From: Guillardia theta CCMP2712
Lineage: Eukaryota > Protista > Cryptophyta
Length of the DNA stretch: 41,650 nucleotides
Direction: 5' to 3'
NCBI RefSeq assembly: GCF_000315625.1
Contig: NW_005434409.1
Location: forward strand, 1-41,650
The notes beneath the pieces are model-generated. The model was not told the DNA's origin. It searched no databases and worked only from the letters and a program-made list of their open reading frames with translations. The first letter of the stretch is position 1, and every line of letters starts with the position of its first letter. Made by a program: the position numbers and the translations under genes. Positions 1 to 41,650 of this stretch are shown in pieces.

Positions 1-48
1 CCCTCCTCCTCCTCCTCCTCCTCCTCCTCCTCCTCCTCCTCCTCCTCT
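1..48. repeat. (CCT)n microsatellite
   Basis: Direct trinucleotide repeat at the window start. Confidence 0.95.
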
Positions 49-1075
49 ATTTCTCTTCTGATTTGAGAAGGCAACGTAAACTATCAGGTTCACTTGTCCT
101 TGACCCGCCCCTTCAGCTACATCATGCCTATTGCTCGCTCAATTTAGTACAATTCACTCCATCAACATGGTGCAAGACAACACAGAAAAGATGAACGAAT
201 GACCTCACCTCACATCTCATCACCTTGCATCAGCTTCCTTCTAAGATTTCCTTCTTTGTACTTGTTCATCTCACATTTCACATGATTGTTCCTCGATCTA
301 CTTGCTGTAACTCTCTTTCTATGACTTCCTTCTCTCTCCCTCCATCTGCTCCTCTAGTTCTCCTCTACTCGTTTCTCTCCCCTCCTCCCTCTCTCCACCT
401 CCCTCTCCCTCTCTCCTTCCTCACTCTCTCCTCTATCTCCTCTCTCTCTCTCCCTCTCTCCTCTCTCCTGCCTCCTCCTCCTCCTCCTCCCTCTCTTAAA
501 AATCCTTCATCCTTCGGTCAAACCACGGAAACTCTCACCCCTACCCCCTCTCATGCATGAAAAAGTAGGGGTGATAAACAAATCAAAAGTACGATCTTGT
601 ACTTGGGGATATGTGGTGGGTGGTACCACCCTACCCTAAGATCAGTGAAAGGGAGGGGGTACGATATTGCTGCCAGGAATGGTCAAGGCGCAGATAAGAA
701 GGGTAAGGGGTCATGAATGACCCACCCTCTGCAACCCATCTGCTCAGAGGCAGCAAGGGTGATGATCTGAATTAGTGTTATTGCCTTGAAGTGGTAGGGA
801 TGTCATCGTGAGGTAGGGTCGTGGGAGGATTGTAGGGGTTCGCCTCCGGGGGTCAAATTAAAATGAGGGTAGGGGTAGTCGAGAGCAGGGCACAGTGATC
901 AAATCAGGGGTGAGCTGATGATCAGGAGGGGTAGGGGTAGGGGGGTAGTCAGGATTTTGCGGTGGTCAAATGGTGGAGCGGAGTTGAACATAAAAGAAGG
1001 GAAGGGAAGGGAAGGAGAAGGAGGAGCGAGAGCGAGAGCGAGAGCGAGAGCGAGAGCGAGAGCAGCAGGAAGAAC

Positions 1076-2436
1076 ATGGAAGAGCTGTTGACGAGGGAAG
1101 GCAAGTTGAACAACGTCGTAGACGGGAGTAAGGGTAGGATGGTCGCCGACATCCCTGGGATCCGAGGGGGGGGAGTGAGACGAGCGGTGGTGAAGAGGAA
1201 GGAGGACGAGAAGGAGCTGCTGCTGCAGCTCATCACCTTCAAGGAGCTCGCCTTGGGTCAGGAGGAGGAGGAGGTCAAGAAGTCGGTCCTGGAGCAGGTC
1301 GAGTTGCTCAGGGGGCTCAAACATCGTCACATCCTAGGTAAGACGAATTCCTCCCCTCATCCTCCTCCCTCCTCCTGCCTCCTCCTCCCTCCCCCTGCCT
1401 TCTCCTGCCTCCTCCTGCCTCCTCCTCCCTCCCCCTGCCTCCTCCTGCCTCCTCCTGCCTCCTCCTGCCTCCTCCTGCCTCCTCTTGTTCTCCTGTTTTC
1501 GTCCTCTCCTCCTTCACCCTCTCACACCTTCTCTCTCAAGGAGTCGTCGACGCGTTCCCCGCGGCAGAGCTGGACGGCAGGCTCGGCAGCTTCGAGGGGG
1601 GGGACCTGACGGAGCTCAGCGGGGGCCCGTCGGACCTGTGCATGCTGACGGAGCACAAGAGGAGGACGATGCTGGAGCTGATCGAGGAGCAGCGGGGGTG
1701 CGGCGGCAAGCTCGAGGAGGAGAGGATCTGGAAGTGGGTCATCCAGCTGTGCTCGGCGCTGGGGCAGCTTCACGCCATCGGCCTCGTGCTCGGCAGCCTT
1801 CACCCCCGGCAGGTCTACATCGACGAGCACGACGACGTGCGGGTCTTCCCCGTCGGCAGCCTCACCCTGGCGCTGCAGAGGAGGGAGGAGCGGGAGGGGC
1901 TGGGGGCCGGGACCCCCTCCCCCGAGACGTTCCTCAACGTCTCCCCCGAGCGCCTCCGGGCTCGGCTGCAGAGCTTCACCCCCAAGTGCGACATGTGGGC
2001 GCTGGGCTGCTCGGCCTACTGGCTAGTGACGCTCTCCCATCCCTTCGTGAGCTTCGGCAAGGACATTCTCCGAGGCATTCAGAACGAGCCTCCCCGCAAG
2101 ATCCGCCGGTCCGAGCACAACTACAGCTGGTGCCTCCGCTCCCTCCCCCAGTGGCTCCTCCAGAAGGACCCCAGCTACCGCCCAACTGCCATGGAGCTCT
2201 ACACTCACTTCCTCTTCAACTGGCCGCAGAACTCCTACCTCTTTACGGAGGAAGGAAACTTTCTGTCCATCGACTCGTCGGCCGTCAGCCACTGGAGTGC
2301 GGAGGCTCTGGACGAGTGCGGCGAGTCAGTCGAGTGGAACACGGAGCAAGCGATCGAGAAGGCTGTGGATGGGACTGAGACTCAGTGGGAGGACTTGATG
2401 GCCTTGTACGCACAACCTGACCTACAGGAGAACTGA
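1076..2436 (+). CDS. NEK-like protein kinase-fold protein, probable pseudokinase (2 exons; intron 1338-1540)
   Basis: Splicing GTAAG...CTCAAG joins EQVELLRGLKHRHIL to GVVDAF...LCMLTEH...LEEERIWKWVIQLCSALGQLH...SPE...KCDMWALGC...LLQKDPSYRPTAMEL, which follows kinase subdomains III-XI in NEK style. The catalytic HRD and DFG motifs are replaced. Confidence 0.8.
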
Positions 2437-2696
2437 AAGATGAGTGAGAAGGTCGCTAACTTGCTGTGTTGAGATGAGAGTAGTGCTGCTGTCTCGTCGT
2501 GTCAGCAGGGAGGATTGACATACGTGGACGAGGAGTTTGTCTTCTTGTGAATGAATCATGATTGAGAAACGTGCATGTCTCCTGCTTCAAGAGCGAAAGT
2601 AACGTGAAGCAATGATCACCAGCAGAGGACTTCAATCCAATCTCTCGAGAGCTCCTCCACTCACTATTTCGCTGACTGCCCCAACACTCTCCCTCC

Positions 2697-3545
2697 TCAC
2701 TCCTCGCGCTCGTTCCACAGTCTGTTCGCTGCCTCCAAGTCGTCCAGGACTCCCGTCGTCTTCCACGTCTCTCCGAGATCCGGCAGGGTGTCCCACATGC
2801 TGTACAGGAGGAGGCGGCGAGGATGGAGGGAGGGGAACACCTGCCGCTCGGCTGCCATGCCGAGACGGAGGATACTGCGGAGCTTCGCCTCTAGGGGAGA
2901 GAGCTCGTTGCCGAGGTCGGGATCGAACCCTTCCGTGCCGAGGGAGGAGCGTTGAAGGAGGTGCCAGAGGAGGAGGGAGTACTTGTGTATCATGAGCAGC
3001 ATCAGCCAGTGGGTCATCGCCACCTCCCCGTCCAGCTCTGCCAGCAGCTTCTCCCCGCGGCCTGCGAGGCTTCGGAGCTCGTCGAGGGGAGGAGACTCGC
3101 GGTCGCAAAGCTCGTCGGCGAGGATGCAGAAGTGAGAGACGCCGAGCTCGAGGTCTACCAGCCTCGTCGCGCCCTCGGGGCCCTGACTCCCTCCTCCCTT
3201 CATCGCCTCCAGCATCTTGTCGACCTTGTCCTCCTGATCGAGGCAACGAGGGCAGTCGCACTCGAACCCCCACCTGTGCAGCAGCTCCTGCCTCCTCATC
3301 GCCTTGGGCAGCGCGTACAAGGTCGAGTCGTAGCATATGGCGATCTCCTGCCCCGTCCTGATCTGCCTCAGCGCTCGGACCTGAACGTCGTCGCTAGTTG
3401 GGCAGGGGTAGATGGCCGCGTTCGGCTTGCATGAATGGTTGAAGGCGCTGGCGTCCCTTGCTAGTACGCAGTCTCCTCGCGCGTTCCTAAACCTGAAAGT
3501 ATCTGAGCAGCAAGGATGAGCAGGAGGAGCAGGAGCAGGAGCAGG

Positions 3546-3611
<66 letters not shown>

Positions 3612-3976
3612 AGCAGGAGCAGGAGGAGCAGGAGCAGGAGGATGAAGAGGAGGAGGAGATCTCACCCGTTCAGGCTTGACTGTGCGACGATCCTTGACCA
3701 TCCCTCCTCGTCGATACGCTGACGGAGATCCTTGGGCACCTCCTTCCTCTCGTACTTTAACGGCGCATGCAGCACCCGCACCAGCTTCGGATCCTCCATG
3801 ACTTGTCTCGCAAGCTCCTCTAGGGACCTCCCACGGATGGGCTGCTCCTTGAGCATGAGCTCGCCCTCCTCGATGCGAGTTCTCGCCAGGAAGCCTCTGC
3901 CCTTCCCTCCTCCCACCTCCTCCACCATCTCCGCCCCTCGTCGCAGCCATCGCACCCCCCGCACTGTAAGACGCAT
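2697..3976 (-). CDS. SMYD-type SET-domain lysine methyltransferase (2 exons; intron 3493-3665)
   Basis: N-SET motif GKGRGFLARTRIEEGELMLKEQP. After splicing: SLNGF...ASAFNHSCKPNA...VRALRQIRTGQEIAICY...RRQELLHRWGFECDCPRC (post-SET CxCxxC). Start is 3976 or 3928. Confidence 0.88.
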
Positions 3977-4024
3977 GGTGCGGGGACTCGGAGCCTTGGA
4001 ACTTTGACAGTCCTGACGGCTCTT

Positions 4025-4080
4025 AAAGTTTGAAATTTTGAAAGTTTGAATGTATGAAAGTTTGAAAGTTTGAAAGTTAG
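4025..4080. promoter_or_regulatory. Candidate bidirectional promoter with about 7 degenerate AAAGTTTG (TTTGAA-containing) 8-bp repeats
   Basis: AT-rich tandem repeat within the ~110 bp between the divergent ATGs at 3976 (-) and 4088 (+). Confidence 0.5.
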
Positions 4081-4087
4081 AGGAACC

Positions 4088-5758
4088 ATGGCAAGCCCCG
4101 TCTCGCATGCGCTCGTGTCGACGTACCTGGGGATGAGGTGAGGACGAGGAGGACGAGGAGGACGAGGAGGACGAGGAGGACGAGGAGAGGGAAGGAGGAG
4201 ACACGCAGAGAGAGGAGAGGGTGGAAACCAACAGGAGGGAGAGGAGTGGAGTCAAGGGAAGTCGAAGAAGTCCGGGAGGGATATTAGTACAGGAAGAGAA
4301 GGAGAGGAAATGCGGGAAGAGCAGCGATGGAGGAGACAAACTATCATCGTGTGAGCACGTAGACAAGAATCGCTGTAAGAGTTCATCCATTCTGATCCTG
4401 ACATCGCTGCTGTTTGCCCGTCCATGGCTCCTTGCGGCCCTTAGGAATGGGCTGCATTACGGGGTGAAGATTAGAGCACCCCACGCGCTCATCATGCACC
4501 TCATCTTCAAGGCTCAGTCCCCCCTGAAAGACAACCTCATCTCCATCCTCAAGGTACCGCTACACGTCCGTCCTGCCTCCTCCATCCTGCCTCCTCCTCC
4601 GCTCCTCCCCTCTTCCTAACCCTTCCCTCTCCAGATGAGCTTCGTGCATGCAAGAAACCTCGGGGTGTTCGTCTTCATCTACAAGGGTCTGCTGTCTGCG
4701 GTGCTGCTAGCTCGTGCTTGTTCACTTGCCTCATCGTTCCTCCAGGCTAGGCTGCTCTACATTGCCCTCGGCCTTGGGGTCTCCACACCACCGGGAGCAG
4801 CAGCACGGGGCTGGCATGCTCTGCTGGCAGGATGGTAAGAAGTGAAGTTGTGGTGAAGGAGATCCGTTCCCTTCAACACTTCATCCTCCTCGTCCATCAT
4901 CAACACCACTGTGCTGTTTCCTCCTCCTCTGCCTAACGCCAGTCCCTCCTAGCTCCTACTCGTCCTTTACTGACATTCTTGTGGAGGATCGGAGCACAGT
5001 TCGTGTGGGCAAACTTCTCGTCAGTGAACGAGCAGATTTGCTTGTACCTGCTGAGCAGAGTGAGAAATCGAGGAGGAGGAGAGGAGGGGGAAGTAGGGTG
5101 GGAGGGGAGGGGAGCAGCGGGAGGGCGAAGGGGAGCAGGAGCAGGAGCAGGAGATTCACAGGCGGGCAGGTAATCCTCGGTCTCTTCAAGCTGATGGCAA
5201 AGAGAGGAGTTTCGCCTCTGAACAAGGTCAACTACCAACAAGTCTACCCCTACCTCGCCTCCGCGTACCGTCGAGCTAACAAGTTTGTGCGATGCTGACT
5301 AGCCCGCAGGATCTGGGCGATTGTCATGTGGATCTACGAGGTTGAACCCAAGATGCTGCAGCCTTCCCTTGAAGCCTCCATGAGGTGCAACAACAACAAA
5401 CAACATCGTCATCACCACTACCACCACCACCACCATCAACAACAACAAACAACAACATCGTCACCACCACCACCACCACCACCACCACCATCAACAACAG
5501 CAAAAAACAACATCGTCATCATCATCATCACCACCACCACCACCATCAACAACAACAACAACAACCTTCCTCCTCCCTCCTATTACCACGACCAGCACCT
5601 CTGACGTTGAGCTCAGGTATCTCTACACCGACAGCAACTCCTGGAGCAGGAAGGAGAGGTTCTTCCCCACCCTCGCCTCTGCCGCCATCCTGGGGAGCGT
5701 CTTCTGGATGAAGAGAAAGAGCCTGGCGGACCTCTGGGACCTCAAGAAGAGGGTGTGA
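4088..5758 (+). CDS. PXMP4: Peroxisomal membrane protein 4 (PMP24, Tim17 family); exons 4088-4137, 4445-4553, 4635-4700, 4746-4834, 4987-5059, 5170-5264, 5310-5384, 5617-5758
   Basis: The spliced product contains RNGLHYGVKIRAPHALIM, HARNLGVFVFIYKGL, VNEQICLYLLSRVILGL and IWAIVMWIYE...LQPSLEASMRYLYTDSNSW, all hallmark PXMP4 motifs. All introns are GT-AG and keep frame. Confidence 0.93.
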
Positions 5759-5958
5759 CGAGGCGGGCACGCGAGGAGGCGAGCGAAAGGCGACAAGGTT
5801 AACGCAGACGGAGGGCGGGAGAGCGGAACAAGGGGAGGGGAGGACGAGGCTGCGTGAGAGGAGCGAGGAGCGAAGAGGGGCGGGAGAGGAGGAGGAAGAT
5901 AAGAAGTTGAGGGAGGGGGGGAGGGGGGGGTGGGGCGGTTGGTACTTCAGGAGTTTCG

Positions 5959-8217
5959 TTAAGGAGTTGCGTTGACAAGCACAGAGCGGAAGTACTGAGT
6001 GAACTGCTTCCTGTCAAGGCCCCCCCGCGAGCTGCCAGTAATGTCCTGCAGCAGATGCTCGATGCTCTCGGCGTCGAACCCGAGCCTCTCGAGCCTCAGG
6101 AGCAGCTCCTTGCGGTCCACCACCCCCGAGTTGTCCTCGTCGAAGAACTGAAAGAGCTGCTCCAAGGAGTTTACCAGCTCGTCCCCCTCGTCAGCTGGGA
6201 ACATCATGGCCGTTGCGAACTCCTTGAAGTCGATGTGCCCGTTACGGTTCACGTCCATGAAGGAGGTGAGCTGCTGAAGGGCCCCAGGGCTGACGTGGCA
6301 GCCGAGGTCGTCGGCGATGGTCTTGACCTCGTCGCAGCTGATCATGCCGCTCTTGTCCGTGTCGTGGATCTCAAAGATGGCACGGAGGTCAAGGAGGACG
6401 TCGGGGGACTCCTTGCTGAAGAGCTCCTCCCACTCCATCTCGACGATCTCGGACGTGCGCCGGTGGAAGTGATAGCCCGACTTGATGAGCTGGAGGCGGA
6501 AGATTATCTTGGAGAGGGTGAGGAGGATGGCGTCGAAACGCTTCTTCCTCTGCTGCCGTAGCACCTTCCACACGTCGTCGTTCTGCCGCAGCTTCTCGGT
6601 CGCTGTGTTCCAGTTGTACATGAGGAAGGTCGGGGGAGTGAGCAGGATGGCGGCGAAGGGAGGGAGCATCGCGAGGTACTGGAGAAAGTCGAGCTCCTTG
6701 GGTAGCTGAAGGCTCTCAAAGAAGATGGGCTGGAGGGCGAGAAGCACGATGGAGTTGAAGAGGAGGAGCTTCATGCTCGAGAGGTAGTAGCCCGGCCCGT
6801 TGGCCCCGACGCGTCCGAACAAGATCTCATGGTCGTTGCGGGGGGGAGCGCTGAAGGGAATCTCGAAGAGCGCGGCCCAGTTGACAAAGTTGTTGTCGTA
6901 GACCTCCCGGTTGAGCTCCAAGTAGGGGGGAGGCTGCAGACGGTAGTAGTCGATGCCGTTCTTGGAGACCTTGCGCAGCCCCGGCATGAGCTGGTGGTGG
7001 ATGATGGACATCTTCATGAAGTTCCATAGCGTCCAGACTATGATGGAGGCATGGGAGAGGAGGAAGATGGAGAGGAGGCCGACCTTGTACCCTCCGTCCC
7101 CGAACTCCACCTCTCCGAGGCCCTCCAGCAGAATTACGGCGAGGGCGAGGGGAATCCAGATCCAGGCGAGCTGCTTCGTCTCGATGGTGACGAGCTTCCT
7201 GAGGTTCTTGGAGGCGTTGTTCTCCAGGTAGGAGAAGAACTTGAAGTCTTCGGGGAGGAAGATCCCGTCCCGCTTCGCTTGCACGATGAACCTCTCGCGG
7301 AACCGGAGGAACTCTGCCTTCCTCTCCTCCGAGTCCTTGACCAGCTCGCTCAGGAGGAGGTTCACACTCCAGATCTCCTCCGGGCGCGTCGCCGACAGCC
7401 CTCCATGCATGATCATCTTCTCGAAGACTCTGTCGTGCGACCACTTCATCTCCGGGCGGTCGTTCTTGAGCTTCATCACGTCGTCGGAGATCTTCATGCG
7501 GATCAGGTCGTAGCGGAACGAGAAGTCCCACTCCTGGATCTGCCTGCTGATCCATATCACCAGCATCGTGCAGGCCCCGAAGAAGGCGATGGTCACCGAG
7601 AAGAGGCCGTTATGCAAGGTTTCGAACTCCTCGAACAGGAGCTCGGGCTCCCCGAGGTACTTGTCGCTCAGGTACGCCAGTCAGCTGTCCTCTCCTCCGA
7701 TCTGGAAGGATCCGACCAGGAGGCCGATGAAGCCCAGGGTCGCGAGCTCGGAGAAGATCTTGACGATGACCGGCCGCATGGTGAGCGGGAGCTCCTCCTT
7801 CACGTACTCCTTGAACATGTCGAAGACGTTGGTCAGGAGGAGGATGGCTGAAATAAGGATGAGGCCCCAGCCCGCTGAGGTCCCGATGATCGCCTTGAGG
7901 AAAGGGTTCAGAAACTCGACATGGTGGCTAGCATGCTCGCTGTGAGCCCCCCCCGTTGACGGAAGGGACGAGTGCAAGTTGCCGATAAGCTCGTCCAGTC
8001 CACTGCCCTGCATGCGAGCCGCCTGCCTCCTCCTCCTGGCGAATCCGAGAGCCGGAGGAACTGGACTCCTCAGACGAGGTCGATGAGAAGAAAGTTTGGC
8101 TGCCGCTGGGTGCAGCACGAAGCACTGGCAAGGGTTGAAAGAAAGTAAAAGAATAAGGGTCAACAACAAGAGCTTGTTCGCATCCAGGGATGCTCGGGTT
8201 GTCCAGGGAATGTACAT
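5959..8217 (-). CDS. MLO-family multi-pass membrane protein with C-terminal EF-hands and an N-terminal signal/transit-like leader; one in-frame TGA at 7681-7683
   Basis: MLO-like motifs VKIFSELATLGFIGLL, LHNGLF and EFLRFRERFI...PEDFKFFSYL. EF-hand loops DTDKSGMISCDE, DVNRNGHIDFKE and DEDNSGVVDRKE. ORFs 7681-8217 and 5959-7617 share a frame, separated only by the TGA and 21 sense codons. Confidence 0.78.
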
Positions 8218-9339
8218 GGCAACGGAGGATGAAGACCTCGATGATCAACACGGAAAAATCACAAAGCTAAACTCTTACAACAACAGTACAACAAAAAATT
8301 GGAAGGACAATTCCGATGAAAATTCCGCCCTGCCGCATGTTGGATCAGCCGAATGTCCGACATGATATAGTGAGAACAGGTAACAAACATCAAAGTTGCT
8401 GTGAAGCATTGTTTGATCAATATTCCTCGCACTTTGGTCCTTTATCAGTATGTTATCCTCCTTGATATCAAACCTCTCGATCAGGGTAGGCTGTGCCTCC
8501 TGCCTTCAAGTGTTTGCGAGTCGTGTCGCGTCCATTCTTCTGTAAGCTATCAGCTAACTCGCACGTTCTACTTCAGTCTGATCTGACTCAAAGTTCGAGT
8601 CGATCTGGTATTACACCATCTCATCTGCCTTCGTCTCCGCCAGCATACCTTGCCTTCTCGATGCATTTCATCGAGCTACTTCATAGTCTTCGAACCATCC
8701 ACCAACTTTCGGTATCCTTGCTTTCTCGTCAAAGCTACTCCCCTACTCCCCTCCCCTCCCCTCCTCTTCTTCTCGCATCTCCTGTCAAGAAGCGCTGCAT
8801 CGTGCGGTCTCAATTTCCGAACAAATAACATGTGGTTTTAAAAATTGATACTGTAGTACTATTTAAAATAGCTTATATAAAAATTGCACCTACCCCTACC
8901 TACCTATTTACTGGTCTGATGACCCCACCTTCTGAAATCAAACCGAAGCAGTCAAGTTTTGGTTACGTATCGTCGTAAGTCGATGTTAATCTCTGTTAAT
9001 CTTGACAGTACTCGGTGATTCTCTGTGATTTTAGCGATCTCAATTGACATCTACGTGTGATGTTCTGTTAAATGATCAAATACTTTTTAACTTCTGTGAA
9101 CGTAAGAAGAAGTTGCTAGTCCCAACGTCAGCAACGTGTAAAGTAAAAAAAAAATTCCCGGAGGATCTCAGTGACTCGCCGGGCTTAAACCGGTGCTTGA
9201 GGCGGCCGGGCCCGCCACGCCGTGACGGCCGGGCCGGCCTAACCGTACTGACAGTCGGTCCTGCCAGGGGGGCCGTGGCAAGCGGCGGAGGCTGCCAGGG
9301 GCCGGGTGGCCCGGCCGGGCATGAGGCCCGGTGAGAGCG

Positions 9340-9420
9340 GCCGAGTCGACTCGTCGGAAATGAAGCCTAAGTTGACTGCCGAGTCGACTCGTCGGAAATG
9401 AAGCCTATAAGTTGACTGCC
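9340..9420. repeat. Two-copy 38/40-bp direct repeat inside a GC-rich, palindrome-dense island (about 9160-9620)
   Basis: GCCGAGTCGACTCGTCGGAAATGAAGCCTA(TA)AGTTGACT occurs twice in tandem. Confidence 0.9.
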
Positions 9421-10131
9421 AGGGTTGGGACTTGAGTCGCCGTGACCGTGACGGTCACCGGGTGACTCAGTGGTGCCCTACTAGCCTAGATCCCGAGTCC
9501 CCGGACTCGGGCCGGGATTTTACACCCGGCTTCAACTCAAGGACGGTTCAAGCCTCCGATTTTAGTTCGGTGCCAGGGTGAGCGGCCGGGCGGGCCCACC
9601 GCTAAGTTGGTACTGAAAACTGACATGTCGGAGTCGCCTAGTTGCAGGTGTGTACCCCCACCCCCTCATCTCCCAGATATTTTCAGTGATATGACCCCCT
9701 CCCAAGATGCGTAAAGGCCTCTTGCCAACATTGTTGCTACCACCCCACCCCAGTTGAAGAAATTCAATTAGCTCAAGGAATATACCACCCTCTTGTTCTA
9801 GGGCAGACTACCCGTACTTTCGTGAATACCACCCCACCCCTCCTTCAAGACCCCTTGAAGTACCATGATTATTGTACCCCCACCGCCACGAAATGCAGAG
9901 GAGATTGTCTACCACCTACCCACCAACAAATTTACCCCACCCCCAACATTAGTCCTCCAAATCGTTTGTCCACCCCTGCTTTTCATACCCTACCCCAGTG
10001 TCTGGACTTTATCCAATACCACCCCTATGGACTCCACTAAATACACCCCACCCTGAATAATCTGCCACCCCTACCCAGTACCCACCCCTGGGACCGGCAT
10101 CCTCACCCCCTGCTAGTCCCTCGCCGCCGCG

Positions 10132-13100
10132 ATGCAGCCATCCGCTGGTGCCGGGAGCGATGAATGCAACGTAAGAGGAGCATGCACGGCTTCATGCTCG
10201 CCCTCGCTGCCTCTCGTTCCATCCTCTCTCCTCCTCCTCCTAAGGCTGCTCATCGATTGCCTCTGCTTCTGCCATCCCACCCAGTCTTGTCCCTCCCTAT
10301 TGGAGGCCACCTCGCCCCGCCAGCATTTCGCTCGTGTGCAGCTCCCCCTCGCCTTTGTTCCGCTATCTGCTCACAGCAGCGAACTCGGTTTGATGACTCT
10401 GCCATGTTGTCTGCCTCCTGTCCTCAAAGTCTAGCATGATGTGCTCCATGTGAGGCAGAGCTCGAATGGTCCCATCTCAGTGCATGCACGAGTTTGGTGG
10501 GAGGTGCCGCCGTGCGACTTATTGCTCTCATCAGATTCTGGATTCTCAAGATCTCAAGACCAGGATGCAGCCGCTCCTGCAGGACACCATTGTCCTTCGA
10601 GGACTGTTCTTCGATGCGCTCAGGCATGGCATGTCAGGGCGTTATTTGTGCTGGTGACATAACGACAGGAAGGGGAGCTCGGAGAAAAAGAGGTTTATGA
10701 ATCAGCCTAGCTGCCACATTGAGGAGCATGGATATAACACAAGGTCCATTTCCAAGTGTCTTGATTCGGTTTCATGACATGAAAATCTAGGAACATTGAC
10801 TTCAATGCTGCCTCAACAAACCTTGAATGCATCGAGGCATTCAGTGAGAATGTGAAGAAGATCCTCTCTCTGTGAGTTGGTCCTGGACACTTCTATCCCC
10901 TTTCTGATGAAACATATGTTAAAGCTCGGAGAAGTATGCTGAGCAACATACTTCAAAGACTCTGCAGGACATTGTCGACGTTGTGGAGAGGTGAGTGTTT
11001 GGCAAAGCTATGATATCGAGAGGCGCGCCGTCGCCTCTGACTGTCTCGCGATAGATCATCGATCGAGGAAGTCAAGATCGTTGCGCGCATCTTCGCCGTT
11101 CTCCTGTCACAGATCAACATTGCAGAGAGGTGCAGACTCAATCGGCGTAATCAACGAGACTGAATTTGCTGATGCGGTGGTCGGATGTGCAGGCATCACA
11201 GGTACCGCCGCTGGAGCATGTATAAGCGTCGTGAGATCGCTATCCTGCATTTCTCGGATGGTCAGCATCATCAGGTTCATGTGCGCATGTCGGCCAGGAG
11301 GGGAAGCTGAGAGTCGGCTGCTCGCAGGCTGATGACTGCTTCAAGATGTTGAAGGAGAACGGCTTCACCCCTCAGAAGATCCATGATGTGATGCCTTGCG
11401 CACGCGTTCAATCACTAGCCTGAATGATCGTTGGGCAGTCTTTGTGCAAGCAGAACCTGGAGCTTGTCTTCACCGCGCATCCCACCCAGGTGCTGTGACG
11501 TCTTGGGAGCGATCGCCTCTGACCCGCTGCCATCCAGTCTGAGAGGCGTAGCATCTTGAAGAAGTTTGCGGCCTTGGACGCTGCTCTTGAGGCGCTGGAC
11601 TTGCATGTCCGACGAACCTGAAGGGGGGAGGAGAACTGAAGTTTGTCTCTGAGTAGGGAGAATCGCAGACCCCCCTACAGAAGGAGTTGATCTTCATGCG
11701 CCTCCAGCAGGTGAGCTTCCGGCCGAGATGCAGTTGCCATGGCTGACGGCTAGTCTAGACTCTGCTGGCGATCTGGAGAACGAACAACATGAGGACGATC
11801 AAGCCTTCGCCAGAGGTTGGAGGAGCCTATCGCCTGTAGTGTGCAGACCTGAGCGACTTGCTCAGGATGAAGCGCGCTATGGCCTGAGTGTCGTCGAAGA
11901 GACTCTGTGGGATGCGGTAAGCAACCATTGAGAGAGGGATGAAAGTGCTGACAGCTCCCTCAAGGTCCCGCAACACTACAGGATTGTCGACGACTCGCTC
12001 CGAAGGCTGGGCCAGCCCCCCCTTCCACTGGTGCGTCATGATTGCAGGACATGCACTGTGGATGGTGATGGAGGACGCAGAACTGCAACCTCATCACCCT
12101 CGGCTCGTGGATGGGAGGAGATCGCGATGGAAACCCGTAGGAGCCTCTAGCGTGTCGAGACGAGTGACTGACCGATGGCTTGTCAGATATGTCACCCATG
12201 ACATCACCAAGAAGATCATCTACCTCTCCATGATGCGAGCATGCAGGCTGTACTACAACGTGAGTCCAGAGCGAACATTGGGCATAACCTGTGCCGTGTT
12301 GGTCGCGAGGACGCGGCTGTCGTTGACCACTTCGTGTGCAGGAGGTCGAGAAGCTCCTTTGGGCGCTCTCTATGACAGGAGAGCCGAGCAGCGAGGTGCT
12401 GGAATGGCTTGCCGAGCATCAGAACGATTATCACAATGAGACTGTGGAAGTCGAAGGACGCGGCGGACACCAGACCAAGAACTGGTGCCTTTGAGATGCT
12501 GCAGCGGCTCTGCTTCCCTGACTGCTCTCTTCTTCTTCTCCAGGGATTTTTACCGCAGCGAGCAAACTGTGGAGGAGCCCTACCGTCAGGTCTTGCCTGC
12601 ACTCCTCCCGTCGGGTGTTAGTGCTCACTTAACTTCAGGTCCTGGTGATCGTCCGCGAGATGCTTGAGAGGACGATCATTCGTGCTGAGGTGGCTCCTCC
12701 TCTCCCCCTCGTCCTCTACCTCCTCCCTCTTCTCCTCCTCCTTCTCCTCTACCTCCTCCCCACTCCCCTCCCCCTCCTCCTCCTCCTCTACCTCCTCCCC
12801 TCCTCCTCCTCATTTACCTCCTCCCCCTCCCCCTCCCCCCTCCTCCTCCTTCGCGCTTTGCCTCGGCCTTACCTCATGGGTAGGCCTTGTCCCATGGTCG
12901 GGAGCCTCCTCCAGTCGACGGCAAGTGCTTCCGGACCACGGAAGAGCTGATGAAGCCGTTCGCGCTCATCTACGACAGTCTGGAGCAGTCGGGCGACCAT
13001 CTCGTCTGCCACGGCAAGCTCAAGGACCTCATTCGCCGCATCCGGACCTTCGGCCTCTACCTCGTTAAGCTCGACATCCGTCAGGAGTCTTCCAAGCACG

Positions 13101-15011
13101 AGGAGGTCATGGACGCTATCACCTCGCACCTGGGACTCGGCCAGTACTCCACCTGGTCGGAGGAGACGAAGATCCAGTGGTTGACCAACGAGCTGCTGAG
13201 CAAGAGGCCTCTGCTGGGCTCTCAGGACTTCAACTGTTCGCCGATGGTGAGGGAGGTGCTTGACACGTTCAAGGTGATCATGAGCTGCAACGCTGAGCCG
13301 TTCGGCGCCTACGTGATCTCCATGACACAATCTGCCTCGGACGTGCTCGAGGTTCACTTGCTGCAGAAGGAAGCGGGATGCCGCCAGCACCTTCGCGTCG
13401 CCCCTCTCTTCGAGACCAAAGAGGATCTCATCAACGCGCCCAAGGCTTTGCTCGCGCTCTACAAGAACGAGTGGTACAGGAACCACTTCGATACCGTCAA
13501 CACCAAGTACCAGGAGGTCATGCTTGGCTACTCCGACTCCGCCAAGGACGCGGGACGTCTGACGTCTGTCTGGGAACTTTACAAGGCCCAGGAGAGTCTC
13601 GTACAGATCTCAGCGGAGCACAAGATCCCACTCAACCTCTTCCACGGTCGTGGGGGTTCAGTGGGGCGAGGAGGAGGACCTCAGTACCTTGCGATCCTCT
13701 CTCAGCCCGCGGGTTCGATCAACGGGTCGCTGCGGGTGACCATTCAGGGAGAGGTGATCGAGAACTACTTCGGGTCCCACAGGTCGTGCGAGCTCACGTT
13801 CGAGCGATACACCACTGCCATCCTCAAGGCGACGCTGACGCCTCCCGCCCCTCCCTCGGACCTGTTCAGGGATGTGATGCAGCGAATGTCGGAGACGAGC
13901 TGCGCGGCCTACAAGAAGATCGTGTACGACACCCCGGGCTTCGTCGACTACTTCAGAGCCATCACGCCCGAGCAGGAACTGAAGACCTTGAACTTCGGCT
14001 CCCGTCCAAGCAAGCGAGCAAAAGGTGAGGAGGAGAAGGAGGAGGAGGAGGCTGAGCAGACCACAACTAGGTGGAATCGAGACGCTCAGGGCCATTCCAT
14101 GGATGTTCGCATGGACGCAGATGAGGCTGCACATGCCGGTAGACCGAGATAGAGAAGCGAAATCCCCAGCTGAGCTCTTGTTAGGTCTGGTTCGGCGTTG
14201 GCTCAGCCTTCAAGAGCGAGATCGACGCAGGAAACCTTGACACTCTCCGCGAGATGTAAGGGACCCCATGCTGCCACCCCAGCCTGACACGCGGCAGGTA
14301 CGCCAAGTGGCCCTTCTTCCAGTCGACAGTGGAGCTCGTCGAAGCCGTCCTCTCCAAGGTAGTGCCTGCTCGCTCAAGGCGGGAGGGAGAGGAGGGAGGG
14401 AGGAGTCAGCGATGTCTGTGACGATGGATGTGCTGATGCGCTTGCAGGTGGACGTTGAGATCACGAGACTGTACGAGAAGATGCTCGTCCCTGCCGACGT
14501 GCTCTACATCGGCGAGATGATCTACAAGGTCCCCGTCCCCTTCTTGTGCCTCTCCCCCGCCTTGGGCTCCACTTATCTCCAGCAGCACTCATCTTCCTCT
14601 CGCTCACTCCCTGTTTGCGCGCAGGAGCTCGACATGTCAATCGAGTGCGTCAAGATGATCACGGGGCGCGAGAATCTTCTCTCAAACAACCCCATCATCA
14701 AGCGACTCTACGACATCAGGAGACCCATGACGGACCCGCTCAACATCCTCCAGGTTGGACCGCTCCCTGCTTGCACTCCTCCCTCCTCCCTCCCTCTCCC
14801 ACCTTCGCTCTTTCCTCACTTCTCCTGCTCATCTCACCGCTGACGTGCGAGGGCAGGCGAAGGTCCTGAGGGACATGCGTATGCACGAGAATCCTCCGCA
14901 GGAGCTCCAGGAGTCTTTCGCTGCCACCGTCCAGGTACGCGGCGATTCAAGAGGCGACGACGTGACGAGGTCGGGCAGGGGATCGCAGCGGGGATGGGAT
15001 GGACTGGATGA
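10132..15011 (+). CDS. ppc: Phosphoenolpyruvate carboxylase, many short exons; 5' end approximate
   Basis: Exons encode [105 protein letters not shown] and TDPLNILQ, and end in [10 protein letters not shown]-stop at 15009-15011. Confidence 0.96.
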
Positions 15012-15847
15012 GGCCGACCAAGGCATCAGCCGCGTGTGTACAGAAAGAAGCTTTCAATCTCCCTCGTCATTACAAACTCCTCTCCCCCTCCTCCACTCGC
15101 CTCACCTCCTCCCAAGTCGTTATCATGCTCCTCTCCTGCACTCCCGAGGCACCCGAGACGAGGCGCTACTGCCCCTCCCCTCCCTCCTCTTCTCAGTCGT
15201 ATCCGTCCCTCTTACATCTTGTATCCTGGCCCGCAAGCATCGCCGAAGGGCCCGCAGTCCTGCGACTCCATGAGGCTCGTGAGCCCGCAGGCAGCGCATC
15301 GTACCTGGGGAGCCAGGGAGCCGCCAACTGTGAGAGGAGCCTCCTGGAGCTCGGAGAGCACAGGCTTCGAGGAGAAGGAGAAGAGAAGATCGAACATGTT
15401 CCTGCCCAACAAGAGGTAAGTCCGTGAACCAGACGCTATGGAAGCAGGATCAAAGGAGGGGAAGAGATGTAAGCTATTTCCCTGAACTTCTAATGATTCT
15501 TTCATTCGAGTATCCTTGTTTGCAGCTATGTTTAGTTCCAGGTCATCTTCTCTCCCATCAAGAGCTTCCATGAATCTGACAATCGCACCATCTCGTTCAA
15601 CTTTCTACCCAGAAGCAAATTTGCTGTGCTCCTCTTCTCTTTCGCGATCCCTCACTTGTCGATACAATCTTCCTCATCCTTGATTGTTGACCTTGCTGTC
15701 TCACATCTCCTTGGTCATACCAGAGCATGCCTCTCTATTCACCTCCTACACCTTTCTTTCAATGTCCTTCACAGTCTCACATCAAGCTAAATTAAGCTGA
15801 ACTTCCCTTACTCCGATTCACCTTCTGGCATTTGTAGCCCACTAGCC

Positions 15848-15884
<37 letters not shown>

Positions 15885-15922
15885 GTCGTCATCATCATCA
15901 TCGTCGTCGTCGTCGTCGTCAT

Positions 15923-15963
<41 letters not shown>

Positions 15964-16146
15964 GCAGCATCAGCAGCATCAGCAGCATCAGCAGCATCAG
16001 CAGCAGCAGCAGCAGCAGCAGCATCAGCAGCAGCAGCAGCAGCAGCAGCATCAGCAGCATCAGCAGCAGCAGCAGCAGCAGCAGCATCAGCAGCATCAGC
16101 AGCATCAGCAGCATCAGCAGCATCAGCAGCATCAGCAGCAGCATCT
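15848..16146. repeat. Compound (CAT)n/(CGT)n/(CAG)n microsatellite, about 300 bp
   Basis: Seen directly. It produces a spurious poly-L/M ORF. Confidence 0.95.
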
Positions 16147-16490
16147 CCATCTACATCTATATCATCTTCATCATCCTCCTCCGCTGATTCCCTGCCATCG
16201 CATGTCTTTCTATTTCTGGCAGTTTTTGCACCCCTCCAATTTCCTCAAGTTCTTCAGTATTAGGGGGGTGGGGTGGAATACATGGTCGATCACTCACTAC
16301 GTCCGTCCGAACCGGGACCCGGCCGCCGGACTTCCCGGCCCGAATGGCGCGGGCGGCGGGGCCCCCCGGCGGCCCCGGCGGGCCGGGCGGGCCGGGCGGC
16401 CGGGCCGGGCCGGGCCTCTAACTTAGCATCACTGACGGCACACAGGGCTATGAAAGAAGAAGCCTCAGTCTTAAGTATGATTCATTCGCT

Positions 16491-16599
16491 TCATATGATG
16501 AGAAACTTTGTTCTTCCCGCTGCTAATGACGGAGATAAGATACTGTACAAGAGCTCCATCAAGTCCTCGCGCATCTGCGAGTGAAAGTTAACAAACTCG

Positions 16600-16630
<31 letters not shown>

Positions 16631-17489
16631 TCAACCTCTTTCATGTCGAACATTCTGCATCACAGGGAGTGAGTCTTTGGCGAGACTGTAAGGAGAACTT
16701 ACGATCGGAACTTGCTGTCTTGAAACGTGTCGATGACAACAATTTTCATTCTCTCAGCAGAGATCTCACCATTCTTGATGAGTTTGAGCAGTCTGGAGAT
16801 CATCGTCATCTCCCTCGCCTTCATCTCCATCACCACCCGCACCTGCTCGTCGTTGTCACGATCACGGAACATCCGAGCGCCTTGTCACTGATCAGGAACT
16901 TGGCGAGCAGCTTCTTGACTTTGGGGTGGCTGCTGAAGGCTTTGACCACCTTCTCCTCCACCACCGCACCCTTGAGAGCCGAGAGGACGAGCGAGCCGCG
17001 GTCGGAGGAGGGAACGACGATGGCCATGGCGGGGGATGCGCAGCTGACTTCCTCCCTCCTCCCTTCGAGGCTCTCCGGGTGAGTTCTCTGCATGTGATCT
17101 ACCGCTCCCTCCACGTTGCGCTGCTTGACCGGGAGAGCGAGGAAGTTGTTGTCTTTGAAGCAGTCGTTCACTTCGATTGAAGAGAGTTTGGCTCCAAAGT
17201 CTGAGTTCTTGAGGAGACTGCAGAAGAAAGCTGCTTGCTGTGACGCTGACTGGTGGGCGATGCTCGCGCTCTCTTCTCTTGTGATTGCATTGCCCTTGAT
17301 TCTTTTCTTCTCTCTGAGGTTCTGCAAGCTCTTCTTCCTCTTCGCGCTCTTACCTGGCTCCCCCACGGCCTTCTCAACCCCTTCGTCCTCCTCCGACCCT
17401 CCTGCAAAGTCTCCGTCCAGCTCGAAGTTCTCTTCAAGCGTGTCCCCGGAAACGTCTTGCGGCATGCTGGCAGAGAGAGAGTCAGGCAT
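16491..17489 (-). CDS. CMS1: CMS1/CMSS1 90S pre-ribosome factor (4 exons)
   Basis: Acidic-then-basic N-terminus, then KLSSIE, PAMAIVVPSSDRG, KVVKAFSSHPKV, VIVTTTSR|LLKLIKNGEISAERMKIVVIDTFQDSKFRS|MFDMKE|MREDLMELL...KFLII-stop. This matches the degenerate helicase-like CMS1 family. Start is 17489 or 17465. Confidence 0.8.
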
Positions 17490-17699
17490 TAGGCTGCTGC
17501 ACTGAGAAGGTGACCGTGGCAGAGAAAAGCACGAGAGAGGAATAAATTGCTAGCAGGACGCAAGGACGCAAAGGACGAGAAAATCGAGGACGAGAGGAAA
17601 AGGAGGACGAGCAGTAGCAAGACGAGGATCAGCAAGCGATGGAGCGGCACGAGGAGGGAGAGGAGGACGACGACGATCAAGAAGAAGAGGATCATCATC

Positions 17700-18225
17700 A
17701 GGAGGAGGAGGAGCAGCAGCAGTATCAGCAGGCGGAGCAGGAGAACAAGAAAGATGGGGAGCAGCACCAGCACCAGCACCAGCACCAGCACCAGCACCAG
17801 CACCAGCACCAGGAGCAGCAGGAGCAGGAGCAGCAGGAGCAGGAGCTGCAGCAGGAGCAGGAGCAGGAGGAGCAGGAGCAGAAGGAGCAGGAGCAGAAGG
17901 AGCAGGAGCAGCAGGAGCAGGAGCAGCATGAGCAGGAGCAGCAGCAGAGCAGAGCTGCAGGAGCAGGAGCTGCAGAGCAGGAGCTGCAGCAGAGAGCAGA
18001 TCAGGAGCTGCAGAGCAGAGAGATCTGCAGGAGAGCAGAGCAGAGCTGCAGAGCAGAGCTGCAGCAGAGACAGACAGANNNNNNNNNNNNNNNNNNNNNN
18101 NNNNNNNNNNNNNNNNNNNNNNNNNNNNNNNNNNNNNNNNNNNNNNNNNNNNNNNNNNNNNNNNNNNNNNNNNNNNNNNNNNNNNNNNNNNNNNNNNNNN
18201 NNNNCAGGAGCAGGAGCAGGAGCAG

Positions 18226-18289
<64 letters not shown>

Positions 18290-18290
18290 T
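17700..18290. repeat. Low-complexity GAG/CAG/CAGGAG/GACGAG repeats spanning assembly gap 18079-18204
   Basis: Simple repeats flank the N-run. Confidence 0.9.
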
Positions 18291-19486
18291 GCTGATGATG
18301 TTCTTACTCTGTTGCTCTTCTCCTTCGCTTCTTCCAATCACAACCAAGAGCGCATGTGCCCTCAACCCACCCTCACCCCCACCAATACCAATCAATCACC
18401 TCACCCCCAAATTTTCCACATATACCCACCCATTTGACTCAGAGGAACGTACCCCCACCCCCTCAAGTCCTCGCATTTAAGTAGGCTGAGGCAGGCTGCT
18501 TCTTGAAACTTTTAGAAACTGGAATTTTAATTCAAATGTTTTTTCAAAAGTATCTATCAAATTTCAGATTTCGTGGGGCCCAAATACAGAAAACAATTTC
18601 TTGGAAGACTACCGGTACTTTAGCCATGTATAGGTGGTCAAGGGTGGGATAGAGGGGGGTGGGTTTGGCCGGTGGTGGCCTGGTACTGCTGGGGTCATTG
18701 AGGGGGTAGGGTAGTCATCGGGTTTAAGAAAAGTGGGGGAGGCTGGCAGCACCTTGCAATACAGGGGTACCATGTGGGTGGGTGAGAGATTTGAGGTGGT
18801 AGGGGGTACTCGTTCACAGAATTGCTGGATAAAGAGGGGGATAATACCAGGTAAAGAGGGGGTACATTTGTACAAGGGGTGTTACAACAGGGGGGTAGGG
18901 GTGATGAAAGTTATTTTTCTCGGATGGAGACGACCCTGTGAAGGTGGGGTAGGGGGTACTTTGACAGATCAGTCGCTTGACGGTCACGATGGCGCCGCAT
19001 GGCGAGGCGGCCGCGCGAAAGACGGAGAGGGGAAGGGGGAGAGAGAGAAGAGGGATCGAAGATGGTGATAGGAAGAGAAGGGAGAGGGTCACAGTGACTT
19101 GCCCGCCGGGAAAAGGGGAGGAGGAGGAAGAGAGCCGGAAGGATTGCAGGCAGGCAGGCAGGCAGGCAGGAGACTCGGCGAAGAAGCAGAATGCACGGTA
19201 AACAAGAAGACCAAGAGGAAGATGAGCAGTCCTGATTTAGAAGAGAATCTGCCCGAGAGAAGCACTTGCAGTCACATGAGGTTTCACTCGTGTGACACTT
19301 GCATCGTGTGTATGTTATGAATGCTGTTGCCATGATTGTTATGACTTCCCAAGGGTACAAGGGCAGCAGCTTGAAGGCTCTTCTCTGAATGTTAACTGAC
19401 CTCCTGTATGATTCCATGATCAGGGAAACCAACGCGAGGGCCCGAGCTGCTACTGGCGAGCAGGGGCTGAGGAGGAGGACGGCATC

Positions 19487-22400
19487 ATGGCGGCTGTGAT
19501 GATGGGGATCCGACATGGTCGTGCCAAGAAGAACGAGGAAAACGACGAGAGTGCCGCCAAGCTGCCGCAAGCGAGCGAGTGCAGCCTCGTGTCGGAGTTG
19601 GGACGACAAGTAGTGAGGTGAAACACTCGCTGCTGTTCCTCTTGGGTTGCTGACAGGGCTCGTCGCTCAGTCCTGTGGGAGTGACGTGGCAGAAGAGGAG
19701 GGTTATGCTCTCCCAGACGCGGATCAACTTCGGCAAGACAGACTCGGACCTGCTGATCGACTTCATCCCCCTCGTCGAGGTCAAGTCGGTAGTGCAGAAT
19801 GTCAGGAAGCGGCACGACGACCAAGGAAGTCTCAAGCAACAAGACCGCGACGGGCGACGTTCGAAGAAGTTCAAGAAGGCTGACATGCAGTTCTCCGACC
19901 AGATCTACTTCGCGGGTGACGACGAGGAGGAGGACGAGGAGGAGGAGCCTAACGTTTTCACCGTCTACACCATCCCCAACGGGCAAAACTCTGGGAGGCC
20001 AACCGTGCTGCGAGCTGGTGACAAGCAGGAGCTGGAAAAGTGGCTGGCTGGGATCGAACAGGCGAAGAAGGTGGCAGAGAGGATTGAGTTGGCGAAGGGA
20101 GACGTGGGGATGTTGGCCCGGGAAAGGAGGTTGGCGCGGGAGCTGTACGAGAGCTTCGGCTTCCAGCTCGCCATCGGCCTCGTCATCCTCTTCTCCTACG
20201 TCGCTTCCCTGGCGAACGCGCAGCTGCTGCCGGAGAGCGGAAGCGACATGGACAGAAATTTCAGGATCATTGAGCTCGCCGTCACAGCCGTCTTCACTCT
20301 GGTGCTGCTTGCTTACTTACCGACCTTGACCCCAGCTGAGCGTGGAGGCAGGAACTGGTCGTTAACCTTTTCGGGCACTGGTTCAACAAATTCTTCCGGG
20401 ACGGATGGAATGTGTTCGGTGAGGAGGCGACGACAAAGCTCTCCTCCTGACCCTCCCCCTGCCCCCCCGCAGATTTTGTTGTCGTCATTCTCGCGCTGGC
20501 TTCGGTCATCTTTGACCAGATCCCTGCGATCAACGTTCTCCGTCTTGTCCGAGTCTTCAAGATGGTCAGACTGTTCAGGTTGTCCTCTCCTTGTCATGTT
20601 GCATTGCTCCTCTTCCTCCTCCCCCTCCTCCTCCTCCTCTCCCCGTCCACCAGCTCATTCCCATCCTCCTGCTTATTCTCTCCATTTCTCCGTCCTCGTC
20701 GCTGACATTCTCAACAGGATGCTCACATCCCTCAGAATGCTTATCAACGCTCTCTCTGCTTCAGGCATCTCCTCCTCCTCCTGCTCCTGCTCCTGCTCCT
20801 CCTCTGCCTGTCCACACAGCCTACCCTTTTCGTCTTCTGCTTCTCTGCCTCATCTCGCACCAGCATCAGTCCCTTTCTCGTTCTGCTTGCCTCTGACTCG
20901 CCGCTAGTCATCCCTGTCCTCAACGCCTTCTGCATCCTATGCCTCGTCACTTCCATTTACGCTGTCCTTGCTACCAACCTATTCGGTGCTACCAGCCCAG
21001 ACTTCTTCGGTAACTTCGGCAGATCCATGTTCACTGTACGTCCCTACCCCTCCCTCCCTCCCCCTCCCTCCCTCCTCCTCCCTCTCCCTCCCTCTCCCTC
21101 CCTCCCTCCCTCCCTCTCTCTCCCTCCCTCCCTCCCTCTCTCTCCCTCCCTCACTCACTCACTCACTCCCTCCCTCCCTCGCTCACTCACTCACTCTCTC
21201 CCTCTCCCTCACAATGTCCTCCTCCATGCCTGATGTCCCTGTTGCAGTTTTTTCAGGTGGGAACCGGCGACGCCTGGGCGTCTATAGTGACTCGATCTCT
21301 GCTCCTCAACGACAAGAATGAGGGATGGGTGAGGGAGGAAGGAGGTGGTGGTGGCAGAATTCTGACAAGTTCCGTTAGATCATGCTGTTCTTCGTGTCCT
21401 ACGTGCTGGTCGTCGGGCTGGTAGGGAGCGATCGGTTCCTCCCCTCCTCTCCTCTCATCCTCCTCGTCAGGTTCTTGTCAACATCGTTGTCGCCGTCCTC
21501 CTCGATGAATTCATCACGACGGTGGAGCGAGAGAAAAGTGAGAAGGCAGCAAGATTGCGGCAAATAGAGCAGGTCCAACCCCTGTTCCTTCCTTCGCTGC
21601 CCAGTCTTCCCGCATTTCTGCATTCTCCTCCTCCTCTTGCCCTCTATTGTCACCATCATTGCCTTCCCCTGCTTCTCTCTTCCTCCTGCCTTCACGACTT
21701 CCTCTGACCAAACAGCAGGAGCGAACTCTCTCTGCATCTCGAGCGGAGGCGCCGCTGGACCCGCTCATTGCTGGTCTCGTCGGCTTCACGTCCGAGCAGG
21801 ATCTCTCCAACAAAATCTCCGCGCTCTATCAGGTGAGCCCGAGGACGCGAACACTCGAGGGAAGGATGCAGCATACAGATAGAGGAAGGGAGAGGAGGGG
21901 GAGCGGGCAGCAGGGGTGTTAGTGGAGTAGCTGATGCGGACGAGCAGCGGCTGGACGTGGATGAGTCAGGGGCGGTAGACCTGCAGGAGCTCAACGTGGG
22001 GCTGAGAAAGCTGAACCTCTCGCGCTCCGTCGCTCTCTCTCCCGACGACTTCGAGCTGATCACCCAAGGTGGAGCCCTGCTGGACGAGGACGGCGAGCTG
22101 GGACCCCTGGGGTTCGAGACCATGATCAGAACTCAGCTGGCGCAGTTTGTGAGGAGGAAGGTGAGCAAGCGCAGGAGGAGGAGGAGGAGGAAGGAGAAAG
22201 AGGGGGGGAAGGAGGAGGGAGACAGAGGGGAGGGAAGGAGGGAGGGGCAGGAAGAGAAGAGAGGAGGAGGGAGGAGGGAATCATTGACTTTGACTAAGGT
22301 GGTGAATGCGATGACGAGCGTGGAGGACGAGAACTTACAGCAGCTTTTCTTCGCCGTCAAGATGCTCATCTCCTTCGTGGATCAGATGGAGAAGAAGGAC

Positions 22401-23612
22401 GTGGGGGCGAGCGCGATGAAGCAGACGAAGACGAGAAAGCAGATCCTCGACAAGCTCTTCAAGTCTAGCATGTGCACCTCCTTTGCCGCATGGAAGAGCG
22501 CGGTCTTCGATCCACAGGAGGAGGAGGAGGAGGAGGAGGAGGAGGCGAAGGAGAAGGGGGAGAAGTCAAAGGACTGCTGCATGAACTTGGAGAGCAAAAT
22601 CTCGAGCATGCAGCAGCAGCTGGACAGGATGGTGGAAGACGAGGAGCAGGTAAAGTCGCAGCTGGGAAAGATTCTGTCGATCCTCGAGAAGGGCGAGCAC
22701 AAACCTGCTCCTCACTCCGTCTTCGTCCTCCCTCCCGAGCCCCGCAGCCTCCCGGTGATCAATCGAGGACAGGGAGGGGAGGGAGGGAGAAGGGAGGGAG
22801 GGAGCGGGGGCAGGAGGGGCTCCAAGGATGTGGAGGTGAGAAAGGGAGCTCGAAGGAACGGGAGGAGCAGGACGGACCTGGGGGATCATCAGACGCAGAT
22901 CATCATGGAGAACGGACACTGCTATTTCTCGGGGAGAAGGAACGTCCCGCTGCCGGAGGAGGAGGCGGGAGAGAGGAGGAGGAGGAAGGACAGCGGCTCT
23001 CAACTCTCGACGCCTCGCGACGGTTGTGGGCGCGTCCTCATCAAGATCCCCTGGACGAGCCTCACCCAGCAGGCCGTGAGCAAGGAACATGCTCGTAGTC
23101 AACCCCAGCTCCTCCCCAGCGACTGCAGGGACTCGTCGGTGTCGCTCCTCCTCCTCGACAGCAAGTTCGTCTTCCTCGAGGCCTTCCAGGGCGTCGCCTC
23201 GGCTGTTCAGGAGACGAGAGTCCAGCTGGGGGCAAGCTGGGAGGAGAGCTGTGCAGCTGCGATGGAGGAGATGGAGTGGAGGCTGATGAGGGAGGAGGAG
23301 GTTGACCTGCAGCAGAACATCTTCGTTGACCTCTCCTCCTCCGATCTCCTCGTCCATCGTCGCTTCTATATCGGCATGTGAGGATCAACCCTGACCTCTT
23401 TCCCCTGCCCCCTTCTCCTCCTCTCCTTCCTTCCCCTCTGAGAGCTTCTCAGGCCCGCGGACTCACGGTTGGCATCGCGCGCGAGGTCAGCGGTGATGGA
23501 GGAGGGGGTGATCCTCGTCGACTCTCACGCCCTCCTCCTCCACGAGTCCACTCGCCTCGCCCTCCTCCGCTCCCTCCTCCTCTTCGACCCCCTCACCCCC
23601 CGACCCTCTTGA
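19487..23612 (+). CDS. Single-domain (6TM) voltage-gated cation channel with N-terminal PH domain and C-terminal EF-hand region (EukCat/BacNav-like); multi-exon, 5' end uncertain
   Basis: PH-like WQKRRVMLSQ...IDFIPLVEV...VLRAGDKQELEKWLAGI. S1-S3 with FFRDGWNVFDFVVV. S4 VLRLVRVFKMVRLFR. Pore FGNFGRSMFT|FFQVGTGDAWASIV. S6 LFFVSYVLVVGLV|LVNIVVAVLLDEF. EF-hand LDVDESGAVDLQEL. The last exon follows a GT-AG intron and stops at 23610-23612. Confidence 0.88.
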
Positions 23613-23675
23613 CCCTCCACCCAGACCACCCCTCCTCCCTCCTCTTCTTCATCTTCACTTTATTAGTTTCTATCG

Positions 23676-24797
23676 TTAAACGTTGAATCCCCACGTGGCT
23701 CGAAGAAGTTCCACGAGCTCCTGCAAGGTAAGTCAGTGAGGACAGCACCACCACCACCACCACCACCACCACCAGCAGCAGCAGCAGGGAGGAGGGAGAG
23801 GGAACCTCGTCGTTAAGTTGGTATCCAGCCACCACATCAGCGTAATAGAGGAGAAGGTCCTTGACCATGACAGCTCCTCTAACCTCCTCCATCGCATCTT
23901 CAAGATCCCTGGGATACTGTCATGGACCTCCTCCTGCTCCTCCACATCCTCCTGCTCCTCCTGCTTCTCCTGCTCCTGCTCCTGCTCTTGCTGCTGCTCC
24001 TGCTCCTGCTCCTCCTCCTCCTCCATTTCTCCGCTCACCACCTTAGGGTGTCGAGCAGCCCGGTATCTGCCCAGCAGCTCCTCCAGCTCGATCGCTCCCG
24101 TGCGGAACGTCGGGTCCTCAAGGGACTCGAAGAGACTGACAACCGCCTAAGAGAAGAGTGAGAAGAAGAGGGAGAGGGAGGGAGGGAGGGAGGGAGACAG
24201 AGAGGGAGAGAGAAGAGGGAGGGAGGGAGGGAGNNNNNNNNNNNNNNNNNNNNNNNNNNNNNNNNNNNNNNNNNNNNNNNNNNNNNNNNNNNNNNNNNNN
24301 NNNNNNNNNNNNNNNNNNNNNNNNNNNNNNNNNGGGTCTCACTTCATGTTGGCGGTGGGTCAGAGGAGGGCGGAGGCTGCGGCTGAGGTCCTCGCACAGC
24401 ACGTGACCTCCGTCCTCGTGTCTGCGAAAGATTTCCTCGAGCTCGTCGGCTCCCATGCTGATCCCGCAGTAGGCCATCACCGTGTTGAGATCCTCCCGGT
24501 CCGGTTGCCTCGTTCCCCTCGAGATGTGCGACATCGCTCGCTCCAGCCCCCGCAGCCCCGACGCTCCTCGACGATACAGCAGCCGCTGCCCACCCGTCAG
24601 ACGCAGCACAGGCAGAGCAGCAGACAAGAAGAGTGAAGAGGAGCAGGAGGAGCAGGAGCAGCAGGAGGAGCAGGAGGAGCAGCAGCAGCAGCAGGAGCAG
24701 CAGCAGCAGCAGCAGAAGGAGCAGCAGCAGCAGCAGCAGGAGCAGCAGCAGCAGGAGCAGGAGCAGCATCAGCAGCAGCAGGAGGGTTACCTGTAGG
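23676..24797 (-). pseudogene. 5'-truncated duplicate of the EFHC-calcyphosine gene (3' exons only)
   Basis: Matches 36091-37207, and homology ends abruptly at about 24797. Confidence 0.85.
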
Positions 24798-24812
24798 TAA
24801 CCCTCGAGACAT

Positions 24813-26471
24813 AGGAGCCTCAAGGCCTGTGTGAGGATAGTGGGACGACGAGCCCGGCGTGCCAGTCAGTAGAGGATCAACAACAGAACTGTGATGACGG
24901 AGGACGGCAGTTCACTTGCGCCGCGCCATGCAGCCTCACAGTGAGGATGGAAGTGAGAGCGGATCTTCACGCATTCCTTGTTGCTGTTCCCTCGCTCTCG
25001 CCGTCACCACCGAAATGAAAATGGCGAGTAGGCGCATTTCTCCTTACACGTCTTTCAACTGCTTGAGAGCCAACGAGCATCGGTATTTGAGCAGACTAGT
25101 CCCGTCAATCATTCTACGTTTTAGTATTTCATTCACCTTCCGGTCTCTATGATGAGGTGTTAAAAATAAAGACGCAACAGCGACATTCTATTGACGCCTG
25201 CGTCTGGTTCGACAAAGAGTCACGTGAGCTTTTTGTTGAGAAGCTCCAGTACGAGACCCATCGTAACATTCAAAGCAGATACGTCGCTCTTCAACTCGGA
25301 TACGTCGCTCTGCAGTTCATTGAACCTCCTGTCCATATCCTCCTTCAGATCTTGCACAGCACCATAAATATTCCTGTACGGAGTGTAAATCAAAACAAAC
25401 GGTATGCTTCCAGGATCCACAAACGACGTCAATTCATGGTGATCAGAGGCCAGAGAGAAGAACCTGCTCAAACATCCACAGACCACCTCAAAGTCCTCTC
25501 TGTTGCCATTCGTCAACAAACCTATCGCCGCAATCTTGGAGTCTTCGCCAATCATCTCACCCTTCAATACATTGTACAGCCGATTGACCTGGAACAGCTT
25601 TTCAAAGATTTTGCCAGGCGCCTCCGTGATTTCAAAGCAGATGTACTCCTCCTTCATGACTTGGAGGTCCCCATAAGAGACTCCATGCTTTCCGAATATC
25701 CTTACATCCTGAGCGGGGTTGACGACCACGTCCTTGAAGATGGTTTGAAGATCGGTGTCCTTGTCAAAGGTCAAGCACATGTCCGCTTGATATTCCGATA
25801 CTGTTGCGGGGTCAATATCTTTAGCTTCCATCCGACTGATCGTCAAAGGATCAATCTGTCTTGTGGCGCACTCTTTGTAATACTCTTCGCACGCGGCGAA
25901 CACCACTTGGTTAAATCTTTCAGCGAATTCTTGAGTGAGAATGCCACTCTCTTCGACCTTACTTCTCGTCTCCTCGTCCGCTGGGAGTTTCTCCCGTCGA
26001 TGAAAGCCTATACTTGCACATCTGCTGAAGATTGAGCCTTCGAAATATGATTGCATGTTCCCCGGGAGCTTGGCGGGAGAATCGATGTACTGGCAGTCAG
26101 CCTTGCCCTGCCGCATGATTCCTGGCCGCGCCAGCATTTGCGGCGAGGTCTGTCTGCGATGAGACCTCAGCTGCAAGCTCTGCCTGTGGTAGCATGTCGA
26201 GAAAGATTGGAAGTAGCTGCACACATGCTCTGGCGAGAACACGAGCACGAGCGCCAGCACGAGCCCTCGTGTTGCAAGCATGTGGGATGATACAACAAAG
26301 TTAGGTCAGAACAAACAATGAATTATTTGGATAATAATACTTCATTGTAAAGAGTATGAGAATATCTGTTTTGGTACTAACTTTCCCTCACATTCGGCAT
26401 TTACAAACACTTATTGCTGATGTACCGTAGCACGACCCCGTACAAAGTGCTGAACTTGGTACTACTTTTCC
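24813..26471. repeat. Cassette copy A (~1.65 kb) carrying the intronless gene, paralogous to 30088-31866
   Basis: Shared from AGGAGCCTCAAGG(C/T)CTGTGTGAGGATA to AGCACGACCCCGTACAAAGTGCTGA...TACTACTTT. Confidence 0.88.
25220..26281 (-). CDS. Intronless 353-aa protein: signal peptide + transit-like peptide, putative PD-(D/E)XK-like domain, C-terminal coiled coil (copy A)
   Basis: Open ORF conserved in a second copy. Hydrophobic leader LVLALVLVFS...VCS-YF followed by an S/R-rich segment. Motifs EYQADM, ICFEITE and KLFQVNR. Heptads LQSDVSELKSDVSAL. The nuclease fold is inference only. Confidence 0.72.
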   Translation of the reverse strand: MLATRGLVLALVLVFSPEHVCSYFQSFSTCYHRQSLQLRSHRRQTSPQMLARPGIMRQGKADCQYIDSPAKLPGNMQSYFEGSIFSRCASIGFHRREKLPADEETRSKVEESGILTQEFAERFNQVVFAACEEYYKECATRQIDPLTISRMEAKDIDPATVSEYQADMCLTFDKDTDLQTIFKDVVVNPAQDVRIFGKHGVSYGDLQVMKEEYICFEITEAPGKIFEKLFQVNRLYNVLKGEMIGEDSKIAAIGLLTNGNREDFEVVCGCLSRFFSLASDHHELTSFVDPGSIPFVLIYTPYRNIYGAVQDLKEDMDRRFNELQSDVSELKSDVSALNVTMGLVLELLNKKLT

Positions 26472-26672
26472 GTTGACGACCAGCCCCTCCCACGCCCAAA
26501 ATTTCATCATGAAGACTGAGAGTCGGCAGTCAATCTGCATGATTGACCCGCATCAGACAGTGTCAGTGACACAACGTTGGTGGCAGGGCAACGATGATGA
26601 TCGGATGCTTCTCAGCATGCCGTAGTACTGTTGCTACTACTGTTGGAGGAGGGAGGGAGGAGAGGGTGGAAG

Positions 26673-27786
26673 GGCTGCATGAACTTGGAGAGCAAAATCT
26701 CGAGCATGCAGCAGCAGCTGGACAGGATGGTGGAAGAGGAGGAGCAGGTAAAGTCGCAGCTGGGAAAGATTCTGTCGATCCTCGAGAAGGGCGAGCACAA
26801 ACCTGCTCCTCACTCCGTCTTCGTCCTCCCTCCCGAGCCCCGCAGCCTCCCGGTGATCAATCGAGGACAGGGAGGGGAGGGAGGGAGAAGGGAGGGAGGG
26901 AGCGGGGGCAGGAGGGGCTCCAAGGATGTGGAGGTGAGAAAGGGAGCTCGAAGGAACGGGAGGAGCAGGACGGANNNNNNNNNNNNNNNNNNNNNNNNNN
27001 NNNNNNNNNNNNNNNNNNNNNNNNNNNNNNNNNNNNNNNNNNNNNNNNNNNNNNNNNNNNNNNNNNNNNNNNNNNNNNNNNNNNNNNNNNNNNNNNNNNN
27101 NNNNNNNNNNNNNNNNNNNNNNNNNNNNNNNNNNNNNNNNNNNNNNNNNNNNNNNNNNNNNNNNNNNNNNNNNNNNNNNNNNNNNNNNNNNNNNNNNNNN
27201 NNNNNNNNNNNNNNCAGCGACTGCAGGCATTCGTGGGTGTCGCTCCTCCTCCTCGACAGCAAGTTCGTCTTCCTCGAGGCCTTCCAGGGCGTCGCCTCGG
27301 CTGTTCAGGAGACGAGAGTCCAGCTGGAGGCAAGCTGGGAGGAGACCTGTGCAGCTGCGATGGAGGAGATGGAGTGGAGGCTGATGAGGGAGGAGGAGGT
27401 TGACCTGCAGCAGAACATCTTCGTTGACCTCTCCTCCTCCGATCTCCTCGTCCATCGTGGCTTCTATATCGGCATGTGAGGATCAACCCTGACCTCTTTC
27501 CCCTGCCCCCTTCTCCTCTTCTCCTTCCTTCCCCTCTGAGAGCTTCTCAGGCCCGCGGACTCACGGTTGGCATCGCGCGCGAGGTCAGCGGTGATGGAGG
27601 AGGGGGTGATCCTCGTCGACTCTCACGCCCTCCTCCTCCACGAGTCCACTCGCCTCGCCCTCCTCCGCTCCCTCCTCCTCTTCGACCCCCTCACCCCCCG
27701 ACCCTCTTGACCCTCCACCCAGACCACCCCTCCTCCCTCCTCTTCTTCATCTTCACTTTATTAGTTTCTATCGTTAAACGTTGAAT
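26673..27786 (+). pseudogene. Third, partial copy of the channel gene 3' region (gap 26975-27214)
   Basis: Matches about 22577-23686 with a few substitutions and lacks all upstream exons. Confidence 0.8.
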
Positions 27787-28244
27787 NNNNNNNNNNNNNN
27801 NNNNNNNNNNNNNNNNNNNNNNNNNNNNNNNNNNNNNNNNNNNNNNNNNNNNNNNNNNNNNNNNNNNNNNNNNNNNNNNNNNNNNNNNNNNNNNNNNNNN
27901 NNNNNNNNNNNNNNNNNNNNNNNNNNNNNNNNNNNNNNNNNNNNNNNNNNNNNNNNNNNNNNNNNNNNNNNNNNNNNNNNNNNNNNNNNNNNNNNNNNNN
28001 NNNNNNNNNNNNNNNNNNNNNNNNNNNNNNNNNNNNNNNNNNNNNNNNNNNNNNNNNNNNNNNNNNNNNNNNNNNNNNNNNNNNNNNNNNNNNNNNNNNN
28101 NNNNNNNNNNNNNNNNNNNNNNNNNNNNNNNNNNNNNNNNNNNNNNNNNNNNNNNNNNNNNNNNNNNNNNNNNNNNNNNNNNNNNNNNNNNNNNNNNNNN
28201 NNNNNNNNNNNNNNNNNNNNNNNNNNNNNNNNNNNNNNNNNNNN

Positions 28245-28926
28245 GGGAGGGAAGGTCTCACTTCATGTTGGCGGTGGGTGAGAGGAGGGCGGAGGCTGCG
28301 GCTGAGGTCCTCGCACAGCACGTGACCTCCGTCCTCGTGTCTGCGAAAGATTTCCTTCGAGCTCGTCGGCTCCCATGCTGATCCCGCAGTAGGCCATCAC
28401 CGTGTTGAGATCCTCCCGGTCCAGTTGCCTCGTTCCCCTCGAGATGTGCGACATCGCTCGCTCCAGCCCCCGCAGCCCCGACGCTCCTCGACGATACAGC
28501 AGCCGCTGCCCACCCGTCAGACGCAGCACAGGCAGAGCAGCAGACAAGAAGAGTGTAAAGGAGCAGGAGGAGCAGGAGCAGCAGCAGCAGCAGCAGGAGC
28601 ATTATCAGGATCAGCAGCAGCAGCAGCAGCAGCAGGGTTACCTGTAGGTTGGCATGTGCGGCTTCGTATCCTCCTCCTTCTCGTCGCGAGCTCGCGGGGT
28701 CAAACGCCTGAGGCTCTCGCTGCTGCACAATCAGAGACGATGAACCTCACTATATTGAGATACCAGTCAACAAGTTCCGTGATACCTTCCTTATGAATTA
28801 CTGTAGCACAGTTGATAAATCACAAGGTGAAACTCTATCCTCTCTCAGCATCGCCTCGTAGTCCACCAGCTGATCGCCAGCTGAGAACCGTCGGCTCAGC
28901 GTGTGCAGCTCGTGGTCGTTCAGCCC
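28245..28926 (-). pseudogene. Partial EFHC-calcyphosine copy with a +1 frameshift (about 28355) and a 112-bp insertion (28729-28840)
   Basis: Matches about 36815-37375. It has TTCCTTCGAG where the intact gene has TTCCTCGAG, and foreign DNA between TGCTGCAC and TCTCTCAG. Confidence 0.82.
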
Positions 28927-29362
28927 AGTGCAGAGCAGCCTGCACTTGGTCCATTAGGTTGTTGGCGTTTACCTTGCGATGCCCGCTGTCTCGTAACTCG
29001 CCCCGTCCCAGTTGATCCTGCCCTTGACTGCTGCGTGACATCCTGCTGACCTCTGCTATTTCCATCCGCTTGGCCATCTTGTTGAAAAGAAACACTCTCT
29101 TCTAATATCAGCAAGGTCTCCCATCTCCTTTGGAGGAAATGGTGGATACGGTAGCTCACTTCTCGGAGGTTGCAAGGACTGGGTTCACTCTCAGCAGGAG
29201 CAGTGGGAGACAATGCCACAAGCTCCGGACAATCTTAGCTTCCTCGCAATGCAGGCCCGGGTAACCGTGCAGCAGGTCTAGCGTAAACTGTAGCGCACTC
29301 TTCCGCTCATCAATCGTCTGGCGGTTGGGGCGTTTAAACGATGGTTGAGTTCCGGACTTAAG
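28927..29362 (-). mobile_element. Possible degenerate fragment of a CRE-like non-LTR retrotransposon ORF (pre-RT region)
   Basis: The minus strand reads ...IVRSLWHCLPLLLLRV (frameshift) EVSYRIHHFLQRRWETLL, resembling the LPxLLL...RxxxF/WxxGxWxxL motif upstream of RT in CRE elements. No RT domain is visible. Confidence 0.35.
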
Positions 29363-29715
29363 TTCATGTGGACCCTGTTGAGCGAAGAGAGGGAGAGCTC
29401 TGTGCCTTTCATGTGGACCTGTTGAGCGAAGAGAGGGAGAGCTCTGTGCCTTTCATGTGGACCTGTTGAGCGAAGAGAGGGAGAGCTCTGTGCCTTTCAT
29501 GTGGACCTGTTGAGCGAAGAGAGGGAGAGCTCTGTGCCTTTCATGTGGACCTGTTGAGCGAAGAGAGGGAGAGCTCTGTGCCTTTCATGTGGACCTGTTG
29601 AGCGAAGAGAGGGAGAGCTCTGTGCCTTTCATGTGGACCTGTTGAGCGAAGAGAGGGAGAGCTCTGTGCCTTTCATGTGGACCTGTTGAGCGAAGAGAGG
29701 GAGAGCTCTGTGCCT
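29363..29715. repeat. Minisatellite, 8 x 44 bp (TTCATGTGGACCTGTTGAGCGAAGAGAGGGAGAGCTCTGTGCCT)
   Basis: Units start at 29363, 29408, 29452, 29496, 29540, 29584, 29628 and 29672. The first unit has one extra C. There are no spacers. Confidence 0.97.
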
Positions 29716-29782
29716 TTCCATGTACCACAGGTCATGTCACTTTGTCTTGTGGACGCAGGTTGTGAAAGAGGCTGCGCGGAAA

Positions 29783-29981
29783 GGGTGTGGGATCGACTGT
29801 AGGCTGATGGTGGGGGTGTGGGATCGAGTGTAGGCTGATGGTGGGGGTATGGGATCGACTGTAGGCTGATGGTGGGGGTGGGGGATCGACTGTAGGCTGA
29901 TGGTGGGGGTGTGGGATCGAGTGTAGGCTGATGGTGGGGGTGTGGGATCGAGTGTAGGCTGATGGTGGGGGTGTGGGATCG
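29783..29981. repeat. G-rich minisatellite, about 6.5 x 31 bp (GGGTGTGGGATCGASTGTAGGCTGATGGTGG)
   Basis: GATC recurs every 31 bp from 29791 to 29977. Confidence 0.95.
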
Positions 29982-30087
29982 CCTGTACAGGTGGCAATGT
30001 CAACCTGCGGAGGAGAAGCTGCAGAGAGAGATTGTCCCCCCAGCATGTCAGGGGCTAGAAGAGTTTCCTGCTGTGACTCCGAGTCAG

Positions 30088-31866
30088 AGGAGCCTCAAGG
30101 TCTGTGTGAGGATANNNNNNNNNNNNNNNNNNNNNNNNNNNNNNNNNNNNNNNNNNNNNNNNNNNNNNNNNNNNNNNNNNNNNNNNNNNNNNNNNNNNNN
30201 NNNNNNNNNNNNNNNNNNNNNNNNNNNNNNNNNNNNNNNNNNNNNNNNNNNNNNNNNNNNNNNNNNNNNNNNNNNNNNNNNNNACCGAAATGAAAATGGC
30301 GAGTAGGCGCATTTCTCCTTACACGTCTTTCAACTGCTTGAGAGCCAACGAGCATCGGTATCTGAGCAGACTAGTCCCGTCAATCATTCTACGTTTTAGT
30401 ATTTCATTCACCTTCCGGTCTCTATGATGAGGTGTTAAAAATAAAGACGCAACAGCGACATTCTGTTGACGCCTCGGATACGTCGCTCTTCAACTCGGAT
30501 ACGTCGCTCTTCAACTCGGTTACGTCGCTCTGCAACGCGGTTACGTTGCTCTGCAGTTCATTGAACCTCGTGTCCACATCCTCCTTCAGTTCATTGAACC
30601 TCGTGTCCACATCCTCCTTCAGTTCATCGAACTTCCTGTCCACATTCTCCTTCAGATCTTGCACAGCACCATAAATATTCCTGTACGGAGTGTAAATCAA
30701 AACAAACGGTATGCTTCCAGGATCCACAAACGACGTCAATTCATGGTGATCAGAGGCCAGAGAGAAGAACCTGCTCAAACATCCACTGACCACCTCAAAG
30801 TCCTCTCTGTTGCCATTCGTCAACAAACCTATCGCCGCAATCTTGGAGTCTTCGCCAATCATCTCACCCTTCAATACATTGTACAGCCGATTGACCTGAA
30901 ACAGCTTTTCAAAGATTTTGCCAGGCGTCTCCGTGATTTCAAAGCAGATGTACTCCTCCTTCATGACTTGGAGGTCCTCATATGAGACTCCATGCTTTCC
31001 GAATATCCTTACATCCTGAGCGGGGTTGACGACCACGTCCTTGAAGATGGTTTGAAGATCGATGTCATTGTCAAAGGTCAAGCACATGTCCGCTTGATAT
31101 TCCGATATTGTAGCGAGGTCAATATCTTTAGTATCATCCATCCGACTGATCTTCAAAGGTTTTTTCTGTCTTGTGGCGCACTCTTTGTAATACTCTTCGC
31201 ACGCGGCGAACACCACTTGGTTAACTCTTTCAGCGTATCCTTTAGTGAGAATGCCACTATCTTTGAGCTTTCTCCTCGTCTCCTCGTCCGCTGGCAGTTT
31301 CTCCCGTCGATGAAAGCCTATACTTGCACATCTGCTGAAGATCGAGCTCTCGAAATTTGATTGCATGTTCCCCGGGAGGTTGGCGGGAGAATCGATGTAG
31401 TAGCAGGTAGCCTTGCCCTGCCGCATGATTCCTGGCCGCGCCAGCATTTGCGGCGAGGTCTGCCTGCGATGAGACCTCTGCTGCAAGCTCTGCCTGTGGT
31501 AGTATGTCGAGAAAGATTGCAAGTAGCTGCACACATGCTCTGGCGAGAACACGAGCACGAGCGCCAGCACGAGCCCTCGTGTTGCAAGCATGTTTCTTTT
31601 TTAAAACATTCTTGTATTGACTGAAAAAGAAAGTCAAACCGGATGGTATTCGATAGAAATGAGCGGCTAAATATATATAGGATGATAGATAGAACAATAC
31701 AAACTATTTGGATGGTAATACTTCAATCATTGTAAAGAGTATGAAAATATCTGTTTTGGTACTAACTTAACTTACATTCGGCATTTACAAACAGTTATTG
31801 CTGAAGTACCGTACTAGCACGACCCCGTACAAAGTGCTGAGCTTGGTACCGTAGTACTACTTTCCC
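30088..31866. repeat. Cassette copy B (gap 30115-30283)
   Basis: Paralog of 24813-26471 with an extra ~85-bp AT-rich segment just upstream of the ATG. Confidence 0.88.
30422..31591 (-). CDS. Intronless 389-aa paralog (copy B) with expanded coiled-coil repeats and an altered C-terminus
   Basis: Colinear with 25220-26281, with extra 11-aa (FNELKEDVDTR) and 7-aa (SDVxELK) repeats. Confidence 0.72.
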   Translation of the reverse strand: MLATRGLVLALVLVFSPEHVCSYLQSFSTYYHRQSLQQRSHRRQTSPQMLARPGIMRQGKATCYYIDSPANLPGNMQSNFESSIFSRCASIGFHRREKLPADEETRRKLKDSGILTKGYAERVNQVVFAACEEYYKECATRQKKPLKISRMDDTKDIDLATISEYQADMCLTFDNDIDLQTIFKDVVVNPAQDVRIFGKHGVSYEDLQVMKEEYICFEITETPGKIFEKLFQVNRLYNVLKGEMIGEDSKIAAIGLLTNGNREDFEVVSGCLSRFFSLASDHHELTSFVDPGSIPFVLIYTPYRNIYGAVQDLKENVDRKFDELKEDVDTRFNELKEDVDTRFNELQSNVTALQSDVTELKSDVSELKSDVSEASTECRCCVFIFNTSS

Positions 31867-32114
31867 GCCAACAAACTTCTGCTAGGCCCGCCCCGGCATT
31901 CCAGCACCGCCATGGGGCCGACCAGCTCGGAAGCCCGCCCCAGCAACATGCCCGGTAGTACAGTGTCAGTGTTATGATGCCTTGTGACGGACTCGGATGG
32001 TAATAGGCTGGCCGGGTCCACCGGCCCGGGGGGGTCACCGGGGGAAAGGGGCCGGGCCTCACTCAGTTATTGATGGAAGATTGCGGCGCCGGGTTGACAA
32101 AACTCTCCTGTAAA

Positions 32115-32238
32115 CCCAGACGAACCTGATTCTGTGTTTCAGGACGGCGATGTACTACGGTAGCACGCGTGATGATTTTCACCTCCCCCAGACGAACCTG
32201 ACTCTGATGTGTTTCAGGACGGCGATGTAGCACGCGTC
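32115..32238. repeat. Imperfect two-copy direct repeat CCCAGACGAACCTGAYTCTG..TGTTTCAGGACGGCGATGTA
   Basis: Copies start near 32115 and 32186. Confidence 0.8.
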
Positions 32239-32603
32239 ACCGTCAGTAACAGTGAAGAGGAGGCCTTCCTAGCCGTCTTGCTCCTAAGGTCTTCTCATGT
32301 CTGGATGCTAGCCTGGGCCTCACTGGCATACAGTTGTCTATCTCTCATAGGCTCCTCAATTCTGGTTTCGTGTGCATTCAACTCGGTCTTGAGCAAACGT
32401 GTGACCGGACTGTCTTGTTGCAATTAAGGTTGACATGATATCTGTATTACTTTGACTCAGTACAAGTCTGACAAACTTCAACGGTAGTCCGTCGGTTATA
32501 CCCGGCCCGAAATGAGCCCCTTCCATGGTGATGACTTATCCCGACCACTACCCTACCCCCCCGCCCCTACTATGATGACCCCAGCAGTACGGTACCAAGG
32601 GCC

Positions 32604-32982
32604 TGTGGGTAGGTGAGAGATTTGAGGGGGTAGGGGTACTCGTTTACAGAAGTTGCTAGCTAAAGAGGGGGATAATATCAGGTAAAGAGGGGGTACATTT
32701 GTACAAGGGGTGTTACAATAGGGAAAGGGGTGATGGAAGTTATTTTTCTCGGGTGGAGACGACCCTCTGCAGGTGGGGTAGGGGGTACTTTGACAGATCA
32801 GTCGCTTGACGCCGGTCACGATGGCGCCGCATAGCGAGGCGGCCGCGCAAAAGACGGAGAGGGGGGGAGGAGGAGGAGAGGGATCGAAGATGGAGAGGGG
32901 GAAGGAACTTCAAGAAGCCCGAAGAGGGGGGGGGGGGCGAGGAAGAGAGCCGGAAGGATTGCAGGCAGGCAGGCAGGCAGGT

Positions 32983-33057
<75 letters not shown>

Positions 33058-36000
33058 CNNNNNNNNNNNNNNNNNNNNNNNNNNNNNNNNNNNNNNNNNN
33101 NNNNNNNNNNNNNNNNNNNNNNNNNNNNNNNNNNNNNNNNNNNNNNNNNNNNNNNNNNGCAGGCAGGCAGGCAGGCAGGCAGGAGACTCGGCGAAGAAGC
33201 AGGATGCACGGTAAACAAGAAGACCAAGAGGAAGATGAGCAGTCATGAGCAGTCCTGATTTAGAAGAGAATCTGCCCGAGAGAAGCACTTGAGGTTTCAC
33301 TCGTGTGACACTTGCATCGTTTGTATGTTATGGATGCTGTTGCCATGATTGCCATGACTTCCCAAGGGTACAAGGGCAGCAGCTTGAAGACTCTTCTCTG
33401 AATCTTAACTGACCTCCTGCATGATTCGATGATCAGGAAAACCAAAGCAAAGGCCCGAGCTGCTACCGGCGAGCAGGGGCTGCATCATGGCGGCTGTGAT
33501 GATGGGGATCCGACATGGTCATGTTAAGAAGAACGAGGAAAACGACGAGAGCGCCGCCAAGCTGCCGCAAGCGAGCGAGTGCAGCCTCGTGTCGGAGTTG
33601 GGACGACAAGTAGTGAGGTGAATCACTCGCTGCTGTTCCTCTTGCGTTGCTGACAGGCCTCGTCGCTCAGTCCTGTGGGAGTGACGTGGCAGAAGAGGAG
33701 GGTTATGCTCTCCCAGACGCGGATCAACTTCGGCAAGGCAGACACGGACCTGCTGATCGACTTCATCCCCCTCGTCGAGGTCAAGTCGGTAGTGCACAAT
33801 GTCAGGAAGCGGCACGACGACCAAGGGAGTCTCAAGCAACAAGAGCGCGACGGGCGACGTTCGAAGAAGTTGAAGAAGGCTGACATGCAGTTCTCCGACC
33901 AGATCTACTTCGCGGGCGACGACGAGGAGGAGGACGAGGAGGAGGAGCCTAACGTTTTCACCGTCTACACCATCCCCAACGGGCGAAACTCTGGGAGGCC
34001 AACCGTGCTGCGAGCTGGCGACAAGCAGGAGCTGGAAAAGTGGCTGGCTGGGATCGAGCACGCGAAGAAGGTGGCAGAGAGGATTGAGCTGGCGAAGGGA
34101 GACGTGGGGATGTTGGCGCGGGAAAGGAGGTTGGCGCGGGAGCTGTACGAGAGCTTCGGCTTCCAGCTCGCCATCGGCCTCGTCATCTTCTTCTCCTACG
34201 TCGCTTCCCTGGCAAACGCGCAGCTGCTGCCGGAGAGCGGAAGCGACATGGACAGAAACTTCAGGATCATTGAGCTCGCCGTCACAGCCGTCTTCACTCT
34301 GGTGCTGCTCGCTTACTTGCCGACCTTGACCCCAGCTGAGCGTGGAAGCAGGAGCTGGTCGTTAACCTTTTCGGGCACTGGTTCAACAAATTCTTCCGGG
34401 ACGGATGGAATGTGTTCGGTGAGTAGGCGACGACAAAGCTCTCCTCCTGACCCTCTCCCTGCCCCCCCCGCAGATTTTGTTGTCGTCATTCTCGCGCTGG
34501 CTTCGGTCATCTTTGACCAGATCCCTGCGATCAACGTTCTCCGTCTTGTCCGAGTCTTCAAGATGGTCAGACTGTTCAGGTTGTCCACTGCTTGTCATGT
34601 TGCATTGCTCCTCTTCCTCCACCACCTCCTCTTCTCCCCGTCCACCAGCTCATTCCCATGCTCCTGCGTCTTCTCCACATTTCTGAAGTCCAGGACAGTC
34701 GGAGAAGTTCTTCCGCTGCTCGTTCATCAGCAAGGATGAGATCGATGGAAGGAAGCGGTCTATTCAGAACTTACAGCAGCTTATCTTCGCCGTCAAGATG
34801 CTCATCTCGTTCGTGGATCAGATGGAGAAGAAGGACGTGGGAGCGAGCGCGATGAAGCAGACGAAGACGAGAAAGCAGATCCTTGACAAGCTCTTCAAGT
34901 CAAGCATGTGCACCTCCTTTGCCGCATGGAAGAGCGCGGTCTTCGATCCGCAGGAGGAGCAGGAGGAGCAAGAGGAGGCGAAGGAGAAGGAGGAGAAGTC
35001 AAAGAACTGCTGCATGAACTTGGAGAGGAAAATCTCGAGCATGCAGCAGCGACTGGATAGGATGGTGGAAGAGGAGGAGCAGGTGAAGTCGCAGCTGGGA
35101 AAGATTCTGTCGATCCTCGAGAAGGGCGAGCACAAATCTGCTCCTCACTCCGTCTTCGTCCTCCCCCCCGAGCCCCGCAGCCTCCCGGTGATCCATCGAG
35201 GAGAGGGAGGAGAGGGAGGGAGGAGGGAGGGAGGGAGCGGGGGCAGGAGGGGCAGCAAGGACGTGGAGGTGAGAAAGGGAGCTCGAAGGAACGGGAGGAG
35301 CAGGACGGACCTGGGGGATCATCAGACGCAGATCATCATGGAGAACGGACACTGCTATTTCTCGGGGAGAAGGAACGTCCCGCTGCCGGAGGAGGAGGCG
35401 GGAGAGAGGAGGAGGAGGAAGGACAGCAGCTCTCAACTCTCGACGCCTCGCGACGGATGTGGGCGCGTCCTCATCAAGGTCCCCTGGACGAGCCTCGCCC
35501 AGCAGGCCGTGAGCAAGGAACATGCTCGTAGTCAACCCCAGCTCCTCCCCAGCGACTGCAGGGACTCGTCGGTGTCGCTCCTCCTCCTCGACAGCAAGTT
35601 CGTCTTCCTCGAGGCCTTCCAGGGCGTCGCCTCGGCTGTTCAGGAGACGAGAGTCCAGCTGGGGGCAAGCTGGGAGGAGAGCTGTGCAGCTGCGATGGAG
35701 GAGATGGAGTGGAGGCTGATGAGGGAGGAGGAGGTTGACCTGCAGCAGAACATCTTGGTTGACCTCTCCTCCTCCGATCTCCTCGTCCAACGTCGCTTCA
35801 TATCGGCATGTGAGGATCAACCCTGCCCCCTTCTCCTCCTCTCCTTCCTTCCCCTCTGAGAGCTTCTCAGGCCCGCGGACTCACGGTTGGCATCGCGCGC
35901 GAGGTCAGCGGTGATGGAGGAGGGGGTGATCCTCGTCGACTCTCACGCCCTCCTCCTCCACGAGTCCACTCGCCTCGCCCTCCTCCGCTCCCTCCTCCTC

Positions 36001-36387
36001 TTCGACCCCCTCACCCCCCGACCCTCCTGACCCTCCACCCAGACCACCCCTCCTCCCTCTTCTTCATCTTCACTTTATTTGTTTCTATCGTTAAACGTTG
36101 AATCCCCACGTGGCTCGAAGAAGTTCCACGAGCTCCTGCAAGGTAAGTCAGTGAGAGAGGAGAGAGGAGGAGGATCAGAAGAAAGCAGCAGCAGCAGCAG
36201 CAGCAGGGAGGAGGGAGGAGGGAGGAGGGAACCTCGTCGTTAAGTTGGTATCCAGCCACCACATCAGCGTAATAGAGGAGAAGGTCCTTGACCATGACAG
36301 CTCCTCTAACCTCCTCCATCGCATCTTCAAGATCCCTGGGATACTGTCATGGACCTCCTCCTCCTCCTCCTGCTGCTCCTCCTCCTC

Positions 36388-36418
<31 letters not shown>

Positions 36419-37142
36419 ACCTCCTCCACCTCCTCCTCCCTCTCCCCTTACCTCATCGCTTCGCCCTCCGACATTTCTCCGCTCACCACCTTAGGGTGTC
36501 GAGCAGCCCGGTATCTGCCCAGCAGCTCCTCCAGCTCGATCGCTCCCGTGCGGAACGTCGGGTCCTCAAGGGACTCGAAGAGACTGACAACCGCCTAAGA
36601 CAAGAGTGAGAAGAAGAGGGAAGGGAGAGAGGGAGGGAGGGAGACAGAGAGGGAGAGAGAAGAGGGAGCGAGGGAGTGAGAAGAGGGAGCGAGGGAGCGA
36701 GGGAGCGAGAGAGAGGGAGGGAGGGAGGGAGGGAGTGAGGGAGGGAGAGAGGGAGAAGAGGGAAGGGAGAGAGAGAGAAGAGAGACGAGAGACGAGGGAG
36801 GGAGGGAGGGAGGGAGCGAGGGTCTCACTTCATGTTGGCGGTGGGTGAGAGGAGGGCGGAGGCTGCGGCTGAGGTCCTCGCACAGCACGTGACCTCCGTC
36901 CTCGTGTCTGCGAAAGATTTCCTCGAGCTCGTCGGCTCCCATGCTGATCCCGCAGTAGGCCATCACCGTGTTGAGATCCTCCCGGTCCAGTTGCCTCGTT
37001 CCCCTCGAGATGTGCGACATCGCTCGCTCCAGCCCCCGCAGCCCCGACGCTCCTCGACGATACAGCAGCCGCTGCCCACCCGTCAGACGCAGCACAGGCA
37101 GAGCAGCAGACCAGAAGAGTGTAAAGGAGCAGGAGGAGCAGG

Positions 37143-37174
<32 letters not shown>

Positions 37175-37207
37175 CAGCAGCAGCAGCAGCAGCAGGGTTA
37201 CCTGTAG
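32604..37207. repeat. Segmental duplication unit 2, with an expanded (GCAG)n tract at 32961-33181
   Basis: Paralogous to 18773-24797. Confidence 0.9.
33487..36030 (+). pseudogene. Internally deleted channel paralog: PH and S1-S4 kept, S5-pore-S6 and EF-hand lost
   Basis: Sequence equivalent to about 20690-22330 is replaced by an ~80-bp filler (34685-34765). A further 1-nt deletion lies near 35799 (TTCATATC versus TTCTATATC). Confidence 0.8.
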
Positions 37208-39849
37208 GTTGGCATGTGCGGCTTCGTATCCTCCTCCTTCTCGTCGCGAGCTCGCGGGGTCAAACGCCTGAGGCTCTCGCTGCTGCACTTCTCTCAGCAT
37301 CGCCTCGTAGTCCACCAGCTGATCGCCAGCTGAGAACCGTCGGCTCAGCGTGTGCAGCTCGTGGTCGTTCAGCCCCAGACCAGCAGCCGCCATGACGCGC
37401 TTGAACGTTGCAACCTCCAGCTGGCCTCGCCCGACGCGGTCGAGCTGTCGCAGACTGACGTCGAGGGAGGAGGAAGGGGAGGAGGAGGAGATCTTGGCGA
37501 GGACGCGACGGGGGTCGGAGGAGGGGAAGACGTCGCTGTTGTCTTCCATGTACTTGAGCGAGAACTCGTCGGCATCGACGAGCACGAAGGCGCGGGAGTA
37601 GACAAGGACGCGAGCCCCGAGGAAGAGGTCCGCCTCGGAGTAGTAGAGGGAGGAGTGCGGCTTCCTGACCCTGCATCGCTCCATGAACTTGCCGCCAGTC
37701 CTGCCAGAGTTCTTGACGGGAGGCTCGAAGATGGAGAGCTCGTCCGTGTCCAAGAAGTAGGTGACGGTAAAGACCCGCTCGATGTCAAAGCCAACAGCGT
37801 TCTCCAGCTTCGCCACTGCATCCTCGTCATTCCTCATCATCATCATTCTCCTCCATCCTCTACATCATCATCTCCATCATCATCTCCACAATCACCATCA
37901 CCATCACCATCACCATCATCATCATCATCATCTTTCCTCTCCTCCATCTCTCACCGAAGCGGAGCATCTTCCCCTTGTTTTCCAGCAGGCGCGTCACGTT
38001 CCCCTTCGGGGGTTTCGGGTGCAGGGAGAGGCAGTTCTGCCGGCTGTCCTCCTCCTTCCCGAACCCGTTGTGCGGGGGGATGTGGGACGCACTTTTGGGT
38101 CGATCCCTCGAGCGGGGGAGGGCGGAGGAGGGGGCGGAGGAGAGGGTATAGCGGGAGAGGTCGACGCCATGCTGCTGCTTCATGTGGTCTCTCGTCGCCT
38201 CGTCGCAGGAGTCCAGCACCAGCTGCCGTCCGAACACGTTCACCACACCTCCTATCTGCAAGTCCCTCTCCGTGACGTACTTCCTCCCGTCCCCTCCCAT
38301 CATCCCGCTGCTCCCCCCGCCCTTGGGTAGCTTCATGCGCTTCAGCAGCGCGGGGAACGGATCCCTCCCCGAGTTGGGGGTGTTGACCTCAAGCACCTGC
38401 GCCCACCAGTCAGCCACCAGAGTCTAGTCATGCAGGAGAGGATGAAGGGAGCGGCGGCAACAGGAGGAGGAGCAGGAGAAGGAGAAACGAGGACAAGACC
38501 TCGACGGTGTCGTCAGCAAGGAAATAATGAAGCACGAATGGCCTTCGCTCCATCGCCCCGTCGTTGCTTCGATCATTCCAGTGGCAATAAAATCTCAGGA
38601 CCTGCCACGTGGGTCAGTTTGAAGAGGAGCAGGAGGGGATGTTGTTTTCCCACCTTCCTGTCGTTTCGGAGATATTGTGTGATGAGCTGCTTCTTATCCT
38701 GCACCTCAGAGTGTGAGTGGTAGAGAGGGAGAGGGAGAGGGAGAGGGAGAGGGAGAGGGAGGCTACCTGGCATTTTCCGAGCTTGGCTTCGATGTATTCC
38801 GTCATGTCGTTCCTCTGTCTCCCATGATACATGTCCATCTTCACCTCCTTCACTGACGTGCTTGACTTGGCGGAGGAGGGGCGCGAGAATTTTGGGTCTA
38901 CAGGCACCTCCTCCTCGCCCACCGCGTACCCGAGGTCCTCGTAGAACTGCCGCGTCAACTGATCGCACTTGGTGATGCGGAACACGCGCTGGTAGATGCT
39001 CAGGTCGCCGGGCACGCGGATGTCTCGCCACGTCAGCGGGCCCTCCCCTCCTTGCTTCGGGATCTTGTGGCGCTTGAGGAAGGAGCCCTGCAGGAGGCCG
39101 CAGTTTTCTTCCCGCGGCTCGAGGATGCGCATAGTGTCGTCCTCCAAGAAATAGTGCAGAACACATCGCCTCACCCGCGAGCGCTCGAGCGGCGAGTCCT
39201 CGACGGACTCGCGGAAGAAAGCTTCGAAAGTGAGCACCTTGTTGTCCAGCGAGATCCACTTGGGGATCTTGGACAGCGGGAGCACCGACGGCTGCTGTTG
39301 CTTCGCCGAGGCAGGACGAGCCTTTTGGTTCTCCACCGTCTTGGCGAAGCTCGGGGACGCAAGTTGATCTTTAGCCCATGCGGGGATGCTGTCGAACGTG
39401 ACTGGAGCTCGCTGAGCAGGCGCAGAGTGAGGGCGGAACCTGCCAGCAGAGCCTCTGCTGGAGAAAACCTGTCGCTGCTCGTGGAGGCGAGAGACGTTGC
39501 TTGAGACCTCGTTGCCCTCCCTCTCGCTCGCCCTCCTCTCCTCCTCCATCCCGTAGCTCCTCGCTGAGCTTTGATTGAGGCGGCTGGAGGCAGCAGAGGG
39601 AGGACGCGAGCCGATCTGCTGCCCCTGCACAAACCCGTCGAAGTTTGCGATGCCCTTGGCAAAGGAAAGGCCCCGGCCCTTGCGCAGGTTGGAGCCAAGA
39701 GCATCGGTCGGGAAGGGAGCGACGTTGGCGGTTGTGTGGCCGAAGTCTCGGAGGGCGCTGTGACCGCGATCGAAGTTGAGGGTCTGCTGCTTCACAAACG
39801 CAGACCGACGAGGGTCGTAAAAGGACGACCCTATCCCACTCGGAAACAT
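36091..39849 (-). CDS. EFHC1/EFHC2 (RIB72)-like axonemal protein: three DM10 domains, EF-hand region and a calcyphosine-like C-terminus
   Basis: DM10-1 LDNKVLTFEAFFRESV...YFLEDDTM...NCGLLQGSFLKRHKIP. DM10-2 YLRNDRKV...EVNTPNSGRDPFPALLKR...CDEATR, followed by PPHNGFGKEEDS. DM10-3 KMLRFVAKL...YFLDTDELSIFEPPVKNSGRTGGKFMER...DADEFSLKYME. The tail has RRGASGLRGL...LRPPLT and ends ELVELLRATWGFNV-stop. Confidence 0.9.
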
Positions 39850-39924
39850 GGCGCTATAGACTCTGCTATCCTCTCACCACCTGCATGAAACGGAATCAGT
39901 GGTTGGATCACACACAAATCAAAA

Positions 39925-40015
39925 GGAGTTGTTGAAACAACCATACTCTTCCTTTTGCTGAAACAACCATACTCTTCCTTTTGTGCTCGAAGAGTATGGT
40001 TGTTTCAACAACTCC
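39925..40015. repeat. Perfect 27-bp inverted repeat enclosing an extra partial direct copy
   Basis: GGAGTTGTTGAAACAACCATACTCTTC (39925-39951) and its exact reverse complement (39989-40015). Confidence 0.92.
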
Positions 40016-40782
40016 ATTTCGATCACATATGCATGTCAAGAAATTTTCATCTGCTTCAGATTTCAACCAACGTGTGCGCTATTGAAGAACCACTTCATTC
40101 CGAACACCCCCTTCATCGTTTTTTCACCATCTCGTCTCGCATGTTGCTGTGAGCTGCTTTCGTCGTCCATCTTTCCTTCTCCGTCTCCCTTGCTCCTCCT
40201 TCCTCTCTCTCCTTGCCATCATTTTCTCTTTTCGAACCGAAACTGACGAGTACCCTACCCCTGTCCAAAACTTACCCTACCCACCTGCGAAAACAAAATC
40301 CTGGATGCACCCCTACTTTTAGCAAGTAAATGCAATCAAAGTACCCCTTCATTAATACCCCTACCCCTATATTTCAACCACAATCCCCTTTCGATGTTCC
40401 CAAGGAACGGCTGGAGGAGGTACCCCTACCCACCAAGTTTTGAAAATCCCTCGTTTCAGAAAAGGAATTTGCCTACAAAGTAGGGGTACTTGGATACCCC
40501 TACCCCCATAGAAATTGAATCGTGATAAGTTGAGGTTCACCTACCCCACACGGGACTGGGAACAGGAACAGGTCAAAGGGACACCCTTCAAGTAGGGGTA
40601 CTTTTGACTGTATTTGGAGGGGTGGGAGTACTCGAGGGGATGTGAGGGTGATGATAAAATTGGGGACGTGAGGATCACGGCATCGCCGGGTACAACAGCT
40701 AAACTTTCTGAAAGTTTCTCATAAAAAGGTGAATTTCGTTTTATTTGCCCTGTTTCCTTGGAAGGTCTAGCGAAGGTTCGCC

Positions 40783-41650
40783 ATGCTCGCGCGCCTGCTG
40801 CTGCTGCTGCTGCTCGGTGAAGAAGAAGAGAGGGAGAGAGAGCGCGCGATGAAGAGGAGAGGGGTAGAGGGGGAGGAGAAGGACAGCACAGAGAGGCAGA
40901 GGAAGATAAAGAGATGGAAAGGAGACTGTGGAGGTTTGGGGCTGGAGGCTAGGGAGAGGAGAGGAGAGGAGAGGAGAGGAGAGGAATGTTTCAGCTGATG
41001 CTTTTTGTGTTCAGGCCTTCAAGGCTCGTGTGCTTTCTTGACCATGTCAGACCCACATGCGATCCTACAGAAGCAGAAATTTTCATGGCAGCAGACTATG
41101 CTCAGGTCCTCCTCCTCCTCCGCTCCCCCACCTTCTCTGACGACACTATCAGGGTCAAGGATCCGGTCAAGTCGCTATCCTTCTACCGCGACACGATGGG
41201 CATGACGCTGATCGACAAGCTGCAGGCATGGGAAGACGGAGGAGAAGGAGCGTGACCCGACAGCAGTTCCCCGACATGAAGTTCGACCTCTACTTCCTCT
41301 CCACCCTCCCCGCCAACGAGAAGTACGAGCTTGAGCCCGGTGAGCCGGAGACACACGAGGAGGGAGCGAGCGAGGAGAAATAAGAGGATGACTGCGGCTG
41401 ACCTTCAGGGTCGGATGCTGCGCATCGATACCTGTGGACGATGAAAGGAACCACGTTGGAGCTGACGCACAACTACGGGACCGAGACGGACGAGGCGTTC
41501 AAGTATCACCCTGGCAACCAGGTAGCAGCCGAGTCGCTGGCTTCCCCTGACGAGGCTCAGGAGCGCGATGGCTTCGGTCACGTCGCCTTCAACTGCAATG
41601 ACGTGAGTCCGAGGGAGCGGTGGCTGCGAGAGAGAGAAAGAGAGAGAGAG
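40783..41650 (+). CDS. GLO1: Lactoylglutathione lyase (glyoxalase I), 5' part; continues beyond the window
   Basis: Spliced product: MLARLLLLLLLG|LQGSCAFLTMSDPH...FSWQQTMLR|VKDPVKSLSFYRDTMGMTLIDKLQ|FPDMKFDLYFL...LELTHNYGTE...YHPGNQ|ERDGFGHVAF. The intron at 41226-41266 is GC-AG. Confidence 0.93.

What the first reader, a model, noticed from the sequence alone, without database searches (positions are those of the whole stretch)
5959..8217. MLO-EF-hand fusion with a plastid-type bipartite leader
Seen: a hydrophobic signal (LLLLTLILLLSFNPCQC), then F at +1 and a basic, S/A/P-rich transit-like peptide (FVLHPAAAKLSSHRPRLRS...RRRRQAARM), an MLO-like membrane region and at least three canonical EF-hand loops. 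Established: plant MLOs are calmodulin-regulated, Ca2+-permeable plasma-membrane or endomembrane proteins, and EF-hand-fused MLO-like proteins are known in some algae and protists. Inference: a plastid-localised MLO with a built-in Ca2+ sensor would be an unusual candidate organellar Ca2+ channel.
Basis: partly seen in the sequence, partly recalled or inferred. Interest (0 to 1): 0.7.

Follow-up and report, generated by a model that had tools for sequence, protein, structure and literature searches.

The report
Plastid-leader MLO-like channel with built-in calmodulin
This alga carries an intron-free gene for a distant relative of the plant MLO calcium channels with its own calmodulin-like calcium sensor and an address tag typical of chloroplast import. 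That makes its family a candidate for the unidentified calcium channels of such chloroplasts, although this strain's copy is cut by one premature stop codon.

Summary
Relatives have Trp, Phe or Leu at that position, and an environmental relative reads TGG there.

- **Architecture:** signal peptide, then Phe, then a 37-residue acid-free basic stretch (net +9) ending "RM|Q", as in this genome's light-harvesting proteins. Then seven membrane helices and a calmodulin-like domain with three canonical EF loops.
- **MLO relationship:** Pfam Mlo does not reach its cut-off on this protein (E 0.24). Homology is transitive but strong. A same-genome paralog passes Pfam Mlo (37.3 bits), and the clade holding this gene aligns to the Pfam-positive clade at hhalign E 3.7e-48.
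- **Plastid leader:** a 109-protein tree splits cleanly in two. The clade with this gene holds 24 of the 26 leaders of the type "signal peptide plus aromatic residue". The plastid-type leader is therefore a clade trait, not chance.

MLO–calmodulin fusions were already described (Kusch 2016). A plastid-leader clade of them was not found in the papers searched. Location and channel activity are inferred, not shown. I class it as a new variant of a known kind, interest about 0.6.

The parts
5959..8217 (-). Whole single-exon gene: 752 codons plus the TAA stop, with one internal in-frame TGA
   Evidence: Contigs of runs X2 and X3 lie on 5911..8700 and 6146..8700 without joints, so no intron is seen.
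8122..8217 (-). Signal peptide, codons 1-32. The hydrophobic core is LLLLTLILLL. Possible cleavage sites are LLS|F and CQC|F, and both put Phe at +1.
   Evidence: Hydropathy peak of 2.08 at residues 16-34; heuristic cleavage sites.
8011..8121 (-). Transit-peptide-like stretch, codons 33-69: starts with F, has 9 K+R and 0 D+E, is rich in A/P/S, and ends 'RM|Q'
   Evidence: Composition. The same 'RM|Q' or 'SM|Q' end occurs in LHC leaders of this genome (L018, L023, L026). Against the X9 relative this stretch has 7 listed substitutions and no indel in 204 nt. The upstream non-coding DNA carries indels from 8334 onwards.
7891..8010 (-). Acidic N-terminal tail of the mature protein, codons 70-109; fast-evolving
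   Evidence: Net charge -3. 15 of the listed X9 differences fall in 7924..7995, at all three codon positions.
7714..7890 (-). Helices 1 and 2, including the family's most conserved motif SELATLGFIGLLV. This corresponds to the MLO 'ELMLLGFISLLLT' motif of helix 2.
   Evidence: The weak Pfam Mlo hit maps residues 120-172 to profile positions 18-70. E, L and G of this motif are at least 90% conserved among 77 relatives.
7681..7683 (-). In-frame TGA, codon 179, in the acidic loop between helices 2 and 3
   Evidence: Homologs have W (P0001, P0004), F (P0002) or L (P0003) in this column. X9 has TGG; X2 and X3 keep TGA. No SECIS or other Rfam match nearby.
6619..7605 (-). Helices 3-7 with the large basic loop (AEFLRFRERF motif) and the H-x-x-LFG-x-x-G-x-x-GP motif
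   Evidence: The AlphaFold2 model of the 552-aa piece has mean pLDDT 90.8 and pTM 0.89.
6403..6618 (-). Basic amphipathic helix after helix 7 (WKVLRQQRKKRFDAILLTLSKIIFRLQLIK) plus linker, at the position of the plant MLO calmodulin-binding domain
5962..6402 (-). Calmodulin-like domain: three canonical EF loops at codons 619, 655 and 693, plus one degenerate fourth hand
   Evidence: Pfam EF-hand_7 1.2e-16, EF-hand_6 7.5e-16, EF-hand_1 2.2e-15. Foldseek against calmodulin-peptide complexes gives TM-score by target up to 0.78. Loop sequences.

Best explanation
The locus is a single-exon nuclear gene of a cryptophyte alga. An earlier scan note names it Guillardia theta; the 87 Mb and 669 contigs fit my recollection of the published Guillardia theta assembly. 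It encodes a seven-helix membrane protein of a deep sister clade of the Pfam-recognised MLO-like proteins.

**Parts, from the N-terminus**
- An ER signal peptide.
- Phe at the first residue after the predicted cleavage site.
- A basic, acid-free transit-like peptide ending RM|Q.
- An acidic N-terminal tail.
- The seven-helix core.
- A basic helix after helix 7.
- A calmodulin-like domain of four EF-hands, three of them canonical.

**Most likely working (inferred)**
1. The bipartite leader takes the protein through the ER-derived outer membrane and on into the plastid. It is then inserted in the inner envelope or a thylakoid membrane. Its acidic loops face the intermembrane space or lumen, and its basic loops and EF-hand domain face the stroma.
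2. Like plant MLOs, it would assemble into an oligomer. The conserved helix-2 motif (E-L-x-x-L-G-F) would line a Ca2+-permeable pore.
3. The built-in calmodulin-like domain, predicted to clasp the post-helix-7 helix in cis, would couple stromal Ca2+ to gating as feedback.

**State of this copy**
The sequenced strain has a TGA where relatives have Trp. This allele is either a recent null or depends on stop-codon read-through.

**Shown here:** gene structure, domain content, homology, the clade-wide leader pattern, the stop codon and its TGG counterpart.
**Inferred:** location, topology in the plastid, ion conducted, mode of regulation.
For: **Gene structure**
- One frame runs 8217..5959 with a single TGA.
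- No joints appear in the contigs of X2 and X3.

**Selection**
- Listed differences to the X9 relative within 7428..7860 and 6505..6691 are at third codon positions in 17 of 18 cases, on both sides of the stop.
- Indels occur only upstream of 8334.

**Homology to MLO**
- This protein matches the C36 paralog at E 9.4e-17 over residues 72-522.
- That paralog passes Pfam Mlo at 37.3 bits against a cut-off of 24.
- A profile search found 896 relatives at E<=1e-3.
- 22 of 77 long relatives hit Pfam Mlo, and no other membrane family competes.
- 8 of 10 clade-A members hit Mlo, 4 of them over the cut-off.
- Clade B against clade A by hhalign: probability 100%, E 3.7e-48, 417 columns.
- The weak Mlo hits on clade-B members are colinear. 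Helices 1-2 map to profile 7-71, and loop 2 with helix 4 maps to profile 211-290.

**Leader**
- It has the same parts as three LHC leaders of this genome.
- The tree splits at SH-aLRT 100/100. 24 of 26 signal-peptide-plus-aromatic leaders fall in this gene's clade. Fisher p = 3e-9.
- The rule that F at +1 marks plastid import, while periplastid-compartment proteins lack it, is summarised in PMC12136025.
- The two other paralogs examined in this genome lack such a leader.

**Sensor**
- EF-hand Pfam hits.
- The model (pLDDT 90.8) places the calmodulin-like domain around the post-helix-7 helix, as in calmodulin-M13 fusions.

**Topology**
- All four 'outer' segments (the N-terminal tail and three outer loops) are net negative. 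All inner segments are zero or positive.

**Channel idea**
- Plant MLOs are reported as Ca2+-permeable channels. A preprint models a trimer pore lined by the helix-2 motif M63, L64, G66, S69, T73 (10.64898/2026.05.18.725938).
- The glycine and the flanking LGFI of that motif are kept here.
Against: - Pfam Mlo does not reach its threshold on this protein or on any clade-B member tested.
- No solved MLO structure exists to compare folds with, and the membrane domain found no match in the structure libraries.
- The leader was judged by simple rules of my own, not by SignalP, ASAFind or HECTAR.
- The signal peptide has an unusually long 15-residue N-region and an atypical C-Q-C cleavage motif.
- An N-out membrane protein would need a signal peptide anyway if it carries a long N-terminal tail. 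The signal peptide alone therefore says nothing about the plastid.
- Of the MLO6 residues named as pore-lining, M63, L64, S69 and T73 are replaced here by A, T, G and G.
- The premature TGA is seen in three data sets of the organism, so the protein may not be made at all in this strain.
- RNA evidence is thin. Only 5 raw RNA reads were laid, and it is a guess that X2 and X3 are RNA.
- The taxa of most clade-B relatives are unknown, because they come from metagenomes and transcriptomes.
Confidence: 0.55

Rival explanations
1. Ordinary secretory-pathway MLO-like protein. The signal peptide only serves to push the long N-terminal tail into the ER lumen. The protein ends up in the plasma membrane or an endomembrane like plant MLOs, and the Phe and the basic stretch are incidental.
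For: - MLO topology is N-out, so a cleavable signal peptide is natural for a member with a 100-residue N-terminal extension.
- Clade-A relatives often carry signal peptides followed by acidic tails.
- The cleavage region SFNPCQC is unlike the ASA|FAP consensus.
- No prediction program was available.
Against: - A lumenal or extracellular tail with net charge +9 and no acidic residue over 37 residues is atypical. Clade-A tails are acidic.
- Both candidate cleavage sites put F at +1.
- The stretch ends in the RM|Q junction seen in this genome's LHC leaders.
- 24 of 36 N-complete clade-B rows keep F/W/Y at +1 although their leaders are not alignable, against 2 of 43 in clade A.
Confidence: 0.2
2. 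Dead gene. The locus is a recently inactivated pseudogene in this strain and has no present function. The two or three other MLO-like genes in the genome cover the need.
For: - The in-frame TGA at codon 179 would truncate the protein after helix 2.
- It is present in X2 and X3 as well as in the assembly.
- No SECIS element was found.
- The genome does not read TGA as sense. This gene has 14 TGG against 1 TGA and ends in TAA, and most LHC matches have no internal stops.
- Paralogs exist on C177, C36 and C140.
Against: - There is no second lesion. The frame is open for 573 codons after the stop, and there are no indels against the relative.
- Substitutions downstream of the stop are almost all at third codon positions, so any inactivation is very recent.
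- The contigs that hold the locus may be transcripts at depth ~30.
- UGA followed by C is a leaky context, and Trp is the usual read-through insertion (my own knowledge, not tested here).
- This rival concerns the state of one allele, not what the gene family does.
Confidence: 0.4
3. The protein is imported by the bipartite leader but resides in an outer compartment of the complex plastid (the chloroplast-ER membrane, the periplastid membrane or the outer envelope) rather than the inner envelope or thylakoid.
For: - Multi-pass membrane proteins can be arrested at any of the four membranes.
- Targeting rules were worked out mainly on soluble proteins (PMC12136025).
- Flori et al. name the chloroplast ER as one possible Ca2+ store (PMC11663583).
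Against: - F at +1 is the mark of passage beyond the periplastid compartment, and periplastid proteins lack it.
- The RM|Q end matches thylakoid-protein leaders.
Confidence: 0.1

Closest known systems
MLO-like proteins fused C-terminally to calmodulin-like (EF-hand) domains, reported in green algae, oomycetes and Apusozoa (Kusch et al. 2016, PMC4824068)
   Same: - Seven-helix MLO-like core followed by a calmodulin-like domain of up to four EF-hands.
- The same conserved motifs: E-L-x-x-L-G-F, LF-x-x-G-x-x-GP.
- The paralog on C36 and clade A of my tree belong to this kind and pass Pfam Mlo.
   Different: - This gene sits in a separate deep clade (SH-aLRT 100) that Pfam Mlo does not recognise at threshold.
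- It carries a bipartite plastid-type leader in place of no leader or a signal peptide with an acidic tail.
- Cryptophytes are not mentioned in that paper.
Land-plant MLO proteins (Pfam PF03094): Ca2+-permeable channels of the plasma membrane and endomembranes, regulated by calmodulin
   Same: - Seven helices with an N-out, C-in charge pattern.
- The helix-2 motif with its conserved glycine.
- A large basic second inner loop.
- A basic amphipathic helix directly after helix 7, where plant MLOs bind calmodulin.
   Different: - Sequence similarity is below Pfam's cut-off (E 0.24).
- Calmodulin is built in rather than recruited.
- The four extracellular cysteines of plant MLOs were not looked for here.
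- The predicted destination is a plastid membrane.
- Channel activity is untested.
Known plastid Ca2+ transport proteins of land plants (BICAT1/2, cMCU, GLR3.4/3.5)
   Same: The proposed role is the same: moving Ca2+ across a plastid membrane and shaping stromal Ca2+ signals.
   Different: - They are unrelated in sequence and fold.
- According to Flori et al. 2024, MCU is missing from diatoms and GLRs from Phaeodactylum (PMC11663583). That leaves the entry and release routes of complex plastids open.
Phatr3_J43171, the 'ion channel with EF-hand motif' in the diatom plastid transporter atlas (Liu et al. 2022, PMC9546453)
   Same: A predicted plastid-targeted ion channel of a complex-plastid alga with EF-hands.
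   Different: - Its sequence shows two TxGYGD/TIGFGD potassium-channel filters. My reading from those filter motifs is a two-pore K+ channel type, not MLO-like.
- None of the paper's held supplementary files, which include the atlas protein sequences, contains the GLGFIG or LGFIGL motif of this family.

Membership tests
Pfam Mlo (PF03094) / MLO superfamily | Match to the Pfam Mlo profile at or above the gathering score (24 bits) | tested here: not met
   - First piece: 10.2 bits, E 0.24, residues 120-172 on profile 18-70. Second piece: no hit at E<=1.
- The genome-wide scan with PF03094 hit C36 and C140 but not this locus.
Pfam Mlo (PF03094) / MLO superfamily | Demonstrable homology to proteins that do pass the Mlo profile | tested here: met
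   - Against the C36 paralog: E 9.4e-17, 26% identity over residues 72-522. C36 scores 37.3 bits on Mlo.
- hhalign of clade B against clade A: probability 100%, E 3.7e-48.
- 8 of 10 clade-A members hit Mlo.
Pfam Mlo (PF03094) / MLO superfamily | Seven transmembrane helices, N-terminus outside, C-terminus inside | tested here: met
   - Seven hydropathy peaks after the leader.
- Outer segments have net charges -3, -7, -2 and -2. Inner segments have 0, +2, +1 and +4.
- This is prediction only.
Pfam Mlo (PF03094) / MLO superfamily | Conserved helix-2 motif with the kink glycine (plant ELMLLGFISLLLT) | tested here: met
   - This protein has SELATLGFIGLLVG.
- E, L and G are at least 90% conserved in 77 relatives.
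- The role of G66 comes from a preprint model.
- The flanking pore residues M63, L64, S69 and T73 are not kept.
Pfam Mlo (PF03094) / MLO superfamily | MLO membrane fold by structure comparison | not testable with these tools
   - No MLO chain is in the PDB copy.
- The structure searches were dominated by the EF-hand domain.
- AlphaFold DB was not available.
Pfam Mlo (PF03094) / MLO superfamily | Ca2+-permeable channel activity | not testable with these tools
   Needs electrophysiology or flux assays.
MLO-calmodulin-like fusion proteins (Kusch 2016) | Calmodulin-like EF-hand domain fused C-terminally to the MLO-like core | tested here: met
   - Three canonical loops plus one degenerate hand at codons 606-752.
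- Calmodulin matches by fold.
Nuclear-encoded plastid proteins of cryptophytes (bipartite leader) | N-terminal ER signal peptide | tested here: inconclusive
   - Hydrophobic core LLLLTLILLL with small residues at -1 and -3 of two possible sites.
- No SignalP-type program was available.
Nuclear-encoded plastid proteins of cryptophytes (bipartite leader) | Aromatic residue (F, also W/Y/L) at +1 of the transit peptide | tested here: met
   - F27 and F33 follow the two candidate cleavage sites.
- The rule comes from PMC12136025.
- It depends on the cleavage site, which is predicted.
Nuclear-encoded plastid proteins of cryptophytes (bipartite leader) | Transit peptide that is basic, acid-poor and hydroxylated or Ala-rich, and resembles those of known plastid proteins of the same genome | tested here: met
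   - Residues 33-69 have 9 K+R, 0 D+E, 7 A, 5 P and 3 S.
- The stretch ends RM|Q, like the LHC leaders L018, L023 and L026.
Nuclear-encoded plastid proteins of cryptophytes (bipartite leader) | Experimental localisation in the plastid | not testable with these tools
   Needs GFP fusion, immunolocalisation or organelle proteomics.

The most novel reading that the evidence does not exclude
The clade holding this gene is a family of MLO-type Ca2+ channels that was recruited to the plastid in algae with complex red-type plastids (cryptophytes, probably diatoms and others). These proteins would be the so-far unidentified route by which Ca2+ enters or is released into the stroma. They would be self-regulated by built-in EF-hands, placed either as a C-terminal calmodulin-like domain or as an EF-hand pair in the second inner loop.
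Probability: 0.3. Interest if true: 0.85.

Novelty: new variant of a known kind. Interest (0 to 1): 0.62.

Why it matters
- **MLO biology.** MLO proteins are still called plant-specific, and are studied as plasma-membrane and endomembrane channels. A whole sister clade that carries chloroplast-import leaders would move the family into an organelle.
- **An open question.** It would supply concrete candidates. Diatom chloroplasts show autonomous stromal Ca2+ signals, yet diatoms lack the MCU complex and Phaeodactylum also lacks GLRs, both of which serve plant plastids (Flori et al. 2024, PMC11663583).
- **A natural experiment on regulation.** In plants, calmodulin is recruited to the helix after helix 7. 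Here it is fused and is predicted to clasp that helix in cis. In a subclade, an EF-hand pair sits in the inner loop instead.
- **A natural knockout, possibly.** The premature stop in the sequenced strain, against TGG in a wild relative, may provide one.

Tried and rejected
- **Intron to remove the TGA:** no GT..AG pair of a length divisible by three spans it, and no joints appear in the laid contigs. Rejected.
- **Assembly error:** the TGA is also in X2 and X3. Rejected, although these may be the same culture strain.
- **Variant genetic code (TGA = Trp):** this gene has 14 TGG against 1 TGA. Conserved genes show no consistent in-frame TGA. The single TGA inside the PsbO match lies in an intron, and most LHC matches have no stops. 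Rejected.
- **Selenocysteine:** no SECIS or other Rfam hit, and relatives have W, F or L in that column. Rejected.
- **Word-based protein searches:** they gave only 3-4 relatives. The exhaustive profile search was needed.
- **Structure searches with the 552-aa model:** PDB by Foldseek, PDB by VIA-align wide, and the ESM Atlas all returned only EF-hand proteins. They say nothing about the membrane fold.
- **Solved MLO structure:** the profile search of PDB sequences found none.
- **Organisms of the relatives:** cluster look-up and contig look-ups gave no names.
- **Phatr3_J43171 as a diatom member of this family:** by its filter motifs it looks like a two-pore K+ channel. Rejected.
- **Raw RNA reads (X19):** only 5 reads were laid, which is too few to define transcript ends or to check the TGA.
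- the full-length protein could not be handed to the fold or search tools, because they take no read-through of a stop by reference. The pieces were used apart, and X stood at the stop inside scripts only. No trimer prediction was made, because three copies exceed the size limit.
Full report
**1. What is at 5959..8217**

On the minus strand there are two long ORFs: 8217..7681 (178 aa) and 7617..5959 (552 aa). Reading the DNA between them shows they are in the same frame. They are separated by one TGA (7683..7681), followed by 21 further sense codons. Translated as one frame, the gene has 752 codons, one internal stop at codon 179 and a TAA terminator.

The first-stage reader quoted the N-terminus and the EF loops correctly but did not mention the stop.

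No GT..AG pair of suitable length spans the stop. Contigs of two public runs of the same organism lie on 5911..8700 and 6146..8700 without any joint. The gene is therefore intron-free as far as can be seen.

The 87.1 Mb and 669 contigs reported fit my recollection of the published assembly. I did not test the identification further.

**2. The stop codon**

Homologs align through the stop without a gap. The local sequence here is ...IGGEDS*LAYLSDKYLGEPELLFEEFETLH... In the stop's column, P0001 and P0004 have W, P0002 has F and P0003 has L.

- Runs X2 and X3 keep the TGA.
- A freshwater-metagenome relative (X9) shows T>C at 7681 on the + strand. By my count it differs at 67 letters, plus 13 gap letters, over the 1232 bases of 7428..8659. 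The change at 7681 turns TGA into TGG, which encodes Trp.
- Listed X9 differences in 7428..7860 and 6505..6691 fall on third codon positions in 17 of 18 cases, on both sides of the stop.
- Indels appear only upstream of 8334.

The frame has therefore been under purifying selection as one unit. The TGA is a recent change in this lineage or strain.

Alternatives considered:
- A general reassignment of TGA is unlikely. This gene has 14 TGG against 1 TGA. Other genes show no consistent in-frame TGA. The one in the PsbO match lies in an intron, and most LHC matches have no stops.
- No SECIS element was found.

The allele in this assembly is either a recent null or needs read-through. Which of the two applies cannot be decided here.

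**3. Domain content**

Pfam finds strong EF-hand matches in residues 410-505 of the second piece (EF-hand_7 at 1.2e-16). It finds only a sub-threshold Mlo match on the first piece: E 0.24, with residues 120-172 on profile positions 18-70.

Three loops are canonical: DTDKSGMISCDE, DVNRNGHIDFKE and DEDNSGVVDRKE. A fourth is degenerate.

Hydropathy gives a signal-peptide core and seven further helices. The segments predicted to face outward are all net negative. Those predicted to face inward are neutral or positive. This is the N-out, C-in pattern of MLO proteins.

**4. Is it an MLO relative?**

Directly by Pfam, no. Indirectly, yes.

- The genome holds paralogs on C177 (32% identity, E 1.8e-55) and C36 (26%, E 9.4e-17 over residues 72-522).
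- A scan of the genome with PF03094 hits the C36 gene at 37.3 bits (cut-off 24), and also a further locus on C140.
- C36 encodes an 889-aa protein with the same layout and a full calmodulin-like domain.
- A profile of the membrane cores (A1) searched against 1.84 billion representatives found 896 proteins at E<=1e-3 and 421 at E<=1e-10.
- Of 77 long hits, 50 carry EF-hands and 22 match Pfam Mlo (best 7.2e-12). No other membrane family appears.

A maximum-likelihood tree of 109 cores splits into two clades, each with SH-aLRT 100.

| | Clade A | Clade B |
|---|---|---|
| Rows | 54 | 55 |
| Holds | C36 paralog | this gene |
| Pfam Mlo, 10 members scanned | 8 hit, 4 over the cut-off | 3 weak hits, E 0.03-0.15 |

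The weak clade-B hits are colinear with the profile. Profile against profile, clade B and clade A align over 417 columns with probability 100% and E 3.7e-48.

I conclude that the gene belongs to a deep sister clade of the Pfam-recognised MLO-like proteins.

Fold membership could not be tested. No MLO chain is in the PDB copy, and the structure searches returned only EF-hand proteins.

**5. The leader**

Residues 1-32 have a hydrophobic core (LLLLTLILLL). There are two possible cleavage sites, LLS|F and CQC|F, and both put Phe at +1. Residues 33-69 have 9 K+R, no D or E, and many A, P and S.

I extracted leaders of light-harvesting proteins from this genome that lie in one exon:

| Locus | Leader |
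|---|---|
| L018 | ...ASAVS\|FSPSS...LALRM\|QS |
| L023 | ...ASASA\|FAPASS...CSLRM\|QSS |
| L026 | ...ASASA\|FMPTT...GPSM\|QD |

Several other LHC exons begin at the same M-Q junction. This gene's stretch ends ...QAARM|QGSG, and acidic residues begin directly after it.

The published rule is that F (or W, Y, L) at +1 marks import into the plastid proper. Periplastid-compartment proteins lack it (PMC12136025).

The X9 relative supports the leader being coding sequence. There are 7 listed substitutions and no indel in codons 1-68. Upstream there are indels, and about twice the substitution density if the listing is complete, which I cannot verify. The following N-tail (codons 75-98) is the fastest-evolving part of the gene.

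**6. The leader is a clade trait**

Many relatives begin with a signal peptide, then F, then an acid-poor stretch. Examples are P0010 ...TTTA|FTPA, P0031 ...CAAA|FQPA, P0029 ...GAGA|FVVHP and P0062 ...AHA|FVPA.

I classified the N-termini by a simple rule, then corrected nine rows by eye: six rule misses moved into the class, three moved out (named). On the tree, 24 of the 26 leaders of the type 'signal peptide plus aromatic residue' fall in clade B.

| | Clade B | Clade A |
|---|---|---|
| Signal peptide plus aromatic, among N-complete rows with an extension | 24 of 36 | 2 of 43 |

Fisher's exact test gives p = 3e-9.

Clade-A leaders are mostly signal peptides followed by acidic tails, or absent. 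Relatedness means these are not independent events. But the leaders are not alignable with each other and still keep the aromatic residue, which is what selection on a targeting signal would give.

The two other paralogs examined in this genome lack such a leader. The C140 locus was not examined.

**7. The sensor**

The AlphaFold2 model of the 552-aa piece is confident: mean pLDDT 90.8, pTM 0.89.

- By Foldseek, the EF-hand part resembles calmodulin in its compact, peptide-bound form, with TM-score by target up to 0.78.
- That range includes the basic amphipathic helix that follows helix 7 (WKVLRQQRKKRFDAILLTLSKIIFRLQLIK).

In plant MLOs, calmodulin binds at exactly this position. The model therefore predicts a calmodulin-like domain that clasps the calmodulin-binding-site equivalent in cis.

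Across the family:
- Clade A has C-terminal EF loops in 42 of 54 rows.
- Clade B has them in 11 of 55 rows.
- In 15 of 55 clade-B rows, EF loops, mostly a pair, sit instead inside the second inner loop.

**8. How it probably works**

Established elsewhere:
- Plant MLOs are reported as Ca2+-permeable channels regulated through a calmodulin-binding domain.
- A 2026 preprint models a trimer whose pore is lined by the helix-2 motif, with G66 forming a kink (10.64898/2026.05.18.725938).

Shown here:
- That motif is the best-conserved element of the whole family. E, L and G are at least 90% conserved.
- It reads ELATLGFIGLLVG in this protein. The glycine is kept. The residues aligned with M63, L64, S69 and T73 differ.

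Inferred:
- The protein is imported into the plastid and inserted in the inner envelope or a thylakoid membrane.
- Its acidic loops face the intermembrane space or lumen. The EF-hand domain faces the stroma.
- It conducts Ca2+ toward the stroma under feedback from stromal Ca2+.

[quoted passage not shown] It also fits the absence of MCU, and in Phaeodactylum of GLRs (PMC11663583).

**9. What is known and what is new**

Fusions of MLO-like proteins with calmodulin-like domains were described in green algae, oomycetes and Apusozoa (PMC4824068). The fusion as such is not new.

- I found no paper in the held library that links MLO-like proteins to plastids of diatoms or cryptophytes.
- The held supplementary files of the diatom plastid transporter atlas, which include its protein sequences, contain no sequence with this family's motif. 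Its 'EF-hand ion channel' J43171 looks by its filter motifs like a two-pore K+ channel.
- The new element is a sister clade of MLO-like proteins in which plastid-type bipartite leaders are the rule. This gene is a cryptophyte member that also carries the C-terminal calmodulin-like domain. P0001, P0014 and P0024 share the combination.

**10. Limits**

- No signal-peptide or plastid-targeting program was available.
- The organisms behind most relatives are unknown.
- Evidence of expression is weak.
- The tree is a quick search with several long branches.
- The full-length protein could not be folded or searched as one chain because of the stop.

**Verdict:** I class it as a new variant of a known kind, interest 0.62.

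Noticed in passing
window 5326-5711: Just downstream of the gene's 3' end lies low-complexity DNA. Its ORFs read as runs of His, Gln, Thr, Pro and Asn in several frames. It looks like microsatellite-type repeats rather than a gene.
   Followed up: no
L018, L023, L026 and other LHC loci of G000: Light-harvesting-protein leaders of this genome end at a recurrent 'RM|Q' or 'SM|Q' junction just before the mature protein. Many LHC second exons start at that M-Q. This may be a usable mark of the stromal processing site in this alga.
   Followed up: partly
clade B relatives, e.g. P0028, P0029, P0030, P0033, P0035, P0047: A large subclade with ASAFAP-like leaders has no C-terminal calmodulin-like domain. 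Instead it has a pair of EF-hand loops 24 residues apart inside the inner loop between helices 3 and 4. This is a second, independent way of building a Ca2+ sensor into the MLO-like core.
   Followed up: partly
G000:C140:53654-54247 (L010, L011): A further locus in the same genome matches Pfam Mlo (27.6 bits when the pieces in one frame are summed). It was not among the hits of the protein search with this gene, so it may be a fourth, more canonical MLO-like gene.
   Followed up: no
G000:C90:242802-243590 (L012): The PsbO gene of this genome shows one in-frame TGA within the Pfam match. Inspection shows two exons separated by a short in-frame intron, not a recoded codon.
   Followed up: yes
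window 7045-7078: A 34-base GAG/GAA-rich stretch inside the gene also matches unrelated, much deeper contigs in runs X2 and X3 (depth up to 442). This is probably shared low-complexity sequence in highly expressed transcripts.
   Followed up: no
window 8218-8700: The contigs of X2 and X3 run at least 480 bases beyond the start codon, through a stretch with many upstream ATGs. Either the 5' UTR is long and rich in uORFs, or these contigs are genomic DNA rather than RNA.
   Followed up: no
L042/L043 and L044 (environmental contigs with P0039 and P0001): The relatives P0039 and P0001 are also called as single uninterrupted genes on eukaryote-like metagenome contigs. P0039 lies next to a P-type cation ATPase gene.
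   Followed up: no
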